Source of the DNA: a virus | Taxonomy: Duplodnaviria; Caudoviricetes | DNA: 51,938 bases | Virus record (IMG/VR): IMGVR_UViG_3300026320_000008 | Coordinates: 1-51,938 of that record | Direction: 5' to 3' (one strand) | Part shown: piece by piece, positions 1 through 51,938 of the stretch | Layout: each line of letters begins with the position of its first letter | Numbering within the stretch: position 1 is the first letter of the stretch | The notes under the pieces: generated by a model | The model's database searches: none | What the model saw: the letters and a program-made list of their open reading frames with translations, nothing else | Told to the model about the DNA's origin: nothing | Made by a program: the position numbers and the translations under genes

Positions 1-13
1 TCAGAATAATGCA

Positions 14-184
14 TCAGCGGCCTTCTAATGAGCTTGGCGGGGCATCGTAGTCTTCATGGAGGTTTGTTTGTATATCTTTCTGTGAAATATCTATTTCACG
101 TTGTGAATACGGGAAGAAATTCCAATATTCATCGAAATTAAAGAGATCTATATCTTTTTGTTGAATCTTCAGTTTATCACTCAT
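14..184 (-). CDS. Hypothetical protein (short, divergent from the structural arm; may not be real)
   Basis: ORF track 14..253; the likelier start is MSDKLKIQQ at 184 because the upstream part overlaps the + strand promoter. No motif recognised. Confidence 0.3.
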   Translation of the reverse strand: MSDKLKIQQKDIDLFNFDEYWNFFPYSQREIDISQKDIQTNLHEDYDAPPSSLEGR

Positions 185-216
185 AAAAATATATTTCCTT
201 CTATGTACGATTTTAC

Positions 217-245
217 TTGACAAAGTTACGGAATTGTGGTATAAT
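217..245 (+). promoter_or_regulatory. Consensus sigma70 promoter for the structural arm
   Basis: TTGACA (217-222), 17-nt spacer, TGnTATAAT (240-245), with an AT-rich upstream region. Confidence 0.85.
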
Positions 246-253
246 GCACTCAA

Positions 254-287
254 AATAAATAATACTACAAAATAATAAATAATACTA
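254..287 (+). repeat. Direct repeat AATAAATAATACTA x2 just downstream of the promoter
   Basis: Copies at 254-267 and 274-287. Confidence 0.6.
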
Positions 288-326
288 TTATTTTCATTTG
301 TCTATTTATAACAGAAGGAAGAATGT

Positions 327-665
327 TTGTCAAGAGAAAAACAGATTCATGAAGGATATTTAATGATTGATCATAGAGCTTCTCCAGGATTCACTGAAGA
401 AGAAGCTCTGAAGCTCGGTTATGGTCCTTTAGCTGCTGGAGAAGGTCAACTCTTCGAAGCCAAGACAAATCATTGTTCTCATTGTGGTACCGTCGTTATT
501 ATGAATCCTCTTCGTACGAGAGAAAGAAGCTATTGTCAGAAATGTAATAAGTACATTTGCGACAATTGCGGAATAACGATGAAATTACCAGATTATGTAC
601 ATAAAACTTATATTCAACAACAAGAAGAAGATTTAACCTTCTATTCAAACCTTAAGGAAAATTAA
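327..665 (+). CDS. Zn-binding hypothetical protein
   Basis: CSHC...CQKC...CDNC cysteine pairs; TTG start after GAAGGAAG. Confidence 0.7.
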   Translation: MSREKQIHEGYLMIDHRASPGFTEEEALKLGYGPLAAGEGQLFEAKTNHCSHCGTVVIMNPLRTRERSYCQKCNKYICDNCGITMKLPDYVHKTYIQQQEEDLTFYSNLKEN

Positions 666-1201
666 TGGCTAAACGATCGTTTAACACCTTTGGTGTTACA
701 TTCCCAGCTACTGCCTTAGCTACTGCTGCAACCACCTCTGGCTATATGGCTATGGTTGGTTCGTCTACTACACAGGTTACGGACATCAACGAAATCTTGA
801 TTTCAGGGACTGCTTCTGCATCAACTATCGGCGCATTTGCTTTTATCCCGATCTCTACTGCTCAGACTGGCGGTGCATCTGCTCTAGCTGCTCCCAATTC
901 AGATGGTCCCATGCAATCCAATGCGACTCCAACCATCAATACAACCTTTATTGCTGCAGTTACTACTCAACCTCAAGCGTCCAATGCTATTACCGCACCT
1001 AAGATTAACGTTGGTCTAAACACTTTCGGTGGTATTATACGATGGAACGCAGCTCCCACACAACAGTTTACCTTAATTGGTAATGCTATCTTTGCTGCAG
1101 GTCCTCCTGTTACCTTCGGTCAGGCTATTCTTTTGAATATGTCTGCTGGTACTGGTGCGTCTACTACTGCTAACGTGCATATTATCTATGAGCCTTATTA
1201 A
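665..1201 (+). CDS. Putative virion decoration/structural protein (A/T/S/G-rich, beta-type)
   Basis: 178 aa, TAATG-coupled, AAGGA RBS, composition typical of structural proteins. Confidence 0.55.
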   Translation: MAKRSFNTFGVTFPATALATAATTSGYMAMVGSSTTQVTDINEILISGTASASTIGAFAFIPISTAQTGGASALAAPNSDGPMQSNATPTINTTFIAAVTTQPQASNAITAPKINVGLNTFGGIIRWNAAPTQQFTLIGNAIFAAGPPVTFGQAILLNMSAGTGASTTANVHIIYEPY

Positions 1202-1575
1202 TGGCTTTTAACGACGCTGCTATTCTCGCTGGCGACCCTGCTTTTCAAGGTAGGGTCGGAGCAGCTTTATTCACGTTTTGTCAAGTAGTTGCGACTGAAA
1301 ATCCAGCAACTGTTCCCTTTCATCGAGAACGTGCTAATTATGTAGTCCAAGTATTTACAGCATCTCTAAATGCGCAAGGAGTAAATCCTTGGGTACCTAT
1401 TTTCTCCAATACAGTAGCTACAGATACAACTGTTATAGCAGATGCTACAGTAGCAGGAACAGTTCCTCTAACTCTCGCTAATAGAGCTGCACAAGCACTT
1501 TTAGTAACAGATACTCATATTTCTAATGCAGTAGCTTCTCAATTTAATAGTTACATTAGAGAACCTGACGTTTAA
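1201..1575 (+). CDS. Hypothetical (putative structural) protein
   Basis: 124 aa, TAATG-coupled. Confidence 0.55.
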   Translation: MAFNDAAILAGDPAFQGRVGAALFTFCQVVATENPATVPFHRERANYVVQVFTASLNAQGVNPWVPIFSNTVATDTTVIADATVAGTVPLTLANRAAQALLVTDTHISNAVASQFNSYIREPDV

Positions 1576-1582
1576 GTTTTAA

Positions 1583-3322
1583 ATGGCTATTACCTTTGTT
1601 CAAAAAGCTATATCTGCTGATAATGGTTCAGGTACAACAGTAACTGTAAATATTACAGCGGGAACAACAGGTAATTTGATCTGTGGTTCAGTTGTTTGGA
1701 ACGATCCTCAGACTCTAACGAGTGTCAAAGATAATAATGGCGTAACTTACAATATTGTAGATAATACAGATGATGCAGGTGATGGCGTGTCTATGGCGAC
1801 ATTCTATTTACCTAACATATCTGGAGCACCTACTTCTATTATTGCCACATTCAGTGCTAGTGCTATAGTCACTCGAATTGAAGTACAAGAATGGTCGGGT
1901 GTAGCCACTACAACTCCGCTAGATGGGCATATAGCGCAGCAGACTAGTGGAGCAACAGTTTCTTCAGGAAATATAACTACCACTGTTGGTGGTGATTTAA
2001 TTTATGGCTCTGCTATAAGTGCAATCAGTAATACTGCTCTAACAGTTGGTTCTGGATTTACCATAAGAAATAGTGGACAAGGTTCTGGCTTTGTCAGACC
2101 TATGGCAGATGAAAGTCAGATACAGTCTTCTGCAGGAACTATAGCAGCAACATTCACATCAAATCCTACTACAGATACATGTATTGTAGCTGTAATGGCT
2201 TTTAAAGCGGCTGCAGTAACTGCTAATCCTGTTGTTGGAAAGATCTACGACTTACCTCCAAGGGGATTTGTCTATTCCGAATGGCAAAAGTGGACAGAGA
2301 GTGGATTAACTACTCTTCCCGTTCCTACGTTATTAACTCAGACTTTACGTGTTCAAAGAGATTGGCCTAATCCTTATCCTGTAAATTGGTATCAAGATTG
2401 GAGAGAATGGACTACTTTACCTCGTCCTACTCCGTTTAGACCAATAGATACATATGCATTTCCACCTCTTTATTATAACGTCAATCTTTGGCAAGAAACA
2501 GGTAATTCTAGTCTTCCGATACCTCTGACTCCTCAAGGTCAACCATTTGGTTTAGATTTAAGTCAAAACAATATACCTAATCTTACTTGGTATCAGAGTT
2601 GGACTGTCTCTGGTAATGCGTTAACAGCAGTTACACAGAATCCGTTCATACAAAAGGATTGGCCTAATCCTCAGAGAATTAATTGGTATCAAAGTTGGAC
2701 TGAAAGCTTCAATCTAACTAATCCCTTCAGTCAGTTAGATTGGCCGGTGCCAAAAATTTATAAGCCTATTGATCAATTTTGGTCTCAAAGTTTAACGATT
2801 TTCTACCAATCTGAAACATTTCCATTCGTACAATTGGATTATCCTAATCCTCAGAGAACAATCTGGTATGAAGATTGGTTTCAAAATCTTCTTGAAAATA
2901 CGTTGGCTCCTGCGTTTCAGGCACCATTCAATCAAACAGATTGGCCTTTACCCAGAACATTTAACCCTATTGATCAGTTCTGGCAAAATAGTCTACAGCT
3001 TATACCCAAGCCTACACCATTTTTTCAGACAGATTGGCCGCTTCCACGAACATTTACACCTCTCGATCAATTCTGGGCTGCAAATCCAGAGCTTTTATTA
3101 CAGTTTGTATCAGGACAACCCTTTACTCAAACTGATTGGCCTCTCCCCAAAGGCAACATTCCGATCGACCAATTCTGGTCTATCAATACAAGTAATCTCC
3201 CGATTCCGTCTCCTCCTCCTGTGGAACAAGGTTTTGCAGGACATCAGTGGACAGAAGCAGATGTAAAACGTGCTGCAGCAACATGGTTAGGTCTATTGGG
3301 AGCATATAAGCGATGGCGGTAG
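1583..3322 (+). CDS. Two-part protein: T/S-rich beta N-domain plus Trp/Pro/Gln repeat region
   Basis: 579 aa; ~210-aa MAITFVQ-type N-domain followed by 7 copies of (PF)xQxD(W/Y)PxP...(DQFW/WYQxW). Confidence 0.75.
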   Translation: MAITFVQKAISADNGSGTTVTVNITAGTTGNLICGSVVWNDPQTLTSVKDNNGVTYNIVDNTDDAGDGVSMATFYLPNISGAPTSIIATFSASAIVTRIEVQEWSGVATTTPLDGHIAQQTSGATVSSGNITTTVGGDLIYGSAISAISNTALTVGSGFTIRNSGQGSGFVRPMADESQIQSSAGTIAATFTSNPTTDTCIVAVMAFKAAAVTANPVVGKIYDLPPRGFVYSEWQKWTESGLTTLPVPTLLTQTLRVQRDWPNPYPVNWYQDWREWTTLPRPTPFRPIDTYAFPPLYYNVNLWQETGNSSLPIPLTPQGQPFGLDLSQNNIPNLTWYQSWTVSGNALTAVTQNPFIQKDWPNPQRINWYQSWTESFNLTNPFSQLDWPVPKIYKPIDQFWSQSLTIFYQSETFPFVQLDYPNPQRTIWYEDWFQNLLENTLAPAFQAPFNQTDWPLPRTFNPIDQFWQNSLQLIPKPTPFFQTDWPLPRTFTPLDQFWAANPELLLQFVSGQPFTQTDWPLPKGNIPIDQFWSINTSNLPIPSPPPVEQGFAGHQWTEADVKRAAATWLGLLGAYKRWR

Positions 3323-3546
3323 ATACCAGCGCGCTAAAAGCGAAAACTAAACACATGCCAGCGCGCTATACCATCAAGTACAACGACATGCCAGCGCGCT
3401 ATAATTGGGGTCTTATTCTCGGTTATGCGAGTGCTAAAAAGGCAGGAAAAGCACGCATGAATTCAATGACAACAGAAGAAAAAACACAATTTCAATCTAA
3501 TGCCGCTAAAGCTAGATGGAATAAACAAAAGGAAAACTTAATATAA
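3313..3546 (+). CDS. Small basic protein with GKAR...TxEEK...AAKARW motif
   Basis: C-terminus resembles the widespread small-protein motif LGxxGGKARAxxLTxExRxxxAxxAAxARW. Confidence 0.55.
   Translation: MAVDTSALKAKTKHMPARYTIKYNDMPARYNWGLILGYASAKKAGKARMNSMTTEEKTQFQSNAAKARWNKQKENLI
3326..3403. repeat. Three copies of CCAGCGCGCTA (palindromic core AGCGCGCT), period 32-33 nt
   Basis: Copies at 3326, 3358 and 3391; copies 2 and 3 extend to ACATGCCAGCGCGCTATA. Confidence 0.8.
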
Positions 3547-3761
3547 TGGATTACGCAGTACACAACGTTCCTTCATATCAACATATGCAAGGATCTGCGT
3601 CACCCGCACATATGGGTTCCAAATCACATACATCTTCCACAAGTGGTCCAGTCACGCCGTCAGGCCATGGGCTAGGTGGTGGTGGCGCTGTGACCAAGGA
3701 TCCAGGTGGGTCGACACGCGGAAAGATCGGTTCTGGAGCCGGTAAAATGGGTATGGATTAA
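3546..3761 (+). CDS. Small Gly/Ser-rich disordered protein
   Basis: 71 aa, AAGGA RBS, TAATG coupling. Confidence 0.6.
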   Translation: MDYAVHNVPSYQHMQGSASPAHMGSKSHTSSTSGPVTPSGHGLGGGGAVTKDPGGSTRGKIGSGAGKMGMD

Positions 3762-3762
3762 G

Positions 3763-3945
3763 GTGAAGAAAAGAACTAAAGCAAGTCACATTCACTCTTC
3801 TTTCCCCTCGGAAGGAACAGTTCAACCAAATTATATGGGTTCACAGAGTCAGACACCCAATTTGGATCAACAATTAATGGGGCCAGCAGCTCCACAACTT
3901 CCTGTTGATTCAGCTACCAATATGACTCCTCAAGGAGAATACTAA
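3763..3945 (+). CDS. Small Gln/Pro-rich hypothetical protein
   Basis: ORF track 3706..3945; likelier GTG start at 3763 right after the previous stop; TAATG-coupled to the next gene. Confidence 0.45.
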   Translation: MKKRTKASHIHSSFPSEGTVQPNYMGSQSQTPNLDQQLMGPAAPQLPVDSATNMTPQGEY

Positions 3946-4160
3946 TGGCTTATCTTGGAAATAGGTCTCTTCCTACGTCTAAATTTACATATAAAGACAG
4001 CCGAGGCAACGAATACTGTGTTTCCACTGAAACTGGAGATCAGAATCGTCCTTCTGCAGAAAGTCTCATGTATAGCGTTCAGGATGGTGGAGATCACACA
4101 AACTGTAAAGAACGAGAACTCGGTGTTCCCACATCATGGCCAGCTGAACAGAAGGTCTAA
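3945..4160 (+). CDS. Small hypothetical protein
   Basis: 71 aa, AAGGAG RBS, TAATG coupling at both ends. Confidence 0.6.
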   Translation: MAYLGNRSLPTSKFTYKDSRGNEYCVSTETGDQNRPSAESLMYSVQDGGDHTNCKERELGVPTSWPAEQKV

Positions 4161-6127
4161 TGTCTTTTTCAGATATGAGTACCATCGTTGATTTAGGTGG
4201 TCAAAATCTATACTGTAATAGTTTAAGAGTAGGAGTATCTAAACCTGATTTAGTAGGCCCTTTTAATGCAACTACTATAGGAAGTAGTGTATCAGCCAAT
4301 GTTATGAGCACCTTGGCTTTTGGAACTATAGGAGATGGTGTTGCTGATGATACAGCTGCGTTAAATTCTGCTTTTTCTTTCGGAGCAATCAACAATGTTG
4401 GTATTTATATTCCAGCAGGTAAATACAAGATCACTTCCCCTTTGTTTGTAACGCAACAGGGAAGTAATCAACAGTCTTGTCATATAGTTGGTGCTGGACG
4501 TGGTTTTAGTAAAAATCAAACTCAAACTATAATTGATGCAACGGCGATAACAAATAAACCAGCGATCATTATTCAACGTGGTTTCGGTTGTTATCTTGGA
4601 CATTTCATGGTGTTGGGTGGCAATATTGCTCCTCAAACATTTATAGCTAACTACGGTCCAATGTTGTACAATGCGGCATGGGTTACGGGCAGTTTGCGTG
4701 ATTCACGATACAGTCCACATTGTGGTATTTCTATTGATGGAGGAGTAGGATCTACACCTCCAGACGGAGGTTATCCGGGACTTACCTACCAAGGTGCTAC
4801 TACTGGCTCATCTGACGTCGTGCTTGATAATATCGGTCTTTGGAATTTTGTTGTAGGTATTATGCACAACAGTGAGCAAAATGTCGCTAATGGTGACAAT
4901 GTTCGTATTATCAATCCACAAATTGTATATGCAAAAGTTGGGATTGCCTCTGGTCAGTCTCAGTCGGATGCCTGCACAGTTTTTGGAGGTAACATTGGAT
5001 TTTGTCGTACCTGTGTGGATATGTTGGAATATGGTCAACAACAAGGGCATCCCATGACTCTTATTGAGGTCCAATATGGTCCTGGATTTGAGTGTTTTTC
5101 ACAGGGTGGTTCATTTGGTCCTCAGAATTTGTTCGGAGGTCGTGCGGAGAGTGTTCATCGTTTGGGACAAATCGGAACTGGTTCATCGCCATCTTCCTTT
5201 CCGCTTCTTCTCGATGGCTTTGATTGCCATGTACTTAACCAGACACTTTACCCACAGACTCGCTGTCCAATCGTTTTAGAATCGGCATCGAGTCCTGTTG
5301 AATGGAACGGTGGTGGTTTGAGTGAAGATTCGACCAACGGCGCATCTTCATTTGCACTTGTTGGTCAGCCATTGACTATGCGTGGTGCATTTATCCGTAT
5401 GGCTAACCGATTTCAACCTTTTATTGGCGGCTCGCTTGATTTTCAGTATCCTGTCGAATTACGTAACTGCCGAGTTGCTGACAATACCAATGCAGTTATA
5501 TACGGAAATGAATCTAGACAGTTTAGTTTGTCGAGTCGCGTAAGTGCGCACTGGTCAGAAGGTAAACTTAGAGATGCAAATAACTTATACCAGTATAAAC
5601 CGGGTGCTGGCGATAATTATATCAATATCGGTGCGCAATCAGCAATTGTCTTTACGTCTACAACATTGACTTTTAATAATAATGATCCATCTGGGTTGCA
5701 AATTGGTGATTTAATCATGTGGCGGTTCAATGCTGTTGGCAAGTCTTTGGTTCAACACACTGTTCCGGCTGTGCAGATTACCGGTATAGTTGGTAGCGTA
5801 GTTACGTGTAATTTGCTCTATCCTCTAAGTTATTATGATCAAACATATAACATAGGTACAACTTCGGTAGTTGTTAACGAATGGGCATCCGCGCCTACTG
5901 CAGCTCTTACAGCAAATACAACGAACACTAGTCCTACGCTTTCAAGTGTCTCGCCTACAACTGTGCTTCAAAATGGTGATTGGATTTCTGGTGCAGGTAT
6001 TCCAGCAAACACACGAGTTGTTTCAGGAGGCGGAACAGCAACGGTTACGATGTCACGAAATGCGACGGCAACAGCAACGGGAATCAATGTGGTTTTCGGG
6101 ACTGTTAAAACGGTGCAATTGGTATAA
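4160..6127 (+). CDS. Pectin-lyase-like beta-helix spike / polysaccharide-binding depolymerase
   Basis: FGTIGDGVADDTAAL...IYIPAGKYKITSPL N-terminal beta-helix signature; C-terminal beta domain (ISGAGIPANTRV). Confidence 0.75.
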   Translation: MSFSDMSTIVDLGGQNLYCNSLRVGVSKPDLVGPFNATTIGSSVSANVMSTLAFGTIGDGVADDTAALNSAFSFGAINNVGIYIPAGKYKITSPLFVTQQGSNQQSCHIVGAGRGFSKNQTQTIIDATAITNKPAIIIQRGFGCYLGHFMVLGGNIAPQTFIANYGPMLYNAAWVTGSLRDSRYSPHCGISIDGGVGSTPPDGGYPGLTYQGATTGSSDVVLDNIGLWNFVVGIMHNSEQNVANGDNVRIINPQIVYAKVGIASGQSQSDACTVFGGNIGFCRTCVDMLEYGQQQGHPMTLIEVQYGPGFECFSQGGSFGPQNLFGGRAESVHRLGQIGTGSSPSSFPLLLDGFDCHVLNQTLYPQTRCPIVLESASSPVEWNGGGLSEDSTNGASSFALVGQPLTMRGAFIRMANRFQPFIGGSLDFQYPVELRNCRVADNTNAVIYGNESRQFSLSSRVSAHWSEGKLRDANNLYQYKPGAGDNYINIGAQSAIVFTSTTLTFNNNDPSGLQIGDLIMWRFNAVGKSLVQHTVPAVQITGIVGSVVTCNLLYPLSYYDQTYNIGTTSVVVNEWASAPTAALTANTTNTSPTLSSVSPTTVLQNGDWISGAGIPANTRVVSGGGTATVTMSRNATATATGINVVFGTVKTVQLV

Positions 6128-6240
6128 TGCCCGCAGGTTATCTTAAATTAAAACGTAAATACGGTACAGTAAAAGCCGCTAAGATTTGGAATTCCAAGAT
6201 GAAGGGTACTGGTAAAACCGTTGGAAAAGGAAGATCATAA
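6127..6240 (+). CDS. 37-aa basic peptide (MPAGYLKLKRKYGTVKAAKIWNSK...)
   Basis: Read manually; TAATG-coupled on both sides and fills the gap exactly. Confidence 0.55.
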   Translation: MPAGYLKLKRKYGTVKAAKIWNSKMKGTGKTVGKGRS

Positions 6241-6497
6241 TGGCTAATAGATTTGTTAGTAATGTTACTGCTGCTGCGAGTACAGCAGTCGCAATCACAC
6301 CTACAGATGGTGTTGATTTAACATCAAATACTCGTGCTCTTTGGATAGGCGGTGCTGGTACTTTGACTGTTAATATGGCAGGCGATGGTAATTCAGTGTT
6401 GTTTTCGGGTATTCCCGCAGGAACACTTCTCCCTATTCAAGTTAGTAGGGTATCTTCAACAGGTACTACAGCTACCCTAATTGTAGGTCTTAATTAA
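6240..6497 (+). CDS. Head spike base protein (RcGTA Rcc01079-like)
   Basis: AITPTDGVDL..TRALWIGGAG.L.V.MAG...V.F..IPAG.LLPIQV.RV..TGTTAT.IV.L matches my recollection of that family. Confidence 0.7.
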   Translation: MANRFVSNVTAAASTAVAITPTDGVDLTSNTRALWIGGAGTLTVNMAGDGNSVLFSGIPAGTLLPIQVSRVSSTGTTATLIVGLN

Positions 6498-6544
6498 TGT
6501 CTGTTAAACATGTTAAAATCAATATAGGCTTAAGTCTTTAGTGA

Positions 6545-6823
6545 ATGATTGTTTGGGAAATAAGTTTAGGAACTTTAATAACTCTTGTAACAGTTATATT
6601 TGCTGGAGCGGGCTTCTATTGGAGACAAACGTATGACGCCTCTGTTATTAAAGAAGATATAAGAGATATCAAAGAAGATATTAAGATCTTGAATAAGCTG
6701 ATTATTGAATCAGCTATCTTAACTAAAGATGTATTGTTTTTAAAAGATCGTCTTGAATTGTTTGAACGCAGATTTGATAAGGTTTTAGATTATCTTCGTA
6801 GAGATGGACATGGAATCGACTGA
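6545..6823 (+). CDS. Single-TM coiled-coil protein (holin-like)
   Basis: N-terminal TM (ISLGTLITLVTVIFAGAGFYW) followed by a heptad-rich tail. Confidence 0.55.
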   Translation: MIVWEISLGTLITLVTVIFAGAGFYWRQTYDASVIKEDIRDIKEDIKILNKLIIESAILTKDVLFLKDRLELFERRFDKVLDYLRRDGHGID

Positions 6824-8456
6824 AAAAAAGAAGGGTAGGCCTAAGGGTTCACTCAATAAACGTACTAAAGATAGAATTGAGGCTGTAGAGAAAGTACAAC
6901 GTGTTTCCAAGCTTAAAGAAGCTCGTGAACAACATAGAATAGAAGCTGAATCCAGATTCGAACGTTTCATTGAAATCATTCAACCTCGTAGAGTCTTAGG
7001 CAATATTCATAGAGAAGTGATATCCTGGTGGACACGACAAGATGCTTTAACACATCAGCTCATTCTTCTACCCCGCGATCACATGAAATCGGCCCTTGTA
7101 GTTCTTAGAGCTGCATGGGAGATTACACGTAATCCTGCTATTAGAATTCTGCTAATATCAGCAACATCCAATCTCGCAACCAAACAATTAAAAGCTCTTA
7201 AAGATATTCTGACTTGTGATCAATATCGGTTACTTTGGCCAGATATGGTCTTTCCAGAGGAAGCTCGTAGAGAGAAGTGGACTGAAAGGGAAATATCCGT
7301 TGACCATCCGAAAAGACGAGAAGAATACATTAGAGAACCTACCGTATTCACAGCAGGACTCACTACCAATATTGTTGGTTTGCACTGCGACATCGCCATC
7401 TTGGACGACGTTGTCGTCGAAGACAACGCATATACTCAAGAAGGCAGGGATAGAGTTGCCAGCCAATACGGTTATTTATCCTCAGTAGAAGGTGTAGGTG
7501 CACGCGAATGGGTCGTAGGTACTAGATATCATCCTAGTGATCTATATTCCAGACTTATCGAAATGGAAGTCGAAGAATACGATGAAATCGGTGATCTCGT
7601 TAATAAACGTTCTCTATTCGAAGTTAAGCAACATGAAGTAGAATCGATGGGAGATGGAACTGGTGAGTTCCTCTGGCCCCGCCAACAACGTTCAGATGGT
7701 GCTTGGTTTGGTTTCGATGCAAAGATCTTAGCCATTAAGAAAGCTCAGTATCTCAATAAAACACACTTCAGAGCTCAGTATTACAATGATCCTCGGGATG
7801 CAGAGTCAGCTCCAATCAAGAGAGAACAGTTTCAATATTATGATCAGAACTTCCTACATTGTAAGGAAGGTAAATGGTATTACAAGAACAACCGTTTGAA
7901 CATATTTGCAGCTGTAGACTTCGCTTATACCATCGGAAAGAAATCAGATTACAGCGCTATTGTAACAGTAGGTTGCGACAGTTTCAACAATTATTACATC
8001 CTAGAGATAGATCGGTTCAAGACTGACAAACATTCAGAATATTACAAGAGAATTCTAAAGTTATATGAGAAATGGGGTTTCAGAAAGATACGCGCTGAAG
8101 TATCAGGCGCTCAAATATCAATAGTTAATGATCTTAAAAACAACTACATACGTCCTAATGGTTTGTCTTTGTCTGTAGACGAATATCGTCCTTCTCGTTT
8201 AGAAGGCGCTAAGGAAGAACGTATAGCAGCTGTATTAGAACCTAGATACGATAATGGTCAGATATGGCATTACCCTAGTGGTAACTGTCAAATCTTAGAA
8301 GAAGAACTCGTAGTGATGAATCCTCCTCACGATGACGTGAAAGATGCACTTGCAGCTGTAATATCTATGGCTGTACCTCCTACCAGCTTCTTCTCATATG
8401 CAAGAACTTTGAATACAGACTTTAGTTTCCACCAGAAATTTGGAGGTGTTCTTTGA
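6804..8456 (+). CDS. terL: Terminase large subunit
   Basis: Walker A variant LPRDHMKS, Walker B IAILDD, coupling motif VGTRYH, nuclease AVDFA and HDDVKDALA; lies upstream of the portal. Confidence 0.92.
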   Translation: MDMESTEKKKGRPKGSLNKRTKDRIEAVEKVQRVSKLKEAREQHRIEAESRFERFIEIIQPRRVLGNIHREVISWWTRQDALTHQLILLPRDHMKSALVVLRAAWEITRNPAIRILLISATSNLATKQLKALKDILTCDQYRLLWPDMVFPEEARREKWTEREISVDHPKRREEYIREPTVFTAGLTTNIVGLHCDIAILDDVVVEDNAYTQEGRDRVASQYGYLSSVEGVGAREWVVGTRYHPSDLYSRLIEMEVEEYDEIGDLVNKRSLFEVKQHEVESMGDGTGEFLWPRQQRSDGAWFGFDAKILAIKKAQYLNKTHFRAQYYNDPRDAESAPIKREQFQYYDQNFLHCKEGKWYYKNNRLNIFAAVDFAYTIGKKSDYSAIVTVGCDSFNNYYILEIDRFKTDKHSEYYKRILKLYEKWGFRKIRAEVSGAQISIVNDLKNNYIRPNGLSLSVDEYRPSRLEGAKEERIAAVLEPRYDNGQIWHYPSGNCQILEEELVVMNPPHDDVKDALAAVISMAVPPTSFFSYARTLNTDFSFHQKFGGVL

Positions 8457-8575
8457 TTGATTGGAATGAGATTCCAATAAAATGGATCTGTAGTTGTGGA
8501 GAATATAATTCAGAATCATGGAAAATATATCCAAAGAAATGCAAGAAATGTGGTTTAGCTAGAGGTTCAAGATGA
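8453..8575 (+). CDS. 40-aa Zn-ribbon peptide
   Basis: Read manually: GGAGGT RBS, TTG start, WICSCGEYN...CKKC. Confidence 0.55.
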   Translation: MIDWNEIPIKWICSCGEYNSESWKIYPKKCKKCGLARGSR

Positions 8576-8745
8576 ATTTAACTGCTCCCAACGGTAGTAA
8601 AATAACCGTAGACGAAAAGAAGATCTTAGAGTTCGGTCCCCATATCGCTGGTGGATCATTTATAAAAGTAGGTAGCCAACGATATTTGGTGAAGGAGTCT
8701 GTTGAAGATATATTAAATGACCGGAAAAACGCTAGAACTACATAA
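8572..8745 (+). CDS. 57-aa protein, possibly FlbD-like
   Basis: Read manually: MNLTAPNGSKITV...YLVKESVEDIL; ATGA overlap with the previous gene. Confidence 0.5.
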   Translation: MNLTAPNGSKITVDEKKILEFGPHIAGGSFIKVGSQRYLVKESVEDILNDRKNARTT

Positions 8746-10579
8746 TGTCCTTACACCGGATATGCTTGCTACTCGAATCACTGAAAGGTGGATCGAATGG
8801 GATACACTCCGTAATGTCAAGAAAATCGATTGGGAAGAGATCCGTCGCTACGTCTATGCGACAGATACGACACAAACAACGAATGCGCAGCTCCCGTGGA
8901 AGAATAAGACGACTGTCCCGAAACTTTGCCAGATAAGAGATAATCTCTTCAGCAATTATACAGCTACAAGCTTTCCCAAGCGTAAGTGGCTCATATGGGA
9001 AGCAGACGAAAAAGACTCAAATTCAGTACAAAAGCGTGATGCAATCACCAACTATATGAGTTGGGCGATCAATCAGAAGGCTTTCAAAACAGAAATATAT
9101 AAAATCATCTTAGACTATATCGACTTCGGAAATTGCTTTGCGACTGTTGAATGGATTGACAATAGAGTGGCTCAATTAGGAAAAACTCAAGCAGGCTACG
9201 TAGGCCCAGCTATTAGACGTATTAGCCCACTAGACATTGTAATGAATCCCACGGCAGAGAACTTCGAGTCTTCTCCTAAGATGATCCGTTCAATCATATC
9301 TCTGGGTGAACTTAGAGATTATCTACAAAGAATGTCCACCGATGAGAATCGCGTGGCAATGGAACAATTATATGAATACTTACGTAACATACGATTCCAC
9401 GCTAGAACGTTTCAGGGTGACTGGCAACAGCGCGATCGTCTATACTCCATGGACGGTTTCACATCGTTTAGAGCCTACCTCCTCTCCGATTTTGTGGAAG
9501 TTCTCACTTTCTACGGAGACTGGTACGACGTCATAAACGATCACTTCGAAAAGAATCGAGTGATCACTGTCGTCGATAGACACAAGCTCATTGAAAATAG
9601 ACCTAACGCTTCTTATTTCGCGAAGCCTCCAATATACCATGTTCCTTGGAGAAAGAAACAAGAAAATCTCTGGGGCATGGGTCCCTTAGACAATCTAATC
9701 GGTATGCAATATCGGATGGATCATGTCGAAAACATGAAAGCAGACGTATTTGACCTTGTCACTTACCCAGTACAGAAGATTAAAGGTTTCGTCGAAGAGT
9801 ATATTTGGAGACCAGGCGAGAAGATCTTCACAGGTGAGGAAGGCGATGTGGAGATGGTCGTTCCGGACGTCCAGGCTCTCAACGCTAATATGGAAGTACA
9901 AAATCTGGAACGCCTTATGGAAGAAATGGCAGGTGCGCCAAGGGAGGCCATGGGCTTTAGGACTCCTGGAGAGAAAACCAAGTACGAAGTACAGCGACTT
10001 GAGAATGCAGCTGCACGACTCTTTCAAAATAAAATCTCACAATTTGAAGAGGAAATGATTGAGCCTCTCTTGAACGCCATGTTGGAATTGGCAAGGCGCA
10101 ATATGACCGGCGTAAATGCCATACGCATATTTGACGACCAACTCAAGATCGCTACATTCCAAGAATTAACGGTTGAGGACATCACAGGAATTGGCCGTAT
10201 TAAACCCGTAGCCGCTCGTCATTTCGCTGAGCAAGCAGAATTAGTTCAGAATCTCACAAGTCTGACAGGATCCAACCTATGGCCTACAGTGCAACCGCAC
10301 TTCTCAGGCGTACGTATGGCACAGGTTCTTGAACAGGTTTTTGACATCGCTGACTATCAGATTGTTATGCCCAACGTGGCAATTGCAGAACAATTCGATG
10401 CTCAGAAGTTCTCTCATGCTCTTGAAGAACAAATGCATCAATCCACTATGACCGCTAGTGGTCAAGGAAGTGATTTTGATTTGAATGGACCAGATACCAA
10501 ACCGGAACACACTCCGATGAATCTTCAGAGACAACCACCCGCTAACGCGACCCCGTCGGGAACATTAGGAACAACGTGA
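8717..10579 (+). CDS. Portal (head-tail connector) protein
   Basis: 620 aa between terL and scaffold; PWKNKTT, RISPLDIV, GEKTKYEV motifs of podovirus portals. Confidence 0.9.
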   Translation: MTGKTLELHNVLTPDMLATRITERWIEWDTLRNVKKIDWEEIRRYVYATDTTQTTNAQLPWKNKTTVPKLCQIRDNLFSNYTATSFPKRKWLIWEADEKDSNSVQKRDAITNYMSWAINQKAFKTEIYKIILDYIDFGNCFATVEWIDNRVAQLGKTQAGYVGPAIRRISPLDIVMNPTAENFESSPKMIRSIISLGELRDYLQRMSTDENRVAMEQLYEYLRNIRFHARTFQGDWQQRDRLYSMDGFTSFRAYLLSDFVEVLTFYGDWYDVINDHFEKNRVITVVDRHKLIENRPNASYFAKPPIYHVPWRKKQENLWGMGPLDNLIGMQYRMDHVENMKADVFDLVTYPVQKIKGFVEEYIWRPGEKIFTGEEGDVEMVVPDVQALNANMEVQNLERLMEEMAGAPREAMGFRTPGEKTKYEVQRLENAAARLFQNKISQFEEEMIEPLLNAMLELARRNMTGVNAIRIFDDQLKIATFQELTVEDITGIGRIKPVAARHFAEQAELVQNLTSLTGSNLWPTVQPHFSGVRMAQVLEQVFDIADYQIVMPNVAIAEQFDAQKFSHALEEQMHQSTMTASGQGSDFDLNGPDTKPEHTPMNLQRQPPANATPSGTLGTT

Positions 10580-10709
10580 AAACCGAAGCATTAACAATAC
10601 AAAAGAAACTAATAAGCAATGAAGCATTAAACTATGAAGATCGAACCTTTTTGATCGGGTTTATATACTTCGCATTAGAACTCCAAGAGTTTATTAAAGA
10701 AAGGAAACT

Positions 10710-11483
10710 ATGACCGATAGTTTATTGGGACAGACAGAGTACCCAGACAGAGACTTTCACGCCGAGCTAGTTGGCGATGGAAAGAAGTTTAAAGACGATA
10801 AAGAACTAGCAAAAGGAAAATGGTACGCAGACGAGATGCTCAAAACAAATAACGCGAAAATGGACCAAATGCGCGAAGAGCTCCTCCGACTGCAAGAAGA
10901 AAACACAGCTAGTAAAAAGTTGAATGAAATGCTCGACCAATGGCAGAATCGTTCACAGTTACCTCCTGAAACACAAACCCTTATTCAGGACAAGTCTCCT
11001 AGTTTAGATACAAATCAAATTAAGAGTTTATTTGACAATTTTGCTCAAGAACGAGAACAAACTCGCAAGCAAACTGATAATCTTAATTATGTCAAAAATA
11101 AACTCACAGAACAGTATGGGCGTGATTATAACACAGCTCTAACTCAGCAAATGACTGATCTCGGAATTTCAGAAACATATCTCAACGATATGGCTAAAAC
11201 CTCTCCTAAAGCTCTTTTGAAGATGCTTGGTGTTGATGAAGCTCCTAAAGTCACAGATCCCTTCAGGGCTCCTCCACGGAACGCTATGAATCAAAGTCAG
11301 TACAAACCTCCTCAAGAGGAACGTACTTGGTCTTGGTATCAGAAACTCAAAGAAGAGAATCCCAAGAAGTGGGCTTCGCGAGAAACAAATGTTCAAATGC
11401 ACAATGATGCCATCCGTCTAGGAGAGCGATTTAATGATGGCGACTTCGATAGATACGAAAGAGATTTTCGTATCACTTATTAA
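10710..11483 (+). CDS. Capsid scaffolding protein
   Basis: Charged helical 257 aa protein between portal and MCP. Confidence 0.75.
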   Translation: MTDSLLGQTEYPDRDFHAELVGDGKKFKDDKELAKGKWYADEMLKTNNAKMDQMREELLRLQEENTASKKLNEMLDQWQNRSQLPPETQTLIQDKSPSLDTNQIKSLFDNFAQEREQTRKQTDNLNYVKNKLTEQYGRDYNTALTQQMTDLGISETYLNDMAKTSPKALLKMLGVDEAPKVTDPFRAPPRNAMNQSQYKPPQEERTWSWYQKLKEENPKKWASRETNVQMHNDAIRLGERFNDGDFDRYERDFRITY

Positions 11484-11496
11484 GGAGACTTAGATT

Positions 11497-12468
11497 ATGG
11501 CTGGTTTTATGGACCAGAATACTCAGTTTCTTTTGAGGACTCAGCTGTGGTCACGCCACATTAAAGAGCTGCTCCTCGATGAACTGAATGCCATGAAATG
11601 GGTCCGACTGATTCAAGATTTTCCAGATGGCGTGTTGATTAACATCCCGTCCATCGGCGAAGCTGAAACTGCTGACTTCACAGAAGGTCAGGCAATTAAG
11701 TACAATGCAATGGCAACTGGTAACTTCACGTTCCAGTTTGACAACTACAAGTACTCAGCCAATGCTATCAGTGAGAAGTTCAAGAGGGACAGTTTCTATG
11801 CAGCCGATGTTATCGCTGCGTTCGTTCCTCGTCAACATCGCGCTCTTATGGAAGCTGTTGAAACAAATATCCTGTCAAAGGGTAATGCGGCTCAAACATC
11901 AGGCAATCCAAATATTATCAATCTTGCCGATCATCGGTGGGTTGGTACCGGCGCAGGAAGCGCGATCTCTTATCCTGACTTCGCACGAGCACATTATGCA
12001 CTCACAAAGGCTAATGTTCCTCTGGTGAATCTGGTTGCGATCGTTGATCCTTCCGTTGCCTATACAATACAAACACAGGCTAATCTTGTTAATCTGTTGT
12101 CACCAATGCCCATGTGGGAAAACGTCATTAAGGATGGCGCTGTTACGGGATTCAAGTTCAGGTTCAACCTGTTTGGGTTCGACATTTACGTGTCCAACTA
12201 TCTTCCGTCAGTCGGTTCTGAAACGATTACTTCAGGTGGTGTTGCAGGCGCAGTGACCACAGGTGTGGCTAATTACTTCTTCTCTGCAGCTCCCGGTGAC
12301 ACACTACCGTGGGTTGGAGCCTTTAGGCAACTGCCTACTGTCTACTCTGAGTTCAATAAAGACTTGCAGCAAGAAGAGTATCTGACCATTGCGGAATGGG
12401 GCTTTAAGCTCTACCGTCCTGAGAACTTTGTTACTATCCTCACAAACACCTCAGCGGTGCCTAGCTAA
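11497..12468 (+). CDS. Major capsid protein
   Basis: Strong TAAGGAG RBS; 323 aa; FPDG..INIPSIG and C-terminal WGFKLYRPEN. Confidence 0.9.
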   Translation: MAGFMDQNTQFLLRTQLWSRHIKELLLDELNAMKWVRLIQDFPDGVLINIPSIGEAETADFTEGQAIKYNAMATGNFTFQFDNYKYSANAISEKFKRDSFYAADVIAAFVPRQHRALMEAVETNILSKGNAAQTSGNPNIINLADHRWVGTGAGSAISYPDFARAHYALTKANVPLVNLVAIVDPSVAYTIQTQANLVNLLSPMPMWENVIKDGAVTGFKFRFNLFGFDIYVSNYLPSVGSETITSGGVAGAVTTGVANYFFSAAPGDTLPWVGAFRQLPTVYSEFNKDLQQEEYLTIAEWGFKLYRPENFVTILTNTSAVPS

Positions 12469-12483
12469 TAGAAAGGATATTAC

Positions 12484-13182
12484 ATGGTCGCAGGTTTTTG
12501 GTATAATCAAGATGGACTGCCTCTGCAGTATGGTACGCAGAAGGCAATCCCAGAACTCGGTGGTGATTATCTCGTTTACGGTGAAACAAGGGAAATTGAA
12601 CAACTCATTCCTCTTGTTCCAATGGTAATCGCGGGTAACACTGTCCCAGCTCCACCCACAACGTTTACCGGCAATACTACTGTTATTGCGGCAGGTATTC
12701 AATCACTGACTAACCTCGTGCCTTTGCAGGTTAATGCAGTTAATGCTGGTGGTTCTACAATCACTCTTACAACTCCTCAGCTCTTCTTTGAAGAAGTGAC
12801 TGTTGAAGGTCTTATTACTGCCACTGGTGGTACTAGCATCGCAGTTGGTTTGGTGACAACAAGTCCCGGTACTCCGAACTCTACATTCGTTCAAGTGACT
12901 CCTAATGCAGGCAGTCAGTTGATCGGTACACTGGCCACTGCCAATATGGTGGCTGGTCAGAGGGTTTCATTCACACAGGCAGCTACTACAGGTCTCAGGT
13001 GGGACACTGCAACTGCTGTTGGAACGAGCGGTAACTGGATGGGAAATGTTCCTTTGGTAACAAATGCTCTTACACCGCTCCCACAGAGCGCTTGGATTAG
13101 CACTATCGCTACTGGTACGTTTACTAACGGGCTTATCAAGCTTAGGCTTCGTTACACCATGTATGGTGATATTAACTTCTAA
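12484..13182 (+). CDS. Putative minor capsid/decoration protein
   Basis: Follows MCP; starts WYNQDGL...YG; T/G/A-rich. Confidence 0.6.
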   Translation: MVAGFWYNQDGLPLQYGTQKAIPELGGDYLVYGETREIEQLIPLVPMVIAGNTVPAPPTTFTGNTTVIAAGIQSLTNLVPLQVNAVNAGGSTITLTTPQLFFEEVTVEGLITATGGTSIAVGLVTTSPGTPNSTFVQVTPNAGSQLIGTLATANMVAGQRVSFTQAATTGLRWDTATAVGTSGNWMGNVPLVTNALTPLPQSAWISTIATGTFTNGLIKLRLRYTMYGDINF

Positions 13183-13188
13183 TTAGTG

Positions 13189-13221
13189 ATGGGGAGCTCC
13201 GGCTTTCACCGGACTCCCCAT
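13189..13221 (+). terminator. GC-rich hairpin after the capsid genes (terminator, pause or processing site)
   Basis: ATGGGGAG-C-TCCGG / CCGGA-CTCCCCAT stem; weak U-tract. Confidence 0.5.
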
Positions 13222-13240
13222 TCTAAAGGAAAGGAAACAA

Positions 13241-13744
13241 ATGGCAATTAATACATCTCAAATCGACCTTATGGGTGGACTTGACGAAGTAGTCATGAAT
13301 CAACGCGTTAGGGGCTATGTTCCCGGTGCTGCAGCAGGTGTTTCGGCACCAGGTGCACAACAGTATGGTACTATGTGGATGCAAGGCACTGGAGTTGCAA
13401 CTAACTTCGCTGCTGCTACTACTCCTAGCACTATTACCGCAGCTATGCTCGGTGGTGGTATTATAGTTCAAACTCCAAGTGGTGCAACAGTTTGGAATTT
13501 GGACAATGCAACCAATATTCTTAACTATATGACTGCTAATTCAGCGGGTGTTCAGGTCGGAGATATTCTTGTCTGCGATGTAATTAACGCTAGTGTTGCA
13601 GCCAATGCTATTACAATTAACGTTGGAACTGGTGGTAGTTTTGATACAGGACAAACTTCTCTCGTTATGAATGCAGGTACTTCACGAACGCTATTCATTC
13701 GAATTACTAACGTGACTACGCCCACATACGTCTGCTACGGCTAA
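13241..13744 (+). CDS. Putative structural/decoration protein
   Basis: 167 aa, AAAGGA RBS, beta-rich. Confidence 0.6.
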   Translation: MAINTSQIDLMGGLDEVVMNQRVRGYVPGAAAGVSAPGAQQYGTMWMQGTGVATNFAAATTPSTITAAMLGGGIIVQTPSGATVWNLDNATNILNYMTANSAGVQVGDILVCDVINASVAANAITINVGTGGSFDTGQTSLVMNAGTSRTLFIRITNVTTPTYVCYG

Positions 13745-13760
13745 ACATAGAAAGTAGATT

Positions 13761-15290
13761 ATGGCTGAAAATATTACTCTCAATAACGTAGCTACGTTTC
13801 AAAACGATACGTCGGCAGTTAACACTGTCAACACTAATAACGCAGCTATAACTACAGCTTTTACGGATGTCTTATCTCGAAGTGGAGTGAGTCCTAATCC
13901 GATGCTCTCCACTTTGGATATGAATGGGAATCAAATTATTAACCTTCCGTTCCCCACAACTCTCAATTCTCCAGCTAGACTTGCTGATGTAACGAGTGCT
14001 CAAAATATTACAATTGTAAATGCAACTACGGGTACATCTGGACATACAGTCCCATTTTTAGACGGAGTTAATACTTGGTCTGCTGTTCAAAATCTTACAG
14101 CAGGTTTAAACAGTATTATAACAAATCCTGGTTCTTTTACTTCTAGTAATGTCTTTAATCAATTTTCTATTGGTGTCGATAATTTAGATGCAAGTGGTGT
14201 AGGAAACATTGCAACCAATTTCAATGTTTTTCATAGTTTCGGTGGATCAAGTACCAAAGGATCTCGTCAAGCTTTTACAGCAGTTGGTCAATTAACCTCG
14301 CCGACTTCAGCTACAAATACAAGTAGATTTTATGTTGGCGGTCAGTTTTTGATGCAAGCCGTTTCTAATGACGGAGGCGGAGTCGGTACTGAAAAAGGTT
14401 CAATCTTCGGTGGTAATTCAACAGCTATTATAAATGCTGCTGCCACTAATATGGCTGAACTATGTGGACATGAATTTAATACTACTGCCGTAGCAGGATC
14501 TACTGTTCTTGATAAATGGGGTTTCTCCGTTGTACAGCCATCAAATGATGCTGTTTCTGGTTCACGTAATGACGCTGCCGTACGTTTGACGAATCAAGCC
14601 GGTGCTGTAGGTTGGAACAGAGGAATTCAATTCGGAGATGGCATTAATCAATTCCCCGTTAAGAGTTCAGGAACACTTATTAAAACAGTAAGCGGTTCTG
14701 TAACTAATGGTGCTGATTTCTCAGTTACTACATTTAGTGGAAATGCTTTTGCAAGTCCTGGCTTTGCGATTAACGGAACGGGACAAATTACAACAGGTTC
14801 TTCTGGTGTCAGCAGTGGTAATGTAATTTTCAACGGAACTACTTCTGGTTTTGTTTCTGTCTTCTCAAGCGCTACTGGAAATCTCTTAACTGTTTCTCAA
14901 CCGATTCAAGTAGGTACTATAGGTTCTATAGCAGGTCAGATAAACATTGCAGGACAAACAAGTGGTTCAGCTCAGTTGAGTTGTTCCGCAACCGGTGGAA
15001 CACTATTACTTGGGAATGGAAATGTATCTATAACTACAAGTGGTAATACTGTTTCAAACGGGAATATGAAAGTAGGCGGAACTACAGCTGCAATATCTGG
15101 AGGCGATGCAAGTAATGCTTATTTCTATGGAACAGGAACTTTAGGTGTTTACTTCGGAGTAGGTGCTCCGACAATAACAGCAGCTCAAGGTTCTTTGTAT
15201 ATAAGAACAGACGGCACTACTAACGTCACTCGAGCTTATATTAACACAACTGGTTCAACGACTTGGACAGCTATTAATACGGTTGCATAA
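13761..15290 (+). CDS. Tail fibre/spike protein
   Basis: N-terminal LSRSGVSPNPM...LDMNGNQIINLP..PARLADV anchor; G/S/T-rich shaft; C-terminal GAPTITAAQGSLYIRTDG. Confidence 0.75.
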   Translation: MAENITLNNVATFQNDTSAVNTVNTNNAAITTAFTDVLSRSGVSPNPMLSTLDMNGNQIINLPFPTTLNSPARLADVTSAQNITIVNATTGTSGHTVPFLDGVNTWSAVQNLTAGLNSIITNPGSFTSSNVFNQFSIGVDNLDASGVGNIATNFNVFHSFGGSSTKGSRQAFTAVGQLTSPTSATNTSRFYVGGQFLMQAVSNDGGGVGTEKGSIFGGNSTAIINAAATNMAELCGHEFNTTAVAGSTVLDKWGFSVVQPSNDAVSGSRNDAAVRLTNQAGAVGWNRGIQFGDGINQFPVKSSGTLIKTVSGSVTNGADFSVTTFSGNAFASPGFAINGTGQITTGSSGVSSGNVIFNGTTSGFVSVFSSATGNLLTVSQPIQVGTIGSIAGQINIAGQTSGSAQLSCSATGGTLLLGNGNVSITTSGNTVSNGNMKVGGTTAAISGGDASNAYFYGTGTLGVYFGVGAPTITAAQGSLYIRTDGTTNVTRAYINTTGSTTWTAINTVA

Positions 15291-15421
15291 TGGAACAGAA
15301 AGTTAAAGCTTTACTCGGTGAATATGCATTTACAATAACCGCTCTTCAACATCAAGTTGAACAGTTACAGGAAAAAATTAAAGAATATGAAGACAAGCCT
15401 CAACGGAAGAAAACTGATTGA
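15290..15421 (+). CDS. 43-aa coiled-coil peptide (possible fibre assembly chaperone)
   Basis: Read manually: MEQKVKALLGEYAFTITALQHQVEQLQEKIKEYE; TAATG-coupled to the fibre gene. Confidence 0.5.
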   Translation: MEQKVKALLGEYAFTITALQHQVEQLQEKIKEYEDKPQRKKTD

Positions 15422-15998
15422 ATCCTTTGAGGGTTTGATCTTACAATCTTACGATGACTACAATGATCACATCGTTAATGCCGGGGACACAATTCATGGA
15501 GTACTTACTATCGGGTATGGGCATACTAGCGTTGCTGGGGCTCCTATCGTATTTGCTGGACAGACACTTAGCAAAGACGAAGCCGATCAAATACTCGGAT
15601 CGGATCTCGGACGAGTCGAAGAAGAAGTCAACAGACTAGTTCATGTACCACTCAATCAAAATCAGTATGATGCTCTTGTTTCTTTCCATTTTAATACTGG
15701 TGCTTTGGGAAAAGCTTCTGCACTTACTCTTCTTAATTCTGGGGATTACGTAGGAGCTGCTGATCATCTTCTTCAGTACAATAAAGCAGGTGGACGAGTC
15801 CTAGCAGGTCTAATACGTCGTAGGAAGGCCGAGCATGAGCTTTTCATGTCCCCCGCTACTACCCTACCTGACACCCCTAAAAAACCTACCAGTGAGCTTC
15901 CTACGAGCTCCTTGCCACTGCCAAGTGGCAGTTGGAACATAATAGTAGATTATTACTGGAATTTAATTCTCAAACTCTTTAAAAGGAAAACAAAATGA
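15387..15998 (+). CDS. Endolysin, GH24 phage lysozyme
   Basis: LIESFEG...TIGYGHT...LNQNQYDALVSF.FN.G...GLIRRRKAE; ATG at 15387. Confidence 0.9.
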   Translation: MKTSLNGRKLIESFEGLILQSYDDYNDHIVNAGDTIHGVLTIGYGHTSVAGAPIVFAGQTLSKDEADQILGSDLGRVEEEVNRLVHVPLNQNQYDALVSFHFNTGALGKASALTLLNSGDYVGAADHLLQYNKAGGRVLAGLIRRRKAEHELFMSPATTLPDTPKKPTSELPTSSLPLPSGSWNIIVDYYWNLILKLFKRKTK

Positions 15999-16222
15999 AT
16001 AGTGTAATTAACGTTCTTTCTACACTAGTTGGTCCCACTCAGCTTGGTGGCTGGATTCGTGCAGCTATTGCAGCTGCCGGTGGCTTTCTAGTGGCGCATT
16101 ATGGAATGCAGTATTGGAACGGTGATGCCGTTATTAGTGGAATCGGCGCTGCTGCTTCTGCTATAGTTGTTGGTCTATGGTCCTCGTTGGCTAAGACTGC
16201 GACTCCCGCTCCTGTAGCCTAA
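15995..16222 (+). CDS. Holin-like protein (2 TM)
   Basis: Two hydrophobic helices; immediately after the endolysin. Confidence 0.65.
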   Translation: MNSVINVLSTLVGPTQLGGWIRAAIAAAGGFLVAHYGMQYWNGDAVISGIGAAASAIVVGLWSSLAKTATPAPVA

Positions 16223-16620
16223 TGCTAAGTTTCTTAGGTCTTCTTCTTCCTGGCCTATTCCAGACAATTAACAGCATAACTAATGCTATTGCCAACGAGA
16301 AGATAGCTCTTCTTAAGGCTCAGACTGAAGAAGATAAGACGGCTGCCCAAGAGCGAATAAACACTCTTGAAGCCAAGAGAGCTGCTCTGTTGGCAGATTC
16401 TCAACATTCAAGTTTAGATATGTGGGTTAGAGCAGGCCTCGCAGTAGGCCCCTCTGCCTATATCACCAAGATCTTTCTTTGGGATAAAGTACTTCAAACT
16501 TGGACGCATGGAAGTACAGAACCAGTTTCTCCCGATCAATGGCAAGTCTTAATGGCTGTTGTTGGTTTCTATTTCATATACTCAGGTGCAACAGCAGTTG
16601 CAAGGATTTTTAAATCGTAA
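16222..16620 (+). CDS. Membrane protein, 3TM-holin-like
   Basis: Hydrophobic N-terminus, coiled coil, two C-terminal TM segments ending VVGFYF. Confidence 0.55.
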   Translation: MLSFLGLLLPGLFQTINSITNAIANEKIALLKAQTEEDKTAAQERINTLEAKRAALLADSQHSSLDMWVRAGLAVGPSAYITKIFLWDKVLQTWTHGSTEPVSPDQWQVLMAVVGFYFIYSGATAVARIFKS

Positions 16621-17522
16621 TGGCTCAACAAACTCTACTAAACATGGTTCAGAATATTCTATCTGCTATGTCCTCCGATGAGGTGAACTCAATCGGAGAC
16701 ACAGTAGAGTCTATGCAGGTAGCCCAGATTATTCAGAATAAGTATTACGATATCATGGCCAGAGGAGATCTTACATTAGATCTTCAACTGTTCCAACTTA
16801 ATCCTTCGGATAATTCATCTTTCCCCGTTTCGATGTCATTACCTACAGGTGTCAGTAGAATCGACTGGTTGAAATATTATAATACTAATCCTCTGGATAA
16901 TACTCAAAATAGTCAATTTGGATCTTTCAGTCATGATCTAAATACTGATCTAAAAACGGTGGGAAGTGGTCCTACTGTTCCTCCTGGCTACGCCTATGTT
17001 CAAATTACACCTATTGATTATTTTCTCGAGATAACAGATCGTTTAGATCTTACTCAGAATAATGTGAAGTCTTATCTATTTAAAGAAGGTGGTAATAATT
17101 TCATCTTTAAATATTTTACAGATAGACAACCAAGAATGTGTACTATTATCGGTAATCAATTTGTTGTCTTTGATTCATTCGATAAAACTCAGGATAGCAC
17201 TCTTCAAGCTTCAAAGACAGAAGCATATGGACAGATACTTCCTACGTTTCTTTTACAAGATAATTTTGTGCCTGTACTTGATGATCTTCAATTTCCTTTA
17301 CTTCTTAATGAGAGCAAATCTCTGGCTTTCTATGAACTTAAACAAATGGCTCATCAGAAGGCAGATCAAGAAATTCAAAGGCAGTGGACTGTTACTCAGA
17401 AGACCAAATCAAAATCCAACAAACCTTCTTATTTTGATCAACTTGATAACTTTGCGAGAATTCCAAGAACAGGTATGGCTAGTGGATATCCTGTGTGGAG
17501 ATGGATGCGATACGGAATGTAA
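16620..17522 (+). CDS. Tail tubular protein A (adaptor)
   Basis: TLLNMVQNILSAMSSDEVNSI.DT.E N-terminus; position before tubular B. Confidence 0.8.
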   Translation: MAQQTLLNMVQNILSAMSSDEVNSIGDTVESMQVAQIIQNKYYDIMARGDLTLDLQLFQLNPSDNSSFPVSMSLPTGVSRIDWLKYYNTNPLDNTQNSQFGSFSHDLNTDLKTVGSGPTVPPGYAYVQITPIDYFLEITDRLDLTQNNVKSYLFKEGGNNFIFKYFTDRQPRMCTIIGNQFVVFDSFDKTQDSTLQASKTEAYGQILPTFLLQDNFVPVLDDLQFPLLLNESKSLAFYELKQMAHQKADQEIQRQWTVTQKTKSKSNKPSYFDQLDNFARIPRTGMASGYPVWRWMRYGM

Positions 17523-19949
17523 ATGGCACTACAACAACAACCAGTTCCTACCGTTGAAAATCATTTTATCGCTGGACTGAAAACAGAATACACCGGCTTA
17601 AACTTTCCTGTAAACGCAGCTACTGATACACAGAACTGCGTTTATACTTTAATTGGAGATGTTGAACGTCGTGGAGGTATCAACTACGAATCTAACTTTG
17701 CTCTGAATAGTATCAATGCAGCTGGAGGAGTTGCAAGATCTTCTTTTAGATGGTTGAATGCAGGTGGCGATGGAACAAGTCAGATATTGGTACAACAGAT
17801 TGGAAACAATCTACATTTCTGGAAATCGAGTTCAGCTACTCTAAGTAGTCCTTTATCGACCACTCGTCTACCTTCTGTAGTAAATCTTCTCGGATTTAGA
17901 GCGGATAACACAATTAATCCAGTATTTCAAGAATGTCAGTATGCAATGGGCAATGGATACTTGTTTGTATTTCATCCCAATTGTGATCCTTTTTATTGTA
18001 TCTTTAACAATAATCTTGTAACTGCAAATGTAATAACTCTGCAAATGAGAGATTTTGTTGGTATACCAGAAACAGGAGTCGCTGATAACTTTAGACCTAG
18101 TACTCTGAATGATGAACACAAATATAACTTAATCAATCAAGGATGGACACAAGGATCTGGTTGGACAGGTATTACTACATACAAAGGTCAAATTCCTTTG
18201 AATGATCAGAATACTGGACCTCAAACTATAACTTTTACATTGATTTCACAAAGTAGTACATCCGTTGTAACTATTGGAAGTCAAGTTCAAATGGATGTGA
18301 ATCCTTGTTCAAAGACTGGCCCCAACAATAACAATCTCACTGGAAAAGTTACGTTAACAGGTGTTGTTACGGCCTATACAACTCCTTCCATAACTGTTAA
18401 TTTTAATAGTAATAACAACCATCCTTTGAATCAAACAGGCTTTTGGCAAGGCGGTAATTTCTTTGATACTGCAGCCAATGTAAATATGTCTTTGATTAAC
18501 GTAGGTTTTATCAATACTTGGTTTGCTGCTGTTGGAAACTATCCTTCTAATTCGGATATATGGTGGTTGTATAAAAAGACTGATAATTCTTTTGATCCTT
18601 TAACAACACTAGCTAATGTTCAAGCAGTACAGTCTCCAGCTCCTAAAGGATCTTTCGTATTAAGTGTTTTCAATCAAGATCGTTCTTCAGCATCTAGTAT
18701 TCCTGGTCTCACGCCAATAACAACTGTGTCGCGACCAAGTACAGGAGCTTTCTATCAAGGAAGAGTTTGGTATTCAGGTATCAATGCTTTTGATCCTGCG
18801 ATTGGAGACGCTCCCAATACGACATGGACTGAAACTGTATATTTCTCACAGATAGTAGAGAGTCCTCTTAATTTTGGAAGATGTTATGAAAACAATGATC
18901 CCACTTCACAGAATCTGTTTTCATTACTTCCTTCAGATGGAGGAACAATAACTATTCCAGGATCAGGAGCGATCTATAAACTATTCCCATTAAGGTTTGG
19001 TTTACTTGTATTTGCTGCTAACGGTATATGGTTTATAAGTGGTAGTTCAGGTATTGGATTTACAGCTAGTGATTTCAATGTAACAAAGATATCCAATATA
19101 CAAGCTATATCTGGTTCTTCATTTGTTGAGATGCAGGGTTATCCAATGTTTTGGAACCAAGAAGGAATATATCATGTTCTTCCTGCAGCAACATCAGGTT
19201 CAGCACATAGTCCTGACATTCAATTGGATGTTCAAAATCTATGTCTCGGAACTATTTTATCCTATTACAATAATATTCCATTGATTAGTAAACCTTTTGC
19301 GAGAGGAGACTATGATCAATTAAGTTATATTGTTCAGTGGTGTTTTAGAAGTACCAACGAGTCTGGAATAAACAATAGATATAATTATGATACTATATTA
19401 AATTACAATGTAGTTACTAAAGCTTTTTATCCTTTTACATTGCCTGCAAGTAGTTCACAAGTAAATGATATTAAATATATCCAGAATCCAGGTGGAAGCG
19501 GGGCTCCTGCTCCAATACTTAAATATATTGTTTCTGTAGGTTCAAAGATAACGTTTGCAGAAGAGAATGATTTCAGTACTTACAGAGATTTTATTAGCGA
19601 GAACAATACTGGATATAACTTCATCAGTTATTTCTTTTCCGGTTATAATTCAGCAGGTAAGTTTTTAACTAAGTTTCAGACGCCATATGTATATATGTTC
19701 TCTCGAAATCCTTCGAGTAACTCTTACGGTATAGCTGCTGTTTGGGATTATGCTGGAAGCGGTTTAACGGGCAAATGGAGCACAAGACAAATAAAAAGCA
19801 ACTCTCCCAATAACTTTTTTAATATGTATCATAAAATAAGGCTTAGGGGCAGAGGATTAGCAATGCAAATTCATGTAACATCTGTAGACGGTAAACCTTT
19901 CGATTTGATGGGTTGGAGCGTCTGGAGTGAAACCAATATAAACATATGA
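17523..19949 (+). CDS. Tail tubular protein B (nozzle)
   Basis: 808 aa; FIAGLKTE, AFYQGRVWY and C-terminal KIRLRGRG...FDLMGW. Confidence 0.8.
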   Translation: MALQQQPVPTVENHFIAGLKTEYTGLNFPVNAATDTQNCVYTLIGDVERRGGINYESNFALNSINAAGGVARSSFRWLNAGGDGTSQILVQQIGNNLHFWKSSSATLSSPLSTTRLPSVVNLLGFRADNTINPVFQECQYAMGNGYLFVFHPNCDPFYCIFNNNLVTANVITLQMRDFVGIPETGVADNFRPSTLNDEHKYNLINQGWTQGSGWTGITTYKGQIPLNDQNTGPQTITFTLISQSSTSVVTIGSQVQMDVNPCSKTGPNNNNLTGKVTLTGVVTAYTTPSITVNFNSNNNHPLNQTGFWQGGNFFDTAANVNMSLINVGFINTWFAAVGNYPSNSDIWWLYKKTDNSFDPLTTLANVQAVQSPAPKGSFVLSVFNQDRSSASSIPGLTPITTVSRPSTGAFYQGRVWYSGINAFDPAIGDAPNTTWTETVYFSQIVESPLNFGRCYENNDPTSQNLFSLLPSDGGTITIPGSGAIYKLFPLRFGLLVFAANGIWFISGSSGIGFTASDFNVTKISNIQAISGSSFVEMQGYPMFWNQEGIYHVLPAATSGSAHSPDIQLDVQNLCLGTILSYYNNIPLISKPFARGDYDQLSYIVQWCFRSTNESGINNRYNYDTILNYNVVTKAFYPFTLPASSSQVNDIKYIQNPGGSGAPAPILKYIVSVGSKITFAEENDFSTYRDFISENNTGYNFISYFFSGYNSAGKFLTKFQTPYVYMFSRNPSSNSYGIAAVWDYAGSGLTGKWSTRQIKSNSPNNFFNMYHKIRLRGRGLAMQIHVTSVDGKPFDLMGWSVWSETNINI

Positions 19950-20248
19950 TTAATACTTCAAATAATAAAGTCATAATGCTCGAAAAGATACCTGGAGAGA
20001 CATATACCAGATCTGAGAAGGGTGAAAAGGAATATAAATACTTCTTAACAGATGTTCCTTTGCATGCTATTCAAGATGAATCTACTAGTCTCTGGACTAT
20101 GAGATATAATGCTCCAGCTAAACTTCCTCCGGCTTTACAAGGATTACAATTCACAACCTTCACAAGTTTACGAAAACATGCTGAAGCTTATTTCAGACTT
20201 CGTAACATAAGAATTAAAGATATAATAGAGAATATAGATAATGGTTAG
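19946..20248 (+). CDS. Hypothetical protein
   Basis: 100 aa, ATGA overlap. Confidence 0.6.
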   Translation: MINTSNNKVIMLEKIPGETYTRSEKGEKEYKYFLTDVPLHAIQDESTSLWTMRYNAPAKLPPALQGLQFTTFTSLRKHAEAYFRLRNIRIKDIIENIDNG

Positions 20249-20720
20249 TCCTGTTGGAATGGGTATGGAAGCTGCAGGCTTTGGTCTGGAGCTTTATGGA
20301 AGTCTTCAAGCTTCCAAGTATGCTCATCAAGAAGCTCAGATTGAAAAAGATAAACTCGCAAACGAACAACTACAAGATAACACACGTCGTGCTGCAATGG
20401 AGTTGAGTGCCGACAGGCAACAAAAAGAACAAATACGACAAATGCAGGTTAGTCGTTCTATGCAATTGGCTGCTGGACAAGCTTCCGGAGGTCAGTTCAG
20501 TTCAGGACTTGCAGGAGCTCAAGCAGGTACTTCCGGTCAAGGAAATGTAAATAGACTCGGTATTTCACAGAGTCTACAGTTCGGTGAGAAGATGTTTGAT
20601 CTCAACGATATGCTTAACTCTCTTAAGATGAGCGAGGCTGGTATCGAAGGTAAGAAAGCTGATGCTGCCGGTATATCTGCTATTGGCGGTGGCTTGATGA
20701 AGATGGGAAGTATGGTTTAA
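20241..20720 (+). CDS. Internal virion (ejection) protein, T7 gp14-like position
   Basis: A/G/Q-rich with hydrophobic glycine-rich ends; synteny. Confidence 0.65.
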   Translation: MVSPVGMGMEAAGFGLELYGSLQASKYAHQEAQIEKDKLANEQLQDNTRRAAMELSADRQQKEQIRQMQVSRSMQLAAGQASGGQFSSGLAGAQAGTSGQGNVNRLGISQSLQFGEKMFDLNDMLNSLKMSEAGIEGKKADAAGISAIGGGLMKMGSMV

Positions 20721-20723
20721 TGA

Positions 20724-23700
20724 ATGGTCGATGATTATAACAATCCTACAGATGAAGGAGTTTCTTTAAATCCACAACCGGTTGAAGATAAAGGAGTTCC
20801 TCTCGATGATCCCAATAAGCCTCTGCCTCCTGCGATAGCAGCAGACAGAGCTACTAAAGCTACTTTCGGATTAAGAGGAAAAGTAGATAAAGGGTATGAC
20901 GACTATTACAATGCTTTTGTTTCTGGACAAGAGAATCCTATGCGTGAGTACATTGTTAATGCATTGTATGAGCAAGATACTGCACGGAGACAACAGACAG
21001 TAATGGGGATGATGCAACAGAAGGGTGGTTTACTTTCTCAATCAGATCTCGACGATATTACGAGGGCTCATAATTATCCACCAACTGTTATTGAAGATCA
21101 TTATGCCCAAAGGTATATGGATCATCTTAATTGGCCTGTAGGTAAAGAAGAAACTAATTGGCTTAAAGATGCTTACGTTCAGATGCCTGCTGAAGTAGAG
21201 AAAGAAATATCGACAGGTGTTGAAGCTAGAGCGCGTCTCGAGTTCTTTCAAACAATGCAGCAGGATGCTCATGCAAATGCTGAGAAACAGTCATGGCCCA
21301 GCTGGGCTATCGATAGACTTAAAGAAGCATCAGGTCTATATTCTTTTATTAAACAACATGTTCCTGGAACAAGTTGGTTGTCTCTTCCAGGCGATCAACG
21401 TAGAGAAGCTGTAACCAATCTTTGGAATTCTCCTGATTATCGTCAAGAATATTTAAACTTCTACAACACTCTTAAAGCTGATAATCCAGCAATGGCTAAA
21501 GAGTTTGCTGATGATGTTTTAGGTATGACTTCTGATCAACGCTTCTTAGAGAATGTTATGCCTCTCATAAGTATTGAAGGCGGTTTTGCTGGTAAAACGA
21601 TTACAAATATAGGTATGCGTAATCAAATACGTACTGCTGTGCGTCAACAAGTTCTTGCAGGAATTTCAAAAGATAATCCAGAATTAGCTGCTTCACTATC
21701 TGCTGGTAATGTTGCAGAAGCAACTATTCAAAGAACTTGGGGAAGTATTATTAAGAGAGCTCGACGAGCAGATCCTCTTCAAGATGCATTAGATGATCTT
21801 CCATATCTCTTTAAATTAGGTCGTGAGAACATTGCTCAAGAAGCACAGCAATATCGAAGTGTTGGTATGGATCTTGCAGGTTCTCAACAACTGTTGGATA
21901 AGTATGATGAACTCATACGTACTTTTCCACAAATGATGTCTGATCTTACGCATGCTGAACGTATCCCTGCATTAGCAGAGAGGTATCGTCCAGCAATGGA
22001 AGCTGCACAACAGCAAGTCATCGACAATAATAAAACTCTTGCTTCGCGTATATGGAATCTCAGTGAACCTTGGTATAATCCAATTACCAAGAGTTGGTTT
22101 GTAGATGCATTCTTTGGAAAGAACAGTCAGGAACCTTTCGGAAGTCTCGGACATGCAGGTAGAGTCGCTAAAGAAAACGGACTGACTGGACATGATTATG
22201 TCGGTGAACCTATTGCACGATTACATGGACCACCGGCTCCAATTGATCTCGCCAAAAGAATTGCAGACAACAAAGTAATCTTCGAAGAACTGCGTAAAAT
22301 CATGGCGGCTCCTCGTTGGTCATCCCGTGCTGCAAAGTCTTTCGGAGGTAAGACACGATCTCAAATTATGAAGGAAGCTACAGATGTAGGAGCTCAAATT
22401 CAAGGAGATGAAGCTCTCTTGGCAAGCGGAGTAACTAAGTTTGCTCCTCCTCCTGGAACTTCTTTAGGACAAGCAGGTTCAGGTTTTTACATTCGTAAAG
22501 CATTTCCTGTTGACGAAACAGCTCCAGGGATGCGTCAGTATTATGCAAAGTTATCTACAGACTTAACACCTACTGGAGGTGTTCTTAATTCTTTCTTGAG
22601 TCGGCTTAGGACTCCCAATGAAACTCTCTCAGACTGGATGACTCGAAATAGAGAAGTTGCTACATTCGCTTCTTCGCGTATAGAAAAGTATGTTTTCGAT
22701 CAAGCAGAAGAGATTCGTAAACTTGCTCCCAACATTCCTTTTGGTACAAATAAGAAAGCAGTATGGGATGACTTTGAACGTGTAGTAAATGCTGCGCGAG
22801 AAGTCAGAGATCCTACAAATGGTAAAATAGGTTATACGTTTAAAACTGTAGGTGAACTTCAGATGAAGTATATGGAATGGATCCATCGTCTACCTACTGA
22901 TCCTGAAGTAGCCGCTTACTTTGCTTTCAAACGTATTCAAGAGATTGATCATGCTCTTCGTGTTATCGATATTGTAAGTAACAAATATCGCAACGGAGTT
23001 ATGTCGCATCGTATGTTCACAATCAAAGATGGTGAGCAAGTATATTCACCTGAGTTTGATGCTAAATCTCATGCTGAATTTCCTTCGGGACACACGAGCG
23101 ATACTATTGCAATCATTGGGGATGACGGTAAAGCAAAAGTAACTAAGATTGGAAAACTAAACAATCTTCAAAAAGCAAGATACGACTGGCAAGTCAAAAG
23201 CGGCGCTATGAAAGCAGCACGCGTTTACGCTCCCACTCAGAATCCTCTTGCTGGTTATGCAGGTATCAAAGATACAGATCACATCATCTGGGTGATGACC
23301 AAGAACATTGAAAACAAAGCTCTTGACTGGCAGAAGCAACTTCCTTGGCGCGGTGGTGGACATTTTATTTCCAAATGGGATAACTATATCAAACAGATTG
23401 ATGTAAAAACAGAAAACATCGATGGAGAGAAGTTCTATCATGGTGTTGGTGTTAATACACTCATGCCTGTTATCAATGGAGCTGAAGGACGTGCCATCAT
23501 TGGTCACATAGAGAAAGTCAGACAGTTCTTAAGAAGTGCTACTCCTGCTAATCTAGCTGCTGCCAAAGACATCGTTGAGAATACCATGAAGATGGATTGG
23601 AAAGAGGTCTACGGTTGGTTTAGACCTACTGCTACGAGAGGTCCAGGTGGTCAAATGGTTGCAGGGGCTAAACCTCTATTCAGTCTCACAGAACCATTTC

Positions 23701-25841
23701 AAATGGTAAGAGCCAATCAGAATCTCATGAACATTGATAAAGCTGGTTTGCTTTCTCGGTATCCTGAAGGTAGGTTTACTGATGCTACAAAGCATGGAGA
23801 TATGAGTTTACAACATCTTACTGAGTTTTCTCAGGAGCGCGATCGTGATACTCTCATGACTTTGAATAATAAAGGTTCCATATCTAATCCCGCTTACAAT
23901 TGGGAACCTGCTCCATTGCTCGATGCTATTCCTACAATGGATAGAGCAATGACTAAGATTGCCAATACGACAATCATGAACGACATGAAGACACAGGCTA
24001 TAGAAACTTGGGTTCGTGAAGCTCGTGAAGGACTCTTGGCAAGCGGTCTCACTGAAAGTGAATTACAAGCTTCACCGTTATATTGGTTTCACCACGGAGA
24101 ACTCGGAAGAGGCTGGGATCCTATACGTGCACGAGAACTTGAAACAGCTCGCATGCAGATTAAACAATTCGTTGGGCAGGTATCTGAAACCGATGCGATA
24201 ACGCATGCGTGGAGTCAGAAACTTGTTGACGCTACCTATGAACGTTTCCCTGGAGCTACTCGTTGGTTATCCGATAAAGGATACGATGCTACATGGACAG
24301 CACATCAGCTCTCTGATCCGACAAGATTACTAAGGTCAATGACATTCCATCTTAAGATGGGATTGTTTTCTATTCCGCAGCTATTAGTCCAAGGACAAAC
24401 CTATACAAACATATTGGGTATTGCAGGTCCAACTCGTGCAATGCAAGGAACGACTGCAGCTTTAATGTGGCAGTTCACGAGACGCAATGCAAGCGAAGCT
24501 TTCATAAAAACACTTGACAAACATGCAACGCGATTTGGTTGGGGTGACGGACAGTTCATTGCTGCTCGTAAGGATGCAATGGATACGGGATTTTTTAATG
24601 TCGGTAGAGAATACTCTATGATTGACGATCCCATGTCAAATAAAATGTTCAAGACCGCATGGGGTAAGTTCTTAGATATGGGTGCTTGGCCATTCACAGA
24701 AGGTGAACGTAATGTTCGCGCTGGCGCTTGGTTTACAGCATGGAAAGAATATGCTGAAACCTCCGGTAAGACAGTTATGAATAATACAGACAAGCTCAAG
24801 ATTCTTGATAGAGCTAGTCTTCTCAACGGTAATATGAATCGCGCATCCAATGCTCTTTATCAACGAGGGTGGGGGGCTTTCCCAACACAATTCTTTACAT
24901 ACACAATTCGTCAAGCTGAATTGATGTGGGGTAAGCGTCTCACTCCTCTTGAAAAAGGACGGTTGTTAATAACCAATGCTATGATGTACGGATTACCTGT
25001 TGGTCTCGGGATCACTGGTATTCCTTCAGATGTTCTACGTCAGAACATGATTCAGAATGGATACACGCCAGGTCAGAATCAAGTTGAATCCTTCTTTACA
25101 GAAGGTGCTATATCGCAATTAATTGATTCTATGACCGGTACGTATTACAACGTTGGTGAACGTTTAGGTACGACTGGTGCTACTCCCGTCTATGATCTTC
25201 TTTATGGAGACAAACCAACATGGGAGATGGTTATGGGAGCTTCTGGTTCTACACTTGCAAGTGTCTTTGAATCCTTTAATCCCTTCTATCAGAAGGTCAT
25301 GTCTACCTTTAGAGGTGATCCAGGTGGATTCAACATCATGGCTGAACATTATGCTCAGATAGCCAAGGAAGCAGGAAGCTTTAACAATACGTGGAGATCT
25401 TATATAGCCGCCGCAACGGGCAGGCTTATAACTAAGAAAGGTGAAACCTTATCTGGCAAGATGGATTTGTTTTCATCTATCTTAATGGGAACTACAGGTC
25501 TTCAACCTCAAGAAGCTACCGATATGTATCTCATGTCTGCTGCTGCAAAGGCTGAAAAGGAAACACAACAGTGGGCTGAAAAGAGGTTTATTGAAGAATA
25601 TCATAGAGGTCTTGAAGCTTACGATAACAAAGATATCTCCAACGGTAATGCCTTTATGGCAAATGCTTTTGCTTATTCAGATATGTTTGCTCCTGAAGAA
25701 GATAAGCCTGCATGGATGGCTCGCGCATCGAAAGGTTGGGAAACAATAATTGATAGAACTAAAGAATCGTTTGGTACTAAACATGTTCCGCCACAACTCA
25801 AAGACGTTCGTCGTAATCAATACATTCAAGGATTAAAATAA
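20724..25841 (+). CDS. Large internal virion (ejection) protein
   Basis: 1705 aa, mostly helical, after the tail genes. Confidence 0.7.
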   Translation: MVDDYNNPTDEGVSLNPQPVEDKGVPLDDPNKPLPPAIAADRATKATFGLRGKVDKGYDDYYNAFVSGQENPMREYIVNALYEQDTARRQQTVMGMMQQKGGLLSQSDLDDITRAHNYPPTVIEDHYAQRYMDHLNWPVGKEETNWLKDAYVQMPAEVEKEISTGVEARARLEFFQTMQQDAHANAEKQSWPSWAIDRLKEASGLYSFIKQHVPGTSWLSLPGDQRREAVTNLWNSPDYRQEYLNFYNTLKADNPAMAKEFADDVLGMTSDQRFLENVMPLISIEGGFAGKTITNIGMRNQIRTAVRQQVLAGISKDNPELAASLSAGNVAEATIQRTWGSIIKRARRADPLQDALDDLPYLFKLGRENIAQEAQQYRSVGMDLAGSQQLLDKYDELIRTFPQMMSDLTHAERIPALAERYRPAMEAAQQQVIDNNKTLASRIWNLSEPWYNPITKSWFVDAFFGKNSQEPFGSLGHAGRVAKENGLTGHDYVGEPIARLHGPPAPIDLAKRIADNKVIFEELRKIMAAPRWSSRAAKSFGGKTRSQIMKEATDVGAQIQGDEALLASGVTKFAPPPGTSLGQAGSGFYIRKAFPVDETAPGMRQYYAKLSTDLTPTGGVLNSFLSRLRTPNETLSDWMTRNREVATFASSRIEKYVFDQAEEIRKLAPNIPFGTNKKAVWDDFERVVNAAREVRDPTNGKIGYTFKTVGELQMKYMEWIHRLPTDPEVAAYFAFKRIQEIDHALRVIDIVSNKYRNGVMSHRMFTIKDGEQVYSPEFDAKSHAEFPSGHTSDTIAIIGDDGKAKVTKIGKLNNLQKARYDWQVKSGAMKAARVYAPTQNPLAGYAGIKDTDHIIWVMTKNIENKALDWQKQLPWRGGGHFISKWDNYIKQIDVKTENIDGEKFYHGVGVNTLMPVINGAEGRAIIGHIEKVRQFLRSATPANLAAAKDIVENTMKMDWKEVYGWFRPTATRGPGGQMVAGAKPLFSLTEPFQMVRANQNLMNIDKAGLLSRYPEGRFTDATKHGDMSLQHLTEFSQERDRDTLMTLNNKGSISNPAYNWEPAPLLDAIPTMDRAMTKIANTTIMNDMKTQAIETWVREAREGLLASGLTESELQASPLYWFHHGELGRGWDPIRARELETARMQIKQFVGQVSETDAITHAWSQKLVDATYERFPGATRWLSDKGYDATWTAHQLSDPTRLLRSMTFHLKMGLFSIPQLLVQGQTYTNILGIAGPTRAMQGTTAALMWQFTRRNASEAFIKTLDKHATRFGWGDGQFIAARKDAMDTGFFNVGREYSMIDDPMSNKMFKTAWGKFLDMGAWPFTEGERNVRAGAWFTAWKEYAETSGKTVMNNTDKLKILDRASLLNGNMNRASNALYQRGWGAFPTQFFTYTIRQAELMWGKRLTPLEKGRLLITNAMMYGLPVGLGITGIPSDVLRQNMIQNGYTPGQNQVESFFTEGAISQLIDSMTGTYYNVGERLGTTGATPVYDLLYGDKPTWEMVMGASGSTLASVFESFNPFYQKVMSTFRGDPGGFNIMAEHYAQIAKEAGSFNNTWRSYIAAATGRLITKKGETLSGKMDLFSSILMGTTGLQPQEATDMYLMSAAAKAEKETQQWAEKRFIEEYHRGLEAYDNKDISNGNAFMANAFAYSDMFAPEEDKPAWMARASKGWETIIDRTKESFGTKHVPPQLKDVRRNQYIQGLK

Positions 25842-25842
25842 T

Positions 25843-27978
25843 ATGGTAGATTTAACATCTTTCGAACCGAGACCTACGCGAGAAGATAATTGGTTGGGGT
25901 GGTCTAGAGCAGGGCAACAACCTCGTGGTGATCAAGGGGGAGAGATTGCTGGTAAAGCGATTGGGAGTGCTCTTGAGAATGTAGGAAAAATAGGCGGAGA
26001 CATTACAAAAGCTTACGCTAAGTCTGGTGCTGAAGATATTCTTAATGAAGATACAGCCCGGCTTGAAGGTATTGCAGGGAGTCTGGGAATAGATCAAGGA
26101 AGTCTTTTGGGAGCTCGAGGGCAAGCGGATGATCCTAATAAAGCTCCTCAAGAAGTAATGAATGCCGGAACAACTATTGAAAATCTGCAGTCCAGTAAAG
26201 CGAATGGCGCTATGTCGAACACCTATATGGATGCAAGAATTTTACAGTTTCAAAAAGATACTCGTTCAAAATTTCCATTCTTCAGAGCGCAGTTTGACGA
26301 AGGAGTCAGGGAAGCAACTGGCGTAGCACATACAGCCAATGAATATCATCAAAAGCTTTTAGGAGATATTAACAGTTTTCTAACGGGTAAAGATAAATAT
26401 AAAGATATGGCTTTGACTGAAATCAAGTCACGTATGGGTGGTTCTGTTGCCGGTGTAACAGCTGATGTAGCTATGGCTAGAGTTCACAGTGGAGAATGGA
26501 CTCCCGATCAAGGACTTCAATGGTCCAATAAAGTTCAAGCAAATGAATGGCAACATACTCAGAATATGAATAGCTTGAATGAGGAAAAAGCAGTCAGAGA
26601 AAATTACTCGGAACGAGCTGTTCCTATTGCTCAAAATAGAGTTAATGCTGCTGTGAATGAACTTCAAATGGCTGCTGCTGAAAGTGTCGGACTTAAAACG
26701 ACTCAAGACATGTTGGATTATTTAGCGCATCCTGAGCAACACACTCCACAAGAGTATCAAAAAGTTGCACAAGCTTATGGAGCTCTTCATCCTAAAATAA
26801 GTCGAGAGATTGATACGAGACTTTATGGTCCCGTTAAAGATTCAAAAGGAAACATTGTTAACGGTCCGGATGGTAAACCTTTACCAGCTTTAGCTTCACA
26901 TCTTAAACCAGAAGAGATTCAAAAGATCCGTACTTCAGCTTTACAACAATTCAAAGATGGTGAGTCTTTTATCACGCAGGGTGACTTCGGTGGTTTGAGT
27001 TATTGGAATAGATCCATGCATATTGCGGAAACATCTATGAGATACGATCTGGATAAATCTTCTGCTGGTAATTATGTACGTATGGCTAAAACTCTTAAAG
27101 ATATGGGAGCCGATCAACTTCTCGCAGAATATCAAAAGCAAAGGTTAAGTTCCGGAATTATTCCTGAACTCAGCAGTGCTCTTGATTCTATTATGTTGAA
27201 GAGTTATTTTCCTGATCAACAATCATTGTCACAATCTTCTCCGGGAGCCAAGATATCTTTTCTACAAGCAGATATCAATGAAATGAAGAAACGATACGGA
27301 AGTACTCCAGATGCGTTGAAAGTATTGTTACAAGATATTCCTAAAGTTATAGGTGATTCAAGTGTTCCTGATTCTGTAAAGATTGGAAAGATCCAGCATA
27401 CATTTGATCCGAGAAACGTTAATGTTCTCAACACATGGACGAGAGATGATCGTCCTACTGCCTTCAGAACAATGGTAAGTGAACCTGTTGTTACAGCGAT
27501 TAAAGCACTATCCGATAAACATCCTGAATTACATCTATGGGAAGAGATGAAGTCCAACGCAACGATTCAAGCGAGAAACTTGATTGGCGAAGATGTAAGA
27601 GATCTTTCTAAGAGTCAGTTTAATGAAACGCGAGATCAAATAACTTATGATAATGAACATTATCGCTTTAAATATAATCCTCCTCCAGCTCAGGGACCTG
27701 AAGAAGAGCGTGCTCAATCTGCTATACACAGAATGCTTGGGCGCATCAACACAACGATGCAAGGCATAGCAGCAATTGGTAAAACAGATGAATCTGATCC
27801 CAATGCTTATATTCTTCAATCCCTCAGAGATCTAGGTTATGATCCTCGTGGTAGAGCAGCATCGATATTTCCTGAAGCTTTGTCCAATGCAATCAGAAAG
27901 ACTTATGGAACTGAAGAGTCTAAACGTAACAAAGGTTTGGAAAAACTCAGAGATGCAATGAAACCGGAAACTAAGTAA
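25843..27978 (+). CDS. Internal virion protein
   Basis: 711 aa helical protein; synteny. Confidence 0.65.
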   Translation: MVDLTSFEPRPTREDNWLGWSRAGQQPRGDQGGEIAGKAIGSALENVGKIGGDITKAYAKSGAEDILNEDTARLEGIAGSLGIDQGSLLGARGQADDPNKAPQEVMNAGTTIENLQSSKANGAMSNTYMDARILQFQKDTRSKFPFFRAQFDEGVREATGVAHTANEYHQKLLGDINSFLTGKDKYKDMALTEIKSRMGGSVAGVTADVAMARVHSGEWTPDQGLQWSNKVQANEWQHTQNMNSLNEEKAVRENYSERAVPIAQNRVNAAVNELQMAAAESVGLKTTQDMLDYLAHPEQHTPQEYQKVAQAYGALHPKISREIDTRLYGPVKDSKGNIVNGPDGKPLPALASHLKPEEIQKIRTSALQQFKDGESFITQGDFGGLSYWNRSMHIAETSMRYDLDKSSAGNYVRMAKTLKDMGADQLLAEYQKQRLSSGIIPELSSALDSIMLKSYFPDQQSLSQSSPGAKISFLQADINEMKKRYGSTPDALKVLLQDIPKVIGDSSVPDSVKIGKIQHTFDPRNVNVLNTWTRDDRPTAFRTMVSEPVVTAIKALSDKHPELHLWEEMKSNATIQARNLIGEDVRDLSKSQFNETRDQITYDNEHYRFKYNPPPAQGPEEERAQSAIHRMLGRINTTMQGIAAIGKTDESDPNAYILQSLRDLGYDPRGRAASIFPEALSNAIRKTYGTEESKRNKGLEKLRDAMKPETK

Positions 27979-29966
27979 TGCCTATCGGAACATCAAACGG
28001 TGATCACTATGAATCTGAAATGCATCAGCTTTTGGATCTTCCAACCGTGTTTGATGATGCAGAAAACAAGCAAAAACACCTGTCACAGGGAGATCGTGGA
28101 CCTCTCAAAATAACGATTACTCCACACATGCAGGAAGGTGAATCTGAACAAGGAACATCTGAAGGTATTATTGAAGATCGTCGAAATAAACCTATGAATC
28201 CAGCAGAAACTCTTCCTCGAATGATTGTCGATAGAGTTAAGACTTGGATGGGAAAAAATCAATGGCCTGAAGGAGAATATGCAAACAGTCCATTATCGAA
28301 AGAATTAGGTATAGATGATATTACTTCTAAAGGTTCTAAAGGTAAACCTCAATCTCAATTGGATGAACCCAAAGAGGTTCATATCGTACGTCATGGTGAA
28401 ACTACAGCAAACGATAACAATACCGTACGTGGTACTAATATACCTACTCCTCTCAATGAGAATGGTCGCGCTGAGGCTGAGAAGGTCGCTGATAAGCTTA
28501 AAGAAGCAGGAGTGGATACTCTCGTCGCTTCTCCTTTAGAACGCTCCAAGGAGACGGCAGAGATCATTGGAAAAAAGTTGGGAATAACTCCACAGTATGA
28601 TTCGAGACTTGCTACGTGGGATGTAGGTGAACATGAAGGTAAGCCTTGTGAAACGTCTAATCCTGTGTTGGAAGATTACGCCAAGAACAAACAGGATGAA
28701 CCTGTTCCCGGTGGTGAGAGTTTCAATGAATTTATAAACAGAGCGTTTGCTGGTATCAGAGACGCAGTTCTCAATAACAAAGACAAGAACTTAGCGATCA
28801 TCACTCACAATAGAGTAGAAGCTACTCTCAGAGGTTGGGAGAAGACGGGACAAGATAATCCTGATATTGATTACAAAGAAGCAGTGAAAGAAGAGACGGA
28901 GCCGGGAGTCGTAAGGAAAACAACCTTCGAACCTGATGCTACGATTCTACAGCCTGGTCCTGCTGTAGGTTTTGACGAAAGATTCTCTGGAATGCCTTCA
29001 AAACTGCCACAGAAGGTTCCTGGTGAGAGTTTTAAAGGTACTCCTAGTTTATATAGGCCTTTCTTAAAAAATGCACCACCATGGCCTGGAGAAAATTTTC
29101 CAGGACAAGGATTTGAACATATTCCTTTTGATCTTGATGATCCGATGACAACTAAAGAACAATTGTTTAGACAGATGTCTGAAAAACTTCCAGGTATATT
29201 AGGTCCTATGGTTGATATAGCTAGTCAGAAAGATATAGGTACTTCCAGACATACGCAGAAAGAATTCGAAGATTATTATAATAAAAATATAGCGCCTAAA
29301 TTATCTCCTGAAGAACATAAAGTAATGAAGGATTATATTGAGTCTAGTTCTTTACGCGGAGGTAAGCGCGCTGAGATAATTTGGACTGATGAAAAGATTA
29401 ATGATTTCAGAAAAGTAATGCAACAGTTTGATAAATCTTGGAATGCTCGAGAAGCAGAAGCCAGTGAGAAATTCGGTATAACTAAAGCATCTGTTAGAGG
29501 TCTCTACAATAAATTTGATGTGAAATATACAAAAGCTCAGATGCAAAATCCTTCTCAACAACAACAAGGGAAACCTCCTGAATCTATTAAAGCAGCTGCT
29601 GTTCGTATGAAGACTCCACAAGGAGAAACAATTTATGAGGGTCATAGTCATCTTAATGCTATGCTCAACATGAGTAAAGAACATATGAATCTTCTCAATC
29701 GCCCTAAACAACCTGAGGGTGTTTCTATAGAAGATGGTTTCATAACATCTACGGGTAGATTTGTAAATAGAAAAGAAGCGGCTCAAATACATCAAGCTGA
29801 TAAAGGAAGATACACCGAACTTTCTGAGAAGATGGATTTATCTCCTCTTACGAGTGAAGAAGTTCCTGCTATTAAGAAACAAAAACCTCCGTTGACAGAT
29901 AAAGACATGCAAGAATTAATTGATGAATGGAATAGAATTGTAGACGAAAAATATCCTAAAAAATAG
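27978..29966 (+). CDS. Multidomain protein with a histidine phosphatase (PGM-like) domain
   Basis: VHIVRHGET (RHG at 28389-28397), PLNENGRAEA, ASPLERSKETA, PGGESF, IITH; C-terminal GFITSTGRFVNRKEA domain. Confidence 0.8.
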   Translation: MPIGTSNGDHYESEMHQLLDLPTVFDDAENKQKHLSQGDRGPLKITITPHMQEGESEQGTSEGIIEDRRNKPMNPAETLPRMIVDRVKTWMGKNQWPEGEYANSPLSKELGIDDITSKGSKGKPQSQLDEPKEVHIVRHGETTANDNNTVRGTNIPTPLNENGRAEAEKVADKLKEAGVDTLVASPLERSKETAEIIGKKLGITPQYDSRLATWDVGEHEGKPCETSNPVLEDYAKNKQDEPVPGGESFNEFINRAFAGIRDAVLNNKDKNLAIITHNRVEATLRGWEKTGQDNPDIDYKEAVKEETEPGVVRKTTFEPDATILQPGPAVGFDERFSGMPSKLPQKVPGESFKGTPSLYRPFLKNAPPWPGENFPGQGFEHIPFDLDDPMTTKEQLFRQMSEKLPGILGPMVDIASQKDIGTSRHTQKEFEDYYNKNIAPKLSPEEHKVMKDYIESSSLRGGKRAEIIWTDEKINDFRKVMQQFDKSWNAREAEASEKFGITKASVRGLYNKFDVKYTKAQMQNPSQQQQGKPPESIKAAAVRMKTPQGETIYEGHSHLNAMLNMSKEHMNLLNRPKQPEGVSIEDGFITSTGRFVNRKEAAQIHQADKGRYTELSEKMDLSPLTSEEVPAIKKQKPPLTDKDMQELIDEWNRIVDEKYPKK

Positions 29967-29987
29967 AATTAATCATTTGAACAAAAT

Positions 29988-30023
29988 AAAACCCCCGTAA
30001 GGTGCAGACCCTACGGGGGTTTT
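29988..30023. terminator. Bidirectional rho-independent terminator between the convergent arms
   Basis: AAAACCCCCGTA...TACGGGGGTTTT with A/T tracts on both sides. Confidence 0.85.
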
Positions 30024-30153
30024 GCTATGTAAGACATAGCGCTTCTATGAACTGTGCGGTGGTGCTAATGATCGCTACCTCGCGCACGCATAGCGTATCA
30101 GAACGTGTCCGTACTCGCTGGCAAGGCCTTGCCAATCACCGACGGGTATTCTG

Positions 30154-30552
30154 TTAGTGGAATTTGTGTCCTTCGAACTTGCGGAGAGCCGCGAGGCCTT
30201 CCTTGGGCTCCATGACGGCGATGTCGATCTCGAGAGCGTCTCGAGCTACCCGCATCACTTCGGCGGCCTTCTTGTAGCCCGCCTTGTCTTCCTTGACCGC
30301 CGTAAATCGCAGGCCGCGCAACGGGTTCATCCAGCCGTCCCATTCGCCGATGTCGTCACAAGTCTCCTCGTCGACATAGGTGAACTTTCCGGCCGTAATG
30401 GCTTCGACGACACCCTTCGGAGTCGTTGGACGATCGTCCACGATGCCGAAGTGCTTCTGAAGTGCCTGATCTTTGGTGTGAGACGCCGACCACATTGCGC
30501 TACGCAGAGCATCGCGCTCACGCGTGAAACAGGGAACCGTGCTCTTGTCCAT
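30154..30552 (-). CDS. Hypothetical protein
   Basis: AAGGAG RBS before MDKSTVPC; GC-rich codon usage. Confidence 0.7.
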   Translation of the reverse strand: MDKSTVPCFTRERDALRSAMWSASHTKDQALQKHFGIVDDRPTTPKGVVEAITAGKFTYVDEETCDDIGEWDGWMNPLRGLRFTAVKEDKAGYKKAAEVMRVARDALEIDIAVMEPKEGLAALRKFEGHKFH

Positions 30553-30648
30553 GTTAACTTCTTTCTCCTTCTGTGCCTCGCAGATCATTTCGGAGGCTAT
30601 TGAGTTCATTGATACCGTTGCCGGGAACATGAACGAACTAAAATACAT

Positions 30649-31074
30649 TTATAGAATCTCCTCTTTTCTTTTCTTTAGTTGAGCACGAACTATTTTACGT
30701 TTACGTTCACGCTCTTCTTTCATTATTGCATCGGCAACATAATCGTAATCAACTTTCTCAAACCTTTCAGTTTGAGTCCATGTTCGAATCAAGGGATAAA
30801 ACCTTTGTAAGGTTTCATCCCAACGTTGCCAAGGGAACTTTGTATATCCAATGTACATAGTTCCCCATAGTTTCTCCCGACAGAAAGAACAATCGCATTT
30901 ACGTTGTCCTTTCCTTGTGTGCCAAGTTATGTGGGCATCAAGCAGTAGTTTCGGAAGTAGTTCCGCCACTCTTGTCGCCACTCTGGCCCTTATCCTTTCC
31001 AGCGGACTGTTGGGCAAGCTCGTAGACGAGTTTCCACTCATTCTTGGTGAGAGCGTCGATGAGAGCTTTCTCAT
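30649..31074 (-). CDS. Hypothetical protein (CDCSFC motif); start uncertain
   Basis: ORF track; the 5' part overlaps the upstream gene. Confidence 0.5.
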   Translation of the reverse strand: MRKLSSTLSPRMSGNSSTSLPNSPLERIRARVATRVAELLPKLLLDAHITWHTRKGQRKCDCSFCREKLWGTMYIGYTKFPWQRWDETLQRFYPLIRTWTQTERFEKVDYDYVADAIMKEERERKRKIVRAQLKKRKEEIL

Positions 31075-31399
31075 GTTTGGCTACTCCATCAGAGAGCTTC
31101 TTGATTTCGTCGAGACGTCCGGCACTGAATTCTCGACGAACGACTTTTCGATCGCGATCGTACTTGACATCGTCGGGCTTGTCCACTTTGTCACGGGCCA
31201 TCACCAACTTTGTCAAGTTTTCATAGACAGCAGCGAAGGCTTTCGTTTTCTTTTCAGCCTCTCGTTTAGCAATCTCCTCGATAAACAATCCTTCGATAAT
31301 CTCAGGAGATGTTAGTTCCGCTACCTTCTCCACATACTTAGCGAGGATAGCGTTTGAAGGAACCTTTTCGTCGGGCTTGTCGGTGAACATATCAGTCAT
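30938..31399 (-). CDS. Hypothetical helical protein
   Basis: GGAG RBS before MTDMFTDK. Confidence 0.65.
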   Translation of the reverse strand: MTDMFTDKPDEKVPSNAILAKYVEKVAELTSPEIIEGLFIEEIAKREAEKKTKAFAAVYENLTKLVMARDKVDKPDDVKYDRDRKVVRREFSAGRLDEIKKLSDGVAKHEKALIDALTKNEWKLVYELAQQSAGKDKGQSGDKSGGTTSETTA

Positions 31400-31478
31400 T
31401 TCCGGTCTCCAAGCAAAATCACCTAATTGTGAACAGGCCTTGGCATAAATGTAACGAAGGTAATTTAACCAAGATACA

Positions 31479-31721
31479 TCAATGGCGAGGCGGTTGTCTG
31501 ATCCGATTGGCATGTCTACTTACCACTTTGGTAGGGACACGACTTAATGAACCAAATCTATGGAATCCAACATGATCCAATTCTTTCTTGTCGCCCTTAT
31601 GCACGAGTCCCTTTTTTAGAGCTTTTCGTCGTGCTTGGTTGCGGGCCTCCCTTCGGAGAACTTGGGCTCTCGTGTCCTCCCACTTGTTCTCCTTCGCGTA
31701 ATTGTGCGCTATTGTTAGCAC
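31479..31721 (-). CDS. HNH-like small basic protein (degenerate)
   Basis: NYAKE...RNQARR...GLVHKGDKKELDH...SRHANR resembles small podovirus HNH proteins. Confidence 0.6.
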   Translation of the reverse strand: MLTIAHNYAKENKWEDTRAQVLRREARNQARRKALKKGLVHKGDKKELDHVGFHRFGSLSRVPTKVVSRHANRIRQPPRH

Positions 31722-31908
31722 CTCCCTCCTTATAGTAAATAAATATAGTATAGGTATGATCGTCGCCGTTTAAGTCAACGACGATCTTTTCAACTTCTTC
31801 TGAAGGTTTAAGAACCTTCGTTTGATAGAGGAACGGCGCTATCAAGTCCGTCATGTTCCCCTGTGACATCGTCACGCGATGCCACTTTCTTTCTTTTCTT
31901 TTTTGCAT
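31597..31908 (-). CDS. Hypothetical protein
   Basis: ORF track; overlaps the downstream gene by ~120 nt. Confidence 0.45.
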   Translation of the reverse strand: MQKRKERKWHRVTMSQGNMTDLIAPFLYQTKVLKPSEEVEKIVVDLNGDDHTYTIFIYYKEGGANNSAQLREGEQVGGHESPSSPKGGPQPSTTKSSKKGTRA

Positions 31909-32059
31909 TAATCGCCAGCCTCTCTTGGCGGTTCTGAGGATGCTTCATTTTGTTTGAGTCCTGACGTTGGACCGACATTGTCGATCTCTGAAAGAATTAA
32001 AGAAATAAAGACAGCTAAAGCGCCTACAACAATCACAAGACCCACTAGATCCCAAGGCA

Positions 32060-32404
32060 TCATAGACCTCCGAGCCACTCATCAGGTATAGTTTCAACGG
32101 CATACCTGAAACCGTTTCTCTCAGCCCATTTCACATATTTCTTATCGTATTTATAAAACAAGATTCTTATGTCTTTCTCTGGATGTTGCTTCTTTACATT
32201 GCAGAGTTTCCTCTTGTCCTCTGGTCTGAAGTACCCCTTGCATTCAACATAGACTTTACCCAAGGGGGTATGCAATATGAAGTCAGGGATGTAGAAAGAA
32301 GCAATGATGTACGGTATTCGTTCAGCTTCATATTCAAACTTAATCCTCGTCTTTCTGAGAAAGCTTCTCGTATTCCTTTCGAATACGTTCCTCGGCTCTG
32401 GCAT
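32060..32404 (-). CDS. Endonuclease I-like Holliday junction resolvase (T7 gp3-like)
   Basis: FEYE...YIPDF...VECKGYF...DIRILF...WAERNGF. Confidence 0.85.
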   Translation of the reverse strand: MPEPRNVFERNTRSFLRKTRIKFEYEAERIPYIIASFYIPDFILHTPLGKVYVECKGYFRPEDKRKLCNVKKQHPEKDIRILFYKYDKKYVKWAERNGFRYAVETIPDEWLGGL

Positions 32405-32445
32405 CTAGCAGAGGATCCCTATAGTCTTCGTTTTCAAAGAGGAAA

Positions 32446-33312
32446 TCAACGTATGATTTCTCCAGCTTTATTAACTTCTGGGACATCTGGTATCCTCCTT
32501 ACAGTTGTGAGGTAGACTGGTCCGTCAGCATATATAAACGTGCGCAGATTAGGAAAGCAGCAGAACTTAAAAGGTTCGTAGCTTGCGCGCACATCAAGCT
32601 GGACATTTCCGGATGCTCCGTGCGTTCTTGTTCCGCACGTGCAATCAGGGGGAATGCTTCGTCCAACAAACTCTTTATATGCTGCAACTCGTGACTTAAT
32701 GTGCTCATGACGCACCTTATGTTCATATAGACAGATATGACCTAACTCTTTATGGATTGCTAATATGTAGCCTTTGTCTTTTACCAGTACCAGAGGGTCT
32801 GAAGCAGAAGCCACTGTGTAGCCGTCGAGCTGAGATAGAAAACCGAATCCATCACTTTGCTCGATAGTCTTTTGTTTGTACTTAAGAAACTGACGACCAG
32901 AACATGATTTGACATCCACCAAACAACCGTCAATAACAGCATCCCGGTGACCTTTAATGCCATCAAGTTCCAGTTCATCTTGCTCTCCTACAACATGATG
33001 ACCGGCAGCCCTAGCTAATTGAATAGCCAGGGCCTCGATCATGTCGCCGAATGCAAACTTAAACGTTGCCCAAGGGGGAAGGGGTTCAGCCTCGTTGGGT
33101 GTGTGGATAGAATGCCAGAGAGCGCGAGGGCATCGATCGCCCATGCCGGATAAACGTAAGGCAGGAGTTCTTTCTGTCCTTCCCAACGTCTTTGGCAAGC
33201 TCTGAGCAAGCTGTCCTGAAAGTCCTCGACAGAGTTCATCTGTGAACCAGCTGTCCTTTCTCTTGAGGAGGTCCTGAATATCAGGGACCAAGGTATAAAT
33301 TGATGTGTTCAA
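32446..33312 (-). CDS. PD-(D/E)xK exonuclease (Cas4/RecB-like)
   Basis: LRLSGMG.CPR.LW, GHRDAVIDGCLVDVKS, QLDGY; likely TTG start at 33312 overlapping the upstream TGA. Confidence 0.8.
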   Translation of the reverse strand: MNTSIYTLVPDIQDLLKRKDSWFTDELCRGLSGQLAQSLPKTLGRTERTPALRLSGMGDRCPRALWHSIHTPNEAEPLPPWATFKFAFGDMIEALAIQLARAAGHHVVGEQDELELDGIKGHRDAVIDGCLVDVKSCSGRQFLKYKQKTIEQSDGFGFLSQLDGYTVASASDPLVLVKDKGYILAIHKELGHICLYEHKVRHEHIKSRVAAYKEFVGRSIPPDCTCGTRTHGASGNVQLDVRASYEPFKFCCFPNLRTFIYADGPVYLTTVRRIPDVPEVNKAGEIIR

Positions 33313-33653
33313 TGTAATGTAGATACGGCATCTTTCAGACTGTTCCACATATGGATCATCAATAATGACCACATATAGGTTGCTGGTGGACCGAATGCAA
33401 CGACGAACTTCATCATGTCCCAGTATGTGAGACTCTTGTCGCCTAGCTTCTGCATTCCGGTCTTAGGTGCTGGTTTATTGCCGCTATCTTGTCCTTTCTT
33501 TTGAGCTTCCTGCCACTTCTTGAATTGCTTCTCAATCTTTCTGTGTATCTTCACAGGATCGATTTCGGCAGAGGTTGATGATTGTGGTCCTTGCCACGGC
33601 ATGATAATAAATGGTTGTTGCTGCTGTTGAGGGTATCCCCAAGGCGGCCACAT
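33309..33653 (-). CDS. Pro/Gln-rich protein with C-terminal hydrophobic segment
   Basis: AAAGGAG RBS; MWPPWGYPQQQQQP; FVVAFGPPATYMWSLLMIHMW. Confidence 0.7.
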   Translation of the reverse strand: MWPPWGYPQQQQQPFIIMPWQGPQSSTSAEIDPVKIHRKIEKQFKKWQEAQKKGQDSGNKPAPKTGMQKLGDKSLTYWDMMKFVVAFGPPATYMWSLLMIHMWNSLKDAVSTLH

Positions 33654-33699
33654 CTGATTCTCTCCTTTCGCAGAGATGTTCGAATTATTGTTTTTTGAA

Positions 33700-34800
33700 A
33701 TGTACTAAGTGGGGCTCTGCGTCTCCGCTTCACAGCCCCAATGGATTAAGGAGGCATCTTCCCGAACCACTTGTTTCGGTTGAAGTACATACTTCACCTA
33801 CTCTCCTGTGGTTAGAGGGACCTCAGCAGGGACAGTCCCTGAACCCTGTTCTCACTGGCATCCCAGTCAAGACGGTTTCTGAGGCATTCCACAAGTATGC
33901 AACAGGTTCCATAGGTAACCATCGTGGTCCCAACATGTGCTCAAAACTAAGCCTCTTGCACACCCTTTTCGGATACATACCTATAGTGCCTTACTGGCAA
34001 CGCCATCTGTCGATGGCCACCGGACTCGCAGGTCACACAGGCTCTTCACACCCATGCGTCACGATGTCACTCGCAACGTTATCAGGTCGGTAAACCCCAG
34101 TACCCCTGTTGGGGTCACGGACTCGAACCGTTATTACCTCCCTGGGGCCTACAAACTGCGTAACAATCTCCAGAAAGTCCTACTGCTTTTAGTGCTGTGG
34201 TAGACAGCCACAGACTGCAGGCCTTTACGGTATCTCCAATAGACTTCTCATGTTACGTCTCGCTTGACCTTACGTAGTATATTCGCCTACGGGAGACGCT
34301 AGTCTATTGCGTTTATCCTACTTGTCTCGAAAGCATTCTCCATCGGGTACGAACACCCGAATGTCTTCTCTTTTTGCATCACGAGGGGATCTGTTTCCCA
34401 CGGCAGGATTTGAACCTGCACTGAGTTGGTGTGCCCAGCCATCGGTCTTACAGGCAACTTGCTTTCGATCCGAGTCAAAGCTACGAACGCTAGCTCTTCG
34501 TACCTACCGGGCCTCCATTGAATTGTTTGGAACCATATTCACAGAGTATCTCCCGTCCGGCCGCTCCCTGACTGAGTACAGTTACACGACCACTGGCATA
34601 AGACCCGAGCCTCCGCGTCTTCTTGGTCTATTGGCGCGTACTTTTACCTGTAGTCCGTACAGGCCCAGCAACCGCTAGTGCTGGTTGTCCCACCTGAGCT
34701 ACAACATTTGGGTGCAGCTTCAAGTCGTAGGCAGGTCATCACTCCTGCGCCATGTGGACGTTGCGCTTCGGACCCTTTTTCCCCGCCCGCTTTTCACCAC
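33700..34800 (-). ncRNA. Candidate giant structured non-coding RNA
   Basis: No ORF of 60 aa or more on the operon strand across ~1.15 kb; more than 15 stems visible by eye, including nested multi-helix domains and two TTCRART T-arms; strand inferred from T-loop/GNRA orientation and flanking genes. Confidence 0.7.
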
Positions 34801-34830
34801 TCACCGATGATTCGTTCTACGCAAAGGGAC

Positions 34831-35190
34831 TTATGTATTTCTTTTTCGAGGAGGTTTACGTTTGGGAATTTCTTCCTCTTTAATTGCATACACCCCTTTA
34901 ATAAGCTTTTGTCTTTGCATGCCGCAAATATTGAGAAATCGTCCAACGGACAATAGAAAATCTTCATTAATCCAACGATCTACAGTATGTTTACGTTCAA
35001 GATCCATGTTGTACGTTTCCATTCGACCTTGTTTGCAACCTTCCTCTTTGTGAAGTTCAATAACACTTGCTGCATACTCAACCATATCAATCCATCCAGC
35101 TTGCGATTGCAATCTGAGGATATTGGTAACGAGTTCTTCCGCTGTTGGTGTTTTTGTCAACGTAACTAAAGCTTTCGTTGGAGCGTTCAT
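34831..35190 (-). CDS. Hypothetical protein
   Basis: GGAG RBS; 119 aa with a basic C-terminal tail. Confidence 0.65.
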   Translation of the reverse strand: MNAPTKALVTLTKTPTAEELVTNILRLQSQAGWIDMVEYAASVIELHKEEGCKQGRMETYNMDLERKHTVDRWINEDFLLSVGRFLNICGMQRQKLIKGVYAIKEEEIPKRKPPRKRNT

Positions 35191-35210
35191 TGGACTTCTC
35201 CAGGGGTTAT

Positions 35211-35243
35211 GAAAAAGAGTGGGGGCGTGCTGGGCGCCCCCAG
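35211..35243 (-). terminator. Intrinsic terminator
   Basis: TGGGGGCG/CGCCCCCA stem followed on the - strand by CTCTTTT. Confidence 0.65.
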
Positions 35244-35291
35244 TCTTACACCCTAGCTCATTTATAATTTAGAAGGCCACTTGCTAGGGAG

Positions 35292-35531
35292 TTACTTTGC
35301 AACGACCATCATCACATCAGTGGGCGCTGGCGTTGCAGTCGTTTCGAGAAGAGTAAAGATCTGCTCTTCCGGAAGACCTTCTGACTTCTTTGCAGACTTC
35401 TTGGCGAACTTCTCCGCTTCTGCCTTGTCGGAGAAGGCACGCGTATAACGGTAACCCGCGTCACCGCTATCAATTTCCTTGGGTTTGAATTCAGACATCA
35501 CAACATAAATCATTCTTTTGTTTCCTTCCAT
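35292..35531 (-). CDS. Hypothetical protein
   Basis: ORF track; probable start MIYVVM at 35513 (ATGA overlap with SSB stop). Confidence 0.6.
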   Translation of the reverse strand: MEGNKRMIYVVMSEFKPKEIDSGDAGYRYTRAFSDKAEAEKFAKKSAKKSEGLPEEQIFTLLETTATPAPTDVMMVVAK

Positions 35532-36013
35532 GGGATGAGATCTGGGAATCCAGATGCCATCTTTGTTTGCTTTGGATCTTCGTAGTCATCGATTTCAAAA
35601 TCGACTAAATCATGAATTTTAACACCGACCAACCTCATTGCTTTACCTGTCTGTTTTGAGATTGGAATAGTGAATGAACGTAATTCTACTTTGACTTCTA
35701 CATCGCTTCCGTTCCCTATCTTCGTGCCTGTGTAAACTGTGTTATCAGCATTGAGTACAGAGGGAGGAGCCATTGGCTGTTCCACTCCATCTCTTCCTTT
35801 AAATTTAATGGGACGAGAGATTGTAACCCAATACCCATCATCGTCTTTAGTGATGTGGTTCTGAATACCTTCCTTTTTCCAAGCTAATACTTTGGTGAGA
35901 GAGTCGTTATCCAGATTAAGATCTATAGTCCACTTAGCATATTTACCGGGGACAATAACATTGGCCCACTTCGATTTTCCTCTCAAGAACTCGATTTTAT
36001 TTGGATTCGACAT
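35510..36013 (-). CDS. Single-stranded DNA-binding protein (T7 gp2.5-like)
   Basis: GKSKWA...KWTIDL...P.V...KIGNGSDVEV...RLVGVKIHDLV and an acidic C-terminus. Confidence 0.75.
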   Translation of the reverse strand: MSNPNKIEFLRGKSKWANVIVPGKYAKWTIDLNLDNDSLTKVLAWKKEGIQNHITKDDDGYWVTISRPIKFKGRDGVEQPMAPPSVLNADNTVYTGTKIGNGSDVEVKVELRSFTIPISKQTGKAMRLVGVKIHDLVDFEIDDYEDPKQTKMASGFPDLIPWKETKE

Positions 36014-36170
36014 CGACTTCCTGAACACCCAGAACAACTACTGAATTAACATTGTCCTCTGGATACATCACCTTCCACTGTTCAATAGCTTCGTCTTCTG
36101 CGAAATTCTCATCAGGTGCCTTAATCTTAAACTTCTTACTTGTAGTAAATCCAAGTTCAACTTCAAACAT
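35997..36170 (-). CDS. 57-aa acidic hypothetical protein
   Basis: Read manually: GAGG RBS, MFEVELGFTTSKKFKIKAPDENFAEDEAIEQW. Confidence 0.55.
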   Translation of the reverse strand: MFEVELGFTTSKKFKIKAPDENFAEDEAIEQWKVMYPEDNVNSVVVLGVQEVDVESK

Positions 36171-36280
36171 AATAATAATCCCTCGTCAATGGTGTACTTC
36201 GTATGATGGCAAACTCATCTGGTGTATCAAACATGATACAACCACATATTCCTTCGCGCTTAAAATCTCGCGCCATTTCT

Positions 36281-36478
36281 TTAATGACTAGTGGGTTCAT
36301 CTTTTACTGCAACTCCATCTGTAATGGTATAATTATAATTCTTATAAACGTATTCCTTGGGTTCAATCATGTATTCATATGTCCATGCTGCCCAAGAACA
36401 CCATCCTACAACTCCTACCATAAGTAGAGAGTCAAGTGCTAAAATCAATCCTATAATATCTTTAACCCATGTATCCAT
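36281..36478 (-). CDS. Small membrane protein
   Basis: GAGG RBS; hydrophobic N-half. Confidence 0.5.
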   Translation of the reverse strand: MDTWVKDIIGLILALDSLLMVGVVGWCSWAAWTYEYMIEPKEYVYKNYNYTITDGVAVKDEPTSH

Positions 36479-36653
36479 CCAAATTTACCTCTTCTAAAAA
36501 TTCTGTTTCTGTGAAGGGTTCACTGACAATACATTCTTCAACATATCCTAATCCGCTTTCGTGAGATAAGTATAAAGTCCTATTAAACTCATCTACGTCT
36601 TCAACGGGAACTTTCAATTTCAAAGTTATATTGACATATGTTCGTTTAGACAT
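36462..36653 (-). CDS. Hypothetical protein
   Basis: ORF track 36462..36707; start uncertain (MADILH at 36671 or MSKRTY at 36653). Confidence 0.5.
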   Translation of the reverse strand: MSKRTYVNITLKLKVPVEDVDEFNRTLYLSHESGLGYVEECIVSEPFTETEFLEEVNLDGYMG

Positions 36654-36670
36654 GTGAAGGATATCAGCCA

Positions 36671-38644
36671 TTAGTGCGTTACCTTCCAGTTCGTACCGAT
36701 GGTCCACGTCTTGGGATCATCGTGGTTCTTTCCGTAGGTGCCCTTCAATGGACACGCTAAGTTCAATTCTACTCCTACATTTTCTAATGCTTTACATTGC
36801 ACCTCCGCTATTTCTCGAGCATACCATATGTCTCGAGTATCCACTTCTGTCTGCCACTCATCATGGACTAGATTAACTAAACGCCATCCTTCGTAACCGT
36901 TGGCATTTAGGTAATCCATCCACTTGAGAGTGGCCATCTTCATTATCACAGCTTCTCCGTTTTGGAGATAGCCAGACATTGCAAGATGTTTTCTCTCGGA
37001 GAGAGAGTCTCCAGGTATTCGAACACGCCTACCGTCCAACCCTGTGAAGTAGCCTGCTTTTGCATCTTTAAGAGCTGTTTCTTCTTTAAGATGTAGCCAC
37101 CCTTGGTATTTAGACAGTAAACGATTAAGTGCCTCTTCGGTCTGTGATACTGAACATTCAAGAATCGAAGCCAGTTTCGCAATCCCCGCTCCGAGAACGA
37201 GCGCATATACAAAGCGTTTCGCAGCATCTCGGGTCTTACAGCTAGAACCAAGTACTCTTTTGTTGAGAGAATGTGTATCGGTTTCATCTTCCTTACGTCC
37301 TTCAACAAGAGACTTGGTGAACTCCGGATCCTTGATGTAGTGAGCAAGTATACGCATTTGTATACCATCTGCGTCCACACCAATCAAGAGTTTCTTTCGA
37401 GGAGCGATGAATAAGCCGCGCATATCTGCGCCTAAATATTTCTCCTTACCATTCAGATCATGGCTATTTGCAATGTTAGCCATGTTGGGTTTCTGATGGG
37501 ACATACGGTGAGTCCAAGTTCCAATGCTGAGAAACTTTCCACGGATCCGATCATCATAATCGTCGACGAGATCAAGCCACTCGGTAAGTGTACGTCGCCT
37601 GGACTCAACCGTAATCCTCCTTGCCAGTGTCTTTGCACTTTTTGGCGCTTGAGGAGGAAGAGTATTTAAATTAGTATCATTTATCTTCCAACCGTAAATA
37701 GATAGATGTGCTAAACGTTGTTCCCAATCGACAAGAGGGTCTCGATCTCTTCTTTTGGAGGCTTGCGCCACGTCAATATGAGTTTTAGTTCTGTCGGTAG
37801 GCTGCCACGCTGCAAGCCGTAGTACATCGATTCGTTGTTTATGTGAGTCCGGATTAAAAACTGTCCAAGCACATCTGCAAAAAGGACCTCCGTTGAACTC
37901 ACTGAGATCTCCATTCTCACACCATCTGAAGTCCTTACGGTGAAGTGTTCCATGTTTGGTGTACTCCGGTGTTATTTCTCGGATGAGTTGGAGTCTCGGC
38001 GGAAACTCTTCTTTAAGTTTATGATCGAGGTCATTAAGCGTATTAAGGACCCGGTCCAGAAGAACACGAGATCGAACACTATCGAAACCAAACCCAGTGT
38101 GACCAAGGCACCGACAAACATTAGCCATTCGTTGCTCAGTGCTAAGAGCGCGCCGCCAGTGTTTATTAGAGCCAGGGAGGAAACCTTTCCCATATACAAT
38201 AAGAATGCGCTCACAGATATCCACATCTCGTTCACAGTACTCCTCCATCTCCTGAGAATATTTACTAAAGTCTGCGAAGTCTATCTTCGGAAGACCGAAT
38301 TCTTCTCCGTAACTTTCAATCGAATGAGACTCTCTGGAGAAATCTATTAGCTGAGATATGATAAGAGTATCAATACATTTCTCCAGAGGAATTTCAAAAC
38401 CGAGGAGGGAAGAGAGAACAGGATTATCGTAACCGATACAATTATGGCCAATCCATAACCGAACACCTGCTGCAAATCGGAGAAAGCGTTCTTTCTCTTG
38501 TTCATCATCTGAGACCTTTCTGAAGATTTGTAAGGAGTCGTAGGATCCCTTTACATCGGACGATGACAACACCTTACAAACAATAAGCCAGATCTTTGTG
38601 GGGTTCTCCAACCCATTAGTTTCAATATCAAAGACAACCTTCAA
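36671..38644 (-). CDS. DNA polymerase, family A (T7-like) with 3'-5' exonuclease
   Basis: ExoI FDIET, ExoII GHN...YD, ExoIII YCERD; motif A GVDADGIQMR, motif B RDAAKRFVYALVLG, motif C VHDE. Confidence 0.95.
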   Translation of the reverse strand: MKVVFDIETNGLENPTKIWLIVCKVLSSSDVKGSYDSLQIFRKVSDDEQEKERFLRFAAGVRLWIGHNCIGYDNPVLSSLLGFEIPLEKCIDTLIISQLIDFSRESHSIESYGEEFGLPKIDFADFSKYSQEMEEYCERDVDICERILIVYGKGFLPGSNKHWRRALSTEQRMANVCRCLGHTGFGFDSVRSRVLLDRVLNTLNDLDHKLKEEFPPRLQLIREITPEYTKHGTLHRKDFRWCENGDLSEFNGGPFCRCAWTVFNPDSHKQRIDVLRLAAWQPTDRTKTHIDVAQASKRRDRDPLVDWEQRLAHLSIYGWKINDTNLNTLPPQAPKSAKTLARRITVESRRRTLTEWLDLVDDYDDRIRGKFLSIGTWTHRMSHQKPNMANIANSHDLNGKEKYLGADMRGLFIAPRKKLLIGVDADGIQMRILAHYIKDPEFTKSLVEGRKEDETDTHSLNKRVLGSSCKTRDAAKRFVYALVLGAGIAKLASILECSVSQTEEALNRLLSKYQGWLHLKEETALKDAKAGYFTGLDGRRVRIPGDSLSERKHLAMSGYLQNGEAVIMKMATLKWMDYLNANGYEGWRLVNLVHDEWQTEVDTRDIWYAREIAEVQCKALENVGVELNLACPLKGTYGKNHDDPKTWTIGTNWKVTH

Positions 38645-39543
38645 GCAGTCACGATCATAGGAAATCCTTGTCCTCTTAAAACATCACTTATATATTTCAG
38701 ACCATCTGTCTGTGTCTTCTCTTCAGTAGTAAAGAAATCATTTCCTTGTACAGAGGGTATAACATACATGTTTTTCTCTGTCAAGCCTTTTCTTTCGAGG
38801 TTTCCCACCATTCCTAAACCATGCCCCAACGCAGAATTTATGGAATGATAACCTTCTTCAGCGAAGATGAACCTTCTGAACATCGCTGGATGTCCTATAC
38901 CAAAAGCAATACGATGTATGTCTACAGGTTGATTACTATTCTTCACCTGTATCCAACTGCATGTATTGATATTGTCACCATAGTGACTTTTTGAAAAGAC
39001 AATAACATCACAAGCATATCCTGCTGCTTCTGCTTGTTCTACTACTGCGGCCACCGCAGCAGCCCTATTGATAAATTCATCAAAACTGTGATTAGCAGAA
39101 GCACATATATCACTGAGGAAGGTAACGATAGGTCTTCGAGAGGCCTTCGTTGTGTCTGGACCGCGCATATTAAGAGGATTACCTGCAACAGCGCGAGCGA
39201 CATTTGGGTAAGATCCCACCACATCGTGCTTCACTTTCTTCAGCTGAATGGGATTGTTTGCTCTGATCTTGTCTACCAATCGAGATGCTTGGGTAACTCC
39301 CTCCGGCCATCCCTCTCGTGCGAGTTTGATGGCTTCCTTCATGGAACTAGTTCCATAGAAATTACTGGACTCTACCCATGCTGAATTACACCATGCTTTA
39401 TTGACATCCCAGGTTTCTATTTCTTTCGCCATCGCTTCTGGGGAAGACCAGTATGAAGTAAATACTCTTTTTGCACTACTAGTTTCATGCTGTGGGAGAA
39501 CGTATTGAAGTTCTCCCGCATTCCCTTGTGTAAGTCTCTCCAA
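38641..39543 (-). CDS. vWA/CobT-like partner of the AAA+ ATPase
   Basis: DVVGSYPNV...GNPLNM, FLSDICASAN, HPAMFRR; adjacent to the MoxR/CobS-like gene. Confidence 0.65.
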   Translation of the reverse strand: MERLTQGNAGELQYVLPQHETSSAKRVFTSYWSSPEAMAKEIETWDVNKAWCNSAWVESSNFYGTSSMKEAIKLAREGWPEGVTQASRLVDKIRANNPIQLKKVKHDVVGSYPNVARAVAGNPLNMRGPDTTKASRRPIVTFLSDICASANHSFDEFINRAAAVAAVVEQAEAAGYACDVIVFSKSHYGDNINTCSWIQVKNSNQPVDIHRIAFGIGHPAMFRRFIFAEEGYHSINSALGHGLGMVGNLERKGLTEKNMYVIPSVQGNDFFTTEEKTQTDGLKYISDVLRGQGFPMIVTA

Positions 39544-39636
39544 TTTTCAACCTCTTAACAATACGTTTGAGTTGTCCATAAGTGGAACCTCTTTTAATTT
39601 GAAGAATACCTTTGTTGTTATGATGACGCCTAGTTT

Positions 39637-39816
39637 TCACTCTCCATCACCTCCTTCAGGGACCATTCCAAAGAACAGAGCTTGAGCGACTCTAATCGCT
39701 GTAGGTCTGTCTTTAATATGAAGAACTTCTTTGGTTAAGGTAAGAATGAATGTGTCCATGGTTACTTGGTTTCGTATGAACTCATCACACACTCTTTTTA
39801 TTTCTTCCTGACTCAT
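39637..39816 (-). CDS. Hypothetical protein
   Basis: GGAGG RBS 7 nt before MSQEEIK. Confidence 0.55.
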   Translation of the reverse strand: MSQEEIKRVCDEFIRNQVTMDTFILTLTKEVLHIKDRPTAIRVAQALFFGMVPEGGDGE

Positions 39817-39912
39817 AGATCTGCCTCCATCTGTGGTCCAAGTAGAATGATCCCACCTTATCGACAAAGTATCCGAGTCCCCAAAGAAAGACACCTAAAT
39901 AAGCGAGAGTAA

Positions 39913-40812
39913 TCATTGCTGTGCTCTCCTCTTGATACGTTCTTTCAAATCAGAATCAATACCTTTCCAAATGATCCTGCTCTCCACAACATCCTGTTTC
40001 CAGCCTGCTGACAGGAGCTTGGCTCCGTGAATGGATGCTCTGGGGGAGATGACGATACGAGCTTTCTCTTTGTCTGCTGCCCATCGTAGCTTCTGTACTC
40101 TACTCACCCACTTCTGGTTACCTGCAAGAATTAGTTCCATCTTCTCATCATAGTCGAAGTTGAAGAAGCAGAAGCGGTCTAACGTGGAGGCATCCAACTG
40201 ATTAGCACCCACATACATGCGATCAGCACCAGTGCCAAAAGTGTTAGCTGCAATAAGAATGCGGAAGCTACTGTGACGGCGGAGAGGATTACCGCTATCA
40301 GGAAACACAGCATAACCGTTAGCAAGACCTGTGTTAATCCACTTAAGAGCACTAGCTTCAGAGGTATCCACTTCATCGATGAAGATGAGTCCTCCCTTTT
40401 CGAAGGCTTCTCTGAAGGGGGTGGTTTGGTATCTTCCGTGTGCATCAACAAACCCCGTGAGTTCGTGAGTTCCAGTGACACCGTTCTGCAGGTAGAATGT
40501 CAGGTTTAGAGCCTTAGCAATCTGCTCACAACATGTGCTCTTACCTGATCCTGCAGGACCGATGAGCGCTGCTGGTATAGTCAAATTAACTGTTTCAAGT
40601 ATTTCTTTAAACAGATAATGTCGTGGTTCATTCGGTAGAGGTTTTGTCTCTTTCTCCGTTACAAGAGTAATCTCCTTATTGCAATTGAAATCTAATATCT
40701 CTGTCTGAACTATATCCTTGACTTGCTTCTCAGTCAAGAAGTTCTTCAGAGCTTCTCTCATTGCTTGTACTGCTGTCTCTGCAATGAGATTATTCGATGC
40801 TTCTGCTTGCAT
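39913..40812 (-). CDS. CobS/MoxR-like AAA+ ATPase
   Basis: Walker A GPAGSGKS, Walker B IFIDEVD, AANTFGTG...YVG..QLDASTLDRF. Confidence 0.88.
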   Translation of the reverse strand: MQAEASNNLIAETAVQAMREALKNFLTEKQVKDIVQTEILDFNCNKEITLVTEKETKPLPNEPRHYLFKEILETVNLTIPAALIGPAGSGKSTCCEQIAKALNLTFYLQNGVTGTHELTGFVDAHGRYQTTPFREAFEKGGLIFIDEVDTSEASALKWINTGLANGYAVFPDSGNPLRRHSSFRILIAANTFGTGADRMYVGANQLDASTLDRFCFFNFDYDEKMELILAGNQKWVSRVQKLRWAADKEKARIVISPRASIHGAKLLSAGWKQDVVESRIIWKGIDSDLKERIKRRAQQ

Positions 40813-40847
40813 ATTATCCTTCTATGATATTAAACCTGAAACTTCTT

Positions 40848-40883
40848 AAAAACCCCCCCTCCCCCCATTCGGGAGGAGGGAGA
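40848..40883 (-). terminator. Terminator/attenuator hairpin in the AAA+ leader
   Basis: - strand CCCCTCCTCCC-GAAT-GGGGGGAGGGG followed by TTTTT. Confidence 0.6.
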
Positions 40884-40964
40884 GTTCTAAGAGCCTTCGG
40901 TGGTATTAAACCTGAACCCGTCGGAGCTAGAACCCCCAAAACTAGTCTTGCGACCAATGAATTA

Positions 40965-40993
40965 CTTAAATCATACTTTTAAGAATTTGTCAA
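40965..40993 (-). promoter_or_regulatory. Putative sigma70-type promoter (weak -10)
   Basis: TTGACA-aattcttAAAAGTATG-a-TTTAAG; same spacer motif as the promoters at 47917 and 49971. Confidence 0.5.
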
Positions 40994-41142
40994 GTACTTT
41001 TTTCTTAAATCTGAAAATAAATTCATTTCTAGTGGTAAAGTTGTAGCGTATCTCACAGGTTCTTTCTGTTTCTCTGGAATGTTTCTGTGTAAAGTTCTCA
41101 TTAACATCCAGTCTTCATATGTGATTGGTCCAATTACATTGC

Positions 41143-41463
41143 TCAAAACTTTCCTGCGTCTTTAACTTCAACGCACTCCCAATCTTTACAGAAGTCTTTA
41201 GGTGCGACCCATCTTATGACTTCATTGGACATATAGTTTTCAACGAATCGAAGTAGTCGAGATCCGGGAGTCTCTCGATCGACAACATGAATTTCAACGA
41301 GATCGGAAGCAGAGATACCTCTCTTTGCGCGTTGTTCAGCATTGAACCGCGCTAAGAAGAATGCTTCCTGACCGAGACGGGACAACCAATCTTCTACTTC
41401 TTTATCTTTGCCGTATCCTTTATTCAAAGAAACAACTTTATTATCAGACTCCGTTATGTTCAT
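41143..41463 (-). CDS. Hypothetical protein
   Basis: GGAAGG RBS before MNITESDNK. Confidence 0.55.
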   Translation of the reverse strand: MNITESDNKVVSLNKGYGKDKEVEDWLSRLGQEAFFLARFNAEQRAKRGISASDLVEIHVVDRETPGSRLLRFVENYMSNEVIRWVAPKDFCKDWECVEVKDAGKF

Positions 41464-41842
41464 TAAGTAAATCCTTCCATATCTTCGTAGGACCGTCATT
41501 GGTGAATCCTTTTCGAAATGGTAGTATCGGAGGACCCCCATTACGGACGCAATCGTTGACCCACGTTAGCCAGCGTGGATCCTGAAAATCAAGCTGCCTG
41601 GGATCGACCTTCTTGGTCGATTGTTGATCGACGCTCTTCTGCACAAGTTTCGTTGTACTCTTTGAGTGATCGAAGTGCTGCTTCTTTTTTAAGGGAGATT
41701 TCTTCGAGAGCGGCGCGCACTCGCGGATCTTGTGAATCCCCGTATTCTTCAAACATTTGGTCTGCGAGACCGCATGCGAAGGCAGCGTATTGATTAAGAG
41801 TGTACTGCAAATCAAGAGCAACAGCGTGCCGAGCTTCTTCAT
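41444..41842 (-). CDS. Putative secreted basic protein
   Basis: Signal-peptide-like MKKLGTLLLLICSTLLINTLPSHA; ATGA overlap with the upstream gene. Confidence 0.5.
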   Translation of the reverse strand: MKKLGTLLLLICSTLLINTLPSHAVSQTKCLKNTGIHKIRECAPLSKKSPLKKKQHFDHSKSTTKLVQKSVDQQSTKKVDPRQLDFQDPRWLTWVNDCVRNGGPPILPFRKGFTNDGPTKIWKDLLNEHNGV

Positions 41843-42024
41843 CGCTTGTTCCCTTTTCTCTTGGCTTCACGTCGCTTATGGAGATTGATCCCTGCTCTAA
41901 AGCAGACAAGGGTAGCCCAGTGGATATCGTCTGCTTCTTCATCAAATTCATTTTTTCTAAGATGCTCTTCAATTTCATGTAGTTGATCCTTTATTTTGAA
42001 TATCTTTTGAATTACTCTAATCAT
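41839..42024 (-). CDS. Hypothetical protein
   Basis: 61 aa; starts right after the UDG stop. Confidence 0.55.
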   Translation of the reverse strand: MIRVIQKIFKIKDQLHEIEEHLRKNEFDEEADDIHWATLVCFRAGINLHKRREAKRKGNKR

Positions 42025-42672
42025 TTAGATTTCCCAGTCAATAGGTTCCTTTCCATGAACATTTACTAATAAGGCGTTGGCGCGAGAGAAAGGACGCGTC
42101 TTAAAGAACCCTCCACTACTAAGTGGCGACGGATGTGAAGTTTCAATGAGCGAATTATGTTCATTATCCACGTGGATTACGAGTTCTCTTGGTATTCTTC
42201 CACTTAGAATGAAAACGACGTCTCCTTTCGCGCTTAGTTTCTCTACGATTTCTGTGCTTAGAGTCCTCCACTCTGGCCAATTGTGAGAGCCAGAAGATGA
42301 AGTGAAGCAAGATGGTATCGCGTTCCATAAGAGTACTCCCTCTGATGTCCACTGCGTCAAGTCCGTTTTCTTCGGCATGGTATAGTGAAGATCATCCATG
42401 TACTCTTTGAAGATATTGGTGAGCGTTGGTGGAGTTTTAAGTACGTGATTGGGAACCGCACACGCGACGCCCGTGCAGTACTTTTTATCCGGATATGGAT
42501 CCTGAAAGATCCAAGCGACCTTGACTTCGTCGAAAGGTGTTTCGTCCAACGCAGCAAACAGAAGTTCTCTTTTGGGATTGTATGATTTTTTAAGAACATC
42601 ATAGCTATTTAACCTGCGTTGAACAGTATCCCAGTCAGGGGACCTCCAAAAGTCAAGATCATCCCAAGTCAT
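42025..42672 (-). CDS. ung: Uracil-DNA glycosylase, family 1-like
   Basis: VKV..FQDPYP, PPTL.NIFKE, EGVLLWN, SHPSPLS, GFF..RPFS.AN; GGAGGT RBS. Confidence 0.88.
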   Translation of the reverse strand: MTWDDLDFWRSPDWDTVQRRLNSYDVLKKSYNPKRELLFAALDETPFDEVKVAWIFQDPYPDKKYCTGVACAVPNHVLKTPPTLTNIFKEYMDDLHYTMPKKTDLTQWTSEGVLLWNAIPSCFTSSSGSHNWPEWRTLSTEIVEKLSAKGDVVFILSGRIPRELVIHVDNEHNSLIETSHPSPLSSGGFFKTRPFSRANALLVNVHGKEPIDWEI

Positions 42673-42822
42673 TACTTTACCTCCAGGCCTTCGGCCTCCG
42701 CTTCTTTTACTACATCTTCACCTGACTCCTGGTTGAAAGAAATGTTATATGGCGCTAGCCATCCTTTCTTAACAAACCACTCGTCTCCTTTCGTGCTCAG
42801 GGAGGTTATCATTAGCCGATCC

Positions 42823-44325
42823 CTATGTCTTGTAATTTTCAAATCCATCATTTCTCTCCCTTAATGTATTTGTCAGAGGATTAAATATGATGGGACCTGC
42901 TGGTCCCGTCTTCCCAGAGTATCTATTCTTAGAAACGGTGGGATAAATCACATTGTCCCCTGACAGGATGTCTCTAATTAAATCAATTCTAATATCTGCT
43001 ACCTTACTTGGGTATCGCGAGCCTCTGGTCTGCCCGTTGTCATTGACGTGGCAGACCATGATGAATGCGAAAAGTAATTCCTTCACCATCATTTCGATTT
43101 TGGTGGAGAAGTAGTCGATCGCACGCCGCTCATCATCCTCGTTACGACCGCTGAAAACCATAGTAAGGTGGTCGAGTAGAATACAGCGGCAAAGACAGCC
43201 CACCACAAGGAATCTGATTGTGTCGAGTAGTGCATCTGGGTCCATGCTCCCGAAGTTAGCATGAAGGAATAGACGCTCATCCGACCCCAGAAGAGTTCCC
43301 AATGCAGCAGGTGCTTGAGTCCCATGACCAGGTAAGTGGCAGGGTTCTCCCAATTCAAGGCTTGCAAGCCCCTGAAGATGTCTTCGAGTCGGTTCCTCCA
43401 AGAAGAATGAACCGACATTCCAATCCGTGGTTTTAAGGATTCTGTGTTCAATGGCGCGGACAAACTCGGTTTTACCGATTCCTTCTTGAGCGGTGACGAG
43501 GATGCTTTCTCCTGGTCGGATACCATACGTCATCTCCGTTAGTTTTGGAAAGGGGTAGTCTACGCCACGTTTGGGTTCCTCTTCCAATAGAACTTTGAAG
43601 TCAGATAACGAGGAGATTATGGTTTCGGGTAAGTACTTCTTACTATTGTACCAAATTCTCCGTAAGTCATCTTCTTCATCGTTGGTGAGAAACTCGTTGG
43701 CGTCCTTCCACTTCGTTAGTTTGACGTGAAAAAGCTTCTGAGGGTCGAAAAGCTTAGCCACTGCATGGAGGGCAGATTGTCCCGCGCTGTCTCCGTCAAA
43801 GCAGAGGTACACACGCTCGAAGCTTTGAAGCCAGGATCGATCGTGGCTAATGTCCCCCAACCCGCTAGCACTAGAACGAATACTGACCACAGGATGGTGG
43901 ACGACTTGATAGAGAGAACAGGCATCTAATTCTCCTTCCGTTATGGTCACACATTTATGTGACCCAGCCGCAAACTTATCACGACCAAATAAACCTGGTG
44001 TGGGTTTACCTTCTACCCAGAATTTCTTTTCTTTGAGTGACCTAACTTTTCTCGAACCGTCAGGATAAGTATAAACAATGTCCAATGGGCTGCCGTCATC
44101 GCCCAAAATACGGGTAAGTACTCCATAATGACGGAAGGTGTCTGCATGAACTCCTCTCCATGGTAAATATTCAAGAGTATACTCTAATGAATGTTTGGAA
44201 CCACCATCAGGTGGAATGAATGTTTTACAACTAAAACAATACCCGTGCCCGTCGCTCCAAGTGGAGTACGCATCAGAACTTGAACACGACGGGCATGGTA
44301 AATGAGCTTCAATTAACTGGGACGT
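42823..44325 (-). CDS. Primase-helicase (T7 gp4-like), extended to an ACG start
   Basis: In-frame Zn finger HLPCPSCSSSDA...DGHGYCFSC upstream of the ORF-track start; Toprim TEGELD and FDGD; helicase AQEGIGKT, LLDHL, RGS. Confidence 0.88.
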   Translation of the reverse strand, partial: TSQLIEAHLPCPSCSSSDAYSTWSDGHGYCFSCKTFIPPDGGSKHSLEYTLEYLPWRGVHADTFRHYGVLTRILGDDGSPLDIVYTYPDGSRKVRSLKEKKFWVEGKPTPGLFGRDKFAAGSHKCVTITEGELDACSLYQVVHHPVVSIRSSASGLGDISHDRSWLQSFERVYLCFDGDSAGQSALHAVAKLFDPQKLFHVKLTKWKDANEFLTNDEEDDLRRIWYNSKKYLPETIISSLSDFKVLLEEEPKRGVDYPFPKLTEMTYGIRPGESILVTAQEGIGKTEFVRAIEHRILKTTDWNVGSFFLEEPTRRHLQGLASLELGEPCHLPGHGTQAPAALGTLLGSDERLFLHANFGSMDPDALLDTIRFLVVGCLCRCILLDHLTMVFSGRNEDDERRAIDYFSTKIEMMVKELLFAFIMVCHVNDNGQTRGSRYPSKVADIRIDLIRDILSGDNVIYPTVSKNRYSGKTGPAGPIIFNPLTNTLRERNDGFENYKT

Positions 44326-45020
44326 GGGATCCTCCTTAAAGAGTGAAAGACAAAATGATTGGGTTGAACACCGTTGACAGCCTCATAAATTTGTAGAGGT
44401 TTGTAATCGTAGCCATTGTCCGGTATCCACCGTTCAGGATTAGCCACGTACATCCAAGTTTCAACACGCTTGGGTACAAGAGGTGTACGAACACGCGTAC
44501 CGAATTTGCTTTTGCTTAAGCGCGTACCTGGTTTTGGTGGTGTTCCGAATGGTGTCCAAATAGATTTGGCGCACCAGATTTTAATGGTTACTGTCGTGCG
44601 GATGAAATCATACCCGTTTTTCATACATTTGTCAAGTTCTTTTAACACTCCTGTGGGAACTAAATGAACTTCTCCCAAGACTGAAACCGGATGAGCAGAC
44701 GTTTGGTTGCTCCAATCTGGTTGAAGAGCTGTTCTCGAATTCGGAAGAAACAATGCTCTTTTTTCCGATAGGTGCCAATAACCGTTGAACAGAGCATCGG
44801 TAAATCCTCGTCCTCGATACTGTGCGTACTCTTTAATAATCCCGTGATTAACGTACATCGGACGATTACGCATGAAGTCGTCGCAGATAAATACAGGATG
44901 TCTCCACTGAGACTCAAGCTCTCCGGCATCTGGAGTGTATTTATTATCTTCCCACGTTCTCTCAACAAGGTTCTTGATTTGCCAGTTTCTGTATAACTGC
45001 AGCGGGTTCACGGTAAACAT
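44313..45020 (-). CDS. Gamma-glutamylcyclotransferase/AIG2-like fold protein (degenerate)
   Basis: VLGEVHLV...LKELD....F.R..V.I...WMYV resembles GGCT/AIG2; YGTL motif not conserved. Confidence 0.5.
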   Translation of the reverse strand: MFTVNPLQLYRNWQIKNLVERTWEDNKYTPDAGELESQWRHPVFICDDFMRNRPMYVNHGIIKEYAQYRGRGFTDALFNGYWHLSEKRALFLPNSRTALQPDWSNQTSAHPVSVLGEVHLVPTGVLKELDKCMKNGYDFIRTTVTIKIWCAKSIWTPFGTPPKPGTRLSKSKFGTRVRTPLVPKRVETWMYVANPERWIPDNGYDYKPLQIYEAVNGVQPNHFVFHSLRRIPRPS

Positions 45021-45174
45021 CGCAAGCTCCGTAGAAGATTGACAAAGTATACATCCCCCGGAGGAGGTCCAGGTCGAGGAATCCTCCGGGGGCGCCGCGC
45101 TGCTCCTGGTGCATCAAGAGCTGCGCTGGAACTTATCGCAAGATTTTATGCCCTGCGATATACCGTTCGCGGAG

Positions 45175-46602
45175 TCAAGCTGCCTTGGTGATCTTCTTCG
45201 CCTCGGCCTCTGCACGTCGTGCTCTGATCATCTCGTTGCAGAGTTCCTGTAACAACTTTGCGCCGACACGTTTGGGATCGATGGCGATAGCCTGCTCCCA
45301 GAATGCTCGTGTGTTGAACTTAGCAAAGAAATCCCATCCTTCGGGAATGCCTTTGTCACGCATCTCCTTGGTTGGCCAACCCATTTGCTGGAGCCAGGTA
45401 CCGACTTTGCCGAGTTCCGCTTCGATCCTAGCGGGATCCGCAACGTACTGATTTGCCGTATCTAACGTGCCTAAAAGGATCGGGCTGAAGATGTTCGAGA
45501 TGCGAGTGCGTTCGTCGGCGTCGAAAATGACAGGGCTAACGGCCTCCACCGGAGCCGGCTTTGCAGGAGCTGCAGAGGTTGCAATACTTGGTTGTCCCGC
45601 CAATATGACCCTGTTGTTTGCGACAAGAGCTTGGAGCGAACTGTGGTAAGCAGACTTGAGTGGCCACGGACCAGGTTTGTCGTTTTGCCAGTCTGGTGGA
45701 TTGCTTCCGATATACTGAGCGAGCCACTTCTTTTTGTTTTTATTGCTTCCGTCTTCGATACTCTTGGACCAGTAAACGAGAACGGTTGAGTCTGTGACTG
45801 GACTAACACCAGATTGAGAACCGGCTCCCTGGATTGAAGGTGCCACCGGAGCTGCAACAGTCGGTGGTATCGGAGCTGTGGGCGCTGCTGTAGGTTTACT
45901 CCCAGACGAAAACATGTCTCCAGTTTTGATTACAGCCGAAGCCGGAATTTCTGGGATCAATGCGACCGATGTCAGCAACTCTTTGTCGTAACCGAATCGC
46001 TGAGATGCCCAGCCGAAAGTGAAGTTGGAATGCTTGGGGTTCTTCGTGAATATGCAAACTTCGCCATTGGCAAATATCAAAGCGATACAACCTCGCTCAC
46101 CCATATTGGATCCCGCAAGTATCTCGCGGGTAACCATCGGAGTGCGCAGTTTTGCCACGAGTTTGTCGAGATCGTCGCCCACGGCTTCGTACAAATCCTT
46201 GAGCTTGGGTGCGATGTACTCCTCGTGAACCCAATATTCTGTTGTTTGTGTCGAATTGGCAGCTCCATAACCCGAGAACGTACCGTCGATGAAGCAAGCG
46301 CCAAGCTTAACATCGTTAGCGCCATACAAAGGGATGAAAGGCTGTTGGCTCTCTGTCGGCAAATCATTGTCGCTGTCCTCGTTGCCGAAGTTGAGCATCA
46401 AGCCATACGGTTTGTATTCTTCTTTGGCGCATGTATCCTTGACTGCTTGAAGTTGTGAACCGTCGAGGTGAACGGTGAGAAGCTTACCATCGACAGCCAA
46501 GGCACCGCCAATGACGTCAGATTTCTCAGCCGAACAAATGTCCAGGAATTCTTCAGGCATGATTTTGTATGGTGCTCGGTAAAGTGTGACTCCCGTGTAC
46601 AT
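45175..46602 (-). CDS. Hypothetical protein, N-terminus possibly a degenerate class II glutamine amidotransferase fold
   Basis: Spacing of DVIGGA, MLNFG and QQPF parallels DG.G.A, LHFR and HPF; Pro/Ala linker; no N-terminal Cys. Confidence 0.45.
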   Translation of the reverse strand: MYTGVTLYRAPYKIMPEEFLDICSAEKSDVIGGALAVDGKLLTVHLDGSQLQAVKDTCAKEEYKPYGLMLNFGNEDSDNDLPTESQQPFIPLYGANDVKLGACFIDGTFSGYGAANSTQTTEYWVHEEYIAPKLKDLYEAVGDDLDKLVAKLRTPMVTREILAGSNMGERGCIALIFANGEVCIFTKNPKHSNFTFGWASQRFGYDKELLTSVALIPEIPASAVIKTGDMFSSGSKPTAAPTAPIPPTVAAPVAPSIQGAGSQSGVSPVTDSTVLVYWSKSIEDGSNKNKKKWLAQYIGSNPPDWQNDKPGPWPLKSAYHSSLQALVANNRVILAGQPSIATSAAPAKPAPVEAVSPVIFDADERTRISNIFSPILLGTLDTANQYVADPARIEAELGKVGTWLQQMGWPTKEMRDKGIPEGWDFFAKFNTRAFWEQAIAIDPKRVGAKLLQELCNEMIRARRAEAEAKKITKAA

Positions 46603-46606
46603 GGTC

Positions 46607-47038
46607 TTAACCTTTCAGATAGTTTGCGAAGTCCGGAAAGTATTTCCGGTGTACTTCGTCGTTGTTCGCGTACAACGATACCATTCTTCCACGAAGTTCG
46701 TAGAGATATTTCTGTCTGGCTCGTATTGCCTCCTTTGTTGGAGTTAAAGGTTGAGGTTTTATGCCGGGTATCCACGAGAAGCGGCGCATCCAACGGTTGT
46801 ATTCTTCACCACTAATCACACCTTTGTGGAAGTCATCAAACAGCATATCGTGTATCCTGTCAGAATAACGATCGAACTGTTCTAAATCCCTCCACTTCTC
46901 GTACATTGTCCACCCCCCAGCATTCGGTCGTCTCTTAAAGCGAGACTTAATTCTCGGCCAATAACGATAGACAATAAGAAACACAGCTAAGCCCAGCAAT
47001 GTTGGGCCTAGAGATATTTCATACATCTCTGCCTCCAT
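46607..47038 (-). CDS. Membrane-anchored hypothetical protein
   Basis: N-terminal TM LGPTLLGLAVFLIVY followed by basic residues. Confidence 0.65.
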   Translation of the reverse strand: MEAEMYEISLGPTLLGLAVFLIVYRYWPRIKSRFKRRPNAGGWTMYEKWRDLEQFDRYSDRIHDMLFDDFHKGVISGEEYNRWMRRFSWIPGIKPQPLTPTKEAIRARQKYLYELRGRMVSLYANNDEVHRKYFPDFANYLKG

Positions 47039-47125
47039 ACCTATAGGTAGACCACGGCCATCGGCGCCCGAGTGTATTGCACCTCGCTGAGCGGTCGAAG
47101 TTTCTCCGTGGTCTACTTATTAGCT

Positions 47126-47176
47126 AAAGAAAAACCCCGGTGATCCAAGGCTGGGGGGCAAGGAATCACCGAGGTT
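47126..47176 (-). terminator. Intrinsic terminator
   Basis: AACCTCGGTGAT/ATCACCGGGGTT stem followed by TTTCTTT on the - strand. Confidence 0.65.
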
Positions 47177-47208
47177 CGCTGTGTCTGAGGATCACAGCTC
47201 CAACAAAC

Positions 47209-47397
47209 CTAGCCCGAGAGTTTAATTACCCTAGGTTCGTTGTCTCGTTGGGTGGACAATTTGAACATATCCACCAATTGTCTTGGATTATATTTGGGGC
47301 ATCCTTTAGCACGGATGCATGGTGACTCAATTCTTTCATTACTCCAGAGCGGTTGACGTGTCTGCGTCTTACCGCATGATGTGCACACGCGAATCAT
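47209..47397 (-). CDS. Small Cys-containing protein
   Basis: CTSC...C...C; ATGA overlap. Confidence 0.5.
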   Translation of the reverse strand: MIRVCTSCGKTQTRQPLWSNERIESPCIRAKGCPKYNPRQLVDMFKLSTQRDNEPRVIKLSG

Positions 47398-47885
47398 TCG
47401 ATTTGAACCTCCTGAACCCAGCGCAACTTACCCGTCCTGAGAACAGTCATTGCGCGATTACGGTCATTGAAGTCACTGGACATGAATGCTTGTTTCTTCA
47501 CCAAGTCATTCATTATGAAATAGCAATGCTGTGCATGAAAGAATAGATAAATTTTTAAAGTATCGGAACTGTGGTCTTTCATATAGATACGATGGTAATG
47601 ATCAAGACCGTCGTAGAAGTCACGGTCTAGTCGTACAATCCGTAATTTATTCTTGACTTCAGCTTTGGGTTGTGTTATCCTTGGCGTCCACTCTGTCGAG
47701 TAATCAGGCTGGATTTGTGTGCGAACAGGTTCGGTTAAGTTGCGTCGAACACTATCCATCCTGCGTTTGTATTGACGCAGAACTAATGGATTGGGATTAC
47801 GCCCCACTTGAATAATGTCGGAATTATAGTATCGGAGCTTGGAGCGGTTAACTCCCTTGTTACGCCCGCGTCTGTTCTTGCTCAT
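47394..47885 (-). CDS. Hypothetical basic protein
   Basis: AAGGAG RBS; directly downstream of a promoter. Confidence 0.7.
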   Translation of the reverse strand: MSKNRRGRNKGVNRSKLRYYNSDIIQVGRNPNPLVLRQYKRRMDSVRRNLTEPVRTQIQPDYSTEWTPRITQPKAEVKNKLRIVRLDRDFYDGLDHYHRIYMKDHSSDTLKIYLFFHAQHCYFIMNDLVKKQAFMSSDFNDRNRAMTVLRTGKLRWVQEVQIE

Positions 47886-47916
47886 CCGCAGCTCCTTTTC
47901 TCATTATCTTACAACT

Positions 47917-47945
47917 AGTATAACAAACTTTATGACCTAAGTCAA
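47917..47945 (-). promoter_or_regulatory. Sigma70 promoter
   Basis: TTGACT-17 nt-TATACT with TGn extended -10. Confidence 0.75.
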
Positions 47946-47970
47946 GTCGTTTATCTTCGTTTTCAACGAC

Positions 47971-48204
47971 TTAACCTTCTGGAAAGTAAAACCCACCGAA
48001 TTTGTCTGTCCAGGTCTGTCCCTCGAAGTCCTCCAAGTGCAAGGATTCCTTGCCTCCATCATAGAACTTCATGTGAACTTCTTTGTCCCACCAATTGATA
48101 TGTGTAACATACCCATTGGGTTGTTTGTCGAGATCATAGCGAGACTGAAGCCATACATGATCTCCTCTGCGTGGCTTGCTCTCTCGTTGTCTCAGTTGAG
48201 GCAT
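47971..48204 (-). CDS. Hypothetical protein (small beta-barrel-like)
   Basis: 77 aa; GDHVW...GYVTHI...VHMKF. Confidence 0.55.
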   Translation of the reverse strand: MPQLRQRESKPRRGDHVWLQSRYDLDKQPNGYVTHINWWDKEVHMKFYDGGKESLHLEDFEGQTWTDKFGGFYFPEG

Positions 48205-48398
48205 TCTATGGAATCCCCTTCTATGGAATCCCCTTCTAACAAGACGCAGTGATCACATTGGAACGTGATGATGCGGTCATGGTCAGCCGGGCAATCTCCC
48301 AAGGATACCGCGGATAGATTCTGTATCATGTCTTCCCGATCCATGAGTAGCTTGGCTCGGCATGTCACGCATCTCATGCGTATGAGCAGTCTTGACAT
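48192..48398 (-). CDS. Small Cys-rich protein
   Basis: AAGGAGGT RBS before MSRLLIRMRCVTC; CVTC...CDHC; 15-nt tandem repeat (EGDSI x2) near its end. Confidence 0.5.
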   Translation of the reverse strand: MSRLLIRMRCVTCRAKLLMDREDMIQNLSAVSLGDCPADHDRIITFQCDHCVLLEGDSIEGDSIECLN

Positions 48399-48651
48399 TG
48401 CGTATGACCTCCTTGGCCCATTCTGTGATTTCACTGTGACTCAAATCTAAAGAATCACAATATCCTTTGAACTTATGCTGAGACATTGACAACACACAGT
48501 ATGCCAACAGCAATGTACGTCGCTGTTCAATTATGCTTTCGGGAGGATTGTGCATTTTCACAATAGGCGGTGTATAAGCATTAGTGCTTTCGGCACCACT
48601 TTTAGGATGCACAATAAGAGCACGTTTGACGCCTGTGACAGGGCTACTCAT
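48283..48651 (-). CDS. Hypothetical protein
   Basis: ATGA-coupled start MSSPVTG at 48651. Confidence 0.45.
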   Translation of the reverse strand: MSSPVTGVKRALIVHPKSGAESTNAYTPPIVKMHNPPESIIEQRRTLLLAYCVLSMSQHKFKGYCDSLDLSHSEITEWAKEVIRNVKTAHTHEMRDMPSQATHGSGRHDTESIRGILGRLPG

Positions 48652-48920
48652 CGCATTGGACCATAGTAATACTGAGGTGGAACATAGGGACGCGGATACA
48701 TGGGATACGTCTGATATGGACGCCATCCCTGATATCCAGGATAAGGAGTAGTGCATCCTCTTCCTGGTCCCTGACAGTAGTAGTTACGGTCTATGTAATC
48801 GCCCAATGGACCGCGACTACGGTTCTCATATGGTGGTCCGCAGTACGGTGGACAGAACCTCTGTGCAGTAGCATCCGTTGTTACTGCTAACAAAGACAAC
48901 ATTGTGATGATGTATTTCAT
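48648..48920 (-). CDS. Secreted Pro/Tyr/Gly/Cys-rich peptide
   Basis: GGAGG RBS; signal peptide MKYIITMLSLLAVTTDATA followed by a PYG-rich mature part. Confidence 0.65.
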   Translation of the reverse strand: MKYIITMLSLLAVTTDATAQRFCPPYCGPPYENRSRGPLGDYIDRNYYCQGPGRGCTTPYPGYQGWRPYQTYPMYPRPYVPPQYYYGPMR

Positions 48921-49025
48921 GAGATGCCTCCATACGCTCGTAGGACGGTCACCCATGCATTTAAATGGGTGACCGGTAGGTAGGTAGCACCCCGCGATTT
49001 ACGCTACCACGGGGCTTCCTAGGCG

Positions 49026-49295
49026 TTACTCGGCAGCAGCCTGCTGTTTCGTAGCCGACGTGGACTTGTCTTTCAGTTCGTCGAAGGTTTCCGACGACAC
49101 CATTGCAACCAGCTCCAACGTCATGCGGTACTTGCCGAACGGAGGATCGCCCTCGCCGACGATGTACTCGACGGTCGTCGTGTTGGTTTTCTTGTCGTGC
49201 TCGTCATGCGTGACGATGGAGTTATAGTTCTTGATGGACTCGCGATGCGTATCCATCTCCGCGCCCACGTCTGCATTCGGATGTTCGATACCCAT
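49026..49295 (-). CDS. Hypothetical protein
   Basis: TAAGGAG RBS; GC-rich codons. Confidence 0.7.
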   Translation of the reverse strand: MGIEHPNADVGAEMDTHRESIKNYNSIVTHDEHDKKTNTTTVEYIVGEGDPPFGKYRMTLELVAMVSSETFDELKDKSTSATKQQAAAE

Positions 49296-49299
49296 ATAG

Positions 49300-49752
49300 C
49301 TAACTCCTTAGTTTACGATCGAGCTTCTCTGCCTTCTCAACGAGACGATTGATTGCCAACTTGGCAGCCGCTCGCTCATTCTCCGGTGTGTTGGGATGCT
49401 CAATCAACACACGAAGCTGCTTGATCTTACGTACTGCACTTGGATGTGCATGTGGCATAAGACCAGTATCAGGATCAGCCCCGCGATGGATGCGAGACTG
49501 TCGAGTCTGTGCACGTAGCTCAGCGCAGTAATCATCTGCACTTTGAGCATATGGGTTAACGAATACCATTCCTTGATCACGCTTGAATGGCGTGACCTCT
49601 TTGGCGAGGCGTAGTGGTACGCCGTATGGCCAGTGAGCATGCGTTTCACCGTACCATGTACCTTTCAATATGGCACCGAGGTGACGCTCAGATGCGTAGC
49701 GTATGTCCGCATCTCTGTGCTTGACACGTAGATTGAACATATCGCGAGGCAT
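49300..49752 (-). CDS. Hypothetical protein with DUF2786-like C-terminal helical motif
   Basis: KIKQLRVLIEHPNTPENERAAAKLAINRL. Confidence 0.6.
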   Translation of the reverse strand: MPRDMFNLRVKHRDADIRYASERHLGAILKGTWYGETHAHWPYGVPLRLAKEVTPFKRDQGMVFVNPYAQSADDYCAELRAQTRQSRIHRGADPDTGLMPHAHPSAVRKIKQLRVLIEHPNTPENERAAAKLAINRLVEKAEKLDRKLRS

Positions 49753-49922
49753 CAGTATCCCCTTAGCTTGGTGATGCGTACCTCAATCCAGTCCGAGACA
49801 TCAAGGAAGTCTCGGAACAGTTCACGCGCTGCAGTTAGCGCCTTTTCTTTATCATCGAACAGACCCGTTAAGTTCCAGGTCTTATTCTTCTCCGACCAGT
49901 AGCTGACCACATACTTGTTCAT
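49752..49922 (-). CDS. 56-aa hypothetical protein
   Basis: Read manually: GAGG RBS, MNKYVVSYWSEKNKTWNL; TGATG coupling to the next gene. Confidence 0.55.
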   Translation of the reverse strand: MNKYVVSYWSEKNKTWNLTGLFDDKEKALTAARELFRDFLDVSDWIEVRITKLRGY

Positions 49923-49970
49923 AGTGTGAACCTCTCGGGTTTCTCTGCTTGTCTTCCAAGCATTATATAT

Positions 49971-49999
49971 AGTAGACCATACTTTGTTCCTTAAGTCAA
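49971..49999 (-). promoter_or_regulatory. Sigma70-type promoter
   Basis: TTGACT-17 nt-TCTACT with TG; closely similar to the 47917 promoter. Confidence 0.6.
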
Positions 50000-50155
50000 G
50001 TCGATTACGCCATACACAGCGTGTTGAGGCTGCAACGCTACTAATCCTTGTGTTTAGCGTGATTACAAAGTGCTACTTTATGCATTGACGACGCCCTGTC
50101 ACACTATGTGTGTGATCCATAGGTGCGTAGTATATGCGTGGATATAACGCAGGGC

Positions 50156-50223
50156 AAAAGAAAACCAACGGTTTCTTTCTAACCGTTGGTCAAAAAGAAA
50201 CCCTCGCATTTGCGCGAGGGTTT
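50156..50223 (-). terminator. Two tandem intrinsic terminators
   Basis: AAACCCTCGC/GCGAGGGTTT (50198-50223) and ACCAACGGTT/AACCGTTGGT (50164-50190), each followed by a T-tract on the - strand. Confidence 0.8.
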
Positions 50224-50239
50224 GTTGGGGAGTTGAGAG

Positions 50240-51535
50240 TTACTTGATATTGGCGAGTGCTGCGGCTTGAACGAGTGCTGCACTCTCGGCGCCCTGTTGT
50301 TCTTTCGTCAGGGTCGCGTCCTGTTCCTGCCGTGCTGCTTCCGCTTGCGCGAGACGTGCGACACGTTCCTTGATGTGCGGAATGAGACCGTCCAACAAGG
50401 AATGCAAGGAGTAGATAGACAGCGCCAGGTCATCGCTGCCCTTCTTGTTCACGGCCGTTAGCAGTTCCGTGTAACGTTCGCGTGGTGATCCGGCCGCCTC
50501 AATCCACGAGTGGATCGCCGTTATGTTGGCCGTGAAATCCACGATACCCTTGACCATGCCTTCCTTTTCATCTTCCTCTCCCTCCGGAACGCCGCGCTCC
50601 ATTGCTGTGACCAGCGTATCCCAGTCATTCACGTCCTTGAGCTTGATGGAGTTGAACGTAGCGATAGACACGTAGTCGTTCTTTTCGGGATCGAGTGGTT
50701 GTGCCTCAAGGACTACGGGTTTTTTGTACTTGGAATAGAACGTGTTCCCGTTCTCATCCTTGTATGTGGCGAGACGTGCAGACACGTTGAGCGGATAAAC
50801 AGGCTGGCCTTGTGCATTGCTGACAGGAGCGAATGCGGCCAATTGCTTGGCAAGCGAACAACCTTGACGCATCCATTTGGTATGCTTGGAGAGTGCGTCC
50901 GCGCACGTGTTGAGTTCTTGTTCGTACCACACGGGACGCTTGCCTTTGAGTTCCTGCGGTGCGTCCGCCTGCTTGTTCTTGGCACGCCTCAGATTGAGGG
51001 TACGTTCGACCCACTCGTTGCCTTCGTCAGTCTGTTCAACGAGTTCGCGGTAAACGCTGGTCTGCTTTGAGCGTTTCTTCTGTTCCACCTTGTCGAAGTA
51101 AGTGATCGGAAACTTATCGAAGCGTTCGTTCGTTCCCTTCACGCCTTCCTCTGTCGTTCCACCCATTGGCAGAGACAACAGTTGTTGATGAGAGAGAAGC
51201 TTTTGAATGTGGGCCATGTAAGCGATAGGCGCATAGTCCACATCCTGTTGCGACACAAAGGTATGTTTCATCGTCGCTTTGAACGCCGCGTCATGACCGA
51301 TCTTCGCGGCGATAGAGGCGACATACGCGCGCTGGTTCTTGACCGTTGCGCTTTCCTCCTCAATCTTATCTTCCGCGGACAGATTGGGACGCAGGATGCG
51401 ACCCTTTGCGTCCGCTGCGTCACGTTGTGCGTTAGCCTCAACGATCTGCTCGTTGACGCTCGCAGTGCTGTCCTTGGGATCAGGCTTGCGATTGCGCGCA
51501 TTCTTCGCGGGTTGATTGAATATGTCTTGTGCCAT
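50240..51535 (-). CDS. Large unknown early protein (monocistronic)
   Basis: 431 aa, helical, GC-rich codons; has its own promoter and a double terminator. Confidence 0.8.
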   Translation of the reverse strand: MAQDIFNQPAKNARNRKPDPKDSTASVNEQIVEANAQRDAADAKGRILRPNLSAEDKIEEESATVKNQRAYVASIAAKIGHDAAFKATMKHTFVSQQDVDYAPIAYMAHIQKLLSHQQLLSLPMGGTTEEGVKGTNERFDKFPITYFDKVEQKKRSKQTSVYRELVEQTDEGNEWVERTLNLRRAKNKQADAPQELKGKRPVWYEQELNTCADALSKHTKWMRQGCSLAKQLAAFAPVSNAQGQPVYPLNVSARLATYKDENGNTFYSKYKKPVVLEAQPLDPEKNDYVSIATFNSIKLKDVNDWDTLVTAMERGVPEGEEDEKEGMVKGIVDFTANITAIHSWIEAAGSPRERYTELLTAVNKKGSDDLALSIYSLHSLLDGLIPHIKERVARLAQAEAARQEQDATLTKEQQGAESAALVQAAALANIK

Positions 51536-51578
51536 CTGACTTACTCTCTACCGATCGAACCATTTCGACCGTACTTAT

Positions 51579-51607
51579 AGCTTAGCATTGTTTAGTGCCT
51601 GCGGCAA
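51579..51607 (-). promoter_or_regulatory. Putative promoter for the first early gene
   Basis: TTGCCG-17 nt-TAAGCT with TGn. Confidence 0.5.
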
Positions 51608-51659
51608 GCGCATTACCTCATTGTCAATCACTTAACCCATGATGCGACAAAATGTCTCG

Positions 51660-51772
51660 AAGTTTATACAAAATAAATATCTATTTGCCTATGCACAAAT
51701 TGCATGGCTTAACTCATTGAAATCATTGAGTGTTTATACAAATAAATCTCTGCATGGATTTATACGTATAAA
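51660..51772. repeat. AT-rich end region with GTTTATACAAA(A)TAAAT x2 and palindrome TTTATACGTATAAA
   Basis: Copies at ~51662 and ~51733; palindrome at 51759-51772. Confidence 0.55.
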
Positions 51773-51938
51773 CATTGTGGCAATTGAGCGCGCGTGATGA
51801 CAGGATTAAGGTGATCCATTCCAATGCGGAGAGCGCTTGCATTCAGGACAATAGTATTTGCGGCGATCATATTCGATTCCGCAATACTTACACTTAATAT
51901 AAACAATCAATTATAAACTTCCAATAGTTTCAAACCAC

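What the first reader, a model, noticed from the sequence alone, without database searches (positions are those of the whole stretch)
33665..34830. Candidate giant ornate non-coding RNA (~1.1 kb) inside the replication operon
Seen: the largest gene-free gap in a genome where genes usually overlap, almost fully tiled with helices (+ coordinates). Nested domains: CAATAGACT/AGTCTATTG (34237-45/34301-09) enclosing CGTCTC/GAGACG and CGTAG/CTACG; a 3-way junction CCCCAG/CTGGGG (34095-34147); CCTCAG/CTGAGG (33821-33884) enclosing two hairpins. Simple hairpins: 34731-48, 34665-84, 34647-63, 34479-95, 34403-19, 34343-60, 34195-213, 34002-17, 33781-96, 33762-79. A 3'-terminal TGGGGCT/AGCCCCA stem carries a GCG-GAGA-CGC GNRA loop (33710-40). 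There is no complete tRNA, tmRNA tag, intron core or CRISPR repeat. Known: phages carry large RNAs such as GOLLD and ROOL that self-assemble into cages and whose function is unknown. Inference: this is a divergent member of such a class or a new one, here in a small lytic podovirus with no recognisable tRNA genes.
Basis: partly seen in the sequence, partly recalled or inferred. Interest (0 to 1): 0.92.

Follow-up and report, generated by a model that had tools for sequence, protein, structure and literature searches.

The report
Phage RNA island with tRNA-arm modules
The 1.2-kb gene-free stretch of this soil phage is a real non-coding RNA locus carrying two transfer-RNA "T-arm" look-alikes; related phages have one at the same place and some fold into very large RNAs, but this copy is not shown to be one giant RNA and is not a GOLLD or ROOL RNA.

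Summary
The gap (33654-34830) is real and is the largest non-coding stretch of this complete 52-kb soil phage. It lies on the minus strand between replication and recombination genes. It matches no Rfam family and has no tRNA or tmRNA gene. Its folding energy is no better than that of neighbouring coding DNA, so "tiled with helices" is not by itself above chance.

Other evidence supports a functional RNA:
- Strain variants from soil metagenomes give 6 compensatory pair changes against 0.37 expected.
- All five indels seen inside the gap (1, 1, 2, 3 and 5 nt) lie within gap ORFs, and four of them shift the frame.
- Two canonical tRNA T-arms sit on the sense strand.
- Two short blocks are shared, in order, with two other phages, one of them a covarying hairpin.

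All 83 distinct related phage contigs that hold both flanking genes have a 1.5-4.2-kb spacer at this site, and 65 carry 1-5 orphan T-arms (0 antisense). The best-sampled version has a core of about 700 nt with long-range helices and strong covariation. This window is not of that version.

Verdict: a new, fast-evolving phage RNA island built partly from tRNA-like modules. A single giant RNA is unproven here. The scan noted the same locus type earlier in other genomes.

The parts
33654..34830 (-). Non-coding RNA island between the 119-aa gene (34831-35190) and the 114-aa gene (33309-33653)
   Evidence: Only short unconserved ORFs, none with a Pfam match. GC 0.49-0.56 against 0.39-0.46 in the flanks. 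All 5 strain indels seen inside the gap (1, 1, 2, 3 and 5 nt) lie within gap ORFs. Largest gap in the genome.
34401..34485 (-). Partial tRNA-like cloverleaf: D-arm GCUUU/AAAGC, an anticodon-type stem with a 25-nt insert, and T-arm 1 (GCAGG-UUCAAAU-CCUGC, 34419-34403). There is no acceptor stem.
   Evidence: Rfam tRNA model 18.9 bits (gathering score 29), E 0.85. ARAGORN finds nothing. The T-arm plus the following hairpin resemble L124:3665-3697, 30 of 36 identical.
34095..34147 (-). Three-way junction: closing helix CCCCAG/CUGGGG, T-arm 2 (ACGG-UUCGAGU-CCGU, 34131-34117), and a capped hairpin ACCCC-AACA-GGGGU (34115-34102) followed by UA
   Evidence: Read from the sequence. Strain change 34117 A>G with 34131 T>C keeps the T-stem pair, and 34111 G>A gives a G-U pair only on the minus-strand RNA. 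The script scored it T-arm + capped hairpin + D-arm-like element; only the T-arm and the capped hairpin are read as reliable here.
34508..34555 (-). Hairpin domain (helices 34546-42/34517-13 and 34540-37/34523-20)
   Evidence: Three adjacent compensatory double changes (34520/34540, 34521/34539, 34522/34538), plus 34536 T>A which creates a 34524-34536 pair. These are seen in contigs of two runs from two studies. It is the only part of 34410-34698 whose MFE pairs are shared by the reference and variant haplotypes, 21 of 95 pairs.
34002..34017 (-). Hairpin GCCAUC-GACA-GAUGGC
   Evidence: Pair probability 0.99. Compensatory change 34006 T>G with 34013 A>C, from one contig at depth 4.3.
34195..34232 (-). 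Conserved block 1: CCGUAAAGGCCUG, then a hairpin CUGUGG-CUGUCUA-CCACAG (34213-34195)
   Evidence: Shared with L179 and L106. The stems differ but stay paired (UACGG/CCGUA, UCCUGG/CCAGGA) and the loop is conserved. An HMM built from L179 + L106 alone finds the window at E 0.0018, the only other hit in 1.31 Mb.
33746..33772 (-). Conserved 3' block GUGGUUCGGGAAGAUGCCUCCUUAA. It contains CCUCCUUA, the same sense as the 3' end of 16S rRNA (that resemblance is recalled, not tested).
   Evidence: Identical 18-mer in L179, and 2 mismatches in L106. An HMM from L179 + L106 alone finds the window at E 0.0049. Only those two IMG/VR contigs hold it.
33710..33740 (-). GC-rich hairpin UGGGGCU/AGCCCCA with an inner GCG-GAGA-CGC tetraloop, about 55 nt before the start of the 114-aa gene
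   Evidence: Pair probability 0.94. It is not followed by a U-run and the terminator scan does not call it. There is no comparative support.
34237..34309 (-).
   Evidence: The helices exist. The partition function prefers a competing fold at p 0.57. No variant listed falls here.
35510..36037 (-). Conserved 175-aa gene that marks the upstream edge of the island in the clade. It has no Pfam or PHROG match, and 'SSB-like' is only a label by position.
32446..33372 (-). Cas4-type exonuclease gene that marks the downstream edge of the island in the clade
   Evidence: PHROG 1990, E 3e-17. 1630 homologues.

Best explanation
The gap is a non-coding, structured stretch of the minus-strand replication/recombination transcript. 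It is one copy of a fast-evolving 'RNA island' that a large clade of soil podophages keeps between a conserved 160-175-aa gene and a Cas4-type exonuclease gene. The island is assembled from lineage-specific helices plus tRNA-derived modules. Here those modules are two orphan T-arms, one inside a partial cloverleaf without an acceptor stem, the other in a three-way junction with a capped acceptor-like hairpin.

Shown: the stretch is non-coding. At least five local helices are maintained by compensating changes. The strand is the minus strand. The locus is syntenic across the clade. T-arms are confined to the sense strand of the island. Relatives of one version fold into an RNA of about 700 nt or more.

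Inferred (about 40% likely): the RNA works in trans as a tRNA-shape mimic, and its T-arm or 'elbow' modules engage host factors that read that shape. Such factors are RNase P or Z, T-loop modification enzymes, or tRNA-targeting defence nucleases. The result would be either that stable RNA pieces are cut out of the operon transcript or that those factors are soaked up. The rapid turnover of sequence and of module number (0-5) fits an interface in conflict with the host.
For: Non-coding: no Pfam hit for 5 of 5 gap ORFs. All five indels seen inside the gap (1, 1, 2, 3 and 5 nt) lie within gap ORFs, and four shift the frame. The one indel in the flanking 114-aa gene totals 9 nt, which keeps the frame.

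Structure under selection: 6 compensatory double changes among 40 listed strain substitutions, against 0.37 expected and at most 3 in 5000 permutations. Three of them lie side by side in one helix and are seen in two runs of two studies.

Strand: the minus-strand fold is 48 kcal/mol more stable and has z -2.8 against -0.9. 34111 G>A keeps a pair only as G-U on the minus-strand RNA.

Clade: all 83 distinct regions with both flanking genes have a spacer of 1462-4168 nt, and 65 of 83 hold 1-5 T-arms. None is antisense and only 1 lies outside the spacer. There are 154 strict T-arms on the sense strand and 0 on the antisense strand in 1.26 Mb. ARAGORN finds no tRNA in those spacers, and 1 odd call elsewhere in 99 loci. 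Acceptor-type closure is not enriched: 16 against 15.2.

Large RNA in relatives: in a 9-sequence alignment, 94.3% of cells are paired against 84.5% when shuffled. 46 pairs changed on both sides against 23.9 +/- 2.7 (0 of 500 shuffles), and only 5-15 when the partners are slid. Helices spanning 300-370 alignment columns covary, and an invariant 2-bp helix spans about 725 columns.

Homology of this copy: two co-linear blocks shared with L179 and L106.
Against: - Local folding z-scores in the gap are the same as in coding flanks.
- 12 of the 40 strain substitutions break predicted pairs, which is what chance gives (12.6).
- Helices 33963-58/33940-35, 34223-15/34154-46 and 34621-17/34604-00 are high-probability predictions that the variants disrupt.
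- Only 21 of 95 MFE pairs in 34410-34698 are shared by the two haplotypes.
- No promoter or terminator brackets the gap, so a discrete RNA is not indicated.
- This copy has none of the 14 conserved words specific to the well-supported ~700-nt family, and that family's profile does not find it.
- Its two closest relatives, L179 and L106, have no canonical T-arm, so T-arms are not essential to this version.
- Nothing here tests function, and no tRNA- or RNA-processing gene was found in the 28 minus-strand ORFs scanned.
Confidence: 0.6

Rival explanations
1. One giant ornate RNA of about 1.1 kb, a new class in the manner of GOLLD or ROOL, which folds as a single unit and perhaps self-assembles.
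For: Relatives of another version have long-range covarying helices that enclose 300-370 alignment columns. In this window a 7-bp helix 34561-55/34025-19 spanning 542 nt has one compensatory change, 34559/34021. Terminal helices 34826-16/33674-65 are predicted at p 0.7-0.8.
Against: Two neighbours in that 542-nt helix are broken in the same variants, and the two sides come from different contigs. The terminal helix would pair the RNA with the ribosome-binding region of the next gene and has no comparative support. z-scores are ordinary. There are no transcript ends.
Confidence: 0.25
2. A string of several small independent RNAs (tRNA look-alikes and hairpin RNAs) cut from the operon transcript, not one fold.
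For: All well-supported elements are local: 48-nt, 16-nt, 53-nt and 85-nt modules. The number of T-arm modules varies from 0 to 5 between relatives. Earlier follow-ups of this scan read two other phage gaps that way (not checked here).
Against: The related ~700-nt version clearly has domain-closing helices. The T-arms lack acceptor stems that would define RNase P or Z products.
Confidence: 0.3
3. Decaying remains of a phage tRNA gene cluster, or plain spacer or regulatory DNA (origin, promoters) with no RNA-level function.
For: Sequence turns over so fast that the gap aligns with none of 179 related loci beyond two short blocks. Folding energy is ordinary. The position inside a replication module would suit an origin.
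Against: T-arms remain perfect while everything around them changes, and they are strictly strand-specific, 154 to 0. There are compensatory changes within the species. A spacer of 1.5 kb or more is kept in 83 of 83 distinct regions of an otherwise gap-free genome type. More distant relatives lack it altogether, so it is a gained element, not left-over space.
Confidence: 0.1
4. A divergent member of GOLLD, ROOL, OLE, HEARO, a group I or II intron, RNase P RNA or tmRNA.
For: Like GOLLD and ROOL, it is a large phage non-coding locus associated with tRNA-type sequence. [quoted passage not shown]
Against: No match to any Rfam 15 model at gathering score or at E<=10 in 33500-35000, apart from a weak tRNA hit. 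None in 6 related loci, nor at E<=10 in 4 of them. ARAGORN finds no tmRNA.
Confidence: 0.02
5. An unrecognised protein-coding gene: the plus-strand ORFs of 160 and 123 aa, or the minus-strand ORFs of 59 and 51 aa.
For: The ORFs exist.
Against: No Pfam match for the four of these ORFs that were scanned (the 51-aa ORF was not). A 2-nt deletion at 33924 hits both the 160-aa and the 51-aa ORF. A 1-nt deletion at 34592 and a 5-nt insertion at 34496-98 hit the 123-aa ORF. The 59-aa ORF contains T-arm 1. Six-frame comparison of six syntenic gaps shows no protein-level similarity.
Confidence: 0.02

Closest known systems
GOLLD and ROOL RNAs (large ornate phage and prophage RNAs; Rfam families)
   Same: A large non-coding locus in a phage. 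Function unknown. [quoted passage not shown] The related ~700-nt version is of comparable size.
   Different: No sequence or structure match to either model. The tRNA-type pieces here are orphan T-arms inside the fold, not complete tRNA genes. Sequence turnover is far faster. Self-assembly is untested.
The ~700-nt 'type A' RNA at the same locus in related soil phages
   Same: Same genomic slot, same strand, GC-rich, three T-arms, no Rfam match.
   Different: This window has none of its 14 specific conserved words, and its profile HMM, which reaches 42-43 of 180 sequences, does not find the window at E<=10. Only the arrangement T-arm + capped hairpin + ACUGG looks alike. That was seen by eye and not tested statistically.
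Non-decoding tRNA look-alikes of phages (T4 species 1 and 2 RNAs, T5 'tRNA-like stable RNA') and bacterial or phage YrlA-type Y RNAs (Chen et al. 2014, PMC4201824; only the listing and the start of the abstract were seen)
   Same: A tRNA T-arm mimic in a phage RNA that cannot decode.
   Different: Those are discrete RNAs of about 100-150 nt, mostly with an acceptor stem, and Y RNAs come with a Ro60 gene. Here the T-arms have no acceptor closure, lie in a locus of 1 kb or more, and no Ro60 (TROVE) domain was found among the 28 minus-strand ORFs scanned. The T4 and T5 comparison is recalled, not tested.
Circularly permuted tRNA and tmRNA genes (red-alga permuted tRNA genes; two-piece tmRNA of alphaproteobacteria). 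Recalled, not looked up.
   Same: The order T-arm, then acceptor stem, then D-arm. It is seen in 25 of 155 T-arm modules of the clade against 4.9 expected, and partly in T-arm 2 of this window.
   Different: Here the acceptor-like stem is capped by a 3-9-nt loop with no CCA. There is no anticodon or tag reading frame. ARAGORN's permuted-tmRNA search finds nothing at default settings.

Membership tests
GOLLD RNA (Rfam) | Match to the Rfam covariance model (conserved 3' domain) | tested here: not met
   0 matches at gathering score in the window. None at E<=10 in 33500-35000.
ROOL RNA (Rfam) | Match to the Rfam covariance model (pseudoknotted core) | tested here: not met
   as above. None in related loci either.
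GOLLD/ROOL | Self-assembly into RNA-only multimers | not testable with these tools
   Needs native gels, mass photometry or cryo-EM.
tRNA | Complete cloverleaf with an acceptor stem and a 7-nt anticodon loop | tested here: not met
   ARAGORN finds 0. Rfam tRNA 18.9 bits against a gathering score of 29, with a 25-nt insert in the anticodon loop and a 2-bp acceptor. Across the clade, acceptor closure is at chance level.
tmRNA (standard or permuted) | tRNA-like domain with an alanine-type acceptor plus a tag reading frame | tested here: not met
   ARAGORN finds 0. No Rfam match. Only noise at relaxed thresholds in relatives.
Group I/II introns, RNase P RNA, OLE, HEARO, T-large and all other Rfam 15 families | Match to the family model | tested here: not met
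   Window. Clade: 83 of 83 distinct complete regions are 1462-4168 nt.
   Two in the window. 65 of 83 regions have at least one, and none is antisense.
'Type A' ~700-nt RNA of relatives | Conserved words (for example GGUCUCAUUAGC and GUAAUGUAGUAGGA) and a profile-HMM match | tested here: not met
   No hit at E<=10 after 6 profile rounds. Of 15 words tried, the 14 family-specific ones gave either no match or only scattered matches of 1-2 mismatches that are not in the family's order. The 15th (GGAAUAAAGG-like) is weak. A covariance-model test was not run.
'Type W' (window + L179 + L106) | Block 1 (CCGUAAAGGYCYG plus a hairpin with loop CUGUCUA) and the 3' block (GGGAANANGCCUCCUUAA), in that order | tested here: met
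   Alignment. HMMs built without the window find it at E 0.0018 and 0.0049, the only other hits in 1.31 Mb.
Y RNA (YrlA type) | Rfam match and a neighbouring Ro60 (TROVE) gene | tested here: not met
   No Rfam match. No TROVE domain in the 28 minus-strand ORFs scanned. The plus-strand structural genes were not scanned.

The most novel reading that the evidence does not exclude
This gap and its counterparts in hundreds of soil podophage contigs form one new superfamily of large modular phage RNAs. They would be assembled from circularly permuted, acceptor-capped tRNA-like units (T-arm, capped acceptor stem, D-arm), giving scaffolds with several tRNA 'elbows'. These scaffolds would either sponge tRNA-reading host defence or processing factors, or dock on one another into higher-order RNA particles as GOLLD and ROOL do.
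Probability: 0.2. Interest if true: 0.9.

Novelty: new variant of a known kind. Interest (0 to 1): 0.68.

Why it matters
Large structured phage RNAs such as GOLLD and ROOL are few, and their function is unknown. This locus type is abundant in soil viromes: the exonuclease next to it has 1630 homologues in the search. It is absent from Rfam 15 and from the papers found in four full-text searches.

It offers a natural series of 0-5 embedded T-arms, including permuted tRNA-like cores, at one fixed genomic slot. That makes a concrete question testable: do phages use the tRNA shape as a portable RNA module, and against or for which host factor? For this window the practical result is an annotation. 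The 1.2 kb is an RNA locus on the minus strand, not missing genes.

Tried and rejected
- Nucleotide search of the gap against 50,697 phage records found no match. blastn and nhmmer against 19, then 99, then 179 related loci gave only short matches.
- Relaxed ARAGORN settings (introns, mitochondrial mode, 70-80% thresholds) gave many mutually inconsistent calls on both strands. I treated them as noise.
- Six-frame comparison of six syntenic gaps found no protein-level similarity. The one similar pair matched in all frames.
- The motif GUAAAGG as a universal core word was rejected. It is also common in coding DNA, 182 sense against 87 antisense hits.
- The CCUCCUUA-type word is not strand-biased in the clade as a whole, 53 against 35.
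- A genome-contig scan with the 18-nt 3' block returned 120 or more unrelated bacterial hits, mostly ribosome-binding sites on the other strand.
- Sequencing runs: 11 soil metagenome DNA runs from 8 studies hold the stretch or part of it. No RNA holder is listed, so expression could not be examined.
- A covariance model of the 'T-arm + capped hairpin + D-arm' module was planned but not built, because MAFFT could not put the variable hairpin into consistent columns. No covariance-model test of the window against the type A RNA was run.
- Structure, complex and atlas tools were not used, because no protein question arose.
- Supplementary files of papers were closed. The supplementary tables of 10.1101/2024.12.08.627333 (GOLLD and ROOL variants) could bear on the membership claim and were not seen.
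Full report
**What is there.** The window is a complete 51,938-bp virus record. From about 30.1 kb onward the genes run on the minus strand. Around the finding they are:
- a family-A DNA polymerase (36671-38644);
- a conserved 175-aa protein with no family match (35510-36037);
- ORFs of 79 and 119 aa;
- the gap (33654-34830);
- a 114-aa ORF;
- a Cas4-type exonuclease (32446-33372);
- a T7-type endonuclease I.

Further upstream lie a primase-helicase, a UDG-like protein, an AAA ATPase and a DUF7192 protein. No RNA-processing or tRNA-related enzyme was found among the 28 minus-strand ORFs scanned. The nearest cultured phages are marine Roseobacter podophages, with a polymerase only 36% identical.

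**Checking the observation.** The gap is the largest in the genome. It is GC-richer than its flanks, 0.49-0.56 against 0.39-0.46. ARAGORN finds no tRNA or tmRNA. Rfam 15 gives nothing at gathering score in the whole window. At E<=10 the only match in 33500-35000 is a sub-threshold tRNA hit at 34401-34485 on the minus strand: 18.9 bits against a gathering score of 29, with a 25-nt insert where the anticodon loop should be.

The thermodynamic argument does not hold up. The minus-strand fold (-403 kcal/mol, z -2.8) beats the plus-strand fold (-355, z -0.9). But in 200-nt windows the gap's mean z on the minus strand (-1.33) is no lower than that of the flanking coding DNA (-1.44). Helix density as such is therefore not above background. 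No sigma-70-like promoter or intrinsic terminator brackets the gap, so it is most simply part of the operon transcript.

**Evidence within the species.** Eleven soil metagenome DNA runs from eight studies hold the stretch or part of it. Contigs of four of them were laid on the window at 80% likeness or better, and they give strain variants.

Five indels were seen inside the gap, of 1, 1, 2, 3 and 5 nt. Every one lies within a gap ORF and four of them shift the frame. The one indel in the flanking 114-aa gene totals 9 nt, which keeps the frame. That argues against coding, as do the empty Pfam scans of five gap ORFs.

Forty substitutions were listed; 42 more were not shown. Against pairs of probability 0.4 or more in the minus-strand partition function, they give six compensatory double changes, where permutation gives 0.37 on average and never more than 3 in 5000 trials. 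The six are:
- 34520/34540, 34521/34539 and 34522/34538, side by side in one helix and seen in two runs of two studies; 34536 T>A adds a further pair to that helix;
- 34006/34013 in hairpin 34002-17;
- 34117/34131 in the stem of T-arm 2;
- 34021/34559 in a predicted 542-nt-range helix.

In addition, 34111 G>A keeps its pair only as G-U on the minus-strand RNA.

Against this, 12 substitutions break predicted pairs, exactly the chance level (12.6). Three high-probability helices are disrupted. The long-range helix has two broken neighbours, and its two sides come from different contigs. Only 21 of 95 MFE pairs in 34410-34698 are shared by the two haplotypes, all in the 34555-34508 hairpin domain or in short local hairpins. 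So a handful of local helices are under selection and much of the predicted fold is not supported. Two caveats apply. Two of the doubles rest on one contig at depth 4.3. The permutation also treats substitutions as independent.

**The locus in related phages.** The search for relatives used the polymerase and an alignment of exonuclease homologues. It brought in 179 loci from IMG/VR and JGI metagenomes. Their exonucleases are 49-62% identical to this one.

None of the 179 aligns with the gap beyond short words. Yet all 83 distinct regions that contain both the 160-175-aa gene and the exonuclease have a spacer of 1462-4168 nt between them, median 2207. More distant relatives have none: in L014 (polymerase 43% identical) and in Roseobacter phage CRP-4 (36%) the two genes nearly or fully abut. 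The island is therefore a gained feature of this soil clade.

Its hallmark is the canonical tRNA T-arm, NNNGG-UUCRANN-CCNNN:
- 154 strict copies on the sense strand against 0 on the antisense strand in 1.26 Mb;
- 1-5 copies in 65 of the 83 regions, and only one copy outside a spacer;
- ARAGORN at default settings finds no tRNA in any spacer;
- a 7-bp acceptor-type closure is no commoner than in shuffled flanks, 16 against 15.2 of 160 modules.

These are orphan T-arms, not tRNA genes.

**A large RNA in one version of the island.** Nine distinct spacers align over about 700 nt (L003, L005, L060, L065, L096, L153, L158, L174, L178). RNAalifold predicts 117 pairs, 45 of them with compensatory changes. 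They include covarying helices that span 300-370 alignment columns and an invariant 2-bp helix that spans about 725.

Counted independently, 94.3% of cells are paired against 84.5% in shuffles. 46 pairs change on both sides against 23.9 +/- 2.7 (0 of 500 shuffles), and only 5-15 do so when the partners are slid by 1-3 columns. A profile HMM iterated from this alignment reaches 42-43 of the 180 sequences, co-linearly over about 720 positions. No Rfam family matches these loci. So at least this 'type A' version is a bona fide large structured RNA with three embedded T-arms.

**Where this window stands.** It is not type A. The profile does not find it at E<=10. The family's conserved words are either absent or occur only as scattered 1-2-mismatch matches out of order.

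It does share two short blocks, in the same order and on the same strand, with two IMG/VR contigs, L179 and L106. Block 1 is CCGUAAAGGYCYG followed by a hairpin whose loop CUGUCUA is conserved while the stem covaries: CUGUGG/CCACAG here, UACGG/CCGUA and UCCUGG/CCAGGA there. The 3' block is GUGGUWYGGGAANANGCCUCCUUAA. HMMs built from L179 and L106 alone find the window at E 0.0018 and 0.0049, and nothing else in 1.31 Mb. Pattern scans of IMG/VR return only those two contigs. L179 and L106 carry no canonical T-arm, so the T-arms of this window look like added modules on a lineage-specific backbone.

**The modules.** T-arm 1 (34419-34403) sits in a partial cloverleaf with a D-arm and a swollen anticodon-type arm but no acceptor stem. 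A hairpin follows it, and the combination recurs in L124.

T-arm 2 (34131-34117) lies in a three-way junction closed by CCCCAG/CUGGGG. A capped hairpin follows it 1-2 nt downstream, and then UA.

Across the clade, 25 of 155 distinct T-arm modules show a stricter form of this layout, against 4.9 expected. In it the T-arm is followed directly by a freely covarying capped hairpin. Next comes U-G and a D-arm look-alike, UGGCGAAAYnGGYAAACGC. That is the order of a circularly permuted tRNA with its acceptor stem capped. The comparison with permuted tRNA and tmRNA genes is recalled, not tested. The window has the first half of this layout but not the D-arm word.

**Mechanism.** What is shown is an RNA-level constraint on the minus strand, the presence of tRNA-shape modules, and conservation of the locus with rapid turnover of its content.

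What is inferred is that the RNA acts in trans as a tRNA-shape mimic. Its T-arm or elbow modules would be read by host enzymes or defence nucleases that recognise that shape, which would either excise stable pieces from the transcript or be titrated. I put this at about 0.4.

The rivals are a single self-folding giant RNA in the GOLLD/ROOL manner (0.25 for this window), a string of small RNAs (0.3), and non-functional or DNA-level spacer (0.1). These readings overlap: mimicry could hold for one RNA or for several.

The GOLLD/ROOL comparison is one of kind, not of membership. [quoted passage not shown]

**Novelty.** Four full-text searches and Rfam 15 give no description of this locus. Earlier notes of this scan describe the same type in other genomes:
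- a followed-up 2.1-kb 'giant structured RNA locus' with tRNA-arm look-alikes in a soil phage;
- two first-reader notes on a 1.5-kb gap next to the SSB gene with five T-arm modules.

I did not check those records themselves, and my own comparison of the clade agrees with them. I rate it a new variant of a known kind (large structured phage RNAs tied to tRNA sequence). For this window the evidence is solid for 'functional non-coding RNA locus' and weak for 'one giant ornate RNA'.

Noticed in passing
L073:3345-3398, L078:3035-3088, L084:3671-3723, L103:1291-1341, L124:3664-3717, L134:1795-1850 (alignment A5): A sharply conserved composite module in related phages: a T-arm, then directly a capped hairpin whose sequence covaries freely, then UGGCGAAAYnGGYAAACGC (a D-arm look-alike). 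This is the order of a circularly permuted, acceptor-capped tRNA. It occurs in 25 of 155 modules against 4.9 expected.
   Followed up: partly
window 33746-33763 (minus strand); L179:4154-4171; L106:4074-4091: The conserved 3' word GGGAAGAUGCCUCCUUAA contains CCUCCUUA, the same sense as the 3' tail of 16S rRNA. It could pair with the AAGGAG ribosome-binding site of the 114-aa gene 85 nt downstream, or with the GGGGC of the next hairpin. On the plus strand it reads as a strong Shine-Dalgarno word with no start codon after it.
   Followed up: partly
window 31700-31899, 36800-36999 and 35200-35399: The strongest local folding z-scores of the 31-38 kb region lie in coding DNA, not in the gap: -7.2 (minus strand) at 31700, -6.7 (minus) and -5.0 (plus) at 36800 inside the polymerase gene, and -4.6 (plus strand) at 35200, where a terminator-like hairpin sits at 35242-35220.
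   Followed up: no
window 33587-33592: One soil strain carries a 9-nt insertion (6 + 2 + 1) in the Gln-rich N-terminus of the 114-aa gene. It is an in-frame length polymorphism, in contrast to the indels inside the gap.
   Followed up: no
window 34831-35190 and 33309-33653: The 119-aa and 114-aa genes that flank the island have no homologue (E<=1e-3) in the 99 related loci held at that point and no Pfam or PHROG family. The small genes around the island turn over as fast as the RNA does.
   Followed up: partly
L303 (Roseobacter phage CRP-4, MK613346.1 8072-9427) and L014:6596-8133: More distant relatives have the 164-166-aa gene next to the exonuclease-type gene. The two abut directly in CRP-4, and in L014 only a 57-aa ORF lies between them. 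The RNA island is therefore an insertion specific to the soil clade.
   Followed up: yes
L054:5916-6009: ARAGORN's only call in 99 loci is an odd 94-nt tRNA-Phe(AAA), outside the island.
   Followed up: no
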